Positions 1 through 64,000 of a stretch of 64,000 nt of DNA are shown piece by piece. Under the pieces are notes generated by a model that was not told the DNA's origin, did no database searches, and saw only the letters and a program-made list of their open reading frames with translations. Numbering within the stretch: position 1 is the stretch's first letter; every line of letters begins with the position of its first letter. The stretch comes from Mobula hypostoma (taxonomy: Eukaryota), in contig NC_086107.1 in NCBI RefSeq assembly GCF_963921235.1, forward strand, positions 99,202,001-99,266,000, read 5' to 3'. Position numbers and translations under genes: made by a program.

Positions 1-269
1 CTGGGGATTCGAAGAATCAGTGGCGGTCTTGTTGAAGGATATGTGACTCTGGGGCTGGGGGCGGGGGCGTTGGGTAATTGATGGTGAGGGAGTGGATCCT
101 GAGAGAATGTCCTCCTAGTGAGGGTTTGTAGAACAAGGGTATGGATTCAGAATGAAGTCACCCATTTGTACTGTAATCGGTCTATTATCGTCACATGTAC
201 CAAGATACGATGAAAAGCATGTCCTGCAGGCTGTTCACACAGATCAGATCGCTACACAGTGCATCGAAT

Positions 270-915
270 TAGATTAGATGATGAGGACACGCAGTCCTCG
301 TTTATTGTCATTTAGTAATGCATGCATTAAAAAATGATACAATGTTCCTCCAGAGAGATATCACAAGAGACACAAGACAAACCAAGACTAAAACTGACAA
401 AACCACATAGTTATAACATATAATTACAACAGTGCAAATCAATACCATAATTTGATAAAGAGCAGACCATAGCACAGTACCAATAGCCCCATCATCTCAC
501 ACAGACAGTAGAAGGGAGAAACTCCCCCTGCCATGAACTTCCAAGCGCCGCAAACTTGCCGATGCATTGGAAGCACCCGACCGCAGCCGACTCTGAGTCC
601 GTCCGAAAACTTCGAGCCTCCGACCAGCCCCTCCGACACTGAGCACCATCCTCTGCTGAGCGCTTCGACCTGCCCCGGCCGCCGAGCAACAGGCAAAGCC
701 AAGGATTCGGGGCCTTCCCCTCCGGAGATTCTGGATCACACAGTAGCAGCGTCAGCGAAGCAGGCATTTCAGAAGTTTCACCAGATGTTCCTCCGTGCTC
801 TCACATCCGTCTCCATCAAATTGGGATTGTGCACGGCACCCTACTTGACAGATTACAGATGTCATTCACCGGAGTGGCCGCTGCGCGCTGCGTCGCGTCG
901 CCATCTTCTCCTCTA
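270..915 (-). mobile_element. Non-coding, non-autonomous retroposon nested in a LINE 3' tail
   Basis: On the - strand it starts GAAGATGGCGACGCG (about 908-895) and ends with AATAAA and a short (ATCTA)n tail near 270-305. It interrupts a LINE-tail sequence that resumes at about 920. No recognisable protein motif. Confidence 0.5.
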
Positions 916-1567
916 TTAGAATAATAGAAACGGTAACAACGCAGAATAAAGTGTGACAGCTACAGAGAAAGTGCAGTGCTGGTAAATGATAAAGTGTGAG
1001 AGCGTAATGGGGTAGATCATGAGGTCAGGAGTCCAACCTTTCATACAAGTGGTCCATTCAGGAGGCTGGTAACCAGGGGGATAGAAGCAGTCCTGGAACC
1101 TGGTGGAAGGAGAACTTTCTCTCAGTGCGTGAAAGTTTGGAATTCTCCGCCCCAGAGAGTCATCAGATATATTTGAGGCTGGAAGAGATGTTTAGGGTGA
1201 TGGGGAGTTGGTGGGATCAGAGACCACAGTTGTATTGTAATGAGATGGTGACTGCCCTCCTGCTCACAAGGCTCTCGGTCTTCCCTGGACCACAGTCAAA
1301 GATGATGGACTGGGTCTGGACAAGTTGCGTTGGAGAGTAGTGCCAGCTGACTGGGGCACTGGCCCACTCCCGTGGAGTAGTGGGAGCTGCCAATGTCCTC
1401 TCTTCTGCAGCAAAGGCAGAGGGAAAGCTTGGCGGAGGTGCTGGGAATGGCGAGGGGGAGTTTGGTAGGGTTAATAGGTGGCAGTTTGAGCACAGAGGTT
1501 GAAGAGCGAGAAACAGAGAAGCAAGCCGATCCCCTTCTCTCAGAAGGCCGGTGTGGTTTGGGGATAA

Positions 1568-2321
1568 AGGCTGATTTATACTTGTCTGTACTAGCTTACG
1601 CCACAGCCTACACAAGTGGGCTACGCCATTGTGAGCATTTATACTTGTGCGTTGGTGTGTCTGCGTCGCTCTGCAATTCACCGCCAAAACGCTAGTTGGT
1701 GGTGGGGTTTCTATGCCACTGAGTTGAGTTTCTTCGTGTTAAAACTCAACACGAAGAAACTCAAACTTCAAACAATATCGACTGTAACTGAAGGAGGGTG
1801 AATTTTCTGTGCTTGTCCGGCCTCTGAGAGACATGAACGAGGAAATGCATTGCAAATATTTTCGGATGTCGGCAGGTAGATTTGACGATTTGGTTCATCG
1901 TCTCCAACCATTTATTTTGCATCAGTGTACGCACAGTATACTCAGAGACCGGCAATCACCATTCGAGTTTTAGCTTCAGGTGGAAGTCAACAGGCTGTAG
2001 CAGCTAGCTACAAACTGGCGTCAAGCACAGGGTCCGCCATAATTTCGGAGGTCTGTAAAGCTTTATGGAAAGCATTGCAGCCAGAGTTCCTTCCCTGCCC
2101 TTCAGTCGCCCAATGGGAAGCTATTGCAGCGTAGGAGGAAATGCGATGCTACCAAGCAGACCAATCACAATTGTTGCGGTCTGCGACACCGCGACGTGTA
2201 GTTACATTATGGGAGAGGTGCGCGTTCACCTATGGCGTAGGGTTGGCGTAGAATACAGCGTAGGGTACACTGCTATGCCATACCTACGGCGTACATTTGA
2301 CGCACAAGTATAAATCAGACT
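1568..2321 (+). mobile_element. PIF/Harbinger DNA transposon, internally deleted and non-autonomous
   Basis: 18-bp TIRs AGGCTGATTTATACTTGT (1568-1585) and ACAAGTATAAATCAGACT (2304-2321, one mismatch). TAA TSD at 1565-1567 and 2322-2324. Internal frameshifted transposase N-terminus: [19 protein letters not shown] and [59 protein letters not shown]. Confidence 0.9.
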
Positions 2322-2820
2322 TAAGCTGTTCACTCCTCATCCCAGGTTCCTGGGTGGTGAGGAGGGGGTCCATGTGCATGTCAGTCTTTTTACCTTCTCT
2401 GACCCCTCCTGGAAAGACCACACTGAAGGCCACAGGAAGCCCTCACCTGGGACAGCCCCTGCAGCCTAGAGCAGCTTTCTGAAACAGAAGGCAGTCTCTC
2501 CGATCCAGTTGTGTGCCAGACCGTCAGCTGGGCTGGGAGGAAGGGAGAATGCACAATACAATACGTTTATTGAGCCGGCTGCAAGCAGTGTATAAATAGC
2601 TGGGAGCATAAAAAGCGTGGTTCAGAGATAGACACGGCCCAGATTTGCGTCCCCATGGAACTGGACTAGATCAGCACAGCAATTATTCACTGTTACGTGC
2701 TCCAGTTCAAGGCAAAACAAAGAGACAGGGCATCGGGGGGGGGGGGGGAGAACAGGCTGCGGAGCCAATTGGCTGGATTCCGTGATACATCCCAGAGATA
2801 CGTAGAGACAGACCGATCTG

Positions 2821-3745
2821 CACCAGTCCTGTACCCATGAATTCTAAACCCCAGACCCATCCCCACCAGTCCTGTACCCATGAATTCTAAACCCCAGACC
2901 CATCCCCACCAGTCCTGTACCCATGAATTCTAAACCCCAGACCCATCCCCACCAGTACTGTACCCATGAATTCTAAACCCCAGACCCATCCCCACCAGTC
3001 CTGTACCCATGAATTCTAAACCCCAGACCCATCCCCACCAGTACTGTACCCATGAACTCTAAACCCCAGGCCCATCCCCACCAGTACTGTACCCATGAAC
3101 TCTAAACCCCAGGCCCATCCCCACCAGTACTGTACCCATGAATTCTAAACCCCAGACCCATCCACACCAGTACTGTACCCATGAATTCTAAACCCCAGAC
3201 CCATCCACACCAGTACTGTACCCATGGATTCTAAACCCCAGACCCATCCCCACCAGTACTGTACCCATGGATTCTAAACCCCAGACCCATCCACACCAGT
3301 ACTGTACCCATGGATTCTAAACCCCAGACCCATCCCCACCAGTACTGTACCCATGAATTCTAAACCCCAGACCCATCCCCACCAGTACTGTACCCATGAA
3401 TTCTAAACCCCAGACCCATCCACACCAGTACTGTACCCATGGATTCTAAACCCCAGACCCATCCCCACCAGTACTGTACCCATGAATTCTAAACCCCAGA
3501 CCCATCCACACCAGTACTGTACCCATGGATTCTAAACCCCAGACCCATCCACACCAGTAATGTACCCATGGATTCTGAATCCTAGACCCATCCCCACCAG
3601 TAATGTACCCATGGATTCTGAATCCTAGACCAAACCCCACCAGTAATGTACCCCAGTGTTATACAGTGACAGACACATCCATACCAGTACTGTACCCCAG
3701 TGTTGTACAGTGACAGATCCATACATGCTAGTACTGTACCCATTG
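2821..3745. repeat. 43-bp minisatellite, about 19 copies plus 2 degenerate
   Basis: Unit CACCAGTACTGTACCCATGAATTCTAAACCCCAGACCCATCCC; period 43 (2821, 2864, ...). Confidence 0.95.
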
Positions 3746-3864
3746 TTCGACAGTTAGGGGTCCTCCTGCACTGATACAGTTCCCTGTCTTTATGCAGAGA
3801 GCACCTCCCAAACCCATGACCTTGATCTCTAGAAACCTCAGGCACACAGGAACACCATCACCTA

Positions 3865-3948
3865 GTGCAGCGGTCCCAACCTGGGGTCTGCAGACCCCTC
3901 ACCTCATGGTTGGTGTCCATGGCATAAAAAAAGGTTGGGAACCCCTGC
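3865..3948. mobile_element. Short hAT/Charlie-like MITE; a second copy at about 53698-53770
   Basis: Imperfect inverted termini CAGCGGTCCCAACCT ... AGGTTGGGAACCCCTG. Confidence 0.6.
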
Positions 3949-3994
3949 TTTAAAGGTTCCCGTCCACGGGGCCCACCATCGTGACTGCGGAACA

Positions 3995-4310
3995 ACTGTG
4001 CGGAACTCGCCAATTTCAGCAGCTTCGCTACCTACTTCCACCTCATCACCAAACTGACCTGGTCACTGCTCTTCCCTTTCCTGATCTCTCTGTCTCCATC
4101 TAAGGAGATGGAGTACCCAGTGTCATTTCCTACAAACACACTGACTCCAACCACTCCCTGGACTGCTCCTCCTCCCACCCTGGCTCTTGTAAGGTTGCCA
4201 TTCTCGTAAAGCAGTCCAGACGAAGGGTCTCAACTGAAACGTGGGCTGTCCATTTCCCCCCACAGCTGCTCCCGACCCGCTGGGTTCCTCCAGCAGTTTG
4301 CTTTCTAGTT
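3995..4310 (+). mobile_element. Penelope-like element fragment (RT thumb region joined to pLTR)
   Basis: Degenerate translation ELANFSSFATYFHL..KLTWS..LPF.DLSVSI..SYKHTDS..SLDCSSSHP resembles the PLE RT C-terminal region. It is followed by a degenerate hammerhead-type core at 4212-4248. Confidence 0.65.
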
Positions 4311-4311
4311 T

Positions 4312-4555
4312 TGTTTGGATCTGTGGAATTCTCTGCCCAATGAAGCAGTGGGAGCTACCTCAGTAAGTATATTTAAGACAAGGTTGGATAGATTTTTGCA
4401 TAGTAGGGGAATTAGGGTTATGGGGAAAAGGCAGGTAGATGGAGATGAGTCCATGGCCAGATCAGTCATGATCTTATTGAATGGTGGAGCAGGCTTGACA
4501 GGGCAGATGGCCGACTCCTGCTCCTATTTCTTATCTTCTCATGTTACATATATAA
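4312..4555 (+). mobile_element. CR1 LINE 3' end
   Basis: LWNSLPNEAVGATSVSIFKTRLDRFL, the typical CR1 ORF2 C-terminus, followed by a 3' UTR and TCTTAT-type tail. Confidence 0.8.
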
Positions 4556-5054
4556 CCTGTCCTCATGGTCGATGGGTTAAGTTCCAGGAAGCCTCTCCCC
4601 AGCAGGGCTGTGGGAGCACCTTCCCTGGAAGAACCACAAAGGTTTCCGAAGGTAGCTCACCATCACCTTCTGATTGTAAAGGATGGACAATAAACACTGG
4701 CCATCCCAGTGATACCAGGTTCCAAAAAAATAGACAACCAAAGTAAGAAAAAGTCCTACAGAGTTGTATATGTCCCAGCAAGTCAATATGAGTTTATTGT
4801 CATGTGCATATGTACAGGTACAATGGAAGATTTCCTTGCATCAGCATCACAGGCGAATGGGTATAGACACCACACAGACTTTAATCATACAAGATAGTGA
4901 GGAAAAAGACTGCATGGCAAGACAGTCGTGCAAAATTACAACTAGAGACACGTCTGTAATAGTGCCAGAGGTGGTCCGTAGTTTTCTGCTGCTGAGGTAA
5001 GTTTTGGGCGGTTCAAGATCCTGGTGGCTTTGTAAATAGCCGTCCCTGAACCTG

Positions 5055-5610
5055 GAGGACACACACAAAATGCTGGAGGAACTCAACAGGCCAGGCAGCA
5101 TCTATGGAAAAGAGTAAACAGTCAACGGTTTGGGCCAAGACCCTTCATTAGGACCGGGGGGAGAAAAGATGAGGAGTAACGTTAAAAGGTAGGGGGAGGG
5201 GAGGGAGAAACACAAGTTGGGAGGTGAAACCGGGAGGGGGAGGGGTGAAGTAAAGAGCGGGGAAGTTGATTGGTGAAAGAGATAAGGGGCTGGAGAAGGG
5301 GGACATCTGATAAGGAGAGGACAGAAGGCCATGGAAGAAGGAAAAGGGGAGGAGGAGCACCAGAGGGAGGCAATGGACAGGTAAGGAGATAAGGTGAGAG
5401 AGGGAAAGGGGAATGGGAATGGTGAAGTGGGGAGGGGGGATTTACCGGAAATTTGAGAAATCGATGTCCATGCTATCGGGTTGGAGGCTACCCAGACCTG
5501 AGTGTGGCCTCATCGTGATAGTAGTGGAGGCCATGGATTGACATATCGAATGGGAAGTGGAATTATAATGAGTGGCCACTGGGAGATCCTGCTTCTTCTG
5601 GTGGACAGAA
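5055..5610 (-). mobile_element. Penelope-like element 3' end and pLTR
   Basis: DLPVATHYNSTSHS ... LGSLQPDSMDIDFSNFR (end of the GIY-YIG domain), pyrimidine-rich UTR and a degenerate hammerhead core at about 5118-5157. Confidence 0.75.
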
Positions 5611-5642
5611 CTTCTGTACCTCCTGCCTGATGGTACCAGCGA

Positions 5643-5778
5643 CCCGGATGGCGGGAATTCTTCAGCGAGAAGAGTCCATGGCCCGGATAGAGGGAATTCT
5701 TCAGCAAGAACAGTCCATGACCCAGATGGTGGGAATTCTTCAGCGAGAAGAGTCCATGGCCCGGATACAGGGAACTCT
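5643..5778. repeat. 39-bp tandem repeat, about 3.5 copies
   Basis: GGGAATTCTTCAGCGAGAAGAGTCCATGGCCCGGATA recurring at 5653, 5692, 5731 and 5770. Confidence 0.9.
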
Positions 5779-6134
5779 TGATGATAGTTGTCACTTCTAG
5801 AGTCAGTGTCCTCTGTAAGTTCTATTATCGAGGCGTGGGGAAGGGTTGCGTCCATGATGGATCAGGCTGTGTCCACCACTCTTTGTGTTCTTGTGTATTC
5901 GAATTGCCACACCAGGCCATGATTCCAGCAGTTAGGACACTTACTCCAGTAGATCTGGAGAAATTTGTTAGCATATTTGGTGATATGCCAAATCCCTTTC
6001 AGCTTCTAAGAAAGTACCTAGAGGCACTGACCCACCTTCTCTGTGAGGGTAAGGAAATTGAATTGAAGGTAGCAGTAATCCACCGGGAAACATAAAACTG
6101 GACTGCAAAACTTTCCACAGACATTTACAAAGTA

Positions 6135-6365
6135 AAGCATTGGTTAGCACAACGCTTTACATTACAGGCGACTGTGGTTCAATTCCTGCCGCTGTCTGTA
6201 AGGAGTTTGTACGTTCTCCCCGTGACCGTGTGGGTTTCCTCCAGGTGCTCTGGTTTCCTCCCACAGTCCAAAGACGTACCGGTTGGTAAGTTAATTGGTC
6301 ATATTAGGCTAGGATTTAATAGGGGGTTGCTGGGTGACCAGAGACCTAGTCCACACTGGATTTCA
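6135..6365 (+). mobile_element. V-SINE (HE1-like); other copies at about 16390-16630 (-), 25125-25330 (+), 44430-44700 (-), 55690-55905 (-) and 56250-56510 (-)
   Basis: B-box-like GTTCAATTCC followed by the V-domain GGAGTTTGTACGTTCTCCCCGTGACC..GTGGGTTTCCTCC..GTGCTCTGGTTTCCTCCCACAGTCCAAAGAC. Confidence 0.75.
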
Positions 6366-6700
6366 ATCTATCAATCAATCAATCAATCAATAGATAGACA
6401 GAGATATAGATAGGTAATTAATAAGTAAATAGATAGAAAGATAGATACAGTGTGTGTATATATATATATATATATCAATAACTAAATGGATAACTAGATA
6501 GATAAATAAACACAGAAAGATAGATAGATAAATAAGCAGATAGATAGATAGAAAGACAGGCAGATAGATAGATGGAAAGACAGATAGACAGATAAATAAA
6601 CAGTTAGATAGCTAAACAGATAGATAGAAAGACAGACAGATAGATGGATAGACAGGTAGACAGATAGATAGATAAATAAATGGATGAATGAATGAATGGA
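6363..6700. repeat. Compound (TCAA)n / (GATA)n / (TA)n microsatellite
   Basis: Directly visible. Confidence 0.9.
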
Positions 6701-7129
6701 AAAAATTAACACAGGTTCCTTACTGGCAGAAGTAGGAATTATTTTGGGACACAAGGAACTGGCAGAAACATTAAACATACTGTATATCCAATGCAACACA
6801 CTAACGTGCTGGAGGAACTCAGAGGGTCAGGCAGCATCTGTGGAGGGAAATGGACAGTTAATGTCCATTTGCCTCTTTGTTGCTCCAGATTTCCAGCATC
6901 TGCCATCTCTGTGTCAGTCGACATGGAAAAGGCAGGGCAAACTCCAGGGAAATAGTGGGGAATAAAGGGAATGACGGAAGTGAATAAATCAAAGATATCA
7001 ATATTGGTGAGAAAAGGTGCACAGGAAAGTAATGGTACAAAAAACCAGTAACCCCCCAGGATGTGATAGCCTACACTTAATAATAATGATAATAATTATT
7101 ATAATAAGTGGTTACAGTAATTTAGAAAA

Positions 7130-7830
7130 TTATATGTTAAAATATAGAAGATACAATTATTTGCAGAGTTGTGGATAGTGAGGAAGGTTGCCAAAGGATC
7201 TGGTAGGATATATATTAACTGGAAACTTGGGCAGAAGTTAATCTGGTCAAATGACAGGTCAAATGCAAGAGGAAAATATGCCATAAATGGCAGTACTCTT
7301 TGAAGAATTGATGTACAGAGGGATCTTGGGGTGTCGGTCTATAGTCCCTGAAAGGGGCAAGTCAAAATAGATAGGGTGGTAAAGAAGGCCTACAGTATGC
7401 TTGCCTTCGATGGTCGGGGCACTGAGTATAAAATTTGGTAAGTTATGTGGAAACTGTATAAAAGTTTAGTTAGGCCACGTTTGGAATTTTGTGTGGACTC
7501 CCAGCTGACACACTATAGGAAGGATGTGGTAGCTTTGGATGGGGTGCAGAAGAGGCTGACCAGGACGGTTTCTGGAATGGAGTGTAGAGAGGTTAGACAA
7601 GCCCAAGTTGTTTTCTTGGGAGCATTAGAGACTGAGGAGTGAACTGATAGATGTATATAAAATTATGAGACTCCTAGATAGTGTTGATGCCCAGCCTTTT
7701 CTTCATAGGATGAGAATGTCAAATACTAAAGATAGATTTAAGGTTAACAAGGGGAGTTTAAAGGAGATATGAGGAGTAAGTTTTTTTCACACAGATTTGT
7801 AGATTCCAGGAATGTGCTGCCAGGGGAATC
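7130..7830 (+). mobile_element. Degraded CR1 LINE ORF2 fragment
   Basis: LYKSLVRPRLEFCV..HYRKDVVALDGVQKRLTRTVSGME, with stops and frameshifts. Confidence 0.8.
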
Positions 7831-8315
7831 GTTAATGAGGGTAACCTTACTCTACTTGGACCGACTCCCTTTCGTGGGCTTCTGTTCTGAATGCTATTTG
7901 CTTGTTTGTATTATTTGCTCGATTTGTTTTTTTTTCTCTCTGTACATGTAGTGTTTGATAGTCTTTTTTTATGAGTTATTTTGGGTTTCTTTGTTTTGTG
8001 GCTGGCTGTAAGGAGATGAAACTCAAGGTTGTATAATGAATGCATTCTCAGATAATTAATGTACTTTGAAATTTGAACATTGTCTGGTCTAGACTTCTCC
8101 AGGAGAGGGAATACTTCTCTGTACCTGAATCAGAATCAGGTGTATTATCACAGTCTTAGATTATGTGAAATTTGTTGTTTTCTAGCTGCAGTCCAGAGCA
8201 AAGACATAAAACTTCCAAAAGTTACAAAATAAATAAATAGCATCTCAATAATCCCCTCGAATGCATCAACGTTTATATTTTTTTGTCCTGGAAGGAGTAA
8301 GTGGGATGTAGCTGG

Positions 8316-8863
8316 GTGTGTATGCATGTGCATGCGTGTGTGCGTGCGTGCGTGTGTGTGAGTGTGCGTGTGTGCACGCGTGTGTGTGTGTGCGTGCGTG
8401 CGTGTGTGTGTGCGTGTGTGTGTGCGTGTGTGCGTGTGTGTGTGTGTGTGTGCGTGCGTGCGTGTGTGTGTGCGTGTGTGTGTGCGTGTGTGCGTGTGTG
8501 TGTGTGTGCGTGCGTGCGTGTGTGTGTGCGTGTGTGTGTGCGTGTGTGCGTGTGTGTGTGTGTGTGCGTGCGTGCGTGTGTGCACGCGTGTGTGTGTGTG
8601 CGTGCGTGCGTGTGTGTGAGTGTGCGTGTGTGTGTGTGCGTGCGTGCGTGTGTGTGTGCGTGTGTGTGTGCGTGTGTGCGTGTGTGTGTGTGTGTGCGTG
8701 CGTGCGTGTGTGTGTGCGTGTGTGTGTGTGCGTGTGCGTGCGTGCGTGTGTGTGTGCGTGTGTGTGTGTGTGTGTGTGTGCGTGTGTGTGCGTGCGTGCG
8801 TGTGTGCGTGTGTGTGTGCGTGCGTGCGTGTGAGTGTGCGTGTGTGTGTGTGCGTGTGCGTGC

Positions 8864-8908
<45 letters not shown>

Positions 8909-8953
8909 CGTGGGCGTGTGTGTGTGTGTGTGTGTGCGTGCGTGGGCGTGTGT
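8316..8953. repeat. Long (TG)n/(TGCG)n alternating purine-pyrimidine microsatellite
   Basis: About 630 bp; the source of the HT-rich and VC-rich ORFs. Confidence 0.95.
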
Positions 8954-8954
8954 G

Positions 8955-9495
8955 GAGTTACACTTCCCATTCCCACACAGATACATCTGTCCACGATCTC
9001 CTTCCCTGCCACATTGAGACCAGGTGCAAATTAGAGCAACAGCACCTCATATTCTGTCTTAGTGGCCTCCAACCTGACTGCATCGACATCGATTTCTCTG
9101 ACCTCCGGTAACCATTCAACCATTCTCCCCTGATCAACCTTGCCCTCCCTCACCTACTTCTTTTCCTTTATACCTACTGGCCTTATTACCCCTTCTCTTT
9201 CCCCTCCTGCACCCTCCCCACCTGCCTATCACTCACACCTTCCTTCTCCTGGACCCCCATCCCCTTCCTTTGCCTATTGTCCTCTTCCATCAGACTCCCT
9301 CATCTGCAGCCCTTTGCCCCATCCTCCCATAACCTCCCAGCTTCTCACATTCCTCCAGCTCCCTACCTTCCCCTCACCTGGCCTCACCTATCACCTGTCT
9401 CCTCACTCTTTCTTTCCGGCTTCTGATGAAGGGTCTCAGCCTGAAACGTCAACGGTCCATTTCTCCACCCGAGTTCCTCCAGCATTTTGTGAGGT
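8955..9495 (+). mobile_element. Penelope-like element 3' end and pLTR with hammerhead core
   Basis: KLEQQHLIFCLSGLQPDCIDIDFSDLR; core CTGATGA-AGGGTCTCAGCCT-GAAAC-GTC at 9423-9450. Confidence 0.75.
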
Positions 9496-10583
9496 GAATT
9501 TGAGTACAGAGAAAATTCAGCATTTATGGAAAGAATGAGACTGGTTGGTAGCAGGCAACCAACGTTTCAAGAACAGCTTCTTCCCCTCTACTGTCAGATT
9601 TCTGAACATTTCCTCAAACCGTGAACACAACTTGACTATTCCTCCTTAGAACAACTGTTTTTGTAATATATGGTCATTTGTATGTCTTACACTGTAATTT
9701 TTTCCACGGATGCTGCCTGGCCTGCTGAGCTCCTCCAGCACTTGCGTGTGTGTTGCTCTGGATTTCCAGCGTCTGCAGATTTTCTCTTGTTTGTAATCGC
9801 CGAGGTTGAGTGAGGCTAGAACTGGAGGTCATAGGCTAAGGGTGAAAGATGAAATGTTTAAGGGGAACTTCTTCACTCAGAGTGTGGTGAGAGTGTGGAA
9901 AGGCAGAGGTGGTGGATGTGGGTTCGATTTCAACAGCTGAGAGAAATTCGTTAAGCACATGGATGGAAGGGGTACGAAGGGCTATGGTCAAGACGCAGGT
10001 CAATGTAATGGGGTAGAATGGACTAGATGGGCCAAAGTGCCTGTTTCTGGGCTGTAGTGTCTATGACTTCATGTTTGCAATAATTCCTTTAACATTCTCA
10101 ATCACTCAGCCGCCAGAAGCTTGAGACCTTCCAATTCTCTCAATATTTATCTGCGTCATCTTTATTTAAATTGCAGTAACCTTTTATCTTGAACTACTAA
10201 TAGATTTTTAATTGAACAAGGGAGATAGGTGGAAGCAAGTGCAGACTGTATTGTCACACCTGCCCTTGGACTTCGCGGTGAGCTTCACACGAGGGCTTGA
10301 AGACCCTGCCACTGAGCTCCCCCTACAGGCCCCTCGGCCCATTACACCACGGCCCAGGAGCTGCAGGAGACAGGCAGATGTATTCAGAATCTCAATCAGC
10401 TTTATTGTCACCGACACAAGTTGTGAAATGTGTTCTTTCATGGCAGCAGTACAGTGTAAGACATAAAAATGACCATACGTTACAAAAACAATTGTTCGAA
10501 AGAGGAATAGTCAAGTTGCGTTCTTGGTTTGAGGAACCGTTCAGAGGTCTGACAGTGGAGGGGGAGAAGCTGTTCTTAAAACA

Positions 10584-10913
10584 CGCTGGAGGAACTCAGC
10601 AGGTCGGGCAGCATCCGTGGAAACGATCAGTCGACGTTTCGGGCCGGAACCCTTCGTCAGGACTGAAGAGGGAAGGGGCAGAGGCCCTATAAAGAAGGTG
10701 GGGGGAGGGTGGGAAGGAGAAGGCTGGAAGGTTCCAGATGGAAAACCAGTAAGGGGAAAGATCAAGGGGTGGGGGAGGGGAAGCAGGGAGGGGATAGGCA
10801 GGAAAGGCGAAACGTTGACTGATCGTTTCCACGGATGCTGCCCGACCTGCTGAGTTCCTCCAGCGTGTTGTGAGTGTTGCTTTGACCCCAGCATCTGCAG
10901 AGTATTTTGTGTT
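10584..10913. mobile_element. Penelope pLTR insertion with inverted partial repeat
   Basis: 16-bp TSD AGCTGTTCTTAAAACA (10568-10583 and 10914-10929). Inverted repeat of about 60 bp (10581-10641 vs 10809-10869). Confidence 0.85.
10628..10665 (-). ncRNA. Minimal type I hammerhead ribozyme motif (Penelope-associated)
   Basis: The - strand reads CAGTC-CTGACGA-A-GGGT-TCCG-GCCC-GAAAC-GTC-GACTG: stem I CAGUC/GACUG, CUGANGA and GAAA core, stem II, palindromic ACGU in place of helix III, and a GUC cleavage triplet. Confidence 0.75.
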
Positions 10914-12594
10914 AGCTGTTCTTAAAACATTGGCCGTGGGTCTTCAGGCTCCCGTACCTCATCCCTGATAGTGATAGTGAGAAGTGGGTATGTCCTGGAT
11001 GGTGAGGGGCCTTAATGATGGATGCTGCCCTCTTGAGGCATTGCCTTTTGAAGATGTCCTCGATGGTGGGGAGACTTGCGCCTGGGATGGCAATGGCTAA
11101 GTTTACAATCCTCTGCAGCTTCTTATGATCCTGGGCATTAGTGATGCAAACTGTCAGAATCCGCACCCCCCCCCCCCCGTACATCGGTAGAAAATTGCTC
11201 GTCTTTGTTGACGTACCAGACCTCCTCAGACTCCTCGTGCCTCGCAGCCAATGGCGTGCCTGCACCATGATTGCATCATTGCCACTGGGCCCGCCCAATA
11301 CGCTGATGCAACACCCAAGCTGATGGAGGAAGGCAGCATCTGTACATCTGGTCAAAGGGAAGGTGGAGGGAAGGGATTGGAGGATCTGTCCTGGTCCACG
11401 TGAGAAAGCTCTACAAAGGGTAGTCAAAATTGCCCATCACTTCATTGGAACCAGGGCACCAGGTTACCCTCCATCAAAGACCTATATCCATAAAGGTGCT
11501 GGGAAAAGGCCAGCAATATCACAAAGGATCTTGCCCGCTGCTAATGGACTCTTTCTTCCACTCCCATCAGGGAGGAGGCTACCCAGCATCCACACCAGGA
11601 TCGCCAGACTCAAAAACAGTTACTTTCCCCAAGCAGTAAAGCTGATCAACACCTCCACCCACTAACCCACCCCAACAGACCCCAAATCACCACTACTTTA
11701 TCATTTCCTGTCAGAATCACCTCGTGCACAGACACTCCTGTAATCGGTAATGGTTGGGGTCACCCGTCTTGTGAAGACCCTGCCCAGGGGAAGGCAATGG
11801 CAAACCATTTCCGTAGAAATATTTGCCAAGAACGTCATGCTCATGGAAAGACCATGATCGCCTATGTCATGGTCACGGATCGAGGAAAGAGGAAGAGAAT
11901 GAGCAAGGTGGGTCTTTCCCACAGGCAGATTAAAGACAGATGGAAAACCATGATCACCCATGTCATACAACATGACACATAAATGAACAAACATATGCGG
12001 TACATCACCATAGACACGTCATACAATATGACACATAACACATGAACGAACATACACGGTACGTCACCATACACACGTCATGCAACATGACACATAACAA
12101 ATGAACAAAGATATACGGTACGTCACCATATACTTCCTTGGGATTCATTTTCCTTGCAGGCATTCACAGGAAAATAGTATGTATGAAAATCTAAACATAG
12201 GCAAGACTGTAAACAAACAATGTGCAAAGGACAACAAATGGTGTAAATAAAAAATATGAAACTGAGGAACTGAGTTGTAGAGTCGTTGGAAGAGAGCCTG
12301 TAGGTGGTAGGATCTGTTCAGATTTGAGGTGAGTGAAGCTATTAACACTGGTTCAAAAGCCTGATGGTTGAAGGGTGATAACTCTTCCTGAACCTGGTGA
12401 TGAAGGACCTAGGGTTCTTGAACCCTGGATGCTGGAACATTAGCATCCAGTCCACGGCCCCACTACCTGTCCTATCTCACTGGCTGCAGATCAAATGCTC
12501 TGATCCACCTGTCATGACCTAATTGGCCCATAAATGTACCATAAAACTGCCCTACCAAGTGCATTGGCCCACACAATTATGAAATAACTACAGG

Positions 12595-13000
12595 AGATGC
12601 TCCTCCAAGAGGACCACAGCCTTGCCATAGGGTTTGGAGGCTTGCGTGCCTCGATGATCTGGAGAGTATGTTGGCTGGAGTCAGGGCTTTGTGCTTTGGC
12701 TCTTGGTAGGGTCACCCATGCCAAACAGGTCAAAGGGTAGAGGCCAGACTAAGAGTGGTCCACCGGTCCTCCAGGTTCAGGGGTTCAGCTCAGGGCTAAC
12801 AACCCTGACTGGTCAAAAAAAAACTATTACAGAAACAACAATGAAAATTCCTTCTACATCTGAGTGCGACGGTATTCCTGAGACTCGACCTGGGACTTGC
12901 ATGACTGACAGGAGTGAAAAGCAAGAGGAAGCTACTGACACGATGAAAGAAGCCCTGAACACTGGTAGAGATGGAGGACCTTTGTCACTGCCCTAAATGC
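12595..13000 (+). mobile_element. RTE (Expander/Rex3-like) derived non-autonomous element, mostly 5' UTR
   Basis: GGAGGCTTGCGTGCCTCGATGA..GGTAGGGTCACCCATGCCAAACAGGTC..GGCCAGACTAAGAG..CAGGGCTAACAACCCTG resembles my recollection of RTE 5' UTRs; not verified. Confidence 0.5.
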
Positions 13001-13267
13001 CAGCGAAAGCACAGGAGATGTTGGGAACACCTGGGGTAAGGTGTTTTTGGTTAACGTTTCAGGTCTCAGGCACTTCGTCATAACACATCAGAAAAGGCCA
13101 CACCAGTTGGGCTCCTCCAGTTAGCGGTCCCCGATCACCAGCCCAGTAACCCCCTCCCCATAGCTGCGCACCAGGAGCAGCAGAGGGGGTCACAGATAGA
13201 GCCGCCTCCTCACAACTCCAGTGGCCCCGAGGGTCACTTCACTTCCTTCCTTTCCCACCTTGATTTA

Positions 13268-13820
13268 AGACCATAAGACACAGGAGCAGAATCAGGCCTC
13301 TTGGCACAGTGAGCCAGGCCCAGAGCCATCAAAAACTCTTTCAACCCCAGAATCATTCTCGTAAAAAACATCCTGTCTGGACCCTCTCCAATTCCAGCAC
13401 ATCCTTTCTCAGATACGGGACCGAAAACTACTCACAATACTCTGAATGCGGTCTGATTAATGCCTTATAAATCCTTGCTTTTATATGCTAGTCCTCTTGA
13501 ATTGAATGCTAACATTGTGTTTGCCTTCCTTGCTTCCAGCCCAACCTGCAAGTTAACCTTTCGAGAATCCTTGCATAAGGACTCCCAAGTCCCTTTGCAC
13601 TTCCAGATTCTGAATTTGCTCCCCAGTTAGGAACTAGCCTGCACCTTGACTCCTTCTTCCAAAGTGTATGACCGTACACTTCCCTACACTATATTCCATC
13701 TGCCACTTCCGTTTTCCCATTCTCCAAATCTGTCCAAGTCCTTTTGCAGGCTCCCTGCACCCTCAACACTGCCTGCCCCTCCACCTATCTTTGTATCATC
13801 TGATCTACCCTACTAAACCT
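13268..13820 (-). mobile_element. CR1 LINE fragments
   Basis: ACCATAAGACA tail at about 13270; inverted CR1 ORF2 sequence (GACTCCCAAGTCCCTTTGCAC, CATCTGCCAC). Confidence 0.7.
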
Positions 13821-15486
13821 TCAATTCCCCCCGCCCCCGCCCCAGCTATGGACCACTCTGACTCACTGTCTGCATTCCTTCACTTTCCCTCCAAGCAGAG
13901 AGTGGTCAGGACAATGGAAAGGGAAGGGGGCAGTCAATGGCCTTTATCTTTATCCTCTAGGATTGAGTCTCACTCATTTCCCTCCCCTCTCCATTCCCCT
14001 CAACGATCGCCCAGCCCAACCTGATCTGACTTCCCACCCCCACCCACCGCCCACCAGCCTCAGCAGCATTCCACAGCAAGATCAGTCACGGAGGTGAGTC
14101 ACTGAGCGACAGTCCTGTTGCAGCATGTGGCTGCCACAGGGAACGTGCCACCGGGCCTGTGAATCACACCAACCAGGCAGTACAAATGACTTCACTCACC
14201 GCAACACAGAACTGATCCCACAAACTATGAGCTCACTTTCAAGGTCTCTGCAATTCGTGTCCTCGATATTTATTGTTTATATATTCATCATTATGTTTTA
14301 TTCCACTTTTTTGTGCTTGTAATCACTTGCACATTCAATGATTGTCCACCTTGTTGTGTGAGATTTTTCATTTCTATTGTGATTCTTTGTATTTAATGTG
14401 ACTGGCTGCATGGAAATGAATCTCAGGGTTGTGTGCAGTGACACAGACAGTGCTGTGCAAAAGCATTACAATATGTTGCCTAAAACTTTTGAACAGCACT
14501 GTACTTGTCAACATGGGGCAGGGAGCGAGCTTGTAAATCTGGCGGGAGAAGAGGATGTTGGGAATGGGGAGGGTGGAGCGCTGCAGAAGGGGTGCGGGAC
14601 GTGTGGCAGAGGAGTGCCCTGGGCCCTGAGAAGCCAGGCAAGGTCATTTGATTACAGACAATTGGTTTGTTGATCTTCATAGAATGTCTCTCTAGTGCTT
14701 CCCGCTCCCACCCCTCTCCCTTCCCCTCTCCCTGCCCCCTTCCAAGTCCAGAATAGAGAACCAAATCAGAATCAGGTTTATCATCACTCACGTATGTCTT
14801 GAATTTTTTTTTAAAATGGCAGCAGTACAGTGCAACATATAAAATTACTACAGTACTGTGCAAAACTCTTAGGCACCCTAGCCATATATATGTGTCTTGT
14901 AAAAGCCATGAAAAAGACATCATCACGGACGCACGCACGGACATGCCGATGCACACACAGACTCACACGCACGCGGGCACACGCCAAAAAAACAATGCGG
15001 AATAAAGTGTAAAAACTATGGTGCAGGTAAATGACAAAGTGCAAGATTATAATGAGGTAGATTGTGAGGTCAAGAGTCCATCTTATTGTACAAGAAGTCC
15101 ATTCGAGAATGTGACAAAAGTGGGGTAGAAACTGTTCTTGCACCTGAAGGACTGGAGGCCCGGTATGGGAACACCAACGCCTTTGAGCAGAAAATCCCAC
15201 AAAACATAGTGGATTCACTACATGACGGGTAAAACCCTCCCAACCATTGAGCACATCTGCATGAAACATTGCCGGTGAAAAGCAGCATCCATCATCAAAG
15301 ATCCTCGCCACCCAGGCCATGCTCTTTTCTCACTACTGCCAAGAGGTAGAAGGTACAGGAGCCTCAGATCTTGCACCACCAGGTTCAAAATCAGTTATTG
15401 CCCCTCAACCATCAGGCTCTTTAACAAAAGGGGATAACTACACTCTTTTGAGGACTGTTTTATCTTGTTAATTCACACTCGTTATT

Positions 15487-16058
15487 TGTAACCCTCAGGC
15501 TCGGCCAGCACGAGTTTGTCTAGGGGAAGACAGCCTCTGGCCCCACCAAACTGAGAAATCTCTTTTGTGTGGATGCTGTGTGATGTGTTGCCCTGTTACA
15601 AATCCGAACCGCAAAATATCAGACGGTACACCGTATGCAATTAAATGATTGAACTTTATAAATTTTAATCTGAGTATAGGGTTAGTAAAGAAAAAGGGCC
15701 CAGTTGAAGGAAAAAGTCAAATGTACACGTTGGAGCTCACTGATAAGGCCGCTCGTCCACCATCGACCTCCTTCGAGCGTTGCTGACCTTCAGACCCTCG
15801 CTCCCCGTCCACTCTCATCCAGCGGCATACCGACTCTCTCCACACGCGTCTTCCCTCGCCAACAAAAGACTGCAAAATCCCTGCTCCCAGACTCACAAAA
15901 AAGAACAACATGCCTCTCATTGGCTCACATACATTCCAAAGGCCCCGTTATCTCGAGTCATAACCCAAACATTGCTGCGACAGAGAAACCATTACCTCAG
16001 CAGTGGAACATTATAGAGCGGCCATTACGTTAGCCGTGAAGCCTTACAGCGCGTTACA
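15487..16058. mobile_element. Solo LTR (572 bp)
   Basis: Termini TGTAAC...GTTACA (6-bp inverted, TG..CA) and 4-bp TSD TATT at 15483-15486 and 16059-16062. Inserted into the 3' UTR of a Rex1/Babar-like LINE (about 15150-16210). Confidence 0.85.
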
Positions 16059-17324
16059 TATTTATATTTGTACTTGCACAGTTTGTTCTCCATCGTTTAC
16101 AGTTAGTCCTCTATAGATTTGCTATGGACGCCTGCAGAAAAAGAATCTCAGGGTCGTACGTGGTGACATGTATGCACTCTGATACTAAATTTTATCTTCA
16201 ACTTTGACTGTGTGTGTATGTGTGTGATGGACAGATGGAGAGGGTGGGAGAGAGGACAACGGGATCGGGAGGAGGGAAATGACAGAAGGAGAACAATTAC
16301 TAGAAGCTAGATAACTTGATGCTCATGCCGACAGGTTGGAGACTGCCCTGACGGACTATGAGCTGTTTTTATTTCTCTTTTTAACGAGATACCTTTCCAG
16401 CCCTTTGAGCTGCGCCCCCCGGCAATTCCTGATCTAATCACAGGACAATATACAATGACCAACTAGCCTACCAACCAGTACGCCTTTGGGCGTTGGGAGG
16501 AAACCAGGGCACCCGGAGGAAATCCGTGTGGTCACGGGGAGAACGTACAAACTGCTCGCAGGCAGTGACGGGAATTGAACCTGGGCCGCCCATACTGTAA
16601 ACCGTTGTGCTAACCACTACGCTGCCGTGCCGCCTCTGTCGGGTTGTTCCGATAATTAATGTTTAGCCCCGACCTGCAAGTGGAGGAGGCCGTGGACAGA
16701 CACGTTAGTGCGGGAATGGGAAGTGGAATTAAAATGGTTGCCCACCGGGAAGATCCAGATTACGGTGTCCGCGTCCCTTAGGTGCAGGTGTTGCGGAAAA
16801 GGCTGACTTGTCTGCACCTGCCCTCTGTGTAGTGACAGGAAAGGGAGGTGACTTCTTTGAAACATGTCACAATTCAAATGACCTTGCAAGGGTCTGGGCT
16901 GTAAAGGTGTTTCCCTCTAAACCTCAAGGCAGTGAGTCAGAATTGGGAGTCACCCAGGAGAAACTGAGATGAGTTCCTTCTCTCAGAACGTTGTGGGTCT
17001 GAGAGAGTGGAGTTATTTACAGGAAATTTTATTTTAGGTGGATTAAAAGGATGTAAAATTGGCATAAAAGATCAACAGTGATGAGAAGGGAGTTGACCCG
17101 AAACATTAACGGTTTATTCACCCTTCATAGGTGCTGCCTGACTTGCTGAGTTCCTGCAGCATTTTGCACGTGTCACTCAAGATTCACAGCATCTGCAGAT
17201 TCTCTTGTCTTTCAGTTTTCTCTCTTTTTGTCTACATCCACCTGCTTGGCTCTGCCTTCCAACAGCCCCTCTGTTGCACACTCCTATCCGCCACGTTGAA
17301 ATCCTGTCTTATATTCCCACCTTC

Positions 17325-19215
17325 CTCTCTGTACTGACCATCTCCCCTCTCTGTACTGACCGTCTCCCCTCTCTGTACTGACCGCCTCCCCTCTCCCTTC
17401 TCTGTTCTGACCGTCTCCCCTCTCCCCTCCGTACTGACCGTCTCCCCTCTCCTCTCTCTGTACTGACCGTCTCCCCTCCTCTCTCTGAACTGACTGTCTC
17501 CCCTCTCTGTACTGACCGTCTCCCCCTCCTCTCTGTACTGACCGTCTCTCCTCTCCCTTCTCTGTACTGACCGTCTTCCCTCTCCCCTCCGTATTGACCG
17601 TCTCCCCCTCCTCTCTCTGTACTGACCATCTCCCCTCCTCTCTCTGTACTGACCGTCTCCCCTCTTCTCTCTGTACTGACCGTCTCCCCTCTCCCCTCCG
17701 TACTGACCGTCTCCCCTCTCCTCTCTCTGTACTGACCGTCTCCCCTCTTCTCTCTGTACTGACCATCTCCCCTCTCTGTACTGACCATCTCCCCTCTCCT
17801 CTCTCTGTACTGACCGTCTCCCCTCTCCTCTCTCTGTACTGACCGTCTCGCCTCCTCTCTCTGTACTGACCATCTCCCCTCTCTGTACTGACCATCTCCC
17901 CTCTCCCTTCTCTGTACTGACCGTCTCACCTCTCCTCTCTCCGTACTGACCGTCTCCCCTCTCCTCTCTCTGTACTGACCGTCTTCCCTCTCCCCTCCGT
18001 ACTGACCGTCTCCTCTCTCCTCTCTCTGTACTGACCGTCTCCCCTCCTCTCTCTGTACTGACCATCTCCCCTCTCTGTACTGACCGTCTCCCCTTCCTCT
18101 CTGTACTGACCGTCTCCCCTCTTCCTTCTCTGTACTGACCGTCTCCCCTCTTCCTTCTCTGTACTGATCATCTCCCCTCTCCTCTCTCTGTACTGACCGC
18201 CTCCCCTCTCCCCTCCGTACTGACCGTCTCCCCTCTCCTCTCTCTGTACTGACCATCCCCCCTCTCTGTACTGACCGTCTCCCCTCTCCTCTCTGTACTG
18301 ACCATCTCCCCTCTCTGTACTGACTGTCTTCCCTCTCCTCTCTGTACTGACCATCTCCTCTCCTCTCTCCGTACTGACCATCTCCCCTCTCCTCTCTGTA
18401 CTGACCATCTCCCCTCTCTGTACTGACTGTCTTCCCTCTCCTCTCTGTACTGACCATCTCCCCTCTCCTCTCTGTACTGACCGTCTCCCTTCTCCTCTCT
18501 GTACTGACTGTCTCCCCTCTCTTGTCTGTACTGACCGTCTCCCCTCTCCCCTCCGTACTGACCGTCTCCCCTCTCCTCTCTGTACTGACCATCTCCCCTC
18601 TCTGTACTGACTGTCTTCCCTCTCCTCTCTGTACTGACCATCTCCTCTCCTCTCTCCGTACTGACCATCTCCCCTCTCCTCTCTGTACTGACCATCTCCC
18701 CTCTCTGTACTGACTGTCTTCCCTCTCCTCTCTGTACTGACCATCTCCCCTCTCCTCTCTGTACTGACCGTCTCCCTTCTCCTCTCTGTACTGACTGTCT
18801 CCCCTCTCTTGTCTGTACTGACCGTCTCCCCTCTCCCCTCCGTACTGACCATCTCCCCTTTCCTCTCTGTACTGACCGTCTCCCCCTCCTCTCTGTATTG
18901 ACCCCTCCCCTCTCCTCTCTGTACTGACCATCTCCCCTCTCCTCTCTGTACTGACCATCTCCCCTCTCCTCTCTCTGTACTGACCGTCTCCCCTCTCCCG
19001 TCCGTACTGACCATCTCCCCTCTCCTCTCTCTGTACTGACCGTCTCCCCTCCTCTCTCTGTACTGACCATCTCCCTTCTCCTCTCTGTACTGACCATTCG
19101 TCTCTCTGTACTGACCGTCTCCCCTCTCCTCTCTCTGTACTGACCATCTCCTCCTCTCTCTGTACTGACCATCTCCCCTCTCTGTACTGACTGTCTCCTC
19201 TCTCGGCACTGACCA
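17325..19215. repeat. 1.9-kb pyrimidine-rich variable-unit minisatellite
   Basis: Core CTGTACTGACC(G/A)TCTCCCCTCT(CCT)n with 22-30 bp units; the source of the 635/427/370 aa ORFs. Confidence 0.95.
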
Positions 19216-19290
19216 TCTTGTCCCTCCACCCTCAGTCCTGAAATGTCAACAATCCCTTTCGTCCTACAGATGCTGCTCAACCCATTGAGT

Positions 19291-19560
19291 CCCAGCAGCA
19301 GATTTCTCCATGGCAGATTGTCTCAGCAGCAGATTTCTCCATGGCAGATTGTTCCAGCAGCAGATTTCTCCGTGGCAGATTGTCCCAGCAGCAGATTTCT
19401 CCATGGCAGATTGTCCCAGCAGCAGATTTCTCCGTGGCAGATTGTCCCAGCAGCAGATTTCTCCATGGCAGATTGTCCCAGCAGCAGATTGCTCTGTGGC
19501 AGATTGTCCCAGCAGCAGATTTCTCAGTGGCAGATTGTCCCAGCAGCAGATTGCTCTGTG
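19291..19560. repeat. 31-bp minisatellite, about 8.7 copies
   Basis: Unit CCCAGCAGCAGATTTCTCCATGGCAGATTGT, embedded in a Penelope pLTR-like segment. Confidence 0.9.
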
Positions 19561-21381
19561 CCTCCAGATTCCAGCATCCCCGGTCTCTTGTGCATCCATT
19601 GATCTGTAAGTGCTGAGGTGCTTCAGACAGAAACACCAGGGTGGGACATCCCAGTATCGCGTATCTCCTGCCATTTCACTGAGCAGTGCTCAGGTGAGAT
19701 GCCTATGCCCTTGAAGGTTGCTCCCCTGACAGGCACAGAGGAGAGGGACATTTAATGGAATGGGAAGACCTGGACAATTGGATGCACGCCAGGAGCGAGT
19801 CTCCATGCACTGGAGGACAGTTGGGCAAATAAGAGAATGGCAAGGTTCAGCACACAGCGGTGAAGCCCCCACGAGGGATGGGTGAGCTCTGCACCCAGCG
19901 GGATGCTCGAATGGTTTCTACTTCTCTCCTTGTGTCTGGGCATCTCTGTATCTGTGAATGGAGGGCCCACTGGTGCGAGGGTTCAGGGAAGCAGAGTGCA
20001 GTGCTTCCTCCCTAGGATCCACCCCTCAGAGTTCAGCCACCGGCAGTGCTGACTCCCTCGGCAAAAAAACGATGGAACTCTGAAATAAAGGTGAAAGTGC
20101 TGGAAACACTCGGTAGGTCAGGCAGCGTCCGTGCAGATAGAAACTGTATCAATGTTTCAAGTCGAAGACCCTTCGTCAGATGACCTAGCTCTGTTTCCCC
20201 CTCTGGAGAGACATGGATGCCTTCCCCAGTGGGAAAATCCTTCTGGTGATCATGTGCTGGGGGATTCAGTACAGGGGCCGTCGGCTGCCGGTACTGGTGG
20301 GAAGCAATCACTGGTGCTGGTTACACCACACGCATCAGACCAAGTGAGATTATTCCTCTGTATGGAGCTGGCAACCTCTCATGAGTGGCAAATTGGAGTC
20401 AAGTCAGAGGTGTGTGGGAAAGAGCCCGTGGTGAGGAGGCTGAGAGTCACTATGACCTTGATCTCCATAGAGAGACCAATCCAGACACAAGTGTACAACT
20501 GCTCTTTATTCTGTATTGTTGTTGTTCCGCCTTTGAACGTCAAAATCTATGAAACATTACTGGCCCTTCGGCCCACAATGTTGTGCTGACCATGTAACCT
20601 TCTCTAGAAGCTGCCTAGAATTTCCCTACTGCATAGCCTTCTATTATTCTAAGCTCCATGTACCTAAGAGTCTCTTAAAGACCCTATTGTATCCGCCTCC
20701 ATCACCATCGCTGGCAGTGCATTCCACACACCCACTACTCTCAGTGTGAAAAACTTACCTCTGACATCCCCCTTGTACCTACTTCCAAGCACCTGACCTC
20801 GAGACCTGCCCCCTCGTGTTAGCCATTTCAACCCTGGGAAAAAGCCTCTGGCTATCCACACGATCAATGACTATCATCATCTCATACACCTCGTTCTACT
20901 TCAGTGCACTGTGAATGATACAGTCTGTGTGAACAGTAAGACAAACTTTTCACTGCATCTTGGTTCATGTGATACTAATAGTGCAATTTGATAAACTAAT
21001 CGATCCCCACGGAAACACCACCTTGTGTATCCGATCCTGCGAACACTTTGTTCATTGAAGAGGGTGAGAAGAGCTGTCTTATTGCTGAGGACTGTCTCGG
21101 TGCGAGTCCCTCTTCCTCCCTGAATGGCCAGCCATGTCCTGAAGTGGGGCACTGGCTCTACATACACATAGGATCAGCTGACTCCTCCTGGTTGTCCCTG
21201 GAAGGAATAGCAGTGTGGGGGAACAGAGGGATCTTGGGGTCCAAGTCCACAGATCCTTCAAAGTTGCCGTGCAAGTTGACAGGGTGGTTAAAAAGGCGTG
21301 TGGTGTGGTTACCTCCATTAGTCAGTGGATTGAGTCCAAGAGTTACGAGGTAATGCTTCACGTCTGGTTAGACTACACTTA

Positions 21382-21562
21382 GCCGGTTGCTGGCATAGTG
21401 GCATCCACACCAGACTTCGAGGCGAGTGGTCCTGGGTTCGAATCCGGCCGGCCCCTTGCACGCTTTCCACCTGTACTGGGTTGAGCGTCGAGCTGGCAAC
21501 TCGGCCTGGTAAAATAACAGACAGAAAATGCTGAAGAAAAGCGTGGATGCTGCCTACTGTGC
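21382..21562 (+). mobile_element. tRNA-derived SINE inserted in a CR1 fragment
   Basis: A-box TGGCATAGTGG (21391-21401) and B-box GGTTCGAATCC (21435-21445). CR1 sequence on both sides (about 21215-21380 and 21565-22065). Confidence 0.75.
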
Positions 21563-22926
21563 CACATTTAGAACTTTGCATTCCATTCTGGTCGCCTCAT
21601 TACAGGAAGGATGTGGAAGCTTTATAGAGGGTGCATAGAGATTCATCAGGATGCTGCCCAGATTAGACAGTGTATTTTGAGAAAAGTTTGAGCGGATTTT
21701 GGAGAGAAGGAAGGTGAGAGGCAACTTGATGGAGTTGTATAAGGTTGCAAGAGGAATAGGTAGACAGGGCAGCAATGGCCAATATCAAAGGGCTTCCATT
21801 TAGAGTGAGTGGAGAAAAGATTCGGGTAGGTGTTTTTTGACACAGAGTGGTGGGTGCATGGAGCTCACTGCTGGGGTTGTGGTAGAGACAGATACATTAG
21901 GGGCGTTTAAGAGACTCTAGGTTAGACACATGGGTGTAAGAAAAATGAAGAGGTGAAGGCTGTGTAGGAGGGAAAGGTTAGATTGATTGCGGACTAGGTT
22001 TATATCGGATAGCACAACATTGTGGGCCGAAGGGCCAGCACTGTGCTCTACCATTCTGTGTTCTCTGTTCTCTGTCCTGCTGAGGCAGCTCAAGGACAGT
22101 CACAGCACGGAGCCACCGCTCCGGATGAGGTCAGTAGGTGCAGAAATGTGCGTAGCGTGACATTAGCTGGCGGGAAGAGGTCAGGCACACGGTCCGAGAT
22201 CCAATTCCACTTGGAACTAATCATCAGTGTCCTCCTTCCTGGCAAAAAAACAGAACTTGTGTTGTGTAGAAGCTGAACAGAATCAGAATCAGGTTTATTA
22301 TCAGGGACATATGTCGGGAAATGTGTTTTGTTCTGTGAGAGCAGTACAGTGCCATACATTAAAAAATGAACTAGATTCAAGTTGCGAGAATGTTTAATGT
22401 CATTTCCAGTATGCAAGTGTAAAGGAGAACAAAATAATTGTTACTCTGGATTCGATGCAGCACAAAAAAACATAATAAGACAAAGAACAATAATAAAAAA
22501 CACAATAAATATAGAGAAGGTAGTTTATATACATAGATTGATAGTATGTACATGAGGTGACACTAGGCACGGGAGTGTCTGTACCTAAAGTGATTCTGAC
22601 AGGAAATGATAAAGTTGTGGTGGAATGGATTAGTGACTGGAGGTGTTGATCAGCTTTACTGCTTGGGGAAAGTAACTGTTTTTTGAGTCTGGTGGTCCTG
22701 CAGTGGATGCTAAGTGGCCTTCTCCCTGATGGACGTGGGACAAACAATCTTTGAGCAGGGTGGGTGCGATCGTTCATGGTATTACCGGCCTTTTTCTGTA
22801 TGTATGTCTTTGTTACAGTAAGAAATAGATTTTTTTAGATAAATAAGTAGTGTACAAAAATAGCAGAATAGTAAGGTGGAATTCAGCCTGATTACAGAGG
22901 GGGAAGAAGCTCTTCTTAAAACATAA

Positions 22927-23019
22927 GCAACACACATCAAAGTTGCTGGTGAACGCAATAGGCCAGGCAGCATCTCTAGGAAGAGGTACAGTCGACGTTT
23001 CGGGCTGAGACCCTTCGTC
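22927..23019 (-). mobile_element. Short Penelope pLTR insertion
   Basis: TSD AAAACATAA (22918-22926 and 23020-23028). The - strand begins within a hammerhead core, TGACGAAGGGTCTCAGCCCGAAACGTCGACTG. Confidence 0.75.
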
Positions 23020-26000
23020 AAAACATAAAGTGTGTGCCTTTGGGTTCCTGTACCACCCCCTTGATGGTAGCAATGGGGAGAGGGCATGTCGCGGATGGAC
23101 ACTGCCTCCTTGGGCCGTACTTCTTGACGAAGTGTGGCCAGTGCCCATGATGGAGTCGACTGATCTCTGCAGCTTTTTTTTTCGATGCTGTGCATCGGAG
23201 CCTCCACACCAAGCAGTGCTGTAAACCAGCCGGAATGCTCTCCACGGGGCATCTGTAGACATTTGCTAGTCTTCGGTGGCGGCATACCAGATCTCCTCAG
23301 TGGGCGCTGTGTGGATCAGTGATCTAGTTTCTATTCCAGACTGAGAGAAGGGAAGACTTTTGGACCGTTGGGGGGTGGGGGGGAGGAAGGGCTACTGGAC
23401 CAGGAGATGAGGTCAAAGGGCAGTCACAGCATAACAGACCAGTAGGGACAAATGTCATTCTCCTGCTTCTATTTCCTGCATTCCAACGTCGGGGTCTTTC
23501 TGGAGTGAACCCTCAGATTCTTGGACTGAACCCCATGACCGACTTGGTGCCCAATATTAGATTCCAAGTGAATTTCCCAACACTGCTGTGACAAAGAGGG
23601 TGGTCCTAACTTTCTGAAGAGGATCAATGCAGCCCCTCAAGCCTCATAACAACGTAACAGATCAAGAGCAGGACTAGGCCATGGGGCCCTTCAGACCTAC
23701 CCAACCTTCAATATGATCAGGCCTGATCTACCGCAGGCCTCACTCAGTTCCTGCTCCATGCCAGCTCCCCATCACCCTCGATCCCCCTACCTTACAAAAA
23801 CTGATCACTTTAAACACTGAACAAGCTAACCTCCACACACCTCTGGCAGAGAATTCAAGAGAGTCATCACCCTCTGCAAGAAAAAATTCATATCCACCTC
23901 AGTTGTAAATAATATTCCTCTTATCTTGAAACTATGTCCCCATATTTGAGGCTCTCCCACTAACGAATACATCTCAATGCCCTCTGATGATCTTACATGT
24001 TTCACTAAGATCTATCTTTGTTCTTTTAAACTCTCTTGGTAGGACAACCCTTTCATCCCAGGAATTAGCCTGGTGCATCTCCTCTGGATTGTCTCCAGTA
24101 CGATTATATCCCCTCTTGGGTAATGGGACTAAACCTGTGCATACCACTCCAGATGTTGCCTCACCAACATCCTCTTTTGCCTTTCATTCAGGTCAGGCCT
24201 CATCTTGCTCTTTGACACCATTTAAAAATGCTCACTGGGTTAAAAAACCACCTGCTTGTTGGAAAGCTGTTGATTCCAATTTTCAGAGCTCTTTGGGAGG
24301 GAGTTAGGGATTCTCACTGGGGCATTTCTCATGATGGGCACTCTGAGCTCCCTGTGGTACAGGATCCAAAATGGTCTTGGCCCTCCAGATGTGGCCTAAC
24401 CAGATGTCATCATGGTATAGATTCAGATTCAGATTTACCACATACAGTGAAACATGCAGTGAAACGCATCATTTGGGTTAACAACCAACACAGCCAAGGG
24501 TGTGCTGGGGGCAGCCCGCAAGTGGCACCTCGCGTTCCGGCACCAACTTGTCATGCCCACAATGTTCAGCAGCACAATACAGGCAGCAACAACAGCAAAA
24601 CAAACCAAGACAACAGCAGCAAAGCAGGCTCCTTTCCCACCCCCATCTCCTCAGACACATACCCAGACCTCCAACCCCAGGGCAGGCTGCCTCTGGGCCT
24701 CTAGGCCTTGGCCCCAAACCTTCAAATTCACATGCATTGGGCCTTGAACCTTCAGTTCCGGCCCGACCTCGCAGACTCACCCCTCAGGCCTTTACCTCCA
24801 GACTCACTGACTTTGGTCCTGGACCTTCAGACCTCTGCATCGGACCTGCTGGGCTCGGTCAGGAATTCTCCCAGTGCAGCTGGTACTCACCCTCTGCATC
24901 GGCGGAGACTGCGAATGGTTCTGAGAGTTTCCAAACGCATACTTCTCCGGTTTGACCCTCGGTCACCCATCTCTCACTCTCTGCCTCAGCATCCAGAGCA
25001 TCGTTATCTCCAGACCTGACTATTCCCACACAGCCTGGATGGCCTCCCTGTTTCATAACGAGTGTCCCTTTCACCCAGGCCTGCTCTTCCCATAGACCCA
25101 TCGCTGATTTTAGGGCACAATGTGCGCAGCACAGTAGGGTAAGGCTACCACAGTGCCAGCGACCCAGGTTCAATTCCTGCCATGGTCTGTAAGGAGTTTG
25201 TACATTCTCCCCATGACCGTGTGGGTTTCCTACAAATGCTCCAACGTCGTAAAGGTTAATTGGTGTAATTGGGTATTGCAGGCTCATTGAGCCAGAAGGC
25301 CTTGTTATAATGCTGCATCTCGAAATAAATCAAAAGGATTCAACTTTATATTCCGACTTCTCCATTGCTTCACCTTCCTGCTCTTTGCCACCTCTTCCAA
25401 AGTAAATTTTACTATCACATACGCAATCCTGAGATTGATTTTCCTGAGGGCCTACTCAGCAAATCTATAGGATAGTAGCTATAACAAGATCGATGAAAGG
25501 TCAACCGGAGGGCAGAAGATAACAAACTGTGCAAATGCAAATATAAATAAGTAGCAATAAATAATGAGGACATGAGATAACGAGTCCTTAAAGGGAGATC
25601 ATTGGATGTGGGAAAATCTCAATGGATGGTCAAATTGAGTGTAGTTATCCCCTTTTGTCCAAGGGTCTGATGGTTGAGGGGTAGTAACTGCTCCTCAAGC
25701 CTGGTCGTGCGAGTCCTGAGGCTCTTGTACCTTCTACCTGACGGCAGCAGCGAGAAAAAAGCCTGTCCTGGGTGGTAGGATCTCTGATGATGGATGTTGC
25801 TTTCCTACGACAGTGCTTCATGTAGCTGTGCTCAGTAGTTGGGAAGGCTTCATCCCCATGATGTGTAGCACCTCAACCTCAGATTTTTCTTCATTCCCTC
25901 AAGGCTGGCCTCTTTCTCCTCCCAGTTTTACTCAACTCATCATTGACAGCTGGGGAAACATCCCATCCCTTCCACCAGTTACATCACCAAACACCCCCAT

Positions 26001-26724
26001 TTCTCTAACTCTGGGCCCAACAAATCTATTAGAAGTGGGTGCAGGCCATTTGGCCCTTTGAACCTGCTGCAGTGTACATTCAAGATCATTCAAAGTAAAT
26101 TTATTATCGAAGTCCATATATGCCGGCACATTCGACATTGAGACTCATTTTCTCGCAGGCATTCACAGTAAAAATAAAGAAAAACAAAATAGGATTAATG
26201 AAAAACCGACAAAGGAAGAAAGACTGACAAACAACCAATGCACAAAAGGAGACTGACTACAAATAAAAAGATAAATAATACTGAGAGCGTGAGTTTTGGA
26301 GTCCTCGAAAATGAATCCATAAGTTGTGGATTGGAGCTGAGGTGAGTGAAATGATCAACGCTGGTTTAGGAACCTGAGGTTGAAGGTAGTTTTGAAACTA
26401 GTGGTGTGGGACTGAAGGCTCCTGTATCTCCTGCCCAATGGTAGTAATCAGAAGTGGACATGGCCTGGAGGTGGGGGACCTTGAGCATGGCTATTCTTCC
26501 AACTTTGGCATTGATTTCCTGCCTTTATCCTCAAATCCATCGATCCTCTTAACATCCAGAAGCCTGTTTACCAAGGTTTGCCAGATCTCTGGATTAGAGG
26601 GCATTTGCTGTAAGGAGAAGTTGGACCAACTTGGGTTGTTTTCTCTGGAGCTGCAGAGGCGAAGGACATGACCTGATAGAGGGAACAGATAGAATAGAGA
26701 GACTGTAGATAGATAGATCTATAG

Positions 26725-27180
26725 ATAGACTGTCATATGTTGAAAGATTGGAGTGACTGGGGTTGTATACACTGGAATTTAGAAGGATGAGAGGGGATCT
26801 GACTGAAACATATAAGATTATTAAGGGATTGGACATGATAGAGGCAGGAAACATGTTCCTGATGTTGGGGGAATCTGGAACCAGAGGCCACAGTTTAAGA
26901 ATAAGGGGTAGACAATTTAGAAAGGAGTTGAGGAAAAACTTTTTCACGCAGAGGGTTGTGGTTCTGTGGAATGCTCTGCCTCAGAAGGCAGTGGAGGCCA
27001 ATTCTTTGGATTCTTTCAAAAAAGAGTTAGATAGAGCTCTTAAAGATAGTGGAGTGAAGGGATAAGGGGAGAAGGCAGGAAAAGGGTACTGATTGTGAAT
27101 GATCAGCCATGATCACAGTGAATGGTGGTGCTGGCTCGAAGGGCTGAATGGCCTACTCCTGCACCTATTGTCTATTGTCT
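26725..27180 (+). mobile_element. Relatively young CR1 LINE 3' end nested in an older CR1
   Basis: Open ORF2 C-terminus LEFRRMRGDLTETYKIIKGLD...RGHSLRI...FFTQRVVVLWNALPQKAVEA...; tail (CTATTGT)2. Confidence 0.85.
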
Positions 27181-27789
27181 GGAGAGCCAACGTCTTTTCC
27201 TCTGGGTTGAAATGTCTATTACTAGGGGGCATGCATCTGAGGTGGGGTGGGGGGAGGAATAATTCAAAGGAGCTGTGTGGGGCAAGTTTTTTTTACACAG
27301 ATAGTGGTGGTAGTCAGGAAAGTGCTGCCGGGGAGGCAAAGATAACAGAGCCATTTAAGATTAGGCACATAATTACACAACGAATGGAGAGATTTGGACA
27401 TTTAGTTAGGATTTTAATTACTAGTTTAATTAGCTTGGCACAACCGTGGGGGCAGAAAGGCCTGTTTCTGTGCTGTACTGTCCAATGTTCACTGATCTCC
27501 CTTCTGTGTGAACAGTGTCTGAGCATCCAATGCCCTTGGGGGAGAAATTTCAAAGGTTAATCACTCTCTGAGTGAAAAACCTCTTGACATCTCAGCCCTG
27601 AATAGTCTACCCCTTATTCTGAGACCCTCCCTCATTAACACACTCCACCATACCTGTGGCACCTTTCCAAAAGCAAATTGCTGCCGGAGTTGAAATATCT
27701 GATATTGGGGATGCTCAGCAGGTCAGCAGCATCTGTGGAGAGAAATGTTTCAAGTTGGTGGCTGCTTGTTAAAATCTGAAGATCTCGTT

Positions 27790-28555
27790 AAGATCTGACA
27801 CCGATGGTTGGCCTCATCAATGACGATGATGAGATGGCGTACAAAGAGGAGGTAGAACGGTGTGAGCTCAACAACTTGAGTCTCAATGTGGACAAGACCA
27901 GAAAGATGATTGTGGGCTTTAGGAAGGCTTGGGCTGACCATTCCTCACCACACGTAAACGGCTCCTCCGTGGAGAGCGTTAGGAGCACCAAGTTTCCGGG
28001 AGTGCACGTAATGGACAACCTCAGCTGGTCCATCAACACCATCTCTTTGGTCAAGAAAGCACAGCAGCATCTCCACTGCCTGAGGAGATGAGGTGAGTGA
28101 GGTTTCCCCTCTATTTCCCCCCCAGCTCCTCCATTTAACGGAGCACCATTGAGCGTGGCCTGACCATCCCATCATTGTCTGGTACAGGAGTTGCAGGGCG
28201 TTTGACCACAAGCCCCCACAAAGGACTGCAAGGGCTGCTGAGGGGATCATGGGGGTCCCTCTTCCACCCATCAGAGATATTGACCTAGAGAGCTGCATAT
28301 GCAGCACCTTTAGCATTATCAGAGATCTCTCCCATCTTTCCAATAATCTCTTCGACCACCTACCATCAGTCAGGAGGTACTGTAGCATTCAGTCAAGAAC
28401 TGTTAGGAGGGGAAACAGCTTCTTCCTCCAGGCCTTAAGACTACTGTACATCCTGCCACCACCCAGGTCTCATCACCCATGAAGCGCTAGTAGCATTTTA
28501 ATGTTTACTTTTTAAGTTGAGTCATAAATGCAACCTATTATTTGTTAATTTATTT
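27790..28555 (+). mobile_element. Rex1/Babar-like LINE ORF2 3' fragment
   Basis: VGLINDDDEMAYKEEV..NNLSLNVDKTRKMIVGFRK..FPGVHVMDNLSWSINTISLVKKAQQHL; later LFDHLPSVRRYCSIQSRTVRRGNSFF. Confidence 0.75.
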
Positions 28556-29103
28556 GTGGATTCCAATTAATTGGGACCAGTGCGCTTTAGCACAATCAAG
28601 CCGCAGTCCATCTAGCTGATGTTTCATGGAAATAGTTTAAAGAAGACTAACAAGTTGCATATTTGAATGAGATTCAGAACAAATTGGAATACTACCAATG
28701 TTAATACAGTAGCGGAGAGCGAGTTTGTAAATCTGGCAGGAGCAAAAGATGTTGGGAATGGCGAGGGTGGAGTGCTGCAGGAGGGATGTGGGGCAGATGG
28801 CAGAGAAGGAGTGCTGGGGTTGGTGGGGGGGGGGAGTTGGTGCGGGTGCAGACGTACCCACCTGATACACCAGACAAGGTAATTTGATTCCAAACTATTG
28901 GTTTATAGATCATTACAGAACGTCTCTCTGGTGCTTCCTGCTCCCTTCCCCTTTTTTCAACCATGATTTTCCTCTCCCTGTCCCCTTCCCACTCTCAGTC
29001 CACAATAGACACCCAAATCAAAATCAGGTTCATCATCACTCACATACGTCCTGAAAGTTGTTTGTTTTTGCAGCAGCAGTACAATGCAATACATAAAATT
29101 ACT

Positions 29104-29172
29104 ACAGTACTGTGAAAAAGTCTTGGGCACCCTAGCTGTATATATGTGCCCAAGGCTTTTACACAGCGCTAT
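29104..29172. mobile_element. Miniature Tc1-like inverted-repeat element within a composite repeat (related copy at about 14445-14900)
   Basis: CAGTACTGTGAAAAAGTCTTGGGCAC ... GTGCCCAAGGCTTTTACACAGCGCT inverted pair around a spacer of about 15 bp. Confidence 0.55.
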
Positions 29173-30214
29173 GAATTTCAATGTGGCATAGATAGGATAA
29201 ATTGGCTTATTATTGTCAGTCATACAGTAAAAAAATTGTTCTGCATTCAGATCATTTCATCTCATCAGTGCTTTGAGGTAGCAAGACTGCGACAGTTACT
29301 GAGAAAGTGCAGTGCAGGCAGAGAATAAGGTGCAAGGCCAGGACAAGGTAGATTTTGAGGTCGAGAGTCCACCATATGGTGTGGTATAAAGTGGTGTTCA
29401 ATCATATTATAACTGCAGGACAGAACCTGCTCCTGAGCCCGGCGGTTTGTGATTTCAGGGTCAAGTTCAATGGGAGGAGAGAGAAGAGAGAACGTCTGGG
29501 GGTGGTGTAGGGTTTTTGATCACACTGGCTGCTTTATCCTGGCAGCTTAAAGAGCAGGCAGAGTGAATGGAAGGTAAAGCCACTGCTTGTGAATGAAATG
29601 GATTCACACACGACAGACAAAATTTAATCCAGACAGGTGTTCAGTAACATATTTCAGTAGGAAGAATAATGAGAGTTGATATAAATGGTACTGCTCTGAA
29701 GAGACTGTGCAGGAAGAAGAAATCTAAAGTGTTTATGTATAGAAACCTTTGATGTTAATGATTCATGTTTATAGAAAGTGTGGTTTTTTTCTGCAGAAAA
29801 AGCATACAGACCCTTAGCCCTTCTAGAGATGCATAATACAAAAGCAAGTAGATAGTTCTAAACCTCTAAATAGGAATCTGCTTATTATTTACACCAGTTG
29901 TAGACATTTAATTCTGCTTCCTATTTCTTGCCAGGGACAATGGGTTGAATCGTCTCCTGAGTCATAACCTTTCTGTGATTGTTCACCTCTTTCCCCTTTT
30001 TGCACTCCTCCCCCCCCCCGCTGTAAATATAACAGCACTGTCTCCTGCAGTTGTCGTCCCCTGGAATTCTCTTCCCCTCTGTTAAAATTGAGGTGAAGAG
30101 CCCATTTTAAAAAGGATTGTTGCTGACAGTTCTCACACCAGGACGGATGGGTGCTGTTCAGTCCACCCTGGAGCAATTAACCAGTGGAATCCTTCCACAG
30201 TGACACACACACAC

Positions 30215-31540
30215 ACACACACACAAACAAAGCTGGTGGGACTCAAGTGAGTCAGGCAGCGTCTATGGAGAGAATTGAATAGTCAAAGTTTTGGGCTGAG
30301 ACCCTTCGTCAGGACTGGTGAGGAAGGCGGCAAAAGCCAGAATAAGAAGGGGGTAGGGTAGGGGAAGGTGTGCAAGCTGGGAGGGGTTAGGCGAGAACAA
30401 GCGAGAGAGAAGTGGGTGGGTGGGGAAAGGGGGATGAAGTGAGAAGCTGGGAGGGGATAGGTGGAGCAGGTAAAGGGCTGAAGAAGAGGGAATCTAATAG
30501 GAGAGGGCAGTGGACGATGGAAGAAAGGGAAGGAGGAGGGGAGTGATTCAGAGGCCAGAAGAGGAGCGAGAGGGTAACCAGAATAGGAGGCATCTGTTAG
30601 TCTTGCGAGACCATGGATCTGCGCCCGGAAAGTCTTCACTCTCCAGGGCGCAGGCCTGGGCAAGGTTGTATGGAAGACCGGCAGTTGCCCATGCTGCAAG
30701 TCTCCCCTCTCTACGACACCAATGTTGTCCAAGGGAAGGGCATTAGGACCCATACAGCTTGGCACCGGTGTCGTCGCAGGGCAATGTGTGGTTAAGTGCC
30801 TTGCTCAGGGACAGAACACGCTGCCTCGGCTGGGGCTCGAACTAGTGACCTTCAGGCTGGTCGAACGCCTTAACCACTTGGCCACGCGCTAGAAAAAGAG
30901 CGCAGGGAGGAAGGACAAATTAGCAGAAGTTGGAAAAATCCACGCTCACGCCATCAGGTTGGAGGCTATCCAGACGCTGTATGTAGTGATTCTCGTTCAG
31001 CCTGAGTTCGGCTTCATCCTGGCGGTAGAGGAGGCCATGGACCGACATGTCGGAATGGGAACGGGAAGTCGAATTGGAATAGGTGATCCTGTCTTTTGCG
31101 GTGGACGGACCGAAGGTGCTCGACAGATCTGCGTCCGGTCTCACCGATGTAGAGGAGGCCGCCATAGGGGCACCGGACCCCCGCAGGTGAAATGTCGCCT
31201 CACCTGGAAGGGCTGCTATGGGCCCTGAGTTGGTGGCGAGGGAGGGAGGTGTATGGGCAGATGTGGCGCTTGCCCCGCTTGCAAAGGGTAGATTCGTGGG
31301 GAGGGACGAGTGGACAAGGGAGTCACGGAGAGCGCCGTCTTTATGGAAAGTGGAGAGGCGGGGGAGATGTTGGATCCCTCTCGGGGTGACAGAAGTTACA
31401 GAGAACAATGCGCTGATTGCGGACGCCCGTGGGGTGGAACTTGAGGGCAAGGAGAACCTTATTGCTGTCTTTACAGCTGCCGAAAGTAGTGAAGGCAGCT
31501 GGACGGGAAATGGAGGAGATACGGGCGAGAGCAGCTGGTG
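30215..31540 (-). mobile_element. Penelope-like element 3' part (GIY-YIG remnant and pLTR), interrupted by the SINE
   Basis: ALRDSLVHSSLPTN ... YSNSTSRSHSDMSVHGLLYRQDEAELRLNENHYIQRLDSLQPDGVSVDFSNF; degenerate hammerhead core at about 30280-30317. Confidence 0.75.
30588..30889 (-). mobile_element. tRNA-derived CORE-like SINE inserted in a Penelope pLTR
   Basis: On the - strand: A-box TGGCCAAGTGG, B-box GTTCGAGCC, then TGTCCCTGAGCAAGGCACTTAAC (CORE-like). Confidence 0.7.
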
Positions 31541-33932
31541 GTTTCAATATTCTCTTCGGGCCCCAAGCTGATGTACTTTTGTTCTGATTCTGGACCCTGG
31601 TCGGGCAGCAGCCGAACGGGAAATGGTCTCTTCATTCGGACTCGAGACGCCGACTGTCCACAGATGCTGACTCCATCGCCTTGTTTGTCACTCCAGAATA
31701 AATAAATAAACAGAATAAATAGCTGTGGTAAATAAATGAATCCGAGGCAGATACCGGCACTTGCTGTGTCCTTATCTCAGTCTTCTAGGCGGGCCTCCCC
31801 ATCGGACCCCATCCAAATGCACTGGGAGATACACAATCATCAGAATCGGAATTCAAATCAGAACCAGGTTTATTGGCACTAAAATAAGGCGGGAAATATG
31901 TTGTTTTACGACCAAGTGTGCAAGTACAACAAATTACTCTCAGTGACAAATTAGCGCAAAGGCATGGGTTCGTGGACCGTTCGGAAATCTGATTGCAGAG
32001 GGCAAAGGAGCTCTTCTTAACACGTTGATTGTGGGTTTTGAGGGTCCCGTACCTCCTCCCCGGTGAAAGGGAGAACGTTCCTTTCGTGGCGGGTTGCCGC
32101 CTGCCGGAGGCGCCGATGATGGGGAGGTCTGTGCCCGTGATGGAGCTGGCTGAAGAGACGGGTGGAGATAAGTCTACAGACATGCTCAAGTTTTCTACAA
32201 CATCGAAGAAAGCCGGTTAGTCCCTCGTTCTTGTGCTGTCTCTTCCGCTGCGCCCAGTCGGAACCGCTCCCTTCCCTGGCGACTCCAGAGAGCGCAGATG
32301 CTGGATGGGATCTGGAGCAGCAAACCATCTGCTGGAGGAAGATGCACTGCTGAGGGGAACAGAAATGAGCGACGTTCCGGGTCGAAACCCTGCATCGGAA
32401 CTCGAAACGTCGACAAGTCCTTTTTCCTTCAGCAGTACTGCTTGCACGCCCCCCCCCCACCTCCATGAGTTCCTCCGGCAGATCGTTCGTTGCGAACCAC
32501 CCTCCCTTCTCTTTCCACAGCAACGCGCGCAAAATGACCCCCAGCAGGTCAGGCAGCATCCGTGGAAAATGAATAAACAGTCGACGTTGCTCTCTCCGCA
32601 GCCCTTATTAATCGATTATTTCTAACTGTGGCGAAGCGTGAGTGCGGGGAAATGGGTTGCAGCACAGAGTTCTGAGCAGGGAGGGGCCGACGTTGTCCGG
32701 GTGTAGTGTGCAGAATGAAGTCTGCTTTCTCGGGAAGGTCCAAGATCTCGTGTCCTTCCCCCCACCATTTCAAAGCAAATTACTCTCTCGTCCTGGCCGA
32801 TATTTACCCTTTAATCACTATCACTGACGAGTTAACTTGGTAATCGCCACCACACTGTTGGCTGGTACACCTTTGGCTGTAAATGAATGGTATCACGGTT
32901 GTAACCGCACTCTGTCAGCGCTTCAGCACCGCTGAAGTGCTTCCGGGGGTTTAATGATTGGGTATCTTAGTAGTTGTATAAAATGTGCCCCTCTCCACAC
33001 CACACACACACCCGTTCATTTATCCAGCTCCTTTTTTTGAAAGTTACTACCGGACCTGCTGCCATCAGCCTTTTAAGGAGCAGACAGTGCCGGAGGATTT
33101 TGGAAAATTCGGGGATCTGGGGACTGCACAGACCGGCGGAAAGAGAAGCTGAGAGATCTCCCCACTCACATTGATCTCATTCCATATTAGTCTATCCATC
33201 CACTGAGGGCAAACTGTAAATCTGGGAACCTGGGAATATGCGGAAACGGCTCCTCCCCCCCCCCCCCCGCTGCTTTGCCTCAATCAAATGCGGGCTCGTC
33301 TACGACACCATTCCCCTACATATCGTTTATCGAACAAAAATCTCCACCTTGGTAATGACAAACAACACCCCCGCCCCAGCTCCCACTGAGGTCTGGGGCC
33401 AAGTTTTTCGCCTTCCACTACCCTTTGTGTGAGAGAAAGTAGCCCTGAAAGAGCAAGAGAATTGTGCCCCCGGAATCAAAGGAAATATTTTCTCTCTCTC
33501 TCTTCTCATTCCACCATCCTCGCATACCTAGATTACAACACCCGCAATCGATTTAGGAACAAAGAACCTCGCTTATGCACCTCTGCACATGATTTAAATT
33601 GTAACTCCTGGCACAATTCTGGCGGATGTGCACCGCACCCACCAACACCATATGCATTTTCCCGCAAGAGAATTTTATGCTACCAATTGCAAATGTGGAC
33701 GCTTTAAAACTGCGACGAGGAGGTTGTCTGGAAAATGGTTTCCAGTATTGGTGCGAGAGTGGCCTCTCCGTCCCCCAGATACATGTGATGATAGACAGCT
33801 CGCCACCGCCGCCACCCACCCCCTCCCAACCTTCCAGACTCGCCGGAGCGCAGAGCAATGGATGGGATCGGGAGCGAGCGGCGCTCAGCCAGCCGGGTCT
33901 GGCAGCGGCGTGAAGCAAACCCGGAGCGCGGG

Positions 33933-33946
33933 GCGTCACGTGACGC
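33933..33946. promoter_or_regulatory. CLEAR/USF-type E-box palindrome
   Basis: Perfect 14-bp palindrome GCGTCACGTGACGC containing GTCACGTGAC (33935-33944), about 45 bp upstream of the candidate ATG. Confidence 0.75.
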
Positions 33947-33987
33947 GGAGCAGCAGCGGCGCCGCGGGAGGGGGTGCGCGAGCGGGA

Positions 33988-34008
33988 ATGGAGGCGGCGC
34001 GAGCGGCG
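33988..34008 (+). CDS. Candidate coding part of first exon (MEAARAA) of an unidentified gene
   Basis: ATG in strong Kozak context (GGGAATGG), followed in phase 0 by the consensus donor GCG|GTGAGT at 34009. Could alternatively be an upstream ATG in a 5' UTR exon. Confidence 0.5.
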
Positions 34009-37000
34009 GTGAGTACCGGGGACCCGGGAGGGGCGAGGGGATGAGAACCGGGCCGAGCGGCCGCCGTCGCCGCTTCTTCCTCACCCCCCCCGACCACCCT
34101 CATGTCCCCGCTCCTCAGTCAGTTAGACCCAGGGACGGCTGCTCCCCCTCCCGGGACGCGCTGATTCCCGGGAAGGGTAAAACCTCCCCCCGCATAAAAT
34201 TATGGGGAATGGGGCGTCCCGGTCAGCCGGCGCCCGGTTATATGTGTGTGTCTGTATCTCTGTGTGTGGCGGAGGGGGGGAGGGGGAGAGAGGAAGGAGG
34301 ATCCAGGCCATCCATTCCCGCCGCTCCCCCACATCCCCGGCGTTGGATCTGGCGGGGAATGGCGCGCAAGGCATCGGGCCCGGCTCATACCGCACACCGC
34401 CCCCCTCCCCACGTCCCCGCCGGCCCACCCCGATCCCGCTGCCGCCGCAGCTTTCATCCCGTGGAATCGACGAGCAGGGCTGCACCCCCCCCCCAACACC
34501 CGGGCCGCCTCCGGTTCCTGAGCCTGACCTACCGCCTCCTCTCTACTCCCCGGAGGGATGTTCGCACCGGACCCCGCGGCAACCTTACACCCCCCACCAC
34601 CAAAACCCGTTCCAATTCCTTGTCCCCTATCCATGCCCTCTCGCTTCTCCTCCCCCTCAAAGCTGGTTTCTTTTCCTTGCCTCCCCTCCCCATGTACAAA
34701 CTTGTAATCCGCTCTTCTCTTTCCCTCTTTACCTGACCTTGTAACTTGTTTCCTCCTCACACACCCAACCTTGTTGTTCCTTGCTCAAAATCGTCTCATA
34801 AACTCCTTTGCTCCCAGAACAATCCTATACTCCGTTTCTCCCCCCAGACTCCAAAACGGCACTATAATTCTCCCCCTTGCACCTCCTCGTCGCTGACCTG
34901 GCCCTATCTTCCTCCCACGGCCCTGCCCCCCTCCCCCTCAATTTCCAGTAGCCTCAACTCCTTCTCCAAAACTTATCCCCTGAAACCTTGTCCCTGCCTG
35001 TCCAGCCCTAATAACTTCTGTTGTGGACTCACTGGTGGCTGAGGTTCAGAGGATTAAACACAGAAAATACATGTTAAAAAACTGAGCCCTCTGGGTCACT
35101 TTACAACTGGTAACCTGATCCTTCTTGGTGTTTGAGAGGCCACGATCCAAGTAGTACCTTTCAGAACTTCAAGATGCTTTCCTGTGATTGCAAATACACA
35201 ACTTATGCTGATACCGAACTTGATGATATGTGGGTAATGAGGAGGGTGCAGAGGGGTTGCAGAAAGATGGTGGATGTGGTAAATGTTGAGGGGGGGAATC
35301 TTTAGTAAAAAAATTTTTTTAATTGTGAGGGATTGAAAGGAGTTGAGAGCATTTTGGTGTCATCATACACACATCTCTGAACATCTAGGTACAACGTGCA
35401 GTTAGAAACAAATGCTACACAAATCTTTATTACAAGAAAGGTTAAGTATGAGTTGATGTGCCTTACTGTAGTTTTACAGAGTATTGATAAAACCACATTG
35501 GAAATATTGTGAACAAGCCTGGTTTAGTCAAAATTTCCCCCCCCATCCCTAAACCCAAGCAAAGATTTACTTGTAGTAGAGTGAAGGTTCACCATATTGA
35601 TTTCTGAGGGCATGCGTTTGTCGCATGAGGAGTGATTAAGCAGATCTGGCGATGTTCTCAGGAAGAATGAGGAATAATCTCTTCGAAAAGCCTTACCAGG
35701 GTTGATATCTAGAATCGGATTGCAGTCTCAACATATGAGATTGGCTATTTAGGGCAATGAGATTTTTCTTTACCCAGTAAATCTTTGGAATTCTCTGCTG
35801 AGGAGGCTCAGTTTTTAAGTACATTTAAGACAATTTTTTAAGATATGAGGAAATGTGCTGATTTTTTTTTGAAAACTGTAATATTGATTTCAGGGCATAT
35901 TGCTGTAGGATATTTTGCATCTATCTGAGAGGGCAAATGTGGCTGTTGAAGGTTGATACTGTAGTTCCAAAACTATAATGCTCTCTTGATACTAGAGTCA
36001 CAAGTATATATACAATGATAGTAAAAACTCTCGAACTTCTTGTCCATGCTAAAGAATTTCTGAAGAGTGGATTGTGATTTCGGAAGGTGTCCAGAGTTGG
36101 GAGTTTTGCTGGTCGATTCAAAATGATGTCTCATTGTTTAAGAAAGGAGAGTGGAACTGCGCTGCCTGCCGGTCTGAAAGATCAATGCTAGTGAAGAGAT
36201 GATGAATTTGCTATCTGAGCAATTGAATGAGAATGAGCTGATCAGGAAGAAATCGTGTTGATTGAGAAGGATTGAACGCTGCTTGTTTCAGCCACCTGAT
36301 GCTTTTGAAGAAGCTACTGGCATGGTCAATAGGGCATAATCAATAGATGTTTTCTGTTTCCATTCCCTGATGAAGGTCCGTGCAAGAGATTAGGGAAAGC
36401 ATGTGGAATTTGTATGAGATACCACTCTAGGGAAAAAAAAAATGCCCAGTCCATTTTTGTGACATTTATTTGCTTCATACTTGAAATTAAGGATTGAATT
36501 TAGAATCCAAATTTCTATTACTTTCAGACCATCACATCCATGTGTGGACCTGGTATATCAGTCTTGCCTTTACCATTAATCACCCAATCTTTCCCTGAAT
36601 ATTATTTTCTTTAAAGGAAATGTTTAGTTCCTTTTGATTCTGACTTTCCATTGTGTTCACAGACCTTCAGTGGGCTGACCATAAAAGATTTTATCACTGC
36701 CTAATCCCCCTACCTTCCACACTCCAGTCCTTTGTCCATTTCTTTGAATCTGTATCCCTTGAAGAATCAGAATCAAGTTAAATATCACCCGTGTATGTTG
36801 TGTAATTTGTTAAGTTTGCAGCAGCGGTACAATGCAAATCATGATAATATGGAGGAAAAAATACTTTTAATTACAGTAAGTATATATTTATATTAAATAG
36901 TTAAATTAAATAAGTAGTGCAAAAAAAAATAGAAATAAAAAGTAGTGAGATAGTGTTCAAGCATTCACTAATTAGGACAGCTGCTCTTCACTTGCCCTGT

Positions 37001-40000
37001 CTGAACCTATCATGATCTTGTACATCTATAAAACCTCAGCTCCATTTGGGGAAAAAACATGTTTCTCCTTGGAGCAGAGAACGTTTAAGGAATGAATTAG
37101 TGGATGTGTTCAGAATTTAAAGCACAGTAGAGAAAAAAAATGTTTCCATACGCATGTCGGTTGGTAATCAGAGTGTGTTGATTTAAGCTAATTTGTAAAG
37201 AAAACAAAGGTAAAAGTGAATTTTATTTTGTACAGTAAGTTAGGATCTGGAATGCACTGCCTTCAAGGATGGCAGAAACAGATTCAGCAGTGATATTCGA
37301 AAGGGAATTGGTAGATTTACAGGACTAAGTGGGAAGAGGCAGGTAATGGAACTGGATTATTTGTTCAGAGAGTTGGGATAAGTATGTTGGTCTGCAGGTT
37401 TTCTGTCCCACAGAGTTCTGTTCTAACCTTGTATTATTGGGATCAGAGTGCTTGAACGTTTGAGTAAATATTGATGAGTAGAGAGAACCAACATCTAGTG
37501 ACGAGTATATTGAAATCCACAATGTCATGGTCCTTTGCAGCATCTTAGCTTTTCACTACTTATAAAAGATTTTGCCTTTTCTTCCTTTAGTCATAAATGA
37601 ACAGCATCATGCTTTCTCACAGTGAACTCCATTCCTGATGAAGGGTCTCGGTCTGAAGCATCGACTGCTTATTCCTCTCCTTAGATGCTGCCTGACCTGC
37701 TGAGTTCCACCAGCATTTTGTGTTTGTTGCTCCATTTCCACTGTTTTGTCCACTTTCTAATATAGCTCTAAGAAGGATTATTTATGTGTATAGACTGAAG
37801 GTGTTGGTTTTGCTGTCAGAGTGGAGACAGCTCAGAGATGTGATAACGGTATTCAGAATCATGAAGGTTTTGGATGGTACAGTAAGAGAAACTTCATTGG
37901 TTGAAGGGTAGGAAACTTGAATGAATAGATCTAAGGAGACCAAGAGGAAATTGTTTGACTGTTGAAGCTAAGTCTTACCAAGGGGGTCATGACCAGGACA
38001 AACAAGTACGGGTCTGTTATTTATATGGAGTCAGAATTAGGTTTATTATCACTGACATACGTTGTGAAATTTGTTGTTTTGCAACAACAGTACATAATGT
38101 AACAATACATAAAATATACTATAAATTACAATAAGAAATATATTATAAAATTAAGTAATGAAAAAAGAAAAGCAAAAAGTAGTGAGATAGTGTTCATGGG
38201 TTTGTTGTCTGTTCAGAAATCTGATGACGGACGGGAAGAAGCTATTCCTAAAATGTTGAGTGTTTTCAGGCTCCTGTACCATCTCCCTAATAGTAGTAAT
38301 AGGAAAAGGGCATATCCTGGGTGGTGAGGATCCTTAATGGACACAACCTTTTGAAGATGGCCTTGATGGTGGGGAAAGCAAGTTGCCTGTGATGGAGCTG
38401 GCTGAGTTTACAACCTTGTGCAACTTTTTCTGATCCTGTGCTGTGGCCTCTCTATACCAGACGATGATGCAACCAGTTAGAATGCTCTTCATGGTCCACC
38501 TATAGAAATTTGCTAGAGTCTTTGGTGACATACCAAATCTCCTCAATCTCAAGCTGAAATATAGCCGCCTTTGTAATTACATCAATATGTTGGGCTCAGG
38601 ACAGATCTTCAGAGATGTTGATACTCAGGAACTTGAAACTGCCCATCCTTTCCACTGGTTGGTTTTCTTTTGGTGTTAGGTTCCTACATTCCACTGTGAG
38701 GAAAAACAACAAAAGTAAATAAAATTGGTGGTAACAAACATAAGGAATTAGTAGGAGTTGGCAACTCAGCCCCTCAGACTTCCTCTGCCCTATAATACAA
38801 TCATGTCTAATCAGACCATAATTTCAATTCTTCATTCCTGTTTGCCTTGGTAACCTTTCATTGATCTCTCTATTTACCTCTTTGAAATATTGGAGAATTT
38901 TACTTCCAGTGCTTTGTGAGAAAGAGGCCCAATGACTCTCAACCCTCAGAAAAAGAAAATCACCTTATTCATTGAGTGGCCCTTTTAATTTGTTAGTGAC
39001 CTTGTTTTAGATTCTCTACAGGAAGAAGCATCCTTTCCAGGTCCACCTCATACAGACTCTTCAGGATGTTATGTTTCAATCAAGTTTTCCCTCATTCATC
39101 TAAAGTCCTGTGGATGTCCAACTTTTATTTGTAAGGTATAATCTAGCTATCAATCTTGTAAACTTTATGTAAGTTGCATCTAAGTAAGATGTTCAATACT
39201 GGACCTCGTATTCCAGATATGATCTCACCATTGTCCTTTATAACCCAAGCACAAAGTGGAGAGATTTTGTTTTGTGTTCAAATCCCCAAGAAATAAACAT
39301 TATTAGTTTCCTAATTACTTAATTACTTGTAGCTGCACACAAGTGACCCCCCTCCCCCAATGTTATGGCAATTTGGCTAATAATAAATTTGTCTTTATGG
39401 AACTCACAAGCCACTACATATAATATAATTAAAAATACTCTTTATGTAGTGGGGGTGAGAAGTAAATAAACACCTTTTTTTTTGTGCATGCATAGATAAT
39501 ATGGTTCACGTTACAGAAGATCATGATGTGCACTACTCTCTAGGAAAGCCCCCCACCCCTGTAACACAGGGTTTGCCTGTACTAGCCTTTTGCAAATGAT
39601 TCTTTAGGGCACCAAAACTTCTCAGGGCTGCAATCTTCCACCATTTGGATAATGTCCTTGTTTCATTTTTCCTACCAACTTGATTAATTTCATATTTTTT
39701 ACATATTGTACTCCAACTCTAGATCTATGCCCACTTAATCTTTGTAGCTGCCTTCCCTTCTCTTCACAACAGACTTTCAGATCTATCTATATTAGCAAGT
39801 TAAGTGACTGTAGCTTTCTGTCATTCAAGTTAGTTATTAATGCATTGACTTGGTTTGGGTTGATTTGGGGATGACACGCAGAGAGTGCGGAATGGTTGGA
39901 AGGAATGAATGGTTACGGTGTTGATAGGGTGCCAGTCAAGTCAGCTGCTTTCCCCTGGCAGATGATTATTAGATCTGTGCTCATTTAGGCAAATAGGGAG

Positions 40001-41129
40001 GGATGGAGGTTGCTGGAAAGGCTTTGGGTTGTCAGGCAGAGTGAGTCAGTCCTTTGCTGAGGAATACCTAGCCTCTGAGCTACTCTGTCATCGCAGTATT
40101 TTATGTGGCTGGTCTGGTCGCCTTTCTGATCAGTGGTTCACCTGCAGCAGTTGATGGTGAGAATTTGGCTGTGATATGTCAGTGAGGGGTAATTACTTGA
40201 CAAGGAATGAAAAGTTTCATATCCGAAGTTGTTTTTGGTGAAGAGTCGGTTGCAGGTTGTATAAATGGAATTGAGCTTTAAAAGGGTCATAAAATTAAAG
40301 AATGCTACAGCATTGGTAGATCCTGCTTTGTTCAAAGGGTCAACCTAATTCTTCCATAGGAAATTCAATTAATTTCTTGTTTCTTCCTCCATTATCTTAG
40401 TTATTTTTTCCAACTATTGATCCAATTTCTTTTGAAAATCTTTCTTTGTTAAGTTGGCAGAGGCAAATTCAGAGCATCTAAATGCCAATTGCTCATTCTG
40501 TTTCTGCTCTTTACCTTAAATCAGTTCCCTTAAGTTTTCTACTCTTTAACCATTGGAAGTATGTTTAAATCTAGAAATGGCACAATTTTGAAAACAGTAA
40601 TCAAATCTCTTAGCCTTCTCCAAGGAGTACAATGTCAATCTCTTTAGTCTATCTCTATTACTAATCCTAGCTAAAATAGATTGCAGTGGAAGCAATGGAA
40701 AATGGAGTTCAATGTGAGAAGGCATCCTGAGAGGTAATCAAAAAGCTTAAAATATCAAACCATTGATCGAGTAGATACTATTTCCTCTGGTGGCAAAGTC
40801 CAAAATTACAGGAGTGAAATTGGGAAACTTTTTTTTTTCCGCACATGGATTGTTGAATATCTGGAATACCATCCTCCATTTTGGAGGACTCATTAGGAGT
40901 CTTCAAGATTAATATTCATTCAGCAAATTTCTAGGAATAATGAAGAGTAAAGAGTTACTAGTCAATTGGATATAATTGCATGGATGAACAAATTGTAGGG
41001 GCTGAATGACCATAGGGTGAAAATGCAATTTGTCCAAGCTCCTTTGACATTCTTCATCTTTTAGTAAAAAATCAAACTTGGATCTAATATTTGGCCTCTA
41101 TCGGTACCCTTAATCTTGCTCTTTCTCAG

Positions 41130-41170
41130 TGCTTTTCGCTCGTGGTGTGGGGATCTGTGTTCCCTACAAG
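41130..41170 (+). other. Candidate 41-nt internal exon
   Basis: Acceptor CTTAATCTTGCTCTTTCTCAG| and donor AAG|GTCAGT in non-repetitive sequence; no protein match recognised. Confidence 0.3.
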
Positions 41171-42387
41171 GTCAGTCTTTGCTGCAGTTGCTTTTTACAG
41201 GTTTTCTGTAGGTGCTCATTTTCTGTTATATCTCTAGTCTTGAGCATTCTCATTTTAATCAGAGTCCATTATTGTGTGTGTGCCCCTCTCATTGCCGTGC
41301 GATGCAGATTCCGTCCTAGCAAAGTGCAGTGGAGGCCCACATTCCTCCACCTCCTCCTCTGGCCCTGGCCCCATGTGGCTGTTGACAAGCTGACAGTTTC
41401 TGACGGCTATGAATTGTAAATGTGCTCTCCGTTCTTGCAGTTCACTGTACTAAGATGGGCTGCCTGAGGCTGTACGTACCAGTTTGTAAATGTATGGCAA
41501 AATATTGTCATTTTTCATACTGGGGTACAGTGCTGGTGGTTACTGGTCTGTCACTCGTTTAAATGTTGCTTTCCTACAGTTTTTATGCAAGACCTGACTC
41601 GATGAGATTTCTCATGTTTAATCAGAATTTCTCAAGCATCTAAAATATGGCTGATTTAATTGATCAGAAATTGGATATCCTGTAATTTTTCTCTCCCTTT
41701 TGGGGATTAAAAGAAATAAGTTTGAAAATCGGGCTAAATTTTAAAGCAATATTTAAAAAGGTGGAAGGGGGAAAGCTGTATATAGTTGCTAACCAGTTGT
41801 GTAAGTTGTATTCAATATGACTTTCCATAGGACATTTAAAAAGGGCTCATACAAAAAAGCTGCTGTTAAAAGCATCTGGTATTGGAGGTAACCGGGGGTT
41901 GGAGGTTGGTAATTGGTTGACAGATAGTTGGAATAAAAAGAATGTATTCCAGTAGGTTGGCAAGTGCAGCTTTGAAGCTTCTGTTGTTGAACATATGTGT
42001 AAATGCTTTGAAGGAAAGAGAACAGCATATCCAAGGTTATAGATGACAATAAATTGTGAGCCGCTGTAAATATCGTAAATGGATTTGGGGAGCTGCAAGG
42101 AGATACAATACAAGGGTACAGAGGAGCAGTGAACCATACAGTAGAAATGATAGGAAGTTAGTCTTTTTTAATCAGTGTAAGATTGAAAGATTTTTGTGTT
42201 CAGACAGACCTCGTACACAAATCATTCAGCCATTTTCAGGTATGTTGCAAGTAACTAGGAAGACAAATGGTAAGTTAGCCTTTACTGCAGGAGTAGAAAT
42301 GCTTTGCTCCACTTTAGTGCAGAGTCTGGTGAATCTGAATATGGAATATTATGTACCAGTCTGGTTTTCCTACCTAAGGAAGGATAA

Positions 42388-42865
42388 TACACTCTGTATA
42401 CATTTATTAGGTACAGGAGTGAGTCTCTGTCATAACTCATCCACTTGTGCATTCAGAGATGCTCTTCTGCACACCACTGTTGTAACTCACAGTTATTTGA
42501 GTTACTGTCACCTTCCTGTGAGCTTGAACTAGTCTGGCCATTCTTCTCTGCCTTCTCTCATTAACAGGGTATTTTTGCCCACAGAACTGATATTTTTTGT
42601 TTATCGCACCATTCTCTGTAAACTCGAGAGACTTGTGCACATGAAAATCCCAAGGGATCAGCATTTTTTGAGGTACTCAAACTGCCCCATCTGACGCCAA
42701 CAATCATTCCACAGTCAAAGTCACTTAGATCATATTTCTTCCTCATTCTGATGTTTGGTCTGAACAACAACTGAACCTCTTGACCCTGCTTGCTTTTATG
42801 TATTGAATTGCTGCCACTTGATTGGCTGATTAGACATTTGCATTAACAAGCAGGTGGCCACGGTC
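42388..42865 (-). mobile_element. Tc1/mariner non-autonomous remnant
   Basis: MRKKYDLSDFDCGMIVG..LSTSKNADPLGFSCAQVSRVYREW (transposase N-terminal HTH); terminus resembles TACACTC..TTTATTAGGTACA. Confidence 0.75.
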
Positions 42866-43657
42866 TACGTTCAAAGCAGAAATTTATTTTTGTATCTAAA
42901 AGATCAAGGGATATAGGTTTTGTGCAGGAAAGTGGTACTGAGATAAGAGGTCAGCTGTGATTTTATTGAATGGTGGGAAAAGCACAAGGGAACAGGTGAT
43001 ATTCCTTTTGATATAGATTCTTATCTGATTCTGCAAATCTCCTTTGCCATTATCTTGGATTGTATCTGATTCTTGATATCACATCCACTTTTCCACCCAC
43101 TCATTCATGGGTAAAGGCATCTCTGAGAAGGTTAAGTTTTATTACCAATTCCCTTTTTTTTAGTGGTAAACTCCCATCTTGAGCTGTTGCAGCTTAAACT
43201 ATAAAGGTACTTTTGCAATAACTTTGAAACAGGAATTCCAGAATTTAACTCTGAATGTCTTGATTGACTTGAATACGCTGGATCATTCCATATCCTCAGT
43301 CCAAAGCATTCACAAGCCTTTGAAGAAAGAAATTTCTCATCTCAGTTGTAACTGGTAGTTTATTATGCTGACACTGAATTTTACACACTCCAGTCAGGGA
43401 AAACATAGGAAACGGAAAGCATGTAATCTACCAATTTTTCTCTGACCCTTCAGTGAGAGCACTTCAATATTCTAAAGCCTGACCTACAGAACCATTGAAA
43501 ACTTACAACACACAAGGCCACAGTTCAGCCCACGTCTCTGCTATTGGACAAAGAGTTAGCCAACCTAATTGCAGTACTGTTTCTCTAGCCCTGCAGGTCA
43601 CAGCTCTTCAAGTACATATCCAAGTAGTTTTTAAGTGTCCTGAAGGCCTTTACCTCC

Positions 43658-44040
43658 ATCATAAGAACATAAGAAATAGGAGCAGGAGTAGGCCATCTGG
43701 CCTATCGAGCCTGCCCCGCTATTCAATAAGATCATGGCTGATCTGTCCGTAAACTCAATTCCATCTACCTGCCTTTTCCCCATAACCCTTAATTCCTTTA
43801 CTATGTAAAAACCTACCTAATTGTTTCTTAAATATATTTAGTGAGGAAGCCTCAACTGCCTCCCTGGGCAGAGAATACCACAGATTCACCACTCTCTGGG
43901 GGAAAAAAGCAATTTCTCCTCATCTCGGTCCTAAATCTTCTTCCCTGAATCTTGAGGCAATGTCCCCTAGTTCTAGTCTCACCTACCAATGGAAACAACT
44001 TTCCTACTTCTATCTTATCTATCCCTTTCAAAAATTTGTA
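43658..44040 (-). mobile_element. CR1 LINE 3' end
   Basis: (CATAAGAA)2 tail; reverse complement similar to the CR1 end at 4312-4555. Confidence 0.8.
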
Positions 44041-45835
44041 TAATCCTTTAATAATTTTGTATCATCCTTTCAAGCAGTGAGTTCTGAGACCCCCATTTTA
44101 TCTCCCCTCAATCCGCCTATCTATTACTTTCTCCTACCCCCTGGTTTATGGTCACACAATTATGTGAAATGCATCCTTCACGTATACTCTGAGATTCTTC
44201 TCAATTTTATTTAGCCTCCTCTGTTCCATGTAAAATAACCCAAGCTTATCCAATTTCATAGCTAAAATTACATCCTAATAAATCTCCTGTACACTCTGTA
44301 TCATGCAAGTGCACCTGTCCTATAATGTGCTGACTAGAATAGAGTCAGAGTTGTACTGTGCAGAAATAAGCCCTTTGGCTCACTATATATGTGCCTGCCA
44401 TTCTGCTTGCTTGTTTAGCTACTTATTTATTTATTTCGCGATGCAGCCCAGAGTAAGTCCTTCAAGCCATGCCACTCCAGTAACCCAACAATAAAATTAT
44501 GGGACAATTTTATAATGACCAGTTAACCTACCCATACGTCTTTGGACTGTGGGAGGAAGCTGGAGCACCCAGGGAAAACCAAAGCATTCCACAGGGAGGA
44601 TGTACAGCGACTACTTACAGAACAGTGCCGGAATTGAACTCTGAACACTGGAACGTGCTGAGCTGTAATAGCATCGTGCTAACCACTAAGCCACCATGGC
44701 TAATCTATATTAATTGTCAATTTAGGTTATTGTCTAGATGCTTAAATGTTGTGAGAGTACCTGCTTCTTCCATCAGATTCAAGTTCATTTATTTATCACA
44801 TATACATCCAAATGTGCAGTGAAATACTTGTGTTAACAATCAGCACAACACAACGATATGTGGAGGGGCAGCCCGCAAGTGTTGCCACACATTCTGATGC
44901 CAACATAGCATGCCCTCAACATTCAGCAAATCAACAAAACCAACAGTAACAAAACAAAATACAACAGCTGGACAAGTCCCTTTCACACTCTGCCATCCAC
45001 TCACAGGGCTCCAGCCACTAGACAGGCCATCTATGGGCCTCCAACCTTCATCTCCTGGCCTGGACTCACAGACATTGAACGCGCTACCCAGGTGCTTTGA
45101 GCTTTAGCTTCAGCCTCCAGTTTCGACCCCAGACCTCACTGATCATGGGAACTTGACCTCTGGACTTGCATGGACCTCTGATGCTGGGGCTCATTGACAT
45201 GGACCTCTGACCCCAGAATTCATTGACCTGGAGGGATCACCAGTGCTTGTTCTTGGGGCCTCCCAATCACGGTCCTTGGCCACATAGTTCACTATTCTTT
45301 GCCCTTGGCGCTTGCCGACCCAGCTCCCAGGGATCACTGGACTTAGACCACAGAGTGCCCCCAACCTAGAATCCACCCATCAGCTCCTACCCTTAACTGC
45401 CCCGACCTCTAATGCCGCCTTGTCCCTATCTTTAAACCCTAATCTGGCCCCTAAATTTATGCACGATGGACATCGCAGCCTGGCACCGCCTTGAAAATCA
45501 CCTAGGACACTGCAACAAGCTCCTGAAACCACTTTCTTTCATGATGGTTAAGTGCAAATTCAGCACCCTGATCTGGTTTGGTGCTCTATTAGAATCAGAA
45601 GACTAGATCTGGAATCGTGTTAAATCTCAGTCCTTCATACTTCAACCCTGTAATCCGTAATCAATATTGTAAGCAGTCCTTCCAATAACTTCAAGAAAAG
45701 TATAGATGTAGAGAGCAAGACTACCGCAGTGGTGCATGACTTTTTTCGGGGAAAAGTTTTATTGACAAGCAAAACACTTAAATGCCATTGTCATGGCGAC
45801 TGCTATTCTGACTTCAGTGTTGTTCAGTTAAATAG

Positions 45836-47007
45836 TTGCACGCAACAGCACAGTCGTCTGCGTACTGCAGCTCCAGGAACCACTCTCTACGGAATTTGGT
45901 GGTTGCGTGGAGCCTCCTGATGTCAAAGAGGTTGCCATTTATTCTGATGTCCACTGCCACACTGCTGCTGTCTTCAATCTCGTTGTGGAGAAGCTTGGTA
46001 ACACACAAGAGGAAGATGTTAAAGAGCACTGGCGCTAGCACACACCCTTTGCATTCAAGGAAGGGCTCGGACTCTTGACCTCCTATGGTTACCCGAGCAG
46101 TCATCCCATCGTGAAAAAGGCGGAAGATGTTAAAAAATTTATTGCGATAGCCAAACCTGAGGAGGACATCCCATAAGAGCTCTCCTTGCACAGTGTTGAA
46201 TGCTTTGGAGAGGTCGACAAAGGCCATAAACAGGACCTGATGTTGCTCCCTGCACTTTTCCTGACGCTGCCGGGCTGTGAAGGTCGTGTCGATTGTGCTC
46301 CTGTTCTTCCTAAATCCACACTGTGATTCAGGCAGCATTGACTTGATGATGTTGCTGATGCGTCTCTGAAGCATCACCTTAGCCAGGACCTTTCCAGCAA
46401 CAGAAAGCTGTGAAGCTTGGGTAACCTACAGCCGTCACATCAAGTCCTTGGAGCACTTCCACATAATATGCCTCCAGCGCATTCTGGGAATTACCTGGCA
46501 TGAGTGGGTGCCTCATACTGAGATACTTGTAAAGACCCAACTGCAGGAGTATTGAGGCCATGATCACCCAGTGTCAGCTGCAGTGACTGGGGCACGTGAT
46601 AAGGATGCTCCCATGTCGGCTACCCTGCAGAGTGTTATGCGGCCAGCTACATCGTGATTGACGCTCAGCTGGAGGGCCGAAGAAGCGCTATAAGGATCAG
46701 ATGAAGAATGCTTCAAGGAAGTGTAAGATCAGACCCGAGGACTTGGAGGAGGTTGCTGCTGACCGTACCACTTGGCGACAGCTGTGTAGGGACGGGGTTC
46801 ATATTCTGGAGATGGAAAGAACAACCAGAAGACAGCAGAAGAGAGCCAGGAGAAATGCAGCCATGGTTGCCACCACTACCACATATACATGTCCCACCTG
46901 CAATAGATCTTGTGGGTCCAGGATGGGACTGTATAGTCATCAAAGATCTCACCGTTAAAGGAGTGGACGTCGTCATCAGATTTCGATGGACAACCGAAGA
47001 GAGAGAG
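45836..47007 (+). mobile_element. RTE-clade LINE, 5'-truncated with 5' inversion
   Basis: 11-bp TSD CAGTTAAATAG (45825-45835 and 47008-47018). 45836-46407 on the - strand encodes RT (LPESQCGFRKNRST, FVDLSKAF, GCVLAPVLFNIF, YADD). 46406-46958 on the + strand encodes the C-terminus (SCEAWVTYSRH ... CPTCNRSCGSRMGLYSHQRSH). (GA)n tail. Confidence 0.9.
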
Positions 47008-47281
47008 CAGTTAAATAGAGATAATACATTTTATTTGAGAAATCTGAAAGCTAAAAGGATGTCTGGTTAGTCATTGACTTTTAATTTTGATTAATTTTAA
47101 TTTTTGATTTTGTTTTAATGTGACTGTAAGCACCTTTCAGAGATATTCAAAGATTTCTGGCAGCTGGTTTTGCCTGGGGGTGTCTGTGTGTGTGATTTTA
47201 CCAGCTATCAAACTGGTAAAAGGCCACACACCTTCCTGCACTATATTCCATCTGCCACTTCTTTGCTCTTTCTTCTAATTT

Positions 47282-48018
47282 CAATAGGTTCATTTAATGT
47301 CAGGGAAATGTATACAATATACATCCTGAAATTCTTTTTCTTCACAAACGTCCACGAAAACAGGGGAGTGCCCCAAAGAATGAATGACAGTTAAACGTTA
47401 GAACCCCAAAGCTCCCAGCTAAAAAGCACCGAGCACTCAAGGATGCATCAAAGCATCAATAAAGACACAGACTTGCAGTACCCCAAAGACTACTCATTCA
47501 CCCAGTAATTCGACATTCTACGGGCTCTCTCTCTCCCTAAGGGAAAAAGAGGTGTCCCCATGTCATAGCAGGAGGGGAGACATAACAAACAACTCGCAGA
47601 TGTATGATGTTAAAAGTCTGTTGTGTCGCTTTTTCCTAGTTCTGCATCCAGAGAGTCGGCTCCAGAAAGGCTCAGGTCTCTGGGCTCGCAGCCTACGGCA
47701 GCTAACTTGCTGCTCCTGATGTTCCATGTTCTCATGCACGCCTCAGGCAGGGGCACCGGCCTAGAATCAGCCCATCTCCAGAGCCATGAAAATCCGGCAC
47801 CCTGAAGGCGCACCAGCCTTCCAGGCCGGGTCCTTGGGATATCAAAAAGCGGCCAGTCATGAGGCTCTGAGAGCAGTTCCCATTCCCACAAAGAACTGAA
47901 GTCAGAGTGTAACTCCAAGTCAGGGTCTTCAAAAGAACCTTGAAAAGAAAAAAAAGAGATATCAAATATAGAAATGGAGCTGTTTCTGAGGATGCAAGCA
48001 AGGGAGTCGCCGTTTTAG
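47282..48018 (-). mobile_element. Unclassified non-coding insertion within a CR1
   Basis: Flanked by CTTCTAATTT (47272-47281) and CTCCTAATTT (48019-48028); CR1 sequence is continuous across it. Confidence 0.65.
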
Positions 48019-49630
48019 CTCCTAATTTGTCTAAGTCCTCCTGCAAACTTCCTGATTCCTCACTCTGCTTGCCTCTCCATTTATCTTTGTATTGTCTGCA
48101 AACTTGGCTACAAGACCCTCAATTCTGTCATTCAAATCATTGACATATAATGTGGTCTCAACACTGACCCCTCTGGAGCACCACTAGTCACCAACAGACA
48201 ACCAGAATAGGCCCACTTTACTTCCACTCTTTGCCTCCTGCCAGTCAGCCAATCTTCTACCCATGCTTGTATCTTTCCTGTAATACCATGGGTTCTGAAC
48301 TTGTTAAACATCCTCATGTGTCGCACCTTGTCAAAGGCCTTCTGAAAACCAAGTAAACAACCTCCACTGACTCTCCTTTGTCTATCCTGTTATTTCCTCA
48401 AAGAATTCCAACAGATTTGTCAGGCAAGATTTCCCCTTAAGGAAACCATGCTTACTTTGGCCTCTTTGATAGTGTTCCCATCTAATCAACTTTGGCCAGC
48501 TCCTCTCATGCCTCTGCAATTCCCTTTACTTCCACTGTAATGCTGATATATCTGATCTTATTTTCTCCCTCTCAAGCTGCTCTGTGAATACTATCATATT
48601 ATGATCACTGCCTCCTAAGGGTTCCTTTACCTTAAGCTCCCTAATCAAATTTGGTTCATTACATGACATCCATACCAGAATTGACTTTACCTTAGTGGGC
48701 TCAATCACAAGCTGTTTTAAAAAGCCAACTCATAAGTATTCTGCAAATTCTCTCTTTTGGGACCCTGCGTATTAAAATTTTCCATCACTATTGTAACATT
48801 GACCTTTTTACGTGCATTTTCTATGTCTCACAGTAATTTGTACCCCAGATCCTGGCTACTGTTTGGAGGTCCGTATATAGCTTCCGTCAAGGTCTTTTTA
48901 CCGTTAGTTTCCTAACTCTCCTCAGAGGGATTCTACATCTTCCAATCCTATGTCACCTCTTTCTAAAGATTTGATTTCATTTTTGTTTACCAACAGAGCC
49001 ACCCCACCCCATCTGCCTACCTACCTTGTCTTTTTGATACAATGCGTGTTCCTAGATGTTCAGCTCCCAACTACGATCTTCCTTCAGCCACGACTCAGTG
49101 ATACCCACAGCGTCATACTTGCCAATATCTAACTCTGCTATAAGATCATCTACTTTATTCCGTTTTATGTATGCATTCAAATATAACATCTTCAGCCCTG
49201 TATTCATCACCCTTTTCAATTTTCCCCCTGTGTTACATTTCAACTCATCCCACTGACTGCAATTTTGCCCTATCATCTGTCTGTCCTACTTCACAGACTC
49301 ACTATAGTATGCATCGACTGGTATAAAGACCTCCTCATCCTCAGCCCTATCACTCAGGTTCCCACCTCGCCCTTCTCCCCACCGCCCCCGGGTAAATTAA
49401 TTGAAACTCTCGCCAACAGTTCTAACAAACCTGTCCACAAGGATATTGGTCCCCCTTGGTTTCAGGGGTGACCCATCCTTTTTGTACAGGTCATATCTTC
49501 TCCAGAAGAGATCCCAATGATCCTGAAATCTGAAAGCTTACCCCTGCATCACTTCCTCAGTCACTCATTCATCTGTACTATCTTCCTTGTTGCTGAGGGG
49601 AATGGCCACAGGGGAGCCCTGCAGTGACTA
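48019..49630 (-). mobile_element. CR1 LINE with degraded APE endonuclease and RT segments
   Basis: GLKMLYLNAYIKRNKVDDL...YDAVGITESWL; EPLGGSDHNMIVF; HGITGKIQAWVEDWLTGRRQRV..VTSGAPEGSVL. Confidence 0.85.
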
Positions 49631-49631
49631 C

Positions 49632-50045
49632 ATTACCAGAAGTTTGAGAAATCGATGTTCATGCCATTAGGTTGGAGGCTACCCAGACAGAACATAAGGT
49701 GTTGTTCCTCCAATCTGAGTGTGGCTTCGTCATGACAGTAGAGAAGGCCATAGACTGAAATTTTGGAATGCGAATAGGTAGTGGAATTAAAATGGGTGGC
49801 CACTGGGAGATCCCACTTCTTAGATCCCGGTGAAATGGTCTCCTAATCCACGTTTGCTCTCACGGATATACAGGAGGCCACTCTGGGAGCACTGGACATA
49901 GTATATGACCCCAACATACTCACAGGTGAAATGTCGCCTCACCTGGAAGGGCTGTTTGGGACCCTGAATGGTAGTGAGAGAGACTGTGGAGGAGCAGATG
50001 TGGTACTTGTTCTGCTTGCAAGGATAAGTGCCAGGAGGGAGATCA
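49632..50045 (-). mobile_element. Penelope-like GIY-YIG endonuclease fragment
   Basis: PGTYPC..IQGPKQPFQVRRHFTCEYVGVIYYVQCSQSGLLYIRESKRGLGDHF. Confidence 0.85.
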
Positions 50046-50283
50046 TTTATGATTTTAGTTTTAAGAGTTGGACTTAAATGACTATTCAATCTCCAATCTA
50101 AAGATACATGCTGTCATTTTAAAATTCCCATTGTTAATTCCGCTGCTACTTTTAGGCTATGTATTGTGACACCCCTGTTCCTAGGTATAGTGGTAATTCT
50201 CCTGTCAATCAAGCCTCCGGAACAAAGTGACTAGGGATTATTTTGCACATATTGTAAAATTATTCTTCACTATTGGAAGAAGT

Positions 50284-50652
50284 GAGGTGGCGGGATGGAG
50301 ATGCATCTCTGCCAAAGGAGGTGAAAGGTGTTCCTTCCCTTCGCTAGCCTGCAGGTCGCCCTTGGGTAAGGAGTAGCACCTGCTTAGCCCCCCCCCCAAA
50401 TCAGCGTCACGTTAAGCCATGGGAGCAGGAGGTGGATGACCGTATGAGCAACTGGTGCATATGACAAGTCCTGGTTATGCGACCACTCACGCCAGGCAGA
50501 CAACCTCTGAAGAGTGTTGATAATGGCTGGGATCACATGTCTTGTAAAGGCACTGCCCAGAGAAGGCAATGGCAAACCACTTCTGTAGAAAACATTGCCA
50601 AGAACAATCATAGTCACCTATGTCATATGACACAGCAGATAATGATGATGAT
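50284..50652 (+). mobile_element. RTE-related short element; partial copy at about 11745-11990
   Basis: GAAGGCAATGGCAAACCACTTC resembles the BovB/Bov-A-type segment; (GAT)n tail. Confidence 0.55.
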
Positions 50653-53600
50653 TTTAAGAAGTTTTTTTGTGGGGAGGCGATAGTGTCCTTCGTGTACCTC
50701 CCCTTTTAAAATAGATGGTGTGGAATAGATCATTTGCCCCAATGTATTTGGGTAACAATAGTTGAATAGATTTTAATAAATAAATTAATGGATTAAAATC
50801 CACTTTGAATTACACTGAGAGAGTCATGCTGCAAGTTCCAGTCCACAATCAGTCGTGTGGCTGACAATTATGTCATTACACACTTTGCACACGATGGAAT
50901 CCGGCCATGTAACCATATCGCAATAATTACACCCTTCTGTCTTTGTTGTTACTGTTTCACCACTAAGCAGATTTTAGCTACAGTATTAGAAACTCATGCA
51001 GGGAAACTCCTAATATGCATTTAAGAATTTTAGATAAAATAATACACAGACTTTCTCTTAATTTATTTATAGATTTATAGAAAATTAATTCATGGCCTTT
51101 ATTTTTTGAGATGTTGGTGTTGTCAGTAAATTAATGTCCATTTCTGATGGCCTTGAGAAGGTGATGGTGAACTGCCACTGTGAACTGTTGTATTCATTCG
51201 GTGCAGATGCAGAGGGAGCCATTGTATTTAGGCAGCTATAAGGTAACAAGGATATTATTCCAAGTTGGTAAGTCTCGTTAGGGGAAGGAGTTGGCAGGCA
51301 AGGAAAATTTAGGTGCTCATGTTTCCTGGTTCTTTGGTAGTAAAGGTTTCTACTTTGGAAGGTGTCATCGATGTAACTGCAGTATAGAGTGTAAATGATA
51401 CACTGCAGCGATAATACGTGGAGACTTTTCCTGAATGCCGATGAACTTGCGTTGTTGGGGTTCTTCAATGAGACAAGTGAGAAGTATTCTTTCCACTTCT
51501 TGACTTGCACCTTGTGGATGGTGAAAGGGATTTGGGAAGTTGGGAGCTAAGAACCTGCTGTAGAGTCTCGGGCTTCGGACCATTTCTCATACCAACAGCA
51601 TCTGTAAATCCAATAAAATTTAAAGTCAGTAGTTGCATCATTAATTAGGAACCTTGATGTTATGATTAGCATATTTTCACTATAGTTTATGACCCTATCG
51701 AAACCAATGGAGGACTTACAGACATGGAATAGAATGAACACTGGATGTCTGTCAAATAATTTGGATTTTCTTGGTATCATCCCGGAGGCTCTTTCACCAT
51801 TTTGAGCAAAGGATTCCTAGGAATTGATGGGCTTGTTACACTTTTACAAGGAGGTGTCAAAATCATCCATGTGTTTTTTCTCTCTCCATTTGGTGATCTC
51901 TAAAGTTTTCTAATGATCGCTGCCTCCTAGTGGGCCATTGTTCGGAGTCAGAGATCATTCTCTTGAAACACCTGTTTTCTCAGGTGACTAAAAGCTGTGT
52001 TGATGCACTGAAAAAGGTGATGAATTTCATCACTGGCACTGAGTCTTTGGTAGCTCCTGAGATATGAGAGCTGGTCTGTATGAGTAGGATGTTAAGTGTA
52101 AGACCCGTCCTTGTACACTTCACTGAACAAGTTAGCAATGATCTGACCCAGAAAATGGCCTTGAGGAATTCCTACAGTAATGTTCTGGGATCAGATAGTT
52201 GATCTCCAACAATATAACTATATCTCTATGAGGGATATATTACTCTACAGACAACAAACTTATTCTTCATGTCCCATTGGCCAGGTCTGTTAGGGCTCCT
52301 CAAAGTTACAATCTGTCAACTTAGCCTTGATTTCAAAGAGTCATTCTTGTCTCACCATTGGAGTTCAGCTCTTTTGTGACATAAGTTCAGTCGATGTAGT
52401 TATTAGAGGATGGCTTTTTGGCAAGATGCCAACTTGTTAAATTTGAGGTAGGTGGGGAAGATGCCTATCAACCATGTCCCACAGGATGATTATAAGGTAT
52501 TTGAATTAAACAGTAAAATATATTGATCAGCACCTTACAGCCAATGTCAACTGTTAAAGTTACAATCTTGATAAGTGCAATGCAGCTGATATTTTTGCAG
52601 ATCTTAGCACTGACTGTAAGTCCAACCACTGACGTACAAAATGTGCTGTGCTGTACTGTGGAGATGGGAATTAATGACGGCGATGATTGATGCTGTAGTG
52701 TTTTTGTGTGAAGCCTGGGAATGATTTGGTGGATCTTGCTCAGATGTTGCATGCTGGTCTTGTCAAGGGCTGCCAGCTAATACTGTCGTTATTTATTTGT
52801 ATGGTAGCCTTGGGATTGATGCTGAACTGTTGGAAATTCTCTTTAGATTATTTTTGGAGCCTTTGTACAGATACCCTTTCTTTTTCTACCCTGCCATCCT
52901 TTCCATTATGAGAGATCCAGTTGTTCAGTCCACCCAAGTGTTCATTTTTAAACAGTGCATGTAAAGTGTCCAAGCTATTTAACAAGCTGTGAAAAGATTG
53001 CACTATGCCATAAAATATAATATCATTGTAGAGCACGATAAAAAGATGACACATGTTCAGTAGATTGAAGATTGTTCGGCCCTGGGATCTTGGAGTGGAG
53101 GTGGTACTGATTCACATTTTTCAATTATTCTTGGCAAGTCAGACATGGGGATGTCATAATCAGATGCAGGTAATAGCAAGAATTTTTACCGAGATCAAAG
53201 ACGAGGTGAAAGGGCTGAGATATTTTAGAAAACCTCCAAAAGTGTCTTGAAGATTATTGTGTCAGAGAACTGTCAGGAGACCAGGGTGGCTCCACAAGAG
53301 ATCTTGCAGCATCTTGAACTTTGCGTATTCAAACAAGAACATATTTTTCTTGATCCAAGTGTTTTAAGATTATATATAAAGAACAAATTAAAGAGCATTA
53401 GGGCATTATGTAACAGCTTTTCTCCATTTAAAATTTCAAACACATACAAATCATCTCCTCTGGAGAGCATTGAAAAATCACAAAAGAATTTCAGATGCTG
53501 GAAATCTGGAATATAAACAAAGTGCTGAAAATACTCAATTGATCTGCCAGTGTCTGTGCAGAGCAAAATCGAGTTTATGTTTCAGGTTGATGACCCTTCG

Positions 53601-53899
53601 TCAGAACTGAACAAGTCAGTGCCCTGGAGAATATTTGCCCAGACTTGGATGGAATTATTGATTTTCATATCTTTTGGATAACCCAGTTTATGTAGAGTAG
53701 GGGTTCCCAATGCTTTTATACCAACGGCCATTAACTGAGGGGTCTATGGACCCCAGGCTGGGAACCCCTGATGTAGAGGTGTTATGATGTAGATATCAGT
53801 TTGCATTCTTGTGATAACGTAAAAATCAAGTAATCAGATTGATGATTTGAATGGGACATGGGTAGAATTCCTTTGATCGTTAAACTAACTCCATGGTTT

Positions 53900-54066
53900 T
53901 TTTGCATACTAAAGGAGGTCTCTGTTTAATATCTCTACCGAATGATGACACCCCTGACAGTACAGCAATCCCTCAGTACTGCTGTGGCATATCAATCAAT
54001 GGACTGTGACTTAAGCCCACAGCATACTGACCTGAGGTAAGAGTAACCCGCTTAGCTACAGCTGAT
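53900..54066 (-). mobile_element. DeuSINE-like remnant (SacSINE1/AmnSINE1 type)
   Basis: TTTAATATCTC..CCGAATGATGACACCCCTGACAGTACAGCAATCCCTCAGTACTGC resembles the recalled Deu domain; not verified. Confidence 0.5.
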
Positions 54067-56865
54067 GTTTTTTTTTGCTCCCATTATGCCATTTGGTTAA
54101 GCTGGAATCTGATTTCCCATGCACAGAGCTGATTGTAAATTTGGCAAATGATGGAAATAAAGATGTTTACCTAGCCAGTACCAATTACAACCAAGGGTTG
54201 AGTTATTGAGATTTATACTGGGGTTCTGGAAGGATGAATTGAAGCCAAGTTGCTTGTTGGTTTCTTTGGGTGGACTGTGGCGAACACAGACAGTGTTTTA
54301 GACTGGAATTATTCCTGGCATGTCTGTGTTTATTAGCGGCCTCTTTATGTAATTGAAACTTAGTCTTCAGTGATAACAAGCTTGGATCAGCATTCAGTTT
54401 ACATGCAGATTCGTGGTGTACCTTGTGCTCTTCACACCCACCATGGCTGGTCATGGTCTAGTTAGTAAGGTGAATAACATTGTAATTCCCAGCAGGGCAG
54501 AGAGAGTACTGCACTGTGAGGACATGTTGGAGATGAGGTTGAGGGTGCTGGGCCACTGGGGGAGTGGTCAGGCATGAAGGTGTGGTCCAGTGCCAAGGAT
54601 TTTGAATAAAGTAGGAGAGAAAGCGTAAACGTTTTCTGCTTCTCAGTGAATGCAAAGAATTCCATGGTGTTGTTCAAAGAACAACGGCAAAATTCTAGTA
54701 TTTATTTCTTAACCACCATCACTTGAAATAAACCACATAATCATTCAGCTTATGGAGGAGTTTTTTTAATATAGTTAGCTGGTGTGCAACAATGATTACA
54801 TGACAAAAAAGCTTCAGTGATTGTAAAGACTGGAGCAACCTTGGCATCAAAAAAAAAATTGTATTAATGTAGTCATCATGACCTTCTTTGGACATTGTTT
54901 CTCGACGTCTGGTTGTACCAGGATTTTGTTCTGTGGCACCAACCTTGACCCAGGTCACCATTTGCAAGCTGAAGCAGTGTGCAGTATAATTGATGGGAGG
55001 GGACAGGTGTTGGGGGAAAAGTGATGGGGATTTTGTGTGTATAGTTATTCTCCCACCAATCCCACACTCTTGTGTTCACTTCCTCATGGGAAGGCGGATG
55101 GATAGTTAAGAATCAAAAAAAAAAGTTGATGATTTAGCAAAGTGGTGAATCTTTTCTGGAATTATGCATAAATAGGTCCCACTTATAGCCCATGGGGAAA
55201 TCTTTCTGACAAAATTGTTAGAGCTCTTTGAGGATATAACAAGCAGAAAGTTTTTTTTAAAAAAGGCAATGTTTTTGGATTTCCAGAAGGCATTCTTGTG
55301 TGCTGCATTAAAAATTAATATACAAATTAAAAGCTACTGGCATTGACAGTAATATATTAGCATGAGATAAGAATTGGCAAACGGAGTAGTTGAGATAAAT
55401 GGGTCATTTCATGTCAGCAAACGGGTGTCACAGGGAACTGTGCCGGGGTCTCAACTGTTTATATTAATGACTTTGATGAAGGGACACAGTTCACTGTAGC
55501 CAAACTCACTGATGCTGCAAAGATGGGAAAGCAAGTAATGAAGACAGGGCTTATCTTAAGAAGAAAGGTTGAGCCAGTTTTCATATTTGCTATGACATAG
55601 ACTCAATGAATGACTCCTTTGTCTGCTCACAGAGCAATCAAACACACACTCACTCACTCCCTGTAACTTTTCTTGCACATTCCCATTAACTCCCTTAGAT
55701 TCTGCTACTCACCCACCCAACGGGGGCAACTTTTGTTTGGTGTCCAATTAGCATACCAACATTTGTGATGTATGAGCCTTTATGGGAAACCCACACAGTC
55801 ACGGGCTGTGCAAACTCCACACAAACAACGCTGGAGATTGAGTTTGAATTCGGACTGCTGGAACTGAGAGGCAGCAGGTCTGTGCTGCCTGGACTATGCC
55901 ATACCATGGAGTTTGGAAGAATGAGGGGAGTTAATTGAAATGAGAATTTCAGAGGGGGATTGACACGACAGATGCTGAGGGGATGTTTCCACTTATAGAA
56001 CTCTCGGCTTTCATGAATAATGGGCCATCCACTAAGATGGAGAAAAGGAATTAATTTCCAAGGATTGTGACTCTTCGGACTTCTACCCGGGAGAGCTGTG
56101 AAGGCCACGTCATTTATCATCTTCACGGCTGAGACGGATATTTGGTGTATTGGGAAACTGGGACCGTGAAACAGAAACTAAGATAGGGATGATTGTAAAA
56201 GAGAGATGTAGCATGGAAGCGGACATTTCACCTCATAGGTCCCTGGCAGCCATCGATACTAACCCTCCCTTGATCCCATTAATATTCTCTACATCCCCAT
56301 CAGCTGGCCCAATAGTACCACTTGCCTGTACAGTAGGTGCAACTTTGTGATCAATTAACCTTCCAGATCCCACCTTTGAGATGTGGGAGGAAAGCATCAA
56401 CCAACACAGTCACAGGGAGAACGCGAAAACTTCACACAGGCAGTGTCCAAGGTCAGGTTTGAACTTGGGTCTCTGGCATTGCAAACCAGTGACTTGTTTA
56501 ACTGTGCTGCTACCAACTGACTATTTCTGTTACCAGCTGTGACTTGACCCTAGTCGTAGGGTCTAGTCCAATTTACCTACAATTAATGCTGTATTGATGA
56601 AATTGCAGAGGAGATTTAAAGGGCCATATTGACATCTTATTTGTTATGCTGCTATATTAGAGTGAGTTGTGGGAAGTGTAGTGGCCACGTTACTGAACAT
56701 GGACACCATGTTGGAGAGGTGACCAGTTCTTTGAGCTCTGTGCTGGGAGAAACTGCTCAATGCTGAGTCACCAGGTGGAAGGAGGCCAAATAAACCACAC
56801 CTTAAATTCCCTGGCACAGGAAGGGTGAGGAGGCTGCTCGCTCACAGACATGATTTAGGCCTGCA

Positions 56866-56879
56866 GTTGTCATGGCAAC
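56866..56879. promoter_or_regulatory. RFX X-box motif
   Basis: GTTGTCATGGCAAC, 13/14 match to the palindrome GTTGCCATGGCAAC, in repeat-poor sequence. Confidence 0.5.
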
Positions 56880-59308
56880 AGCTGCACTGACACCAAAGGT
56901 TTTGGAGGGAGTGCGTTCACTGCCGGTCCCAGGGGAAGGCAGTTTGTGGTATGTCTCATTGCATAGCTCTTGGCTTTTGCCATTGCTCTGGGCAAGACCT
57001 AAGCTGTGCAGCCAGCCTTGTATATATAAACAGTTCTGCTCTCGTGCTGATGTGATGGTTGAGAGAAAGAAGGGAGGCTTTTGGACTCTGTTCTGGGTTT
57101 TGTTGCCATAGTGATATGGTGGTCAGATTCAGTTCTGCCCTTCTCTCCTCTCTGAAAATGTCATTTCCGAGCCGTGAGTCCAGTCTTCTGGGTTGTTTTT
57201 CCTGGCTATTTCTGGAGCGTAGACCCAGTGAGCTCCTTCATTGCAGGCAGCTGTTAGATCATGGAGGGGCCTGACTGGGGCAGACTCTGAGTTGCAGTTT
57301 GTTTTACTTCCTTTGTGTGAACAGACCAGGACTGCAGCAAGGTTTAACCCTGGTTGTATTTCCTACTCAGCGAACACTAGGTGCTGCAGCCTGCTGTATC
57401 TGGCAGTTTACATAGAAGCAGTCTTTAATTGGACCCACAAACTCTGTTTTAAAACTTCCTTTTTTTATATTTAAAGGGCTCTCAAACACAACTGTAGGTT
57501 GAAAACTGTGTCAGCTGCGGTGGTAACTTGATCATCCTGGTATGACACTGAATCATTCACATGAGGATAATCTCAGATTAAATCCCTGGTCTGATTTGAA
57601 TTTGCTGCTCTTGTACAAGGATTGCAGCCTGGATGTGAGAGCCTCCATGCTGGTGGTATAAAGAGGAAAAGTCACCCAGGGTCTTCCTCCTGGTTGTTGT
57701 TTGCTGACCTTGTTGAGTAGGTAACTGACCAGGGCAGTTGCTTCCACTTGCCTGTCACTTTAATTTTCCATCCCATTTCCACTCTGACCTCGGTCTTCAG
57801 ACTCGTACATTCCTCCAACAATGTCCAACCTATGCTTGAGAAACAGTAGCTCATCTTCTGTTTGGACATGTTGTGGTCCACTGCACTCTATACTGAATTC
57901 AGCAATTTCAAGTAATCACCTTTTTCTCTCCACAAATGTGGCTATACCTCTTTGTTTCTATTTTTTCCCTCGGTCTCTTAACTGCTGGCTGTTAAAGTAG
58001 TTGTTACCTTGACAACTTGGGTCTGCACCCTATCAGAGATTTTCTCTCTGTTCTCTACCCCTCCCCCCCTGCAACTTGAAACAGGCTTGTTTTCTCACTT
58101 TTCCAGTTCTGCTGAAGGGTCCTTGACCTGAAACAGTGACTCTGTTTCTTTCCCCAGGACACTGCCTGACCCGCTGAGTGCTTCCAGCATTTTCTGCTTT
58201 TGTTTAAGTTACACCAGTCAGGGTAGCTCCTTTGACTCATCCTTTCATGATGAAACACAAGGATGGTTCAGATCATTCAGCCCCTCTGCCGTTTAATTAA
58301 ATTGTGACTGATGTGTATCGAAAGTCCACTTACCTGTCTTTGTTCCATTCCCTGTGATGCAAGCCAACAACAAAACAATCACCTTGCTTTGGAAACAGCA
58401 GTTGTCCATCCCTCTCCACAATTGCCAAGGTAATTCTCCCTTCCTACAGCCATACAGAAAGGGTACATTTGATTACTCTTAATTCACCATCAGTTCTTAC
58501 TATCGTTTTAGTGACTCCATAATTCTTAAGAATGGAAAAAAAAATCAGTTTCACATCCTTGCAATTTCTTTTTTCCCTTTGGAAAAAAATCATTGATAAA
58601 ACTATTGAAATGTGCAGCACATCGTGTCTGTACTGGCCTGTTAGCTGTTAATGCTGCGATACCTGCAAGTCTCTGAAAGTTTTTAAGTCTTTATCCAATT
58701 CTCTCTTGGAGATTACTGAACCCACCAGCCAATCAGGCAGTGATTTCCAAATCCTCATCCCTCACTGTATGAAGATTTTCCTTGTGCTACTTTCGGTTCT
58801 TGAGCCACTCGTCACATTAACTCTGTGTCCTCTTTTTTTTTTGACTGTTCAACTACTGAAATTGATTTAACTTTATTTCCTCTACCCTCTCTGCTTTAAG
58901 AACAAACCCTTGTTTTTCAGTTTGTTCACATAACTAATCCCTCATCTTGCCCTCGCCCTTGTGCTTTAGTGGGAGGACAGGTTTATGCAGGTTGGATAGC
59001 GGGAATGCAGGAACTGTCAAACTGATGTGGAGTTCTTGGTATTTGTTAAAATAATTTATCCTTGAGGTGTGGGCTTTATTGGTAAGGTCAATATTTTGTC
59101 CATTACAGCATCCTGCAAGTTTGATATTTCAGTGTCTCACAAAGCCCACTGTGGGCTTTCAGCTTCAGCTGCACTGGGACACAGGAATTTATCACAGGGG
59201 AAGGATTATTTTCCTTAAAAATTATTGAGCTTGGTGGGTTTTTATAACAATCCAAAGGCATCTGCTCATTTTTATTGTTGCCAGGTTGTTATTTGCAGAT
59301 TTAAAATA

Positions 59309-60800
59309 CAGTGGATTCCAGTTAATGGGACACATCGGGACCTGTACATTTCAGCCCAATTAAGCGACTGCCCCAATTAGCCAAAGTTTCATGGAAATAG
59401 TTATTAAGGTATAAAAAAGAAAAACTACTGTTTAACTCAGTAATAAATTATGTATTTAAATGAAATGCTGAATAAATACTCTATATTTTATACTTTATTT
59501 TATTGTCGCCAAACAATTGATACTAGACTGTACAATCATCACAGCGATGTTTGATTCTGCGCTTCCCACTCCCTGGATTACAAATATTAAATATCAAAAA
59601 TGTTAAAAATGGTAAAAAAAATAGTAAATATTAAAAATTTAAATTATAAATCATAAATAGAAAAATGGAAAGTAAGGTAGTGCAAAAAAAAAACCAAGAG
59701 GCAGGTTCGGATATTTGGAGGGTACGGCCCAGATCTGGGTCAGGATCCGTTCAGCAGTCTATCACAGTTGGAAAGAAGCTGCTCCTAAATCTGGCCATAC
59801 GAGTCTTCAAGCTCCTGAGCCTTCTCCCGGAGGGAAGAGGGATGAAAAGTGTGTTGGTGGGTGGGTCGTGTCCTTGATTATCCTGGCAGCATGCTCCGAC
59901 AGCTTGCGGTGTAAAGTGAGTCCAAGGACGGAAGATTGGTTTGTGTGATGTGATGTGCTGTGCCGTGTTCACGATCTTCTGCAGCTTCTTTCGGTCTTGG
60001 ACAGGACAACTTCCATACCAGGTTGTGATGCACCCTAGAAGAATGCTTTCTACGGTGCATCTATAAAAATTAGTGAGGGTTTTAGGGGACAGGCCAAATT
60101 TCTTTAGTTTTCTCAGGAAGTAAAGGCGCTGGTGGGCCTTTGGAATTAGAATACTACCAGAACTACTACAGTACTATAAAACTGCATTAGTTCCCAGTAG
60201 TAATGACAGAGGAATTCATTCAGAGTACGCTGATATTTTCTTTTGATTGACTAAACGAACAAAATCTGTGCAGACACCTAGTGCGGATAACGGACTGCAC
60301 ATCAATTAGTGGTTTTGGCGGTTGCATCCTCAAATCTTCATTTTAATTGTAACATTCAGGATGATTATTGATACCTTCAAATTCTTCATAGTTCCTAACT
60401 TGAAGCAGTAAAATTGTTTTATTTTCACTCCCGGCTGTTTCTGGCATCTCCAAGCCTGAATGTTTGAAACCTTACTGAGCAAAACAGTTGTGAATTGTCT
60501 TACTATTTATACTTGCCAACTATCAGTGATAAAAATTCACTGCTTTTGGGATACAAACATGCAATTTGTATTTAAAAACTGTTCGTTCTAAGCACAGTGT
60601 AGTGTCTCAACGGCCACATGATGTGACACTAGTCAGAAAATGTTCGGGAGTAGTCACCTGCCCCTATTAAGTGGCCTAGTGTCCCAATATAAACAAAGGG
60701 AATCCAGGCTATTTTCTTGATTTGTTTTTGTGCTTTTAAGAATTACCCCAAATAATGGCTGCTTCGATTAACTGATGGCCAAATTAACCAGAATCCATTG
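59309..60800. mobile_element. Pogo/Tigger-like non-autonomous transposon with nested Rex1/Babar-like LINE (about 59470-60142, - strand)
   Basis: TA on both sides (59307-59308, 60801-60802); imperfect TIRs CAGTGGATTCCAGTTAAT and ATTAACCAGAATCCATTG; - strand remnant SKTIHNCFAQ.GF. Confidence 0.7.
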
Positions 60801-61532
60801 TATGTGATACAGATCCTTAAAGTGTGCTGTTTTAATTTGAGCTAAAATTCTTGAATTGCTAATACAAACCCCCTAAACACCTTGGCCCTGTGGGTAACAT
60901 ACCCTCGAGTCAGAAGGCAGTATGGGCACCATTCCAGAGCTTTGATGTAAATGTGCAAAACTATGGAACAGAAATCTAAAATAGGTAATAAATTCAGTTG
61001 GAAATTGTAGGGGAAAAACTTGTTATCCAGTAAGTTGTAAGAATGTGAAGCTTGCCACAATACTGAATGGGTTGAGGCCAACAACAGAGATAGGAGCCTG
61101 GATTAGCATATCCTCGAAGAATGGAATAAAAAAAATGTTGGAAATGTTGAAGGCAGCATTTGTCAGGAAAGGTAACAATTGCAGGAAGGCTTTCAGCATG
61201 GAAGGAGCTATGCACCAAATCATGTCCATGATTTGTACATGAGCAGCCCAAGCAGTTGCAATCCACTGCTCACTCCCCATTATCTAATGCCTTGTACAAT
61301 GATTGAGGCTGCTTCTGCTACCACCCTGCTGGTTTAGTCGGGACCCTAAAATTTGTCTTTGTTCAGCTTTTATTCTTCTATTTTCAGACTTTAACCTTTT
61401 TCTTTAGTGTGGTAATCTGTCCTGGACACAATAATATACTGCTCACAGAACAACTAGTCTACCATCAGAATTAGAGAATGTGAAACATGCAGAAAAAGAG
61501 TTAGACAGCTTCCAGTCTCCTGATTTGAATTT

Positions 61533-61900
61533 ATCTTTCTTTCTTTCTTTTTAAATCTTTTTATTGAGTAAGTATACAAAAAAGGTAAGCCATATAAACA
61601 TTAATACAATGTTAAAGTATAATAAAATTCCAAAAGATAACAATACCAAAAAGAAAATACTACAAACAATGTAATTTAAGCATAAGAAACCAAGATAACA
61701 TAATAGTATACTAGATTTTATATATATCAATGGAAAAAAAAAGAAAAAAAAAACCCCCCAAAAAAAAACCCACCGTGCAACTAACTAAAAGCAAAGCAAA
61801 GCAATGGGCTAACTTGAAACCAAACAGAGTTAAACTTAAAATCACGTCCTCAATCCCGACCTCCATTAAAACAGTGAAGAAAAAACAAGAAGGGTAAATA
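61533..61900 (-). mobile_element. 3' UTR and tail of the L1 element
   Basis: AATAAA on the - strand at 61560-61565, followed by an A-rich (AAAG)n tail. Confidence 0.8.
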
Positions 61901-64000
61901 TTACATTAAATGAAAATATCGAATAAAAGGTCCCCAAATCTGTTCAAATTTAAATGAAGAATCATAAAGGTTACTTCTAATTTTCTCCAGATTCAAACAT
62001 AAAATCGTCTGAGAAAACCAAAAAAAGGTAGTTGGAGCATTAAGCTCTTTCCAATGTTGTAAAATACATCTTTTCGCCATTAAAGTAAGAAATGCAATCA
62101 TTCTACGGGCTGAAGGGGAAAGATTACTAGAAATTTTAGGTAGTCCAAAGATAGCAGTAATAGGGTGAGGAGAGATATCTATATTTAATACCTTAGAAAT
62201 AATATTGAAAATATCTCTCCAAAAAGTTTCCAAAGTAGGGCAAGACCAAAACATATGAGTTAAAGAGGCTATCTGCCCCGAACATCTATCACAGAAAGGA
62301 TTAATATGCGAATAAAAACGCGCTAACTTATCTTTGGACATATGTGCTCTATGAACCACTTTAAATTGAATTAGGGAATGTTTAGCACAAATAGAGGAAG
62401 TATTAACTAATTGTAAAATCTGCCCCCAATCATCCACAGAAATGGTAAGCCCCAATTCCTGTTCCCAATCTACCCTAATCTTATCAAATGGAGCTTTCCT
62501 AAGTTTCATAATAATATTATAAATCATAGCCGATGCACCTTTCTGACATGGATTAAGGTTAATTATCGAATCTAAAATATATATAGGAGGAAGCATTGGA
62601 AAGGAAGAAAGTATAGTACTTAGGAAATTTCTAACTTGTAAATATCTAAAAAAATGTATTCTTGATAAGTTATATTTATTAGATAATTGTTCAAAAGACA
62701 TAAGGGAACCATCTAAAAATAAATCCAAAAACCGTAAAATACCCTTAGTCTTCCAAGTTTGAAAAGCGCGATCCGTAAAAGAGGGAGGAAAAAATATGTT
62801 ACCTAAAATAGGAATCGCTAACCCGAATTGATTAAGATCAAAAAATTTTCTGAATTGAAACCAAATGCGCAAAGCATATTTAACTATCGGGTTAGAGACC
62901 TGCTTAAGACGTTTCGAATCAAAAGGAAGAGAGGAACCTAAAATAGAACCAAGTGTATAACCCTGAACAGATTGTAATTCCAATGCTACCCATTTAGGAA
63001 TAGATAGTATGTCCCGGTCAAGTAACCAAAATTTCATATGTCGAATATTAATAGCCCAATAATAAAATCTAAAGTTAGGTAATGCTAAACCTCCATCTCT
63101 CTTAGCTTTCTGTAAATGTATTTTACCCAGTCTCGGATTCTTATTCTGCCAAATAAATGAAGAAATTTTAGAGTCAACTTTATCAAAAAAAGATTTAGGA
63201 ACGAAAATTGGTAATGCCTGAAACACATATAAAAATTTTGGCAAAAAAAACATCTTAACTGCATTAATACGACCAATCAAAGTTAAATATAAGGGAAACC
63301 ATTTAGATGAAAGTTGAGTAATATGGTCTATTAATGGTAAAAAGTTAGTCTTAAATAAATCTTTATGTTTACAAGTAATTTTAATCCCAAGATATGAAAA
63401 GTAATTATTAATCAATTTAAATGGAAATTTATAATATAAGGGAAGATGTTTATTAATCGGAAAAAGTTCACTCTTACTAAGATTTAATTTATAACCTGAG
63501 AAAAGACCAAATTGCGCTAATAACTCTAAAACAGCAGGAATGGATCTCTCAGGATTAGAAATATATAAAAGTAAATCATCAGCATAGAGTGATAATTTAT
63601 GGGACTTTAATCCCCGAGTTATCCCAGTAATATTTGAAGATTCTCGAATAGCAATCGCAAGAGGTTCTAATGCAATATCAAATAATAGGGGACTAAGAGG
63701 ACAGCCTTGTCGAGTACCACGAAAGAGAGGAAAAAAAGGTGAGTTTAAGGAGTTAGTACGAACCGAGGCTACAGGGGAGTGATATAACAGTTTAATCCAG
63801 GATATAAATTTCAAGCTAAAATTAAACATTTCAAGCACCTTAAATAAATAAGGCCATTCTACTCTATCAAAAGCTTTCTCGGCATCTAAAGAAATAACAC
63901 ACTCAGGAACATTTTGTGAGGGAGTATAAACGATATTTAACAATGTACGAATATTATAAAAAGAGTAACGACCTTTAATAAAACCCGTTTGGTCTTCCGA
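61901..64000 (-). CDS. L1-clade LINE ORF2 (RT plus C-terminal CCHC), truncated by the window edge
   Basis: 700 open codons to the edge: DQTGFIKGR, LDAEKAFDRVEW, GTRQGCPLSPLLF, YADD, YLGI, GGLALPNFRFYYWA, CDRC..LTHMFWSC. Confidence 0.93.
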   Translation of the reverse strand, partial: SEDQTGFIKGRYSFYNIRTLLNIVYTPSQNVPECVISLDAEKAFDRVEWPYLFKVLEMFNFSLKFISWIKLLYHSPVASVRTNSLNSPFFPLFRGTRQGCPLSPLLFDIALEPLAIAIRESSNITGITRGLKSHKLSLYADDLLLYISNPERSIPAVLELLAQFGLFSGYKLNLSKSELFPINKHLPLYYKFPFKLINNYFSYLGIKITCKHKDLFKTNFLPLIDHITQLSSKWFPLYLTLIGRINAVKMFFLPKFLYVFQALPIFVPKSFFDKVDSKISSFIWQNKNPRLGKIHLQKAKRDGGLALPNFRFYYWAINIRHMKFWLLDRDILSIPKWVALELQSVQGYTLGSILGSSLPFDSKRLKQVSNPIVKYALRIWFQFRKFFDLNQFGLAIPILGNIFFPPSFTDRAFQTWKTKGILRFLDLFLDGSLMSFEQLSNKYNLSRIHFFRYLQVRNFLSTILSSFPMLPPIYILDSIINLNPCQKGASAMIYNIIMKLRKAPFDKIRVDWEQELGLTISVDDWGQILQLVNTSSICAKHSLIQFKVVHRAHMSKDKLARFYSHINPFCDRCSGQIASLTHMFWSCPTLETFWRDIFNIISKVLNIDISPHPITAIFGLPKISSNLSPSARRMIAFLTLMAKRCILQHWKELNAPTTFFWFSQTILCLNLEKIRSNLYDSSFKFEQIWGPFIRYFHLM

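Follow-up and report, generated by a model that had tools for sequence, protein, structure and literature searches.

A 5′-inverted copy of an RTE-like LINE in Mobula hypostoma with the geometry of twin priming

Inversions at the 5′ end serve as a hallmark of L1 activity and account for most small inversions in human genomes. Twin priming is well known for mammalian L1 and, to our knowledge, hardly documented for RTE-like elements. The twin-priming model for 5′-inverted L1 copies is that of Ostertag and Kazazian (2001), as described in excerpts of two later papers (PMC2912911; PMC12016303). In the first of these excerpts, only 4.6% of human and chimpanzee 5′-inverted L1 copies lack microhomology at the junction of repeat and priming site, and 3.9% carry extra bases; in the second, the two cDNA ends lie within 20 bp of each other in only 132 of 287 human cases. 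A further paper, likewise in excerpt (PMC4245944), gives the view that overhangs of at least 10 nt are required for 5′ inversion, and states that, in cell culture, human L1 in human cells has been nearly the sole source of inversions, a finding that prompted the proposal of a dependence on L1 and host features. That excerpt also describes a single 5′-inverted insert of Nimb-2_DR from chicken DT40 cells (Yamaguchi et al., 2014), and for the L2-clade element ZfL2-1, which makes 5-bp repeats, it gives no 5′ inversions in the same study. As for the RTE clade, the excerpted portion of PMC1291365 describes its tails as AT-rich repeats and gives the RTE-1 ORF as 1,066 aa.

We analyzed a 64-kb stretch of the Mobula hypostoma genome, referred to here as the window, in which 1,172 bp of one abundant LINE family form a dead copy bracketed by an exact 11-bp repeat, CAGTTAAATAG (Table 1). 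An initial annotation had described a single insertion with an exact target-site duplication, made of a sense 3′ half joined to an inverted reverse transcriptase (RT) half, and both parts of that description hold. The 11-mer has no third occurrence in the window, where 0.04 would be expected by chance, and two copies of it arose in 0 of 100 shuffles. The inverted half lies in a minus-strand frame (45814-46425) that is open for 203 aa, ends in ...LQYADDCAVACN and matches Pfam RVT_1 with an E value of 9.7e-17. With its tail, the sense half occupies 46406-47007 of the plus strand and follows the family 3′ end through ...CAACCGAAG (46999) before running into (AG)4; its alignment to 10 uninverted copies places a normal 3′ end and GA tail against the right repeat. 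Decay of its coding sequence shows in a change of frame and in in-frame stops, and the stop codon TAA stands at 46956-46958. The C2H2 match near its C-terminus is weak (20 bits against a cut-off of 25.2), and a C2H2-like motif is also present in an uninverted family copy and in the protein relative P0002.

In an alignment with a 1,098-aa full-length relative, residues 596-792 correspond to the inverted piece and those given in Table 1 to the sense piece, which runs from 2777 to 3370 on the uninverted reference copy. The inverted piece is element sequence from 5′ of the sense piece, set with its 3′-most end towards the left repeat, and it lacks both an element 3′ end and a tail. Residues 793-910 (~118 aa), which amount to ~361 nt on an uninverted copy, are absent from the insertion, in agreement with the initial annotation, which had noted missing RT sequence between YADD and SCEAW.

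Table 1. Features of the insertion at 45825..47018, in window coordinates.
Feature	Position	Strand	Basis or remark
Left target-site duplication, CAGTTAAATAG	45825..45835	+	Exact repeat, 2 occurrences in window
11 bases of uncertain origin between left repeat and clean family sequence	45836..45846	-	TTGCA + CGCAAC
Inverted piece, RT domain to just past YADD	45847..46407	-	Reference copy ~2411 down to 1833
Inversion joint, AG readable in both pieces	46406..46407	.	2-nt microhomology
Sense piece, coding part, C-terminal third of ORF	46406..46958	+	aa 911-1098 of 1,098-aa relative
C2H2-like zinc-finger motif, C-terminus	46884..46952	+	zf-C2H2 E 9e-4, under Pfam cut-off
Short 3′ UTR, 41 nt, ending ...CAACCGAAG	46959..46999	+	Family alignment
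Microsatellite-like tail (AG)4	47000..47007	+	Other copies: (GAA)n or (GA)n
Right target-site duplication, CAGTTAAATAG	47008..47018	+	Exact repeat, 2 occurrences in window

The architecture of the element and the names of its endonuclease relatives support its placement as a putative RTE-like LINE, and the RTE clade proposed in the initial annotation stands to that extent and no further. Exo_endo_phos and RVT_1 matches are both present in the ORF pieces of an uninverted copy, and the protein relatives are 1,007-1,141 aa long with AP-endonuclease and then RT domains. Of 120 endonuclease relatives listed, 8 bear an informative name, and in every case it is 'craniofacial development protein 2(-like)', a name that we take to tie to the RTE-1 endonuclease. 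In this family the 3′ UTR is 41 nt long and leads into (GA)n or (GAA)n. Among 54 copies whose tails were compared, each has (GAA)n, (GA)n or a very short tail and none has poly(A), so the element is not an ordinary L1 and its description as a non-L1, non-poly(A) element was correct. ORF and 3′ end together span ~3.3 kb, against ~3.2-3.3 kb for a compact RTE element with little 5′ UTR; the reference copy and L053, however, share at least 730 nt more, upstream of the ORF start region. Neither an Atlas search nor a long-protein search returned a clade name for the element, and the Rex3 primers printed in the excerpt of PMC3728117 have 0 matches to it.

At the inversion joint, family homology extends up to 46407 in the inverted piece and starts at 46406 in the sense piece, so that AG is common to both. 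An overlap of 2-3 nt (AG or AGC) had been proposed; AG stands, and AGC would be obtained only if the source had the variant of copy L017, found in 1 of 10 aligned copies. Taken alone, a 2-nt microhomology is weak evidence. A 70-mer across the joint is matched over its full length (1-70) only in the window, with the 39 other scored places reaching 1-42 at most (best 40 of 878 candidates), and the whole 1,172 bp is likewise matched only by the window (best 40 of 1,439 candidates). Joint and full copy are unique among the scored places, and the insertion is therefore not a rearranged master copy that spread.

With more than 1,400 candidate copies of the family in the genome, and with the inversion joint itself crossed by none of the listed contigs, an assembly error at a repeat has to be weighed. 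Unlike the joint, both outer junctions are crossed by independent contigs. Contigs of run X1 span the junction of left repeat and inverted piece (45300-45994) and that of tail and right repeat (46978-47262, 0 differences), and a contig under another organism label, X5, reaches across from the left flank to cover 54 nt of the inverted piece. Run X9 does not cover the flanks. Moreover, a misjoin would not yield an exact repeat pair at the element ends, nor the two further cases with repeats of their own described below, and we consider it highly improbable.

Contigs also bear on the empty site, which was expected to collapse to one 11-mer. In X15, a more distant relative with flanks ~4-6% different, a 543-letter contig carries 45638-45823 and 47079-47257 at a distance of 177 letters, an interval of 1,255 in the window. 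The element is absent from this locus, both pieces together. A clean empty site would leave 72 letters rather than 177, and the interval was judged by its length. Alignments of contigs from both X5 and X15 break off near 47078/47079, where an indel might account for the ~105 surplus letters. The left flank is single-copy in the genome (1 candidate), as is the right flank up to ~47270, where another repeat starts; there is therefore no paralogous empty site to compare. The insertion is an old, decayed copy in unique non-coding DNA and appears to have no effect on the host at this site.

These observations also concern the possibility that two independent insertions of opposite orientation, adjoining or nested, were read as one. 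Nested and head-to-head LINE copies are common, and one family locus treated below, L075, carries a later nested insertion of 2 kb. Here, however, the inverted piece lacks a 3′ end and a tail, which excludes its arrival as a target-primed insertion in its own right. The 11-mer brackets the composite and neither piece alone, the bases immediately left of the sense piece (46395-46405) differ from it, and no second repeat pair was seen around either piece. Nor was any relative seen with one piece alone, the X15 contig being without both. We give this origin scarcely any credence.

The left junction is less tidy than first described. The YADD end of the inverted piece is oriented towards the left repeat, as annotated, but rather than abutting it is separated from it by 11 bases that occur in 0 of 46 other copies and are not clean family sequence. 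Of these bases, TTGCA has no match and CGCAAC agrees with the family's CACAAG at 4 of 6 positions; the odd bases between repeat and inverted family sequence number 5-11. The annotation further proposed a test for complementarity between the end of the duplication and the internal priming site. We found none between the 3′ end of CAGTTAAATAG and family sequence near that site, with at most 2 contiguous nt at 28 offsets. Missing overhang pairing and odd bases at the same junction both count against twin priming.

Two further independent loci of the family, L061 and L075, have the same geometry with other breakpoints. L061 has a 10-bp repeat, ATGTGCTTTC, with an inverted piece from 2600 to 2295 and a sense piece from 2596, which overlap by 5 nt; microhomology is 1 nt at the joint, and there is none between repeat and priming site. 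L075 (the same place as L038), which holds the nested insertion, has a 10-bp repeat, GCCTGTGACT, with an inverted piece from 1680 to 1455, a sense piece from 1599 and an overlap of 82 nt; microhomology is 3 nt (ACT) at the repeat and 4 nt at the joint. These loci come from a sample of 56 other loci, one of which, L061, was chosen on suspicion, and they answer the proposed count of inverted copies for that sample rather than genome-wide. Inversions are rare in the family, at 2 of 56 sampled other copies (about 3%).

All three inverted copies have repeats of 10-11 bp, which fits the view that overhangs of at least 10 nt are required. Exact-match detection in 34 ordinary 5′-truncated copies gave repeats of at most 6 nt in 25, clear non-microsatellite repeats of 7-10 nt in 6 and microsatellite in 3; detection in these copies is mostly at background and shows only that ~10 bp occurs in ordinary copies too. 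As a null, the ends of 34 other copies were cross-paired, and of the 1,122 mismatched pairs 16 had an exact repeat of at least 10 nt, almost always microsatellite.

The recurrence of this geometry matters for a reading in which the element first inserted as an ordinary 5′-truncated copy (1833 to the tail) and an error of replication or repair afterwards inverted its first ~580 bp and removed the 361 bp that follow. There has been time enough for such an event, as the copy is old, ~7-8% from other copies, and a 2-nt microhomology at the joint with odd bases at the other breakpoint fits repair-type junctions. Yet it needs an inversion breakpoint exactly at the boundary of element and repeat, a coincidence then required in three of three inverted copies at three different element positions, and the inverted junction is already present in the X5 contig with its second organism label. 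We regard a later rearrangement as improbable.

A difference in divergence between the halves would have spoken against a single event. Measured against 32 intact copies, the inverted half has a median pairwise identity of 91.7% and the sense half one of 92.9%, and this difference of 1.2 falls within the intact-copy range of -2.1 to +2.4. The two halves are indistinguishable in age. The inverted half is nonetheless the most diverged of the 33 sequences in its region, the next lowest being 91.9%. An 11-12-nt deletion marks its subgroup, which includes 8 of the 32 intact copies, and we found 0 columns in the 3′ region that serve as markers linked to this subgroup. Distances in the two regions correlate at about zero even in intact copies (median rho -0.10; window -0.34, rank 30 of 33), a comparison with no power, partly from copy sampling. 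The 361-nt gap exceeds anything at L061 and L075, where the pieces overlap. Since the cDNA ends are within 20 bp in only 132 of 287 human 5′-inverted L1s, such a gap is not unusual and is allowed, but it is not diagnostic. Gap and top-ranking divergence of the inverted half count against twin priming.

The same points would suit dual priming on two different family RNAs, in which the overhang used a second RNA and the cDNAs were then joined. The gap leaves the pieces not tied to one molecule, the inverted half is slightly more diverged, and the second priming was not guided by base-pairing. Against this, the divergence difference lies inside the intact-copy range, and the overlaps of 5 and 82 nt at the other two loci are cDNA ends meeting on element coordinates, as from one RNA; two RNAs would also give a product that looks the same as that of one. 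We consider this the least improbable of the alternatives, and still unlikely.

Twin priming, that is, one retrotransposition event with reverse transcription primed from each of the two nicked target strands, is in our view the best explanation, with a probability of about 0.8. Every testable geometric prediction of the model agrees with what is seen, and the twin-priming geometry named in the initial annotation is borne out by the repeat pair, piece order, orientation, joint microhomology and two sister copies. The mechanism is already known; the element type is new for it. We infer the order of events and the enzymes involved from the product alone. The element endonuclease would nick the bottom strand at the left edge of CAGTTAAATAG, and the bottom-strand 3′ end would prime cDNA 1 on the (GA/GAA)n 3′ end of the RNA, with cDNA 1 reaching reference position ~2777. 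A nick in the top strand 11 nt downstream would release a free overhang, 5′-CAGTTAAATAG-3′, which may then prime cDNA 2 at an internal RNA site just 3′ of the YADD codons (~2411-2426), with no base-pairing detectable and 5-11 bases either untemplated or miscopied. This cDNA would extend ~570 nt more, to 1833, and the 3′ ends of the two cDNAs would anneal via AG/CT before fill-in. The product would read repeat, inverted RT piece, sense 3′ piece, tail and repeat, and the stretch of ~361 nt from the internal priming site to where cDNA 1 stopped would never have become part of it.

Three independent cases in a non-L1, non-poly(A) family amount to the same product from a different enzyme and tail, and suggest that overhang length is more important than poly(A) or annealing. 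It is possible, although we lean somewhat against it, that twin priming accompanies endonuclease-type LINE integration in general as a side reaction rather than being specific to L1, occurring whenever the second nick leaves an overhang of ~10 nt, and that the reverse transcriptase of this RTE-like family starts internally without base-pairing, first adding or miscopying a few bases. If so, the low rate of inversion (~3%, against 20-30% in L1) would reflect a sequence-specific, 3′-end-recognizing reverse transcriptase that rarely engages an internal site, and the family would offer a natural contrast for finding what sets the inversion rate. In practical terms, repeat annotators that list such a copy as two fragments of opposite orientation will count the family too often, and inversion callers may misread the copies.

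Compared with the RTE-clade elements RTE-1, BovB and Rex3, as far as the excerpts of PMC1291365 and PMC3728117 describe them, this family is alike in having one long ORF of ~1,080 aa with AP-endonuclease and reverse transcriptase, copies that are mostly 5′-truncated, a very short 3′ UTR with short tandem repeats at its end, and short, variable target-site duplications. It differs in a tail that is GA-rich rather than AT-rich or GATG, in the C2H2-like motif at its C-terminus and in the family homology upstream of the ORF start region. As in 5′-inverted L1, a single target-site duplication surrounds an inverted 5′ piece and a sense 3′ piece, the inverted piece derives from 5′ of the sense piece, the joint has microhomology, the repeats are at least 10 nt long, and gaps and overlaps between the cDNAs both occur. 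Unlike L1, the element is an RTE-like single-ORF LINE with a (GA/GAA)n tail instead of poly(A), its overhang does not pair with the priming site in the window copy or L061 (3 nt in L075), odd bases lie at the junction of repeat and inverted piece, and inversion affects ~2 of 56 sampled copies as against the 18-31% that the excerpted literature gives for recent L1 insertions. A parallel outside L1 is Nimb-2_DR, also a non-L1 LINE with a 5′ inversion, whose repeat length peaks near 12 bp, similar to the 10-11 bp here; that case is one de novo event of a different LINE in cell culture, whereas ours are three old genomic copies of one family.

The inverted insertion in the window is real, and the best reading of it is twin priming by this RTE-like LINE, with both nicked target strands priming cDNA synthesis (probability roughly 0.8). 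The initial annotation had described an exact 11-bp duplication bounding a composite with an inverted RT half and a sense 3' half, and all of this was recovered. The duplicated 11-mer encloses 1,172 bp and has just these two occurrences in the whole 64-kb window (0.04 expected by chance; two reached in none of 100 shuffles), the RT frame lies on the minus strand, and the 3' UTR and tail belong to the sense piece, which also shows weak similarity to C2H2 (E 9e-4, under the Pfam cut-off).

Features of the insertion in the window, and repeats of two further inverted copies (loci L061 and L075)
Feature	Position	Strand	Support
Target-site duplication CAGTTAAATAG, two exact 11-mers	45825-45835 and 47008-47018		
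Open frame, 203 aa, ending ...LQYADDCAVACN	45814-46425	minus	Pfam RVT_1, E 9.7e-17
Stop codon of sense piece	46956-46958	plus	
3' UTR, 41 nt, ending CAACCGAAG	end at 46999	plus	
(AG)4 tail	directly 3' of 46999	plus	
L061 repeat ATGTGCTTTC	L061:2518-2527 and 3616-3625		
L075 repeat GCCTGTGACT	L075:2502-2511 and 6493-6502		

A search with the 1,172 bp through the 3.48-Gb eukaryote assembly that contains the window gave 1,439 candidate places; among the 40 that were scored, only the window matched in full, each of the rest matching either the 3' portion or the RT portion. In uninverted copies these parts are colinear on the same strand with about 360 nt between them. On one such real copy, used as a ruler in place of a consensus (locus L062, reverse strand 3300-6700), the BLAST match of the inverted piece spans 1833-2415 and that of the sense piece 2777-3376. 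The intervening RT sequence is thus missing, as first noticed: 361 nt of element are absent, and on a 1,098-aa relative protein the pieces cover residues 596-792 and 911-1098, leaving 793-910 unrepresented. The ORF fragments of L062 total about 1,077 aa and carry Exo_endo_phos and RVT_1 domains, as do related proteins of 1,007-1,141 aa. Among the matches listed, the nearest named protein relatives are from teleost fishes; alongside many fish matches, full-length relatives of about 40% identity (proteins P0009, P0012 and P0023) come from records of Sparganum and Spirometra, tapeworms of fishes and amphibians. Copies of the family stay homologous for at least 730 nt 5' of the endonuclease-ORF start region (L062 reverse strand 2571-3524 against L053:2477-3553), so full-length elements exceed 3.4 kb. 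Tracts of (TG)5 or longer, at most 45 nt past the element's 3' end in 8 of 54 copies (L012, L017, L029, L034, L035, L049, L052, L058), may mean that the element favours TG microsatellites as targets or that a repeat has grown from the tail.

With neither a 3' end nor a tail, the inverted piece cannot have arrived as a target-primed insertion in its own right; the bases immediately left of the sense piece differ from the 11-mer, which encloses the composite. That a rearranged master copy had spread is ruled out by the inversion joint, since a 70-mer over it matched at 1-70 only in the window, the others reaching at most 42 (40 scored of 878 candidates). By sequence identity the halves look equally old: their median pairwise identities to 32 intact copies are 91.7% (inverted) and 92.9% (sense), against 93.5% in both regions for the intact copies. 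The initial annotation had named unequal divergence of the halves as grounds against its reading; the difference of 1.2 falls inside the intact-copy range of -2.1 to +2.4, although the inverted half is still the most diverged of 33 sequences in its region. Its 11-12-nt deletion is common to 8 of the 32 intact copies, and no marker in the 3' region was linked to that deletion among the copies compared. Each flank is single-copy; a further repeat starts near 47270-47279. Very high in copy number (window 47270-47500; 1,876 candidates, summed contig depth of up to about 870,000 in the public run X1), it may be SINE-like, and near 47411-47416 many contigs terminate in a C-run.

Evidence from public sequencing runs consists of contigs only and bears on the outer junctions, the inner joint being crossed by none of the contigs listed; run X9 had no cover on the flanks. 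One X1 contig (45300-45994) crosses the left repeat and ends within the inverted piece, and another (46978-47262) spans the tail and right repeat with 0 differences. A contig from run X5, which carries another organism label, covers 45300-45889 and reaches 54 nt into the inverted piece, so the relative behind X5 also carries the insertion. In run X15, whose flanks differ from the window by about 4-6%, a 543-letter contig places letters 355-542 on 45638-45823 and letters 1-177 on 47079-47257. Between these flanks lie 177 letters versus 1,255 in the window; the element is therefore absent from this locus. The clean empty site that the initial annotation had suggested seeking in a relative predicts 72 letters. 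The X5 and X15 alignments both break off at 47079, and an indel of about 105 nt relative to the window is suggested in the AT-rich flank (47019-47078).

At the inner joint, inverted-piece homology runs to 46407 and sense-piece homology starts at 46406. Of the AG or AGC originally read in both pieces, AG stands, while the C at 46408 would be common only if the source had a variant present in 1 of 10 aligned copies. Pairing is possible between the AG-3' that ends the top-strand cDNA and the CT-3' that ends the bottom-strand one, as the twin-priming model requires. At the outer end, clean family sequence runs up to 45847 (...GACTGTGCT in sense); past it, four of the next six bases agree with the family and the final five (TTGCA) have no match, a stretch found in 0 of 46 other family copies. 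The YADD end of the inverted piece faces the left repeat as described, with these 11 bases of uncertain origin between them. The proposed complementarity between the duplication and the internal priming site did not emerge: the 11-mer, slid over family sequence near that site, never paired by more than 2 contiguous bases over 28 offsets, no better than chance.

Aligning L062, the reference copy, to 56 further family loci, all distinct and forming a small and partly biased sample, revealed pieces on both strands at two, a 5'-inversion rate of about 2/56. L061 entered the sample because the genome search had shown RT sequence in the 'wrong' orientation next to a 3' part; L075, the same place as L038, is one of 29 loci recovered with the RT piece as an unbiased sample. 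In reference positions, the L061 inverted piece runs from 2600 to 2295 and its sense piece from 2596 to the tail (overlap 5 nt), with a single base in common at the joint and no pairing between repeat and element. For L075 the corresponding spans are 1680 to 1455 and 1599 to the tail (overlap 82 nt), with microhomology of ACCA at the joint and ACT between repeat and element; its sense piece is broken by about 2 kb of nested DNA that inserted later (L075:3977-5975), on both sides of which lie 6 element bases (reference 2850-2855). Three priming positions and three repeats in one geometry argue for an integration-coupled process and against later rearrangement of ordinary copies, which would need a break exactly at the element edge every time, in three copies. 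Further inverted copies with their own breakpoints and repeats, which the initial annotation had suggested counting, thus exist, and together with the single repeat pair, the tail-less piece and the joint unique among those scored they favour its proposal of twin priming outside L1. Two family fragments on opposite strands 2.3 kb apart (G000:C91:31901568-31901924 and G000:C91:31904236-31904849) have a spacing that does not fit simple twin priming.

The family is RTE-like by description and by the names of its endonuclease relatives. Among at least 120 such relatives listed, all eight with informative names share the label 'craniofacial development protein 2(-like)', which presumably stems from bovine Bcnt, a protein with an RTE-1 endonuclease domain. 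Poly(A) tails occur in 0 of 54 copies, so the family is not an ordinary L1, as had been proposed. The RTE descriptions name a single ORF (about 1,066 aa) encoding EN and RT, short tandem repeats in a 3' UTR of very small size, 5' truncation of most copies, and target-site duplications that vary (PMC1291365, PMC3728117). The family agrees with them in these features, but its GA-rich tail, C2H2-like C-terminus and long upstream homology are misfits, and Rex3 primers had no match to it.

With this insertion a known mechanism reaches a further type of LINE, and two details are distinctive: the priming shows no detectable pairing, and the rate is low. Its relevance is moderate, for transposon specialists, and no consequence for the host is evident at 45825-47018. 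Among the titles listed by full-text searches of one literature library, including a search combined with RTE and non-LTR, none was on a non-L1 genomic case of twin priming. Excerpts of L1 studies put 5' inversions at about 31% of species-specific insertions in human and chimpanzee (PMC2912911) and at 18-22% of insertions in a long-read study (PMC12016303), rates well above that of this family. The two cDNA ends lay at most 20 bp apart in only 132 of 287 inverted L1s in the latter excerpt, so the 361-nt gap falls within the known range (PMC12016303). Pairing at the repeat is usual in L1, with 4.6% of the inverted human and chimpanzee insertions lacking microhomology there and 3.9% having extra bases, according to the same partial account (PMC2912911), whereas the window copy primes without detectable pairing. 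For the L2-clade ZfL2-1, which has 5-bp repeats, the available extract reports 0 inversions, and the authors' view links inversion to overhangs 10-20 nt long (PMC4245944). At 10-11 bp, the repeats of the three family copies agree with that idea.
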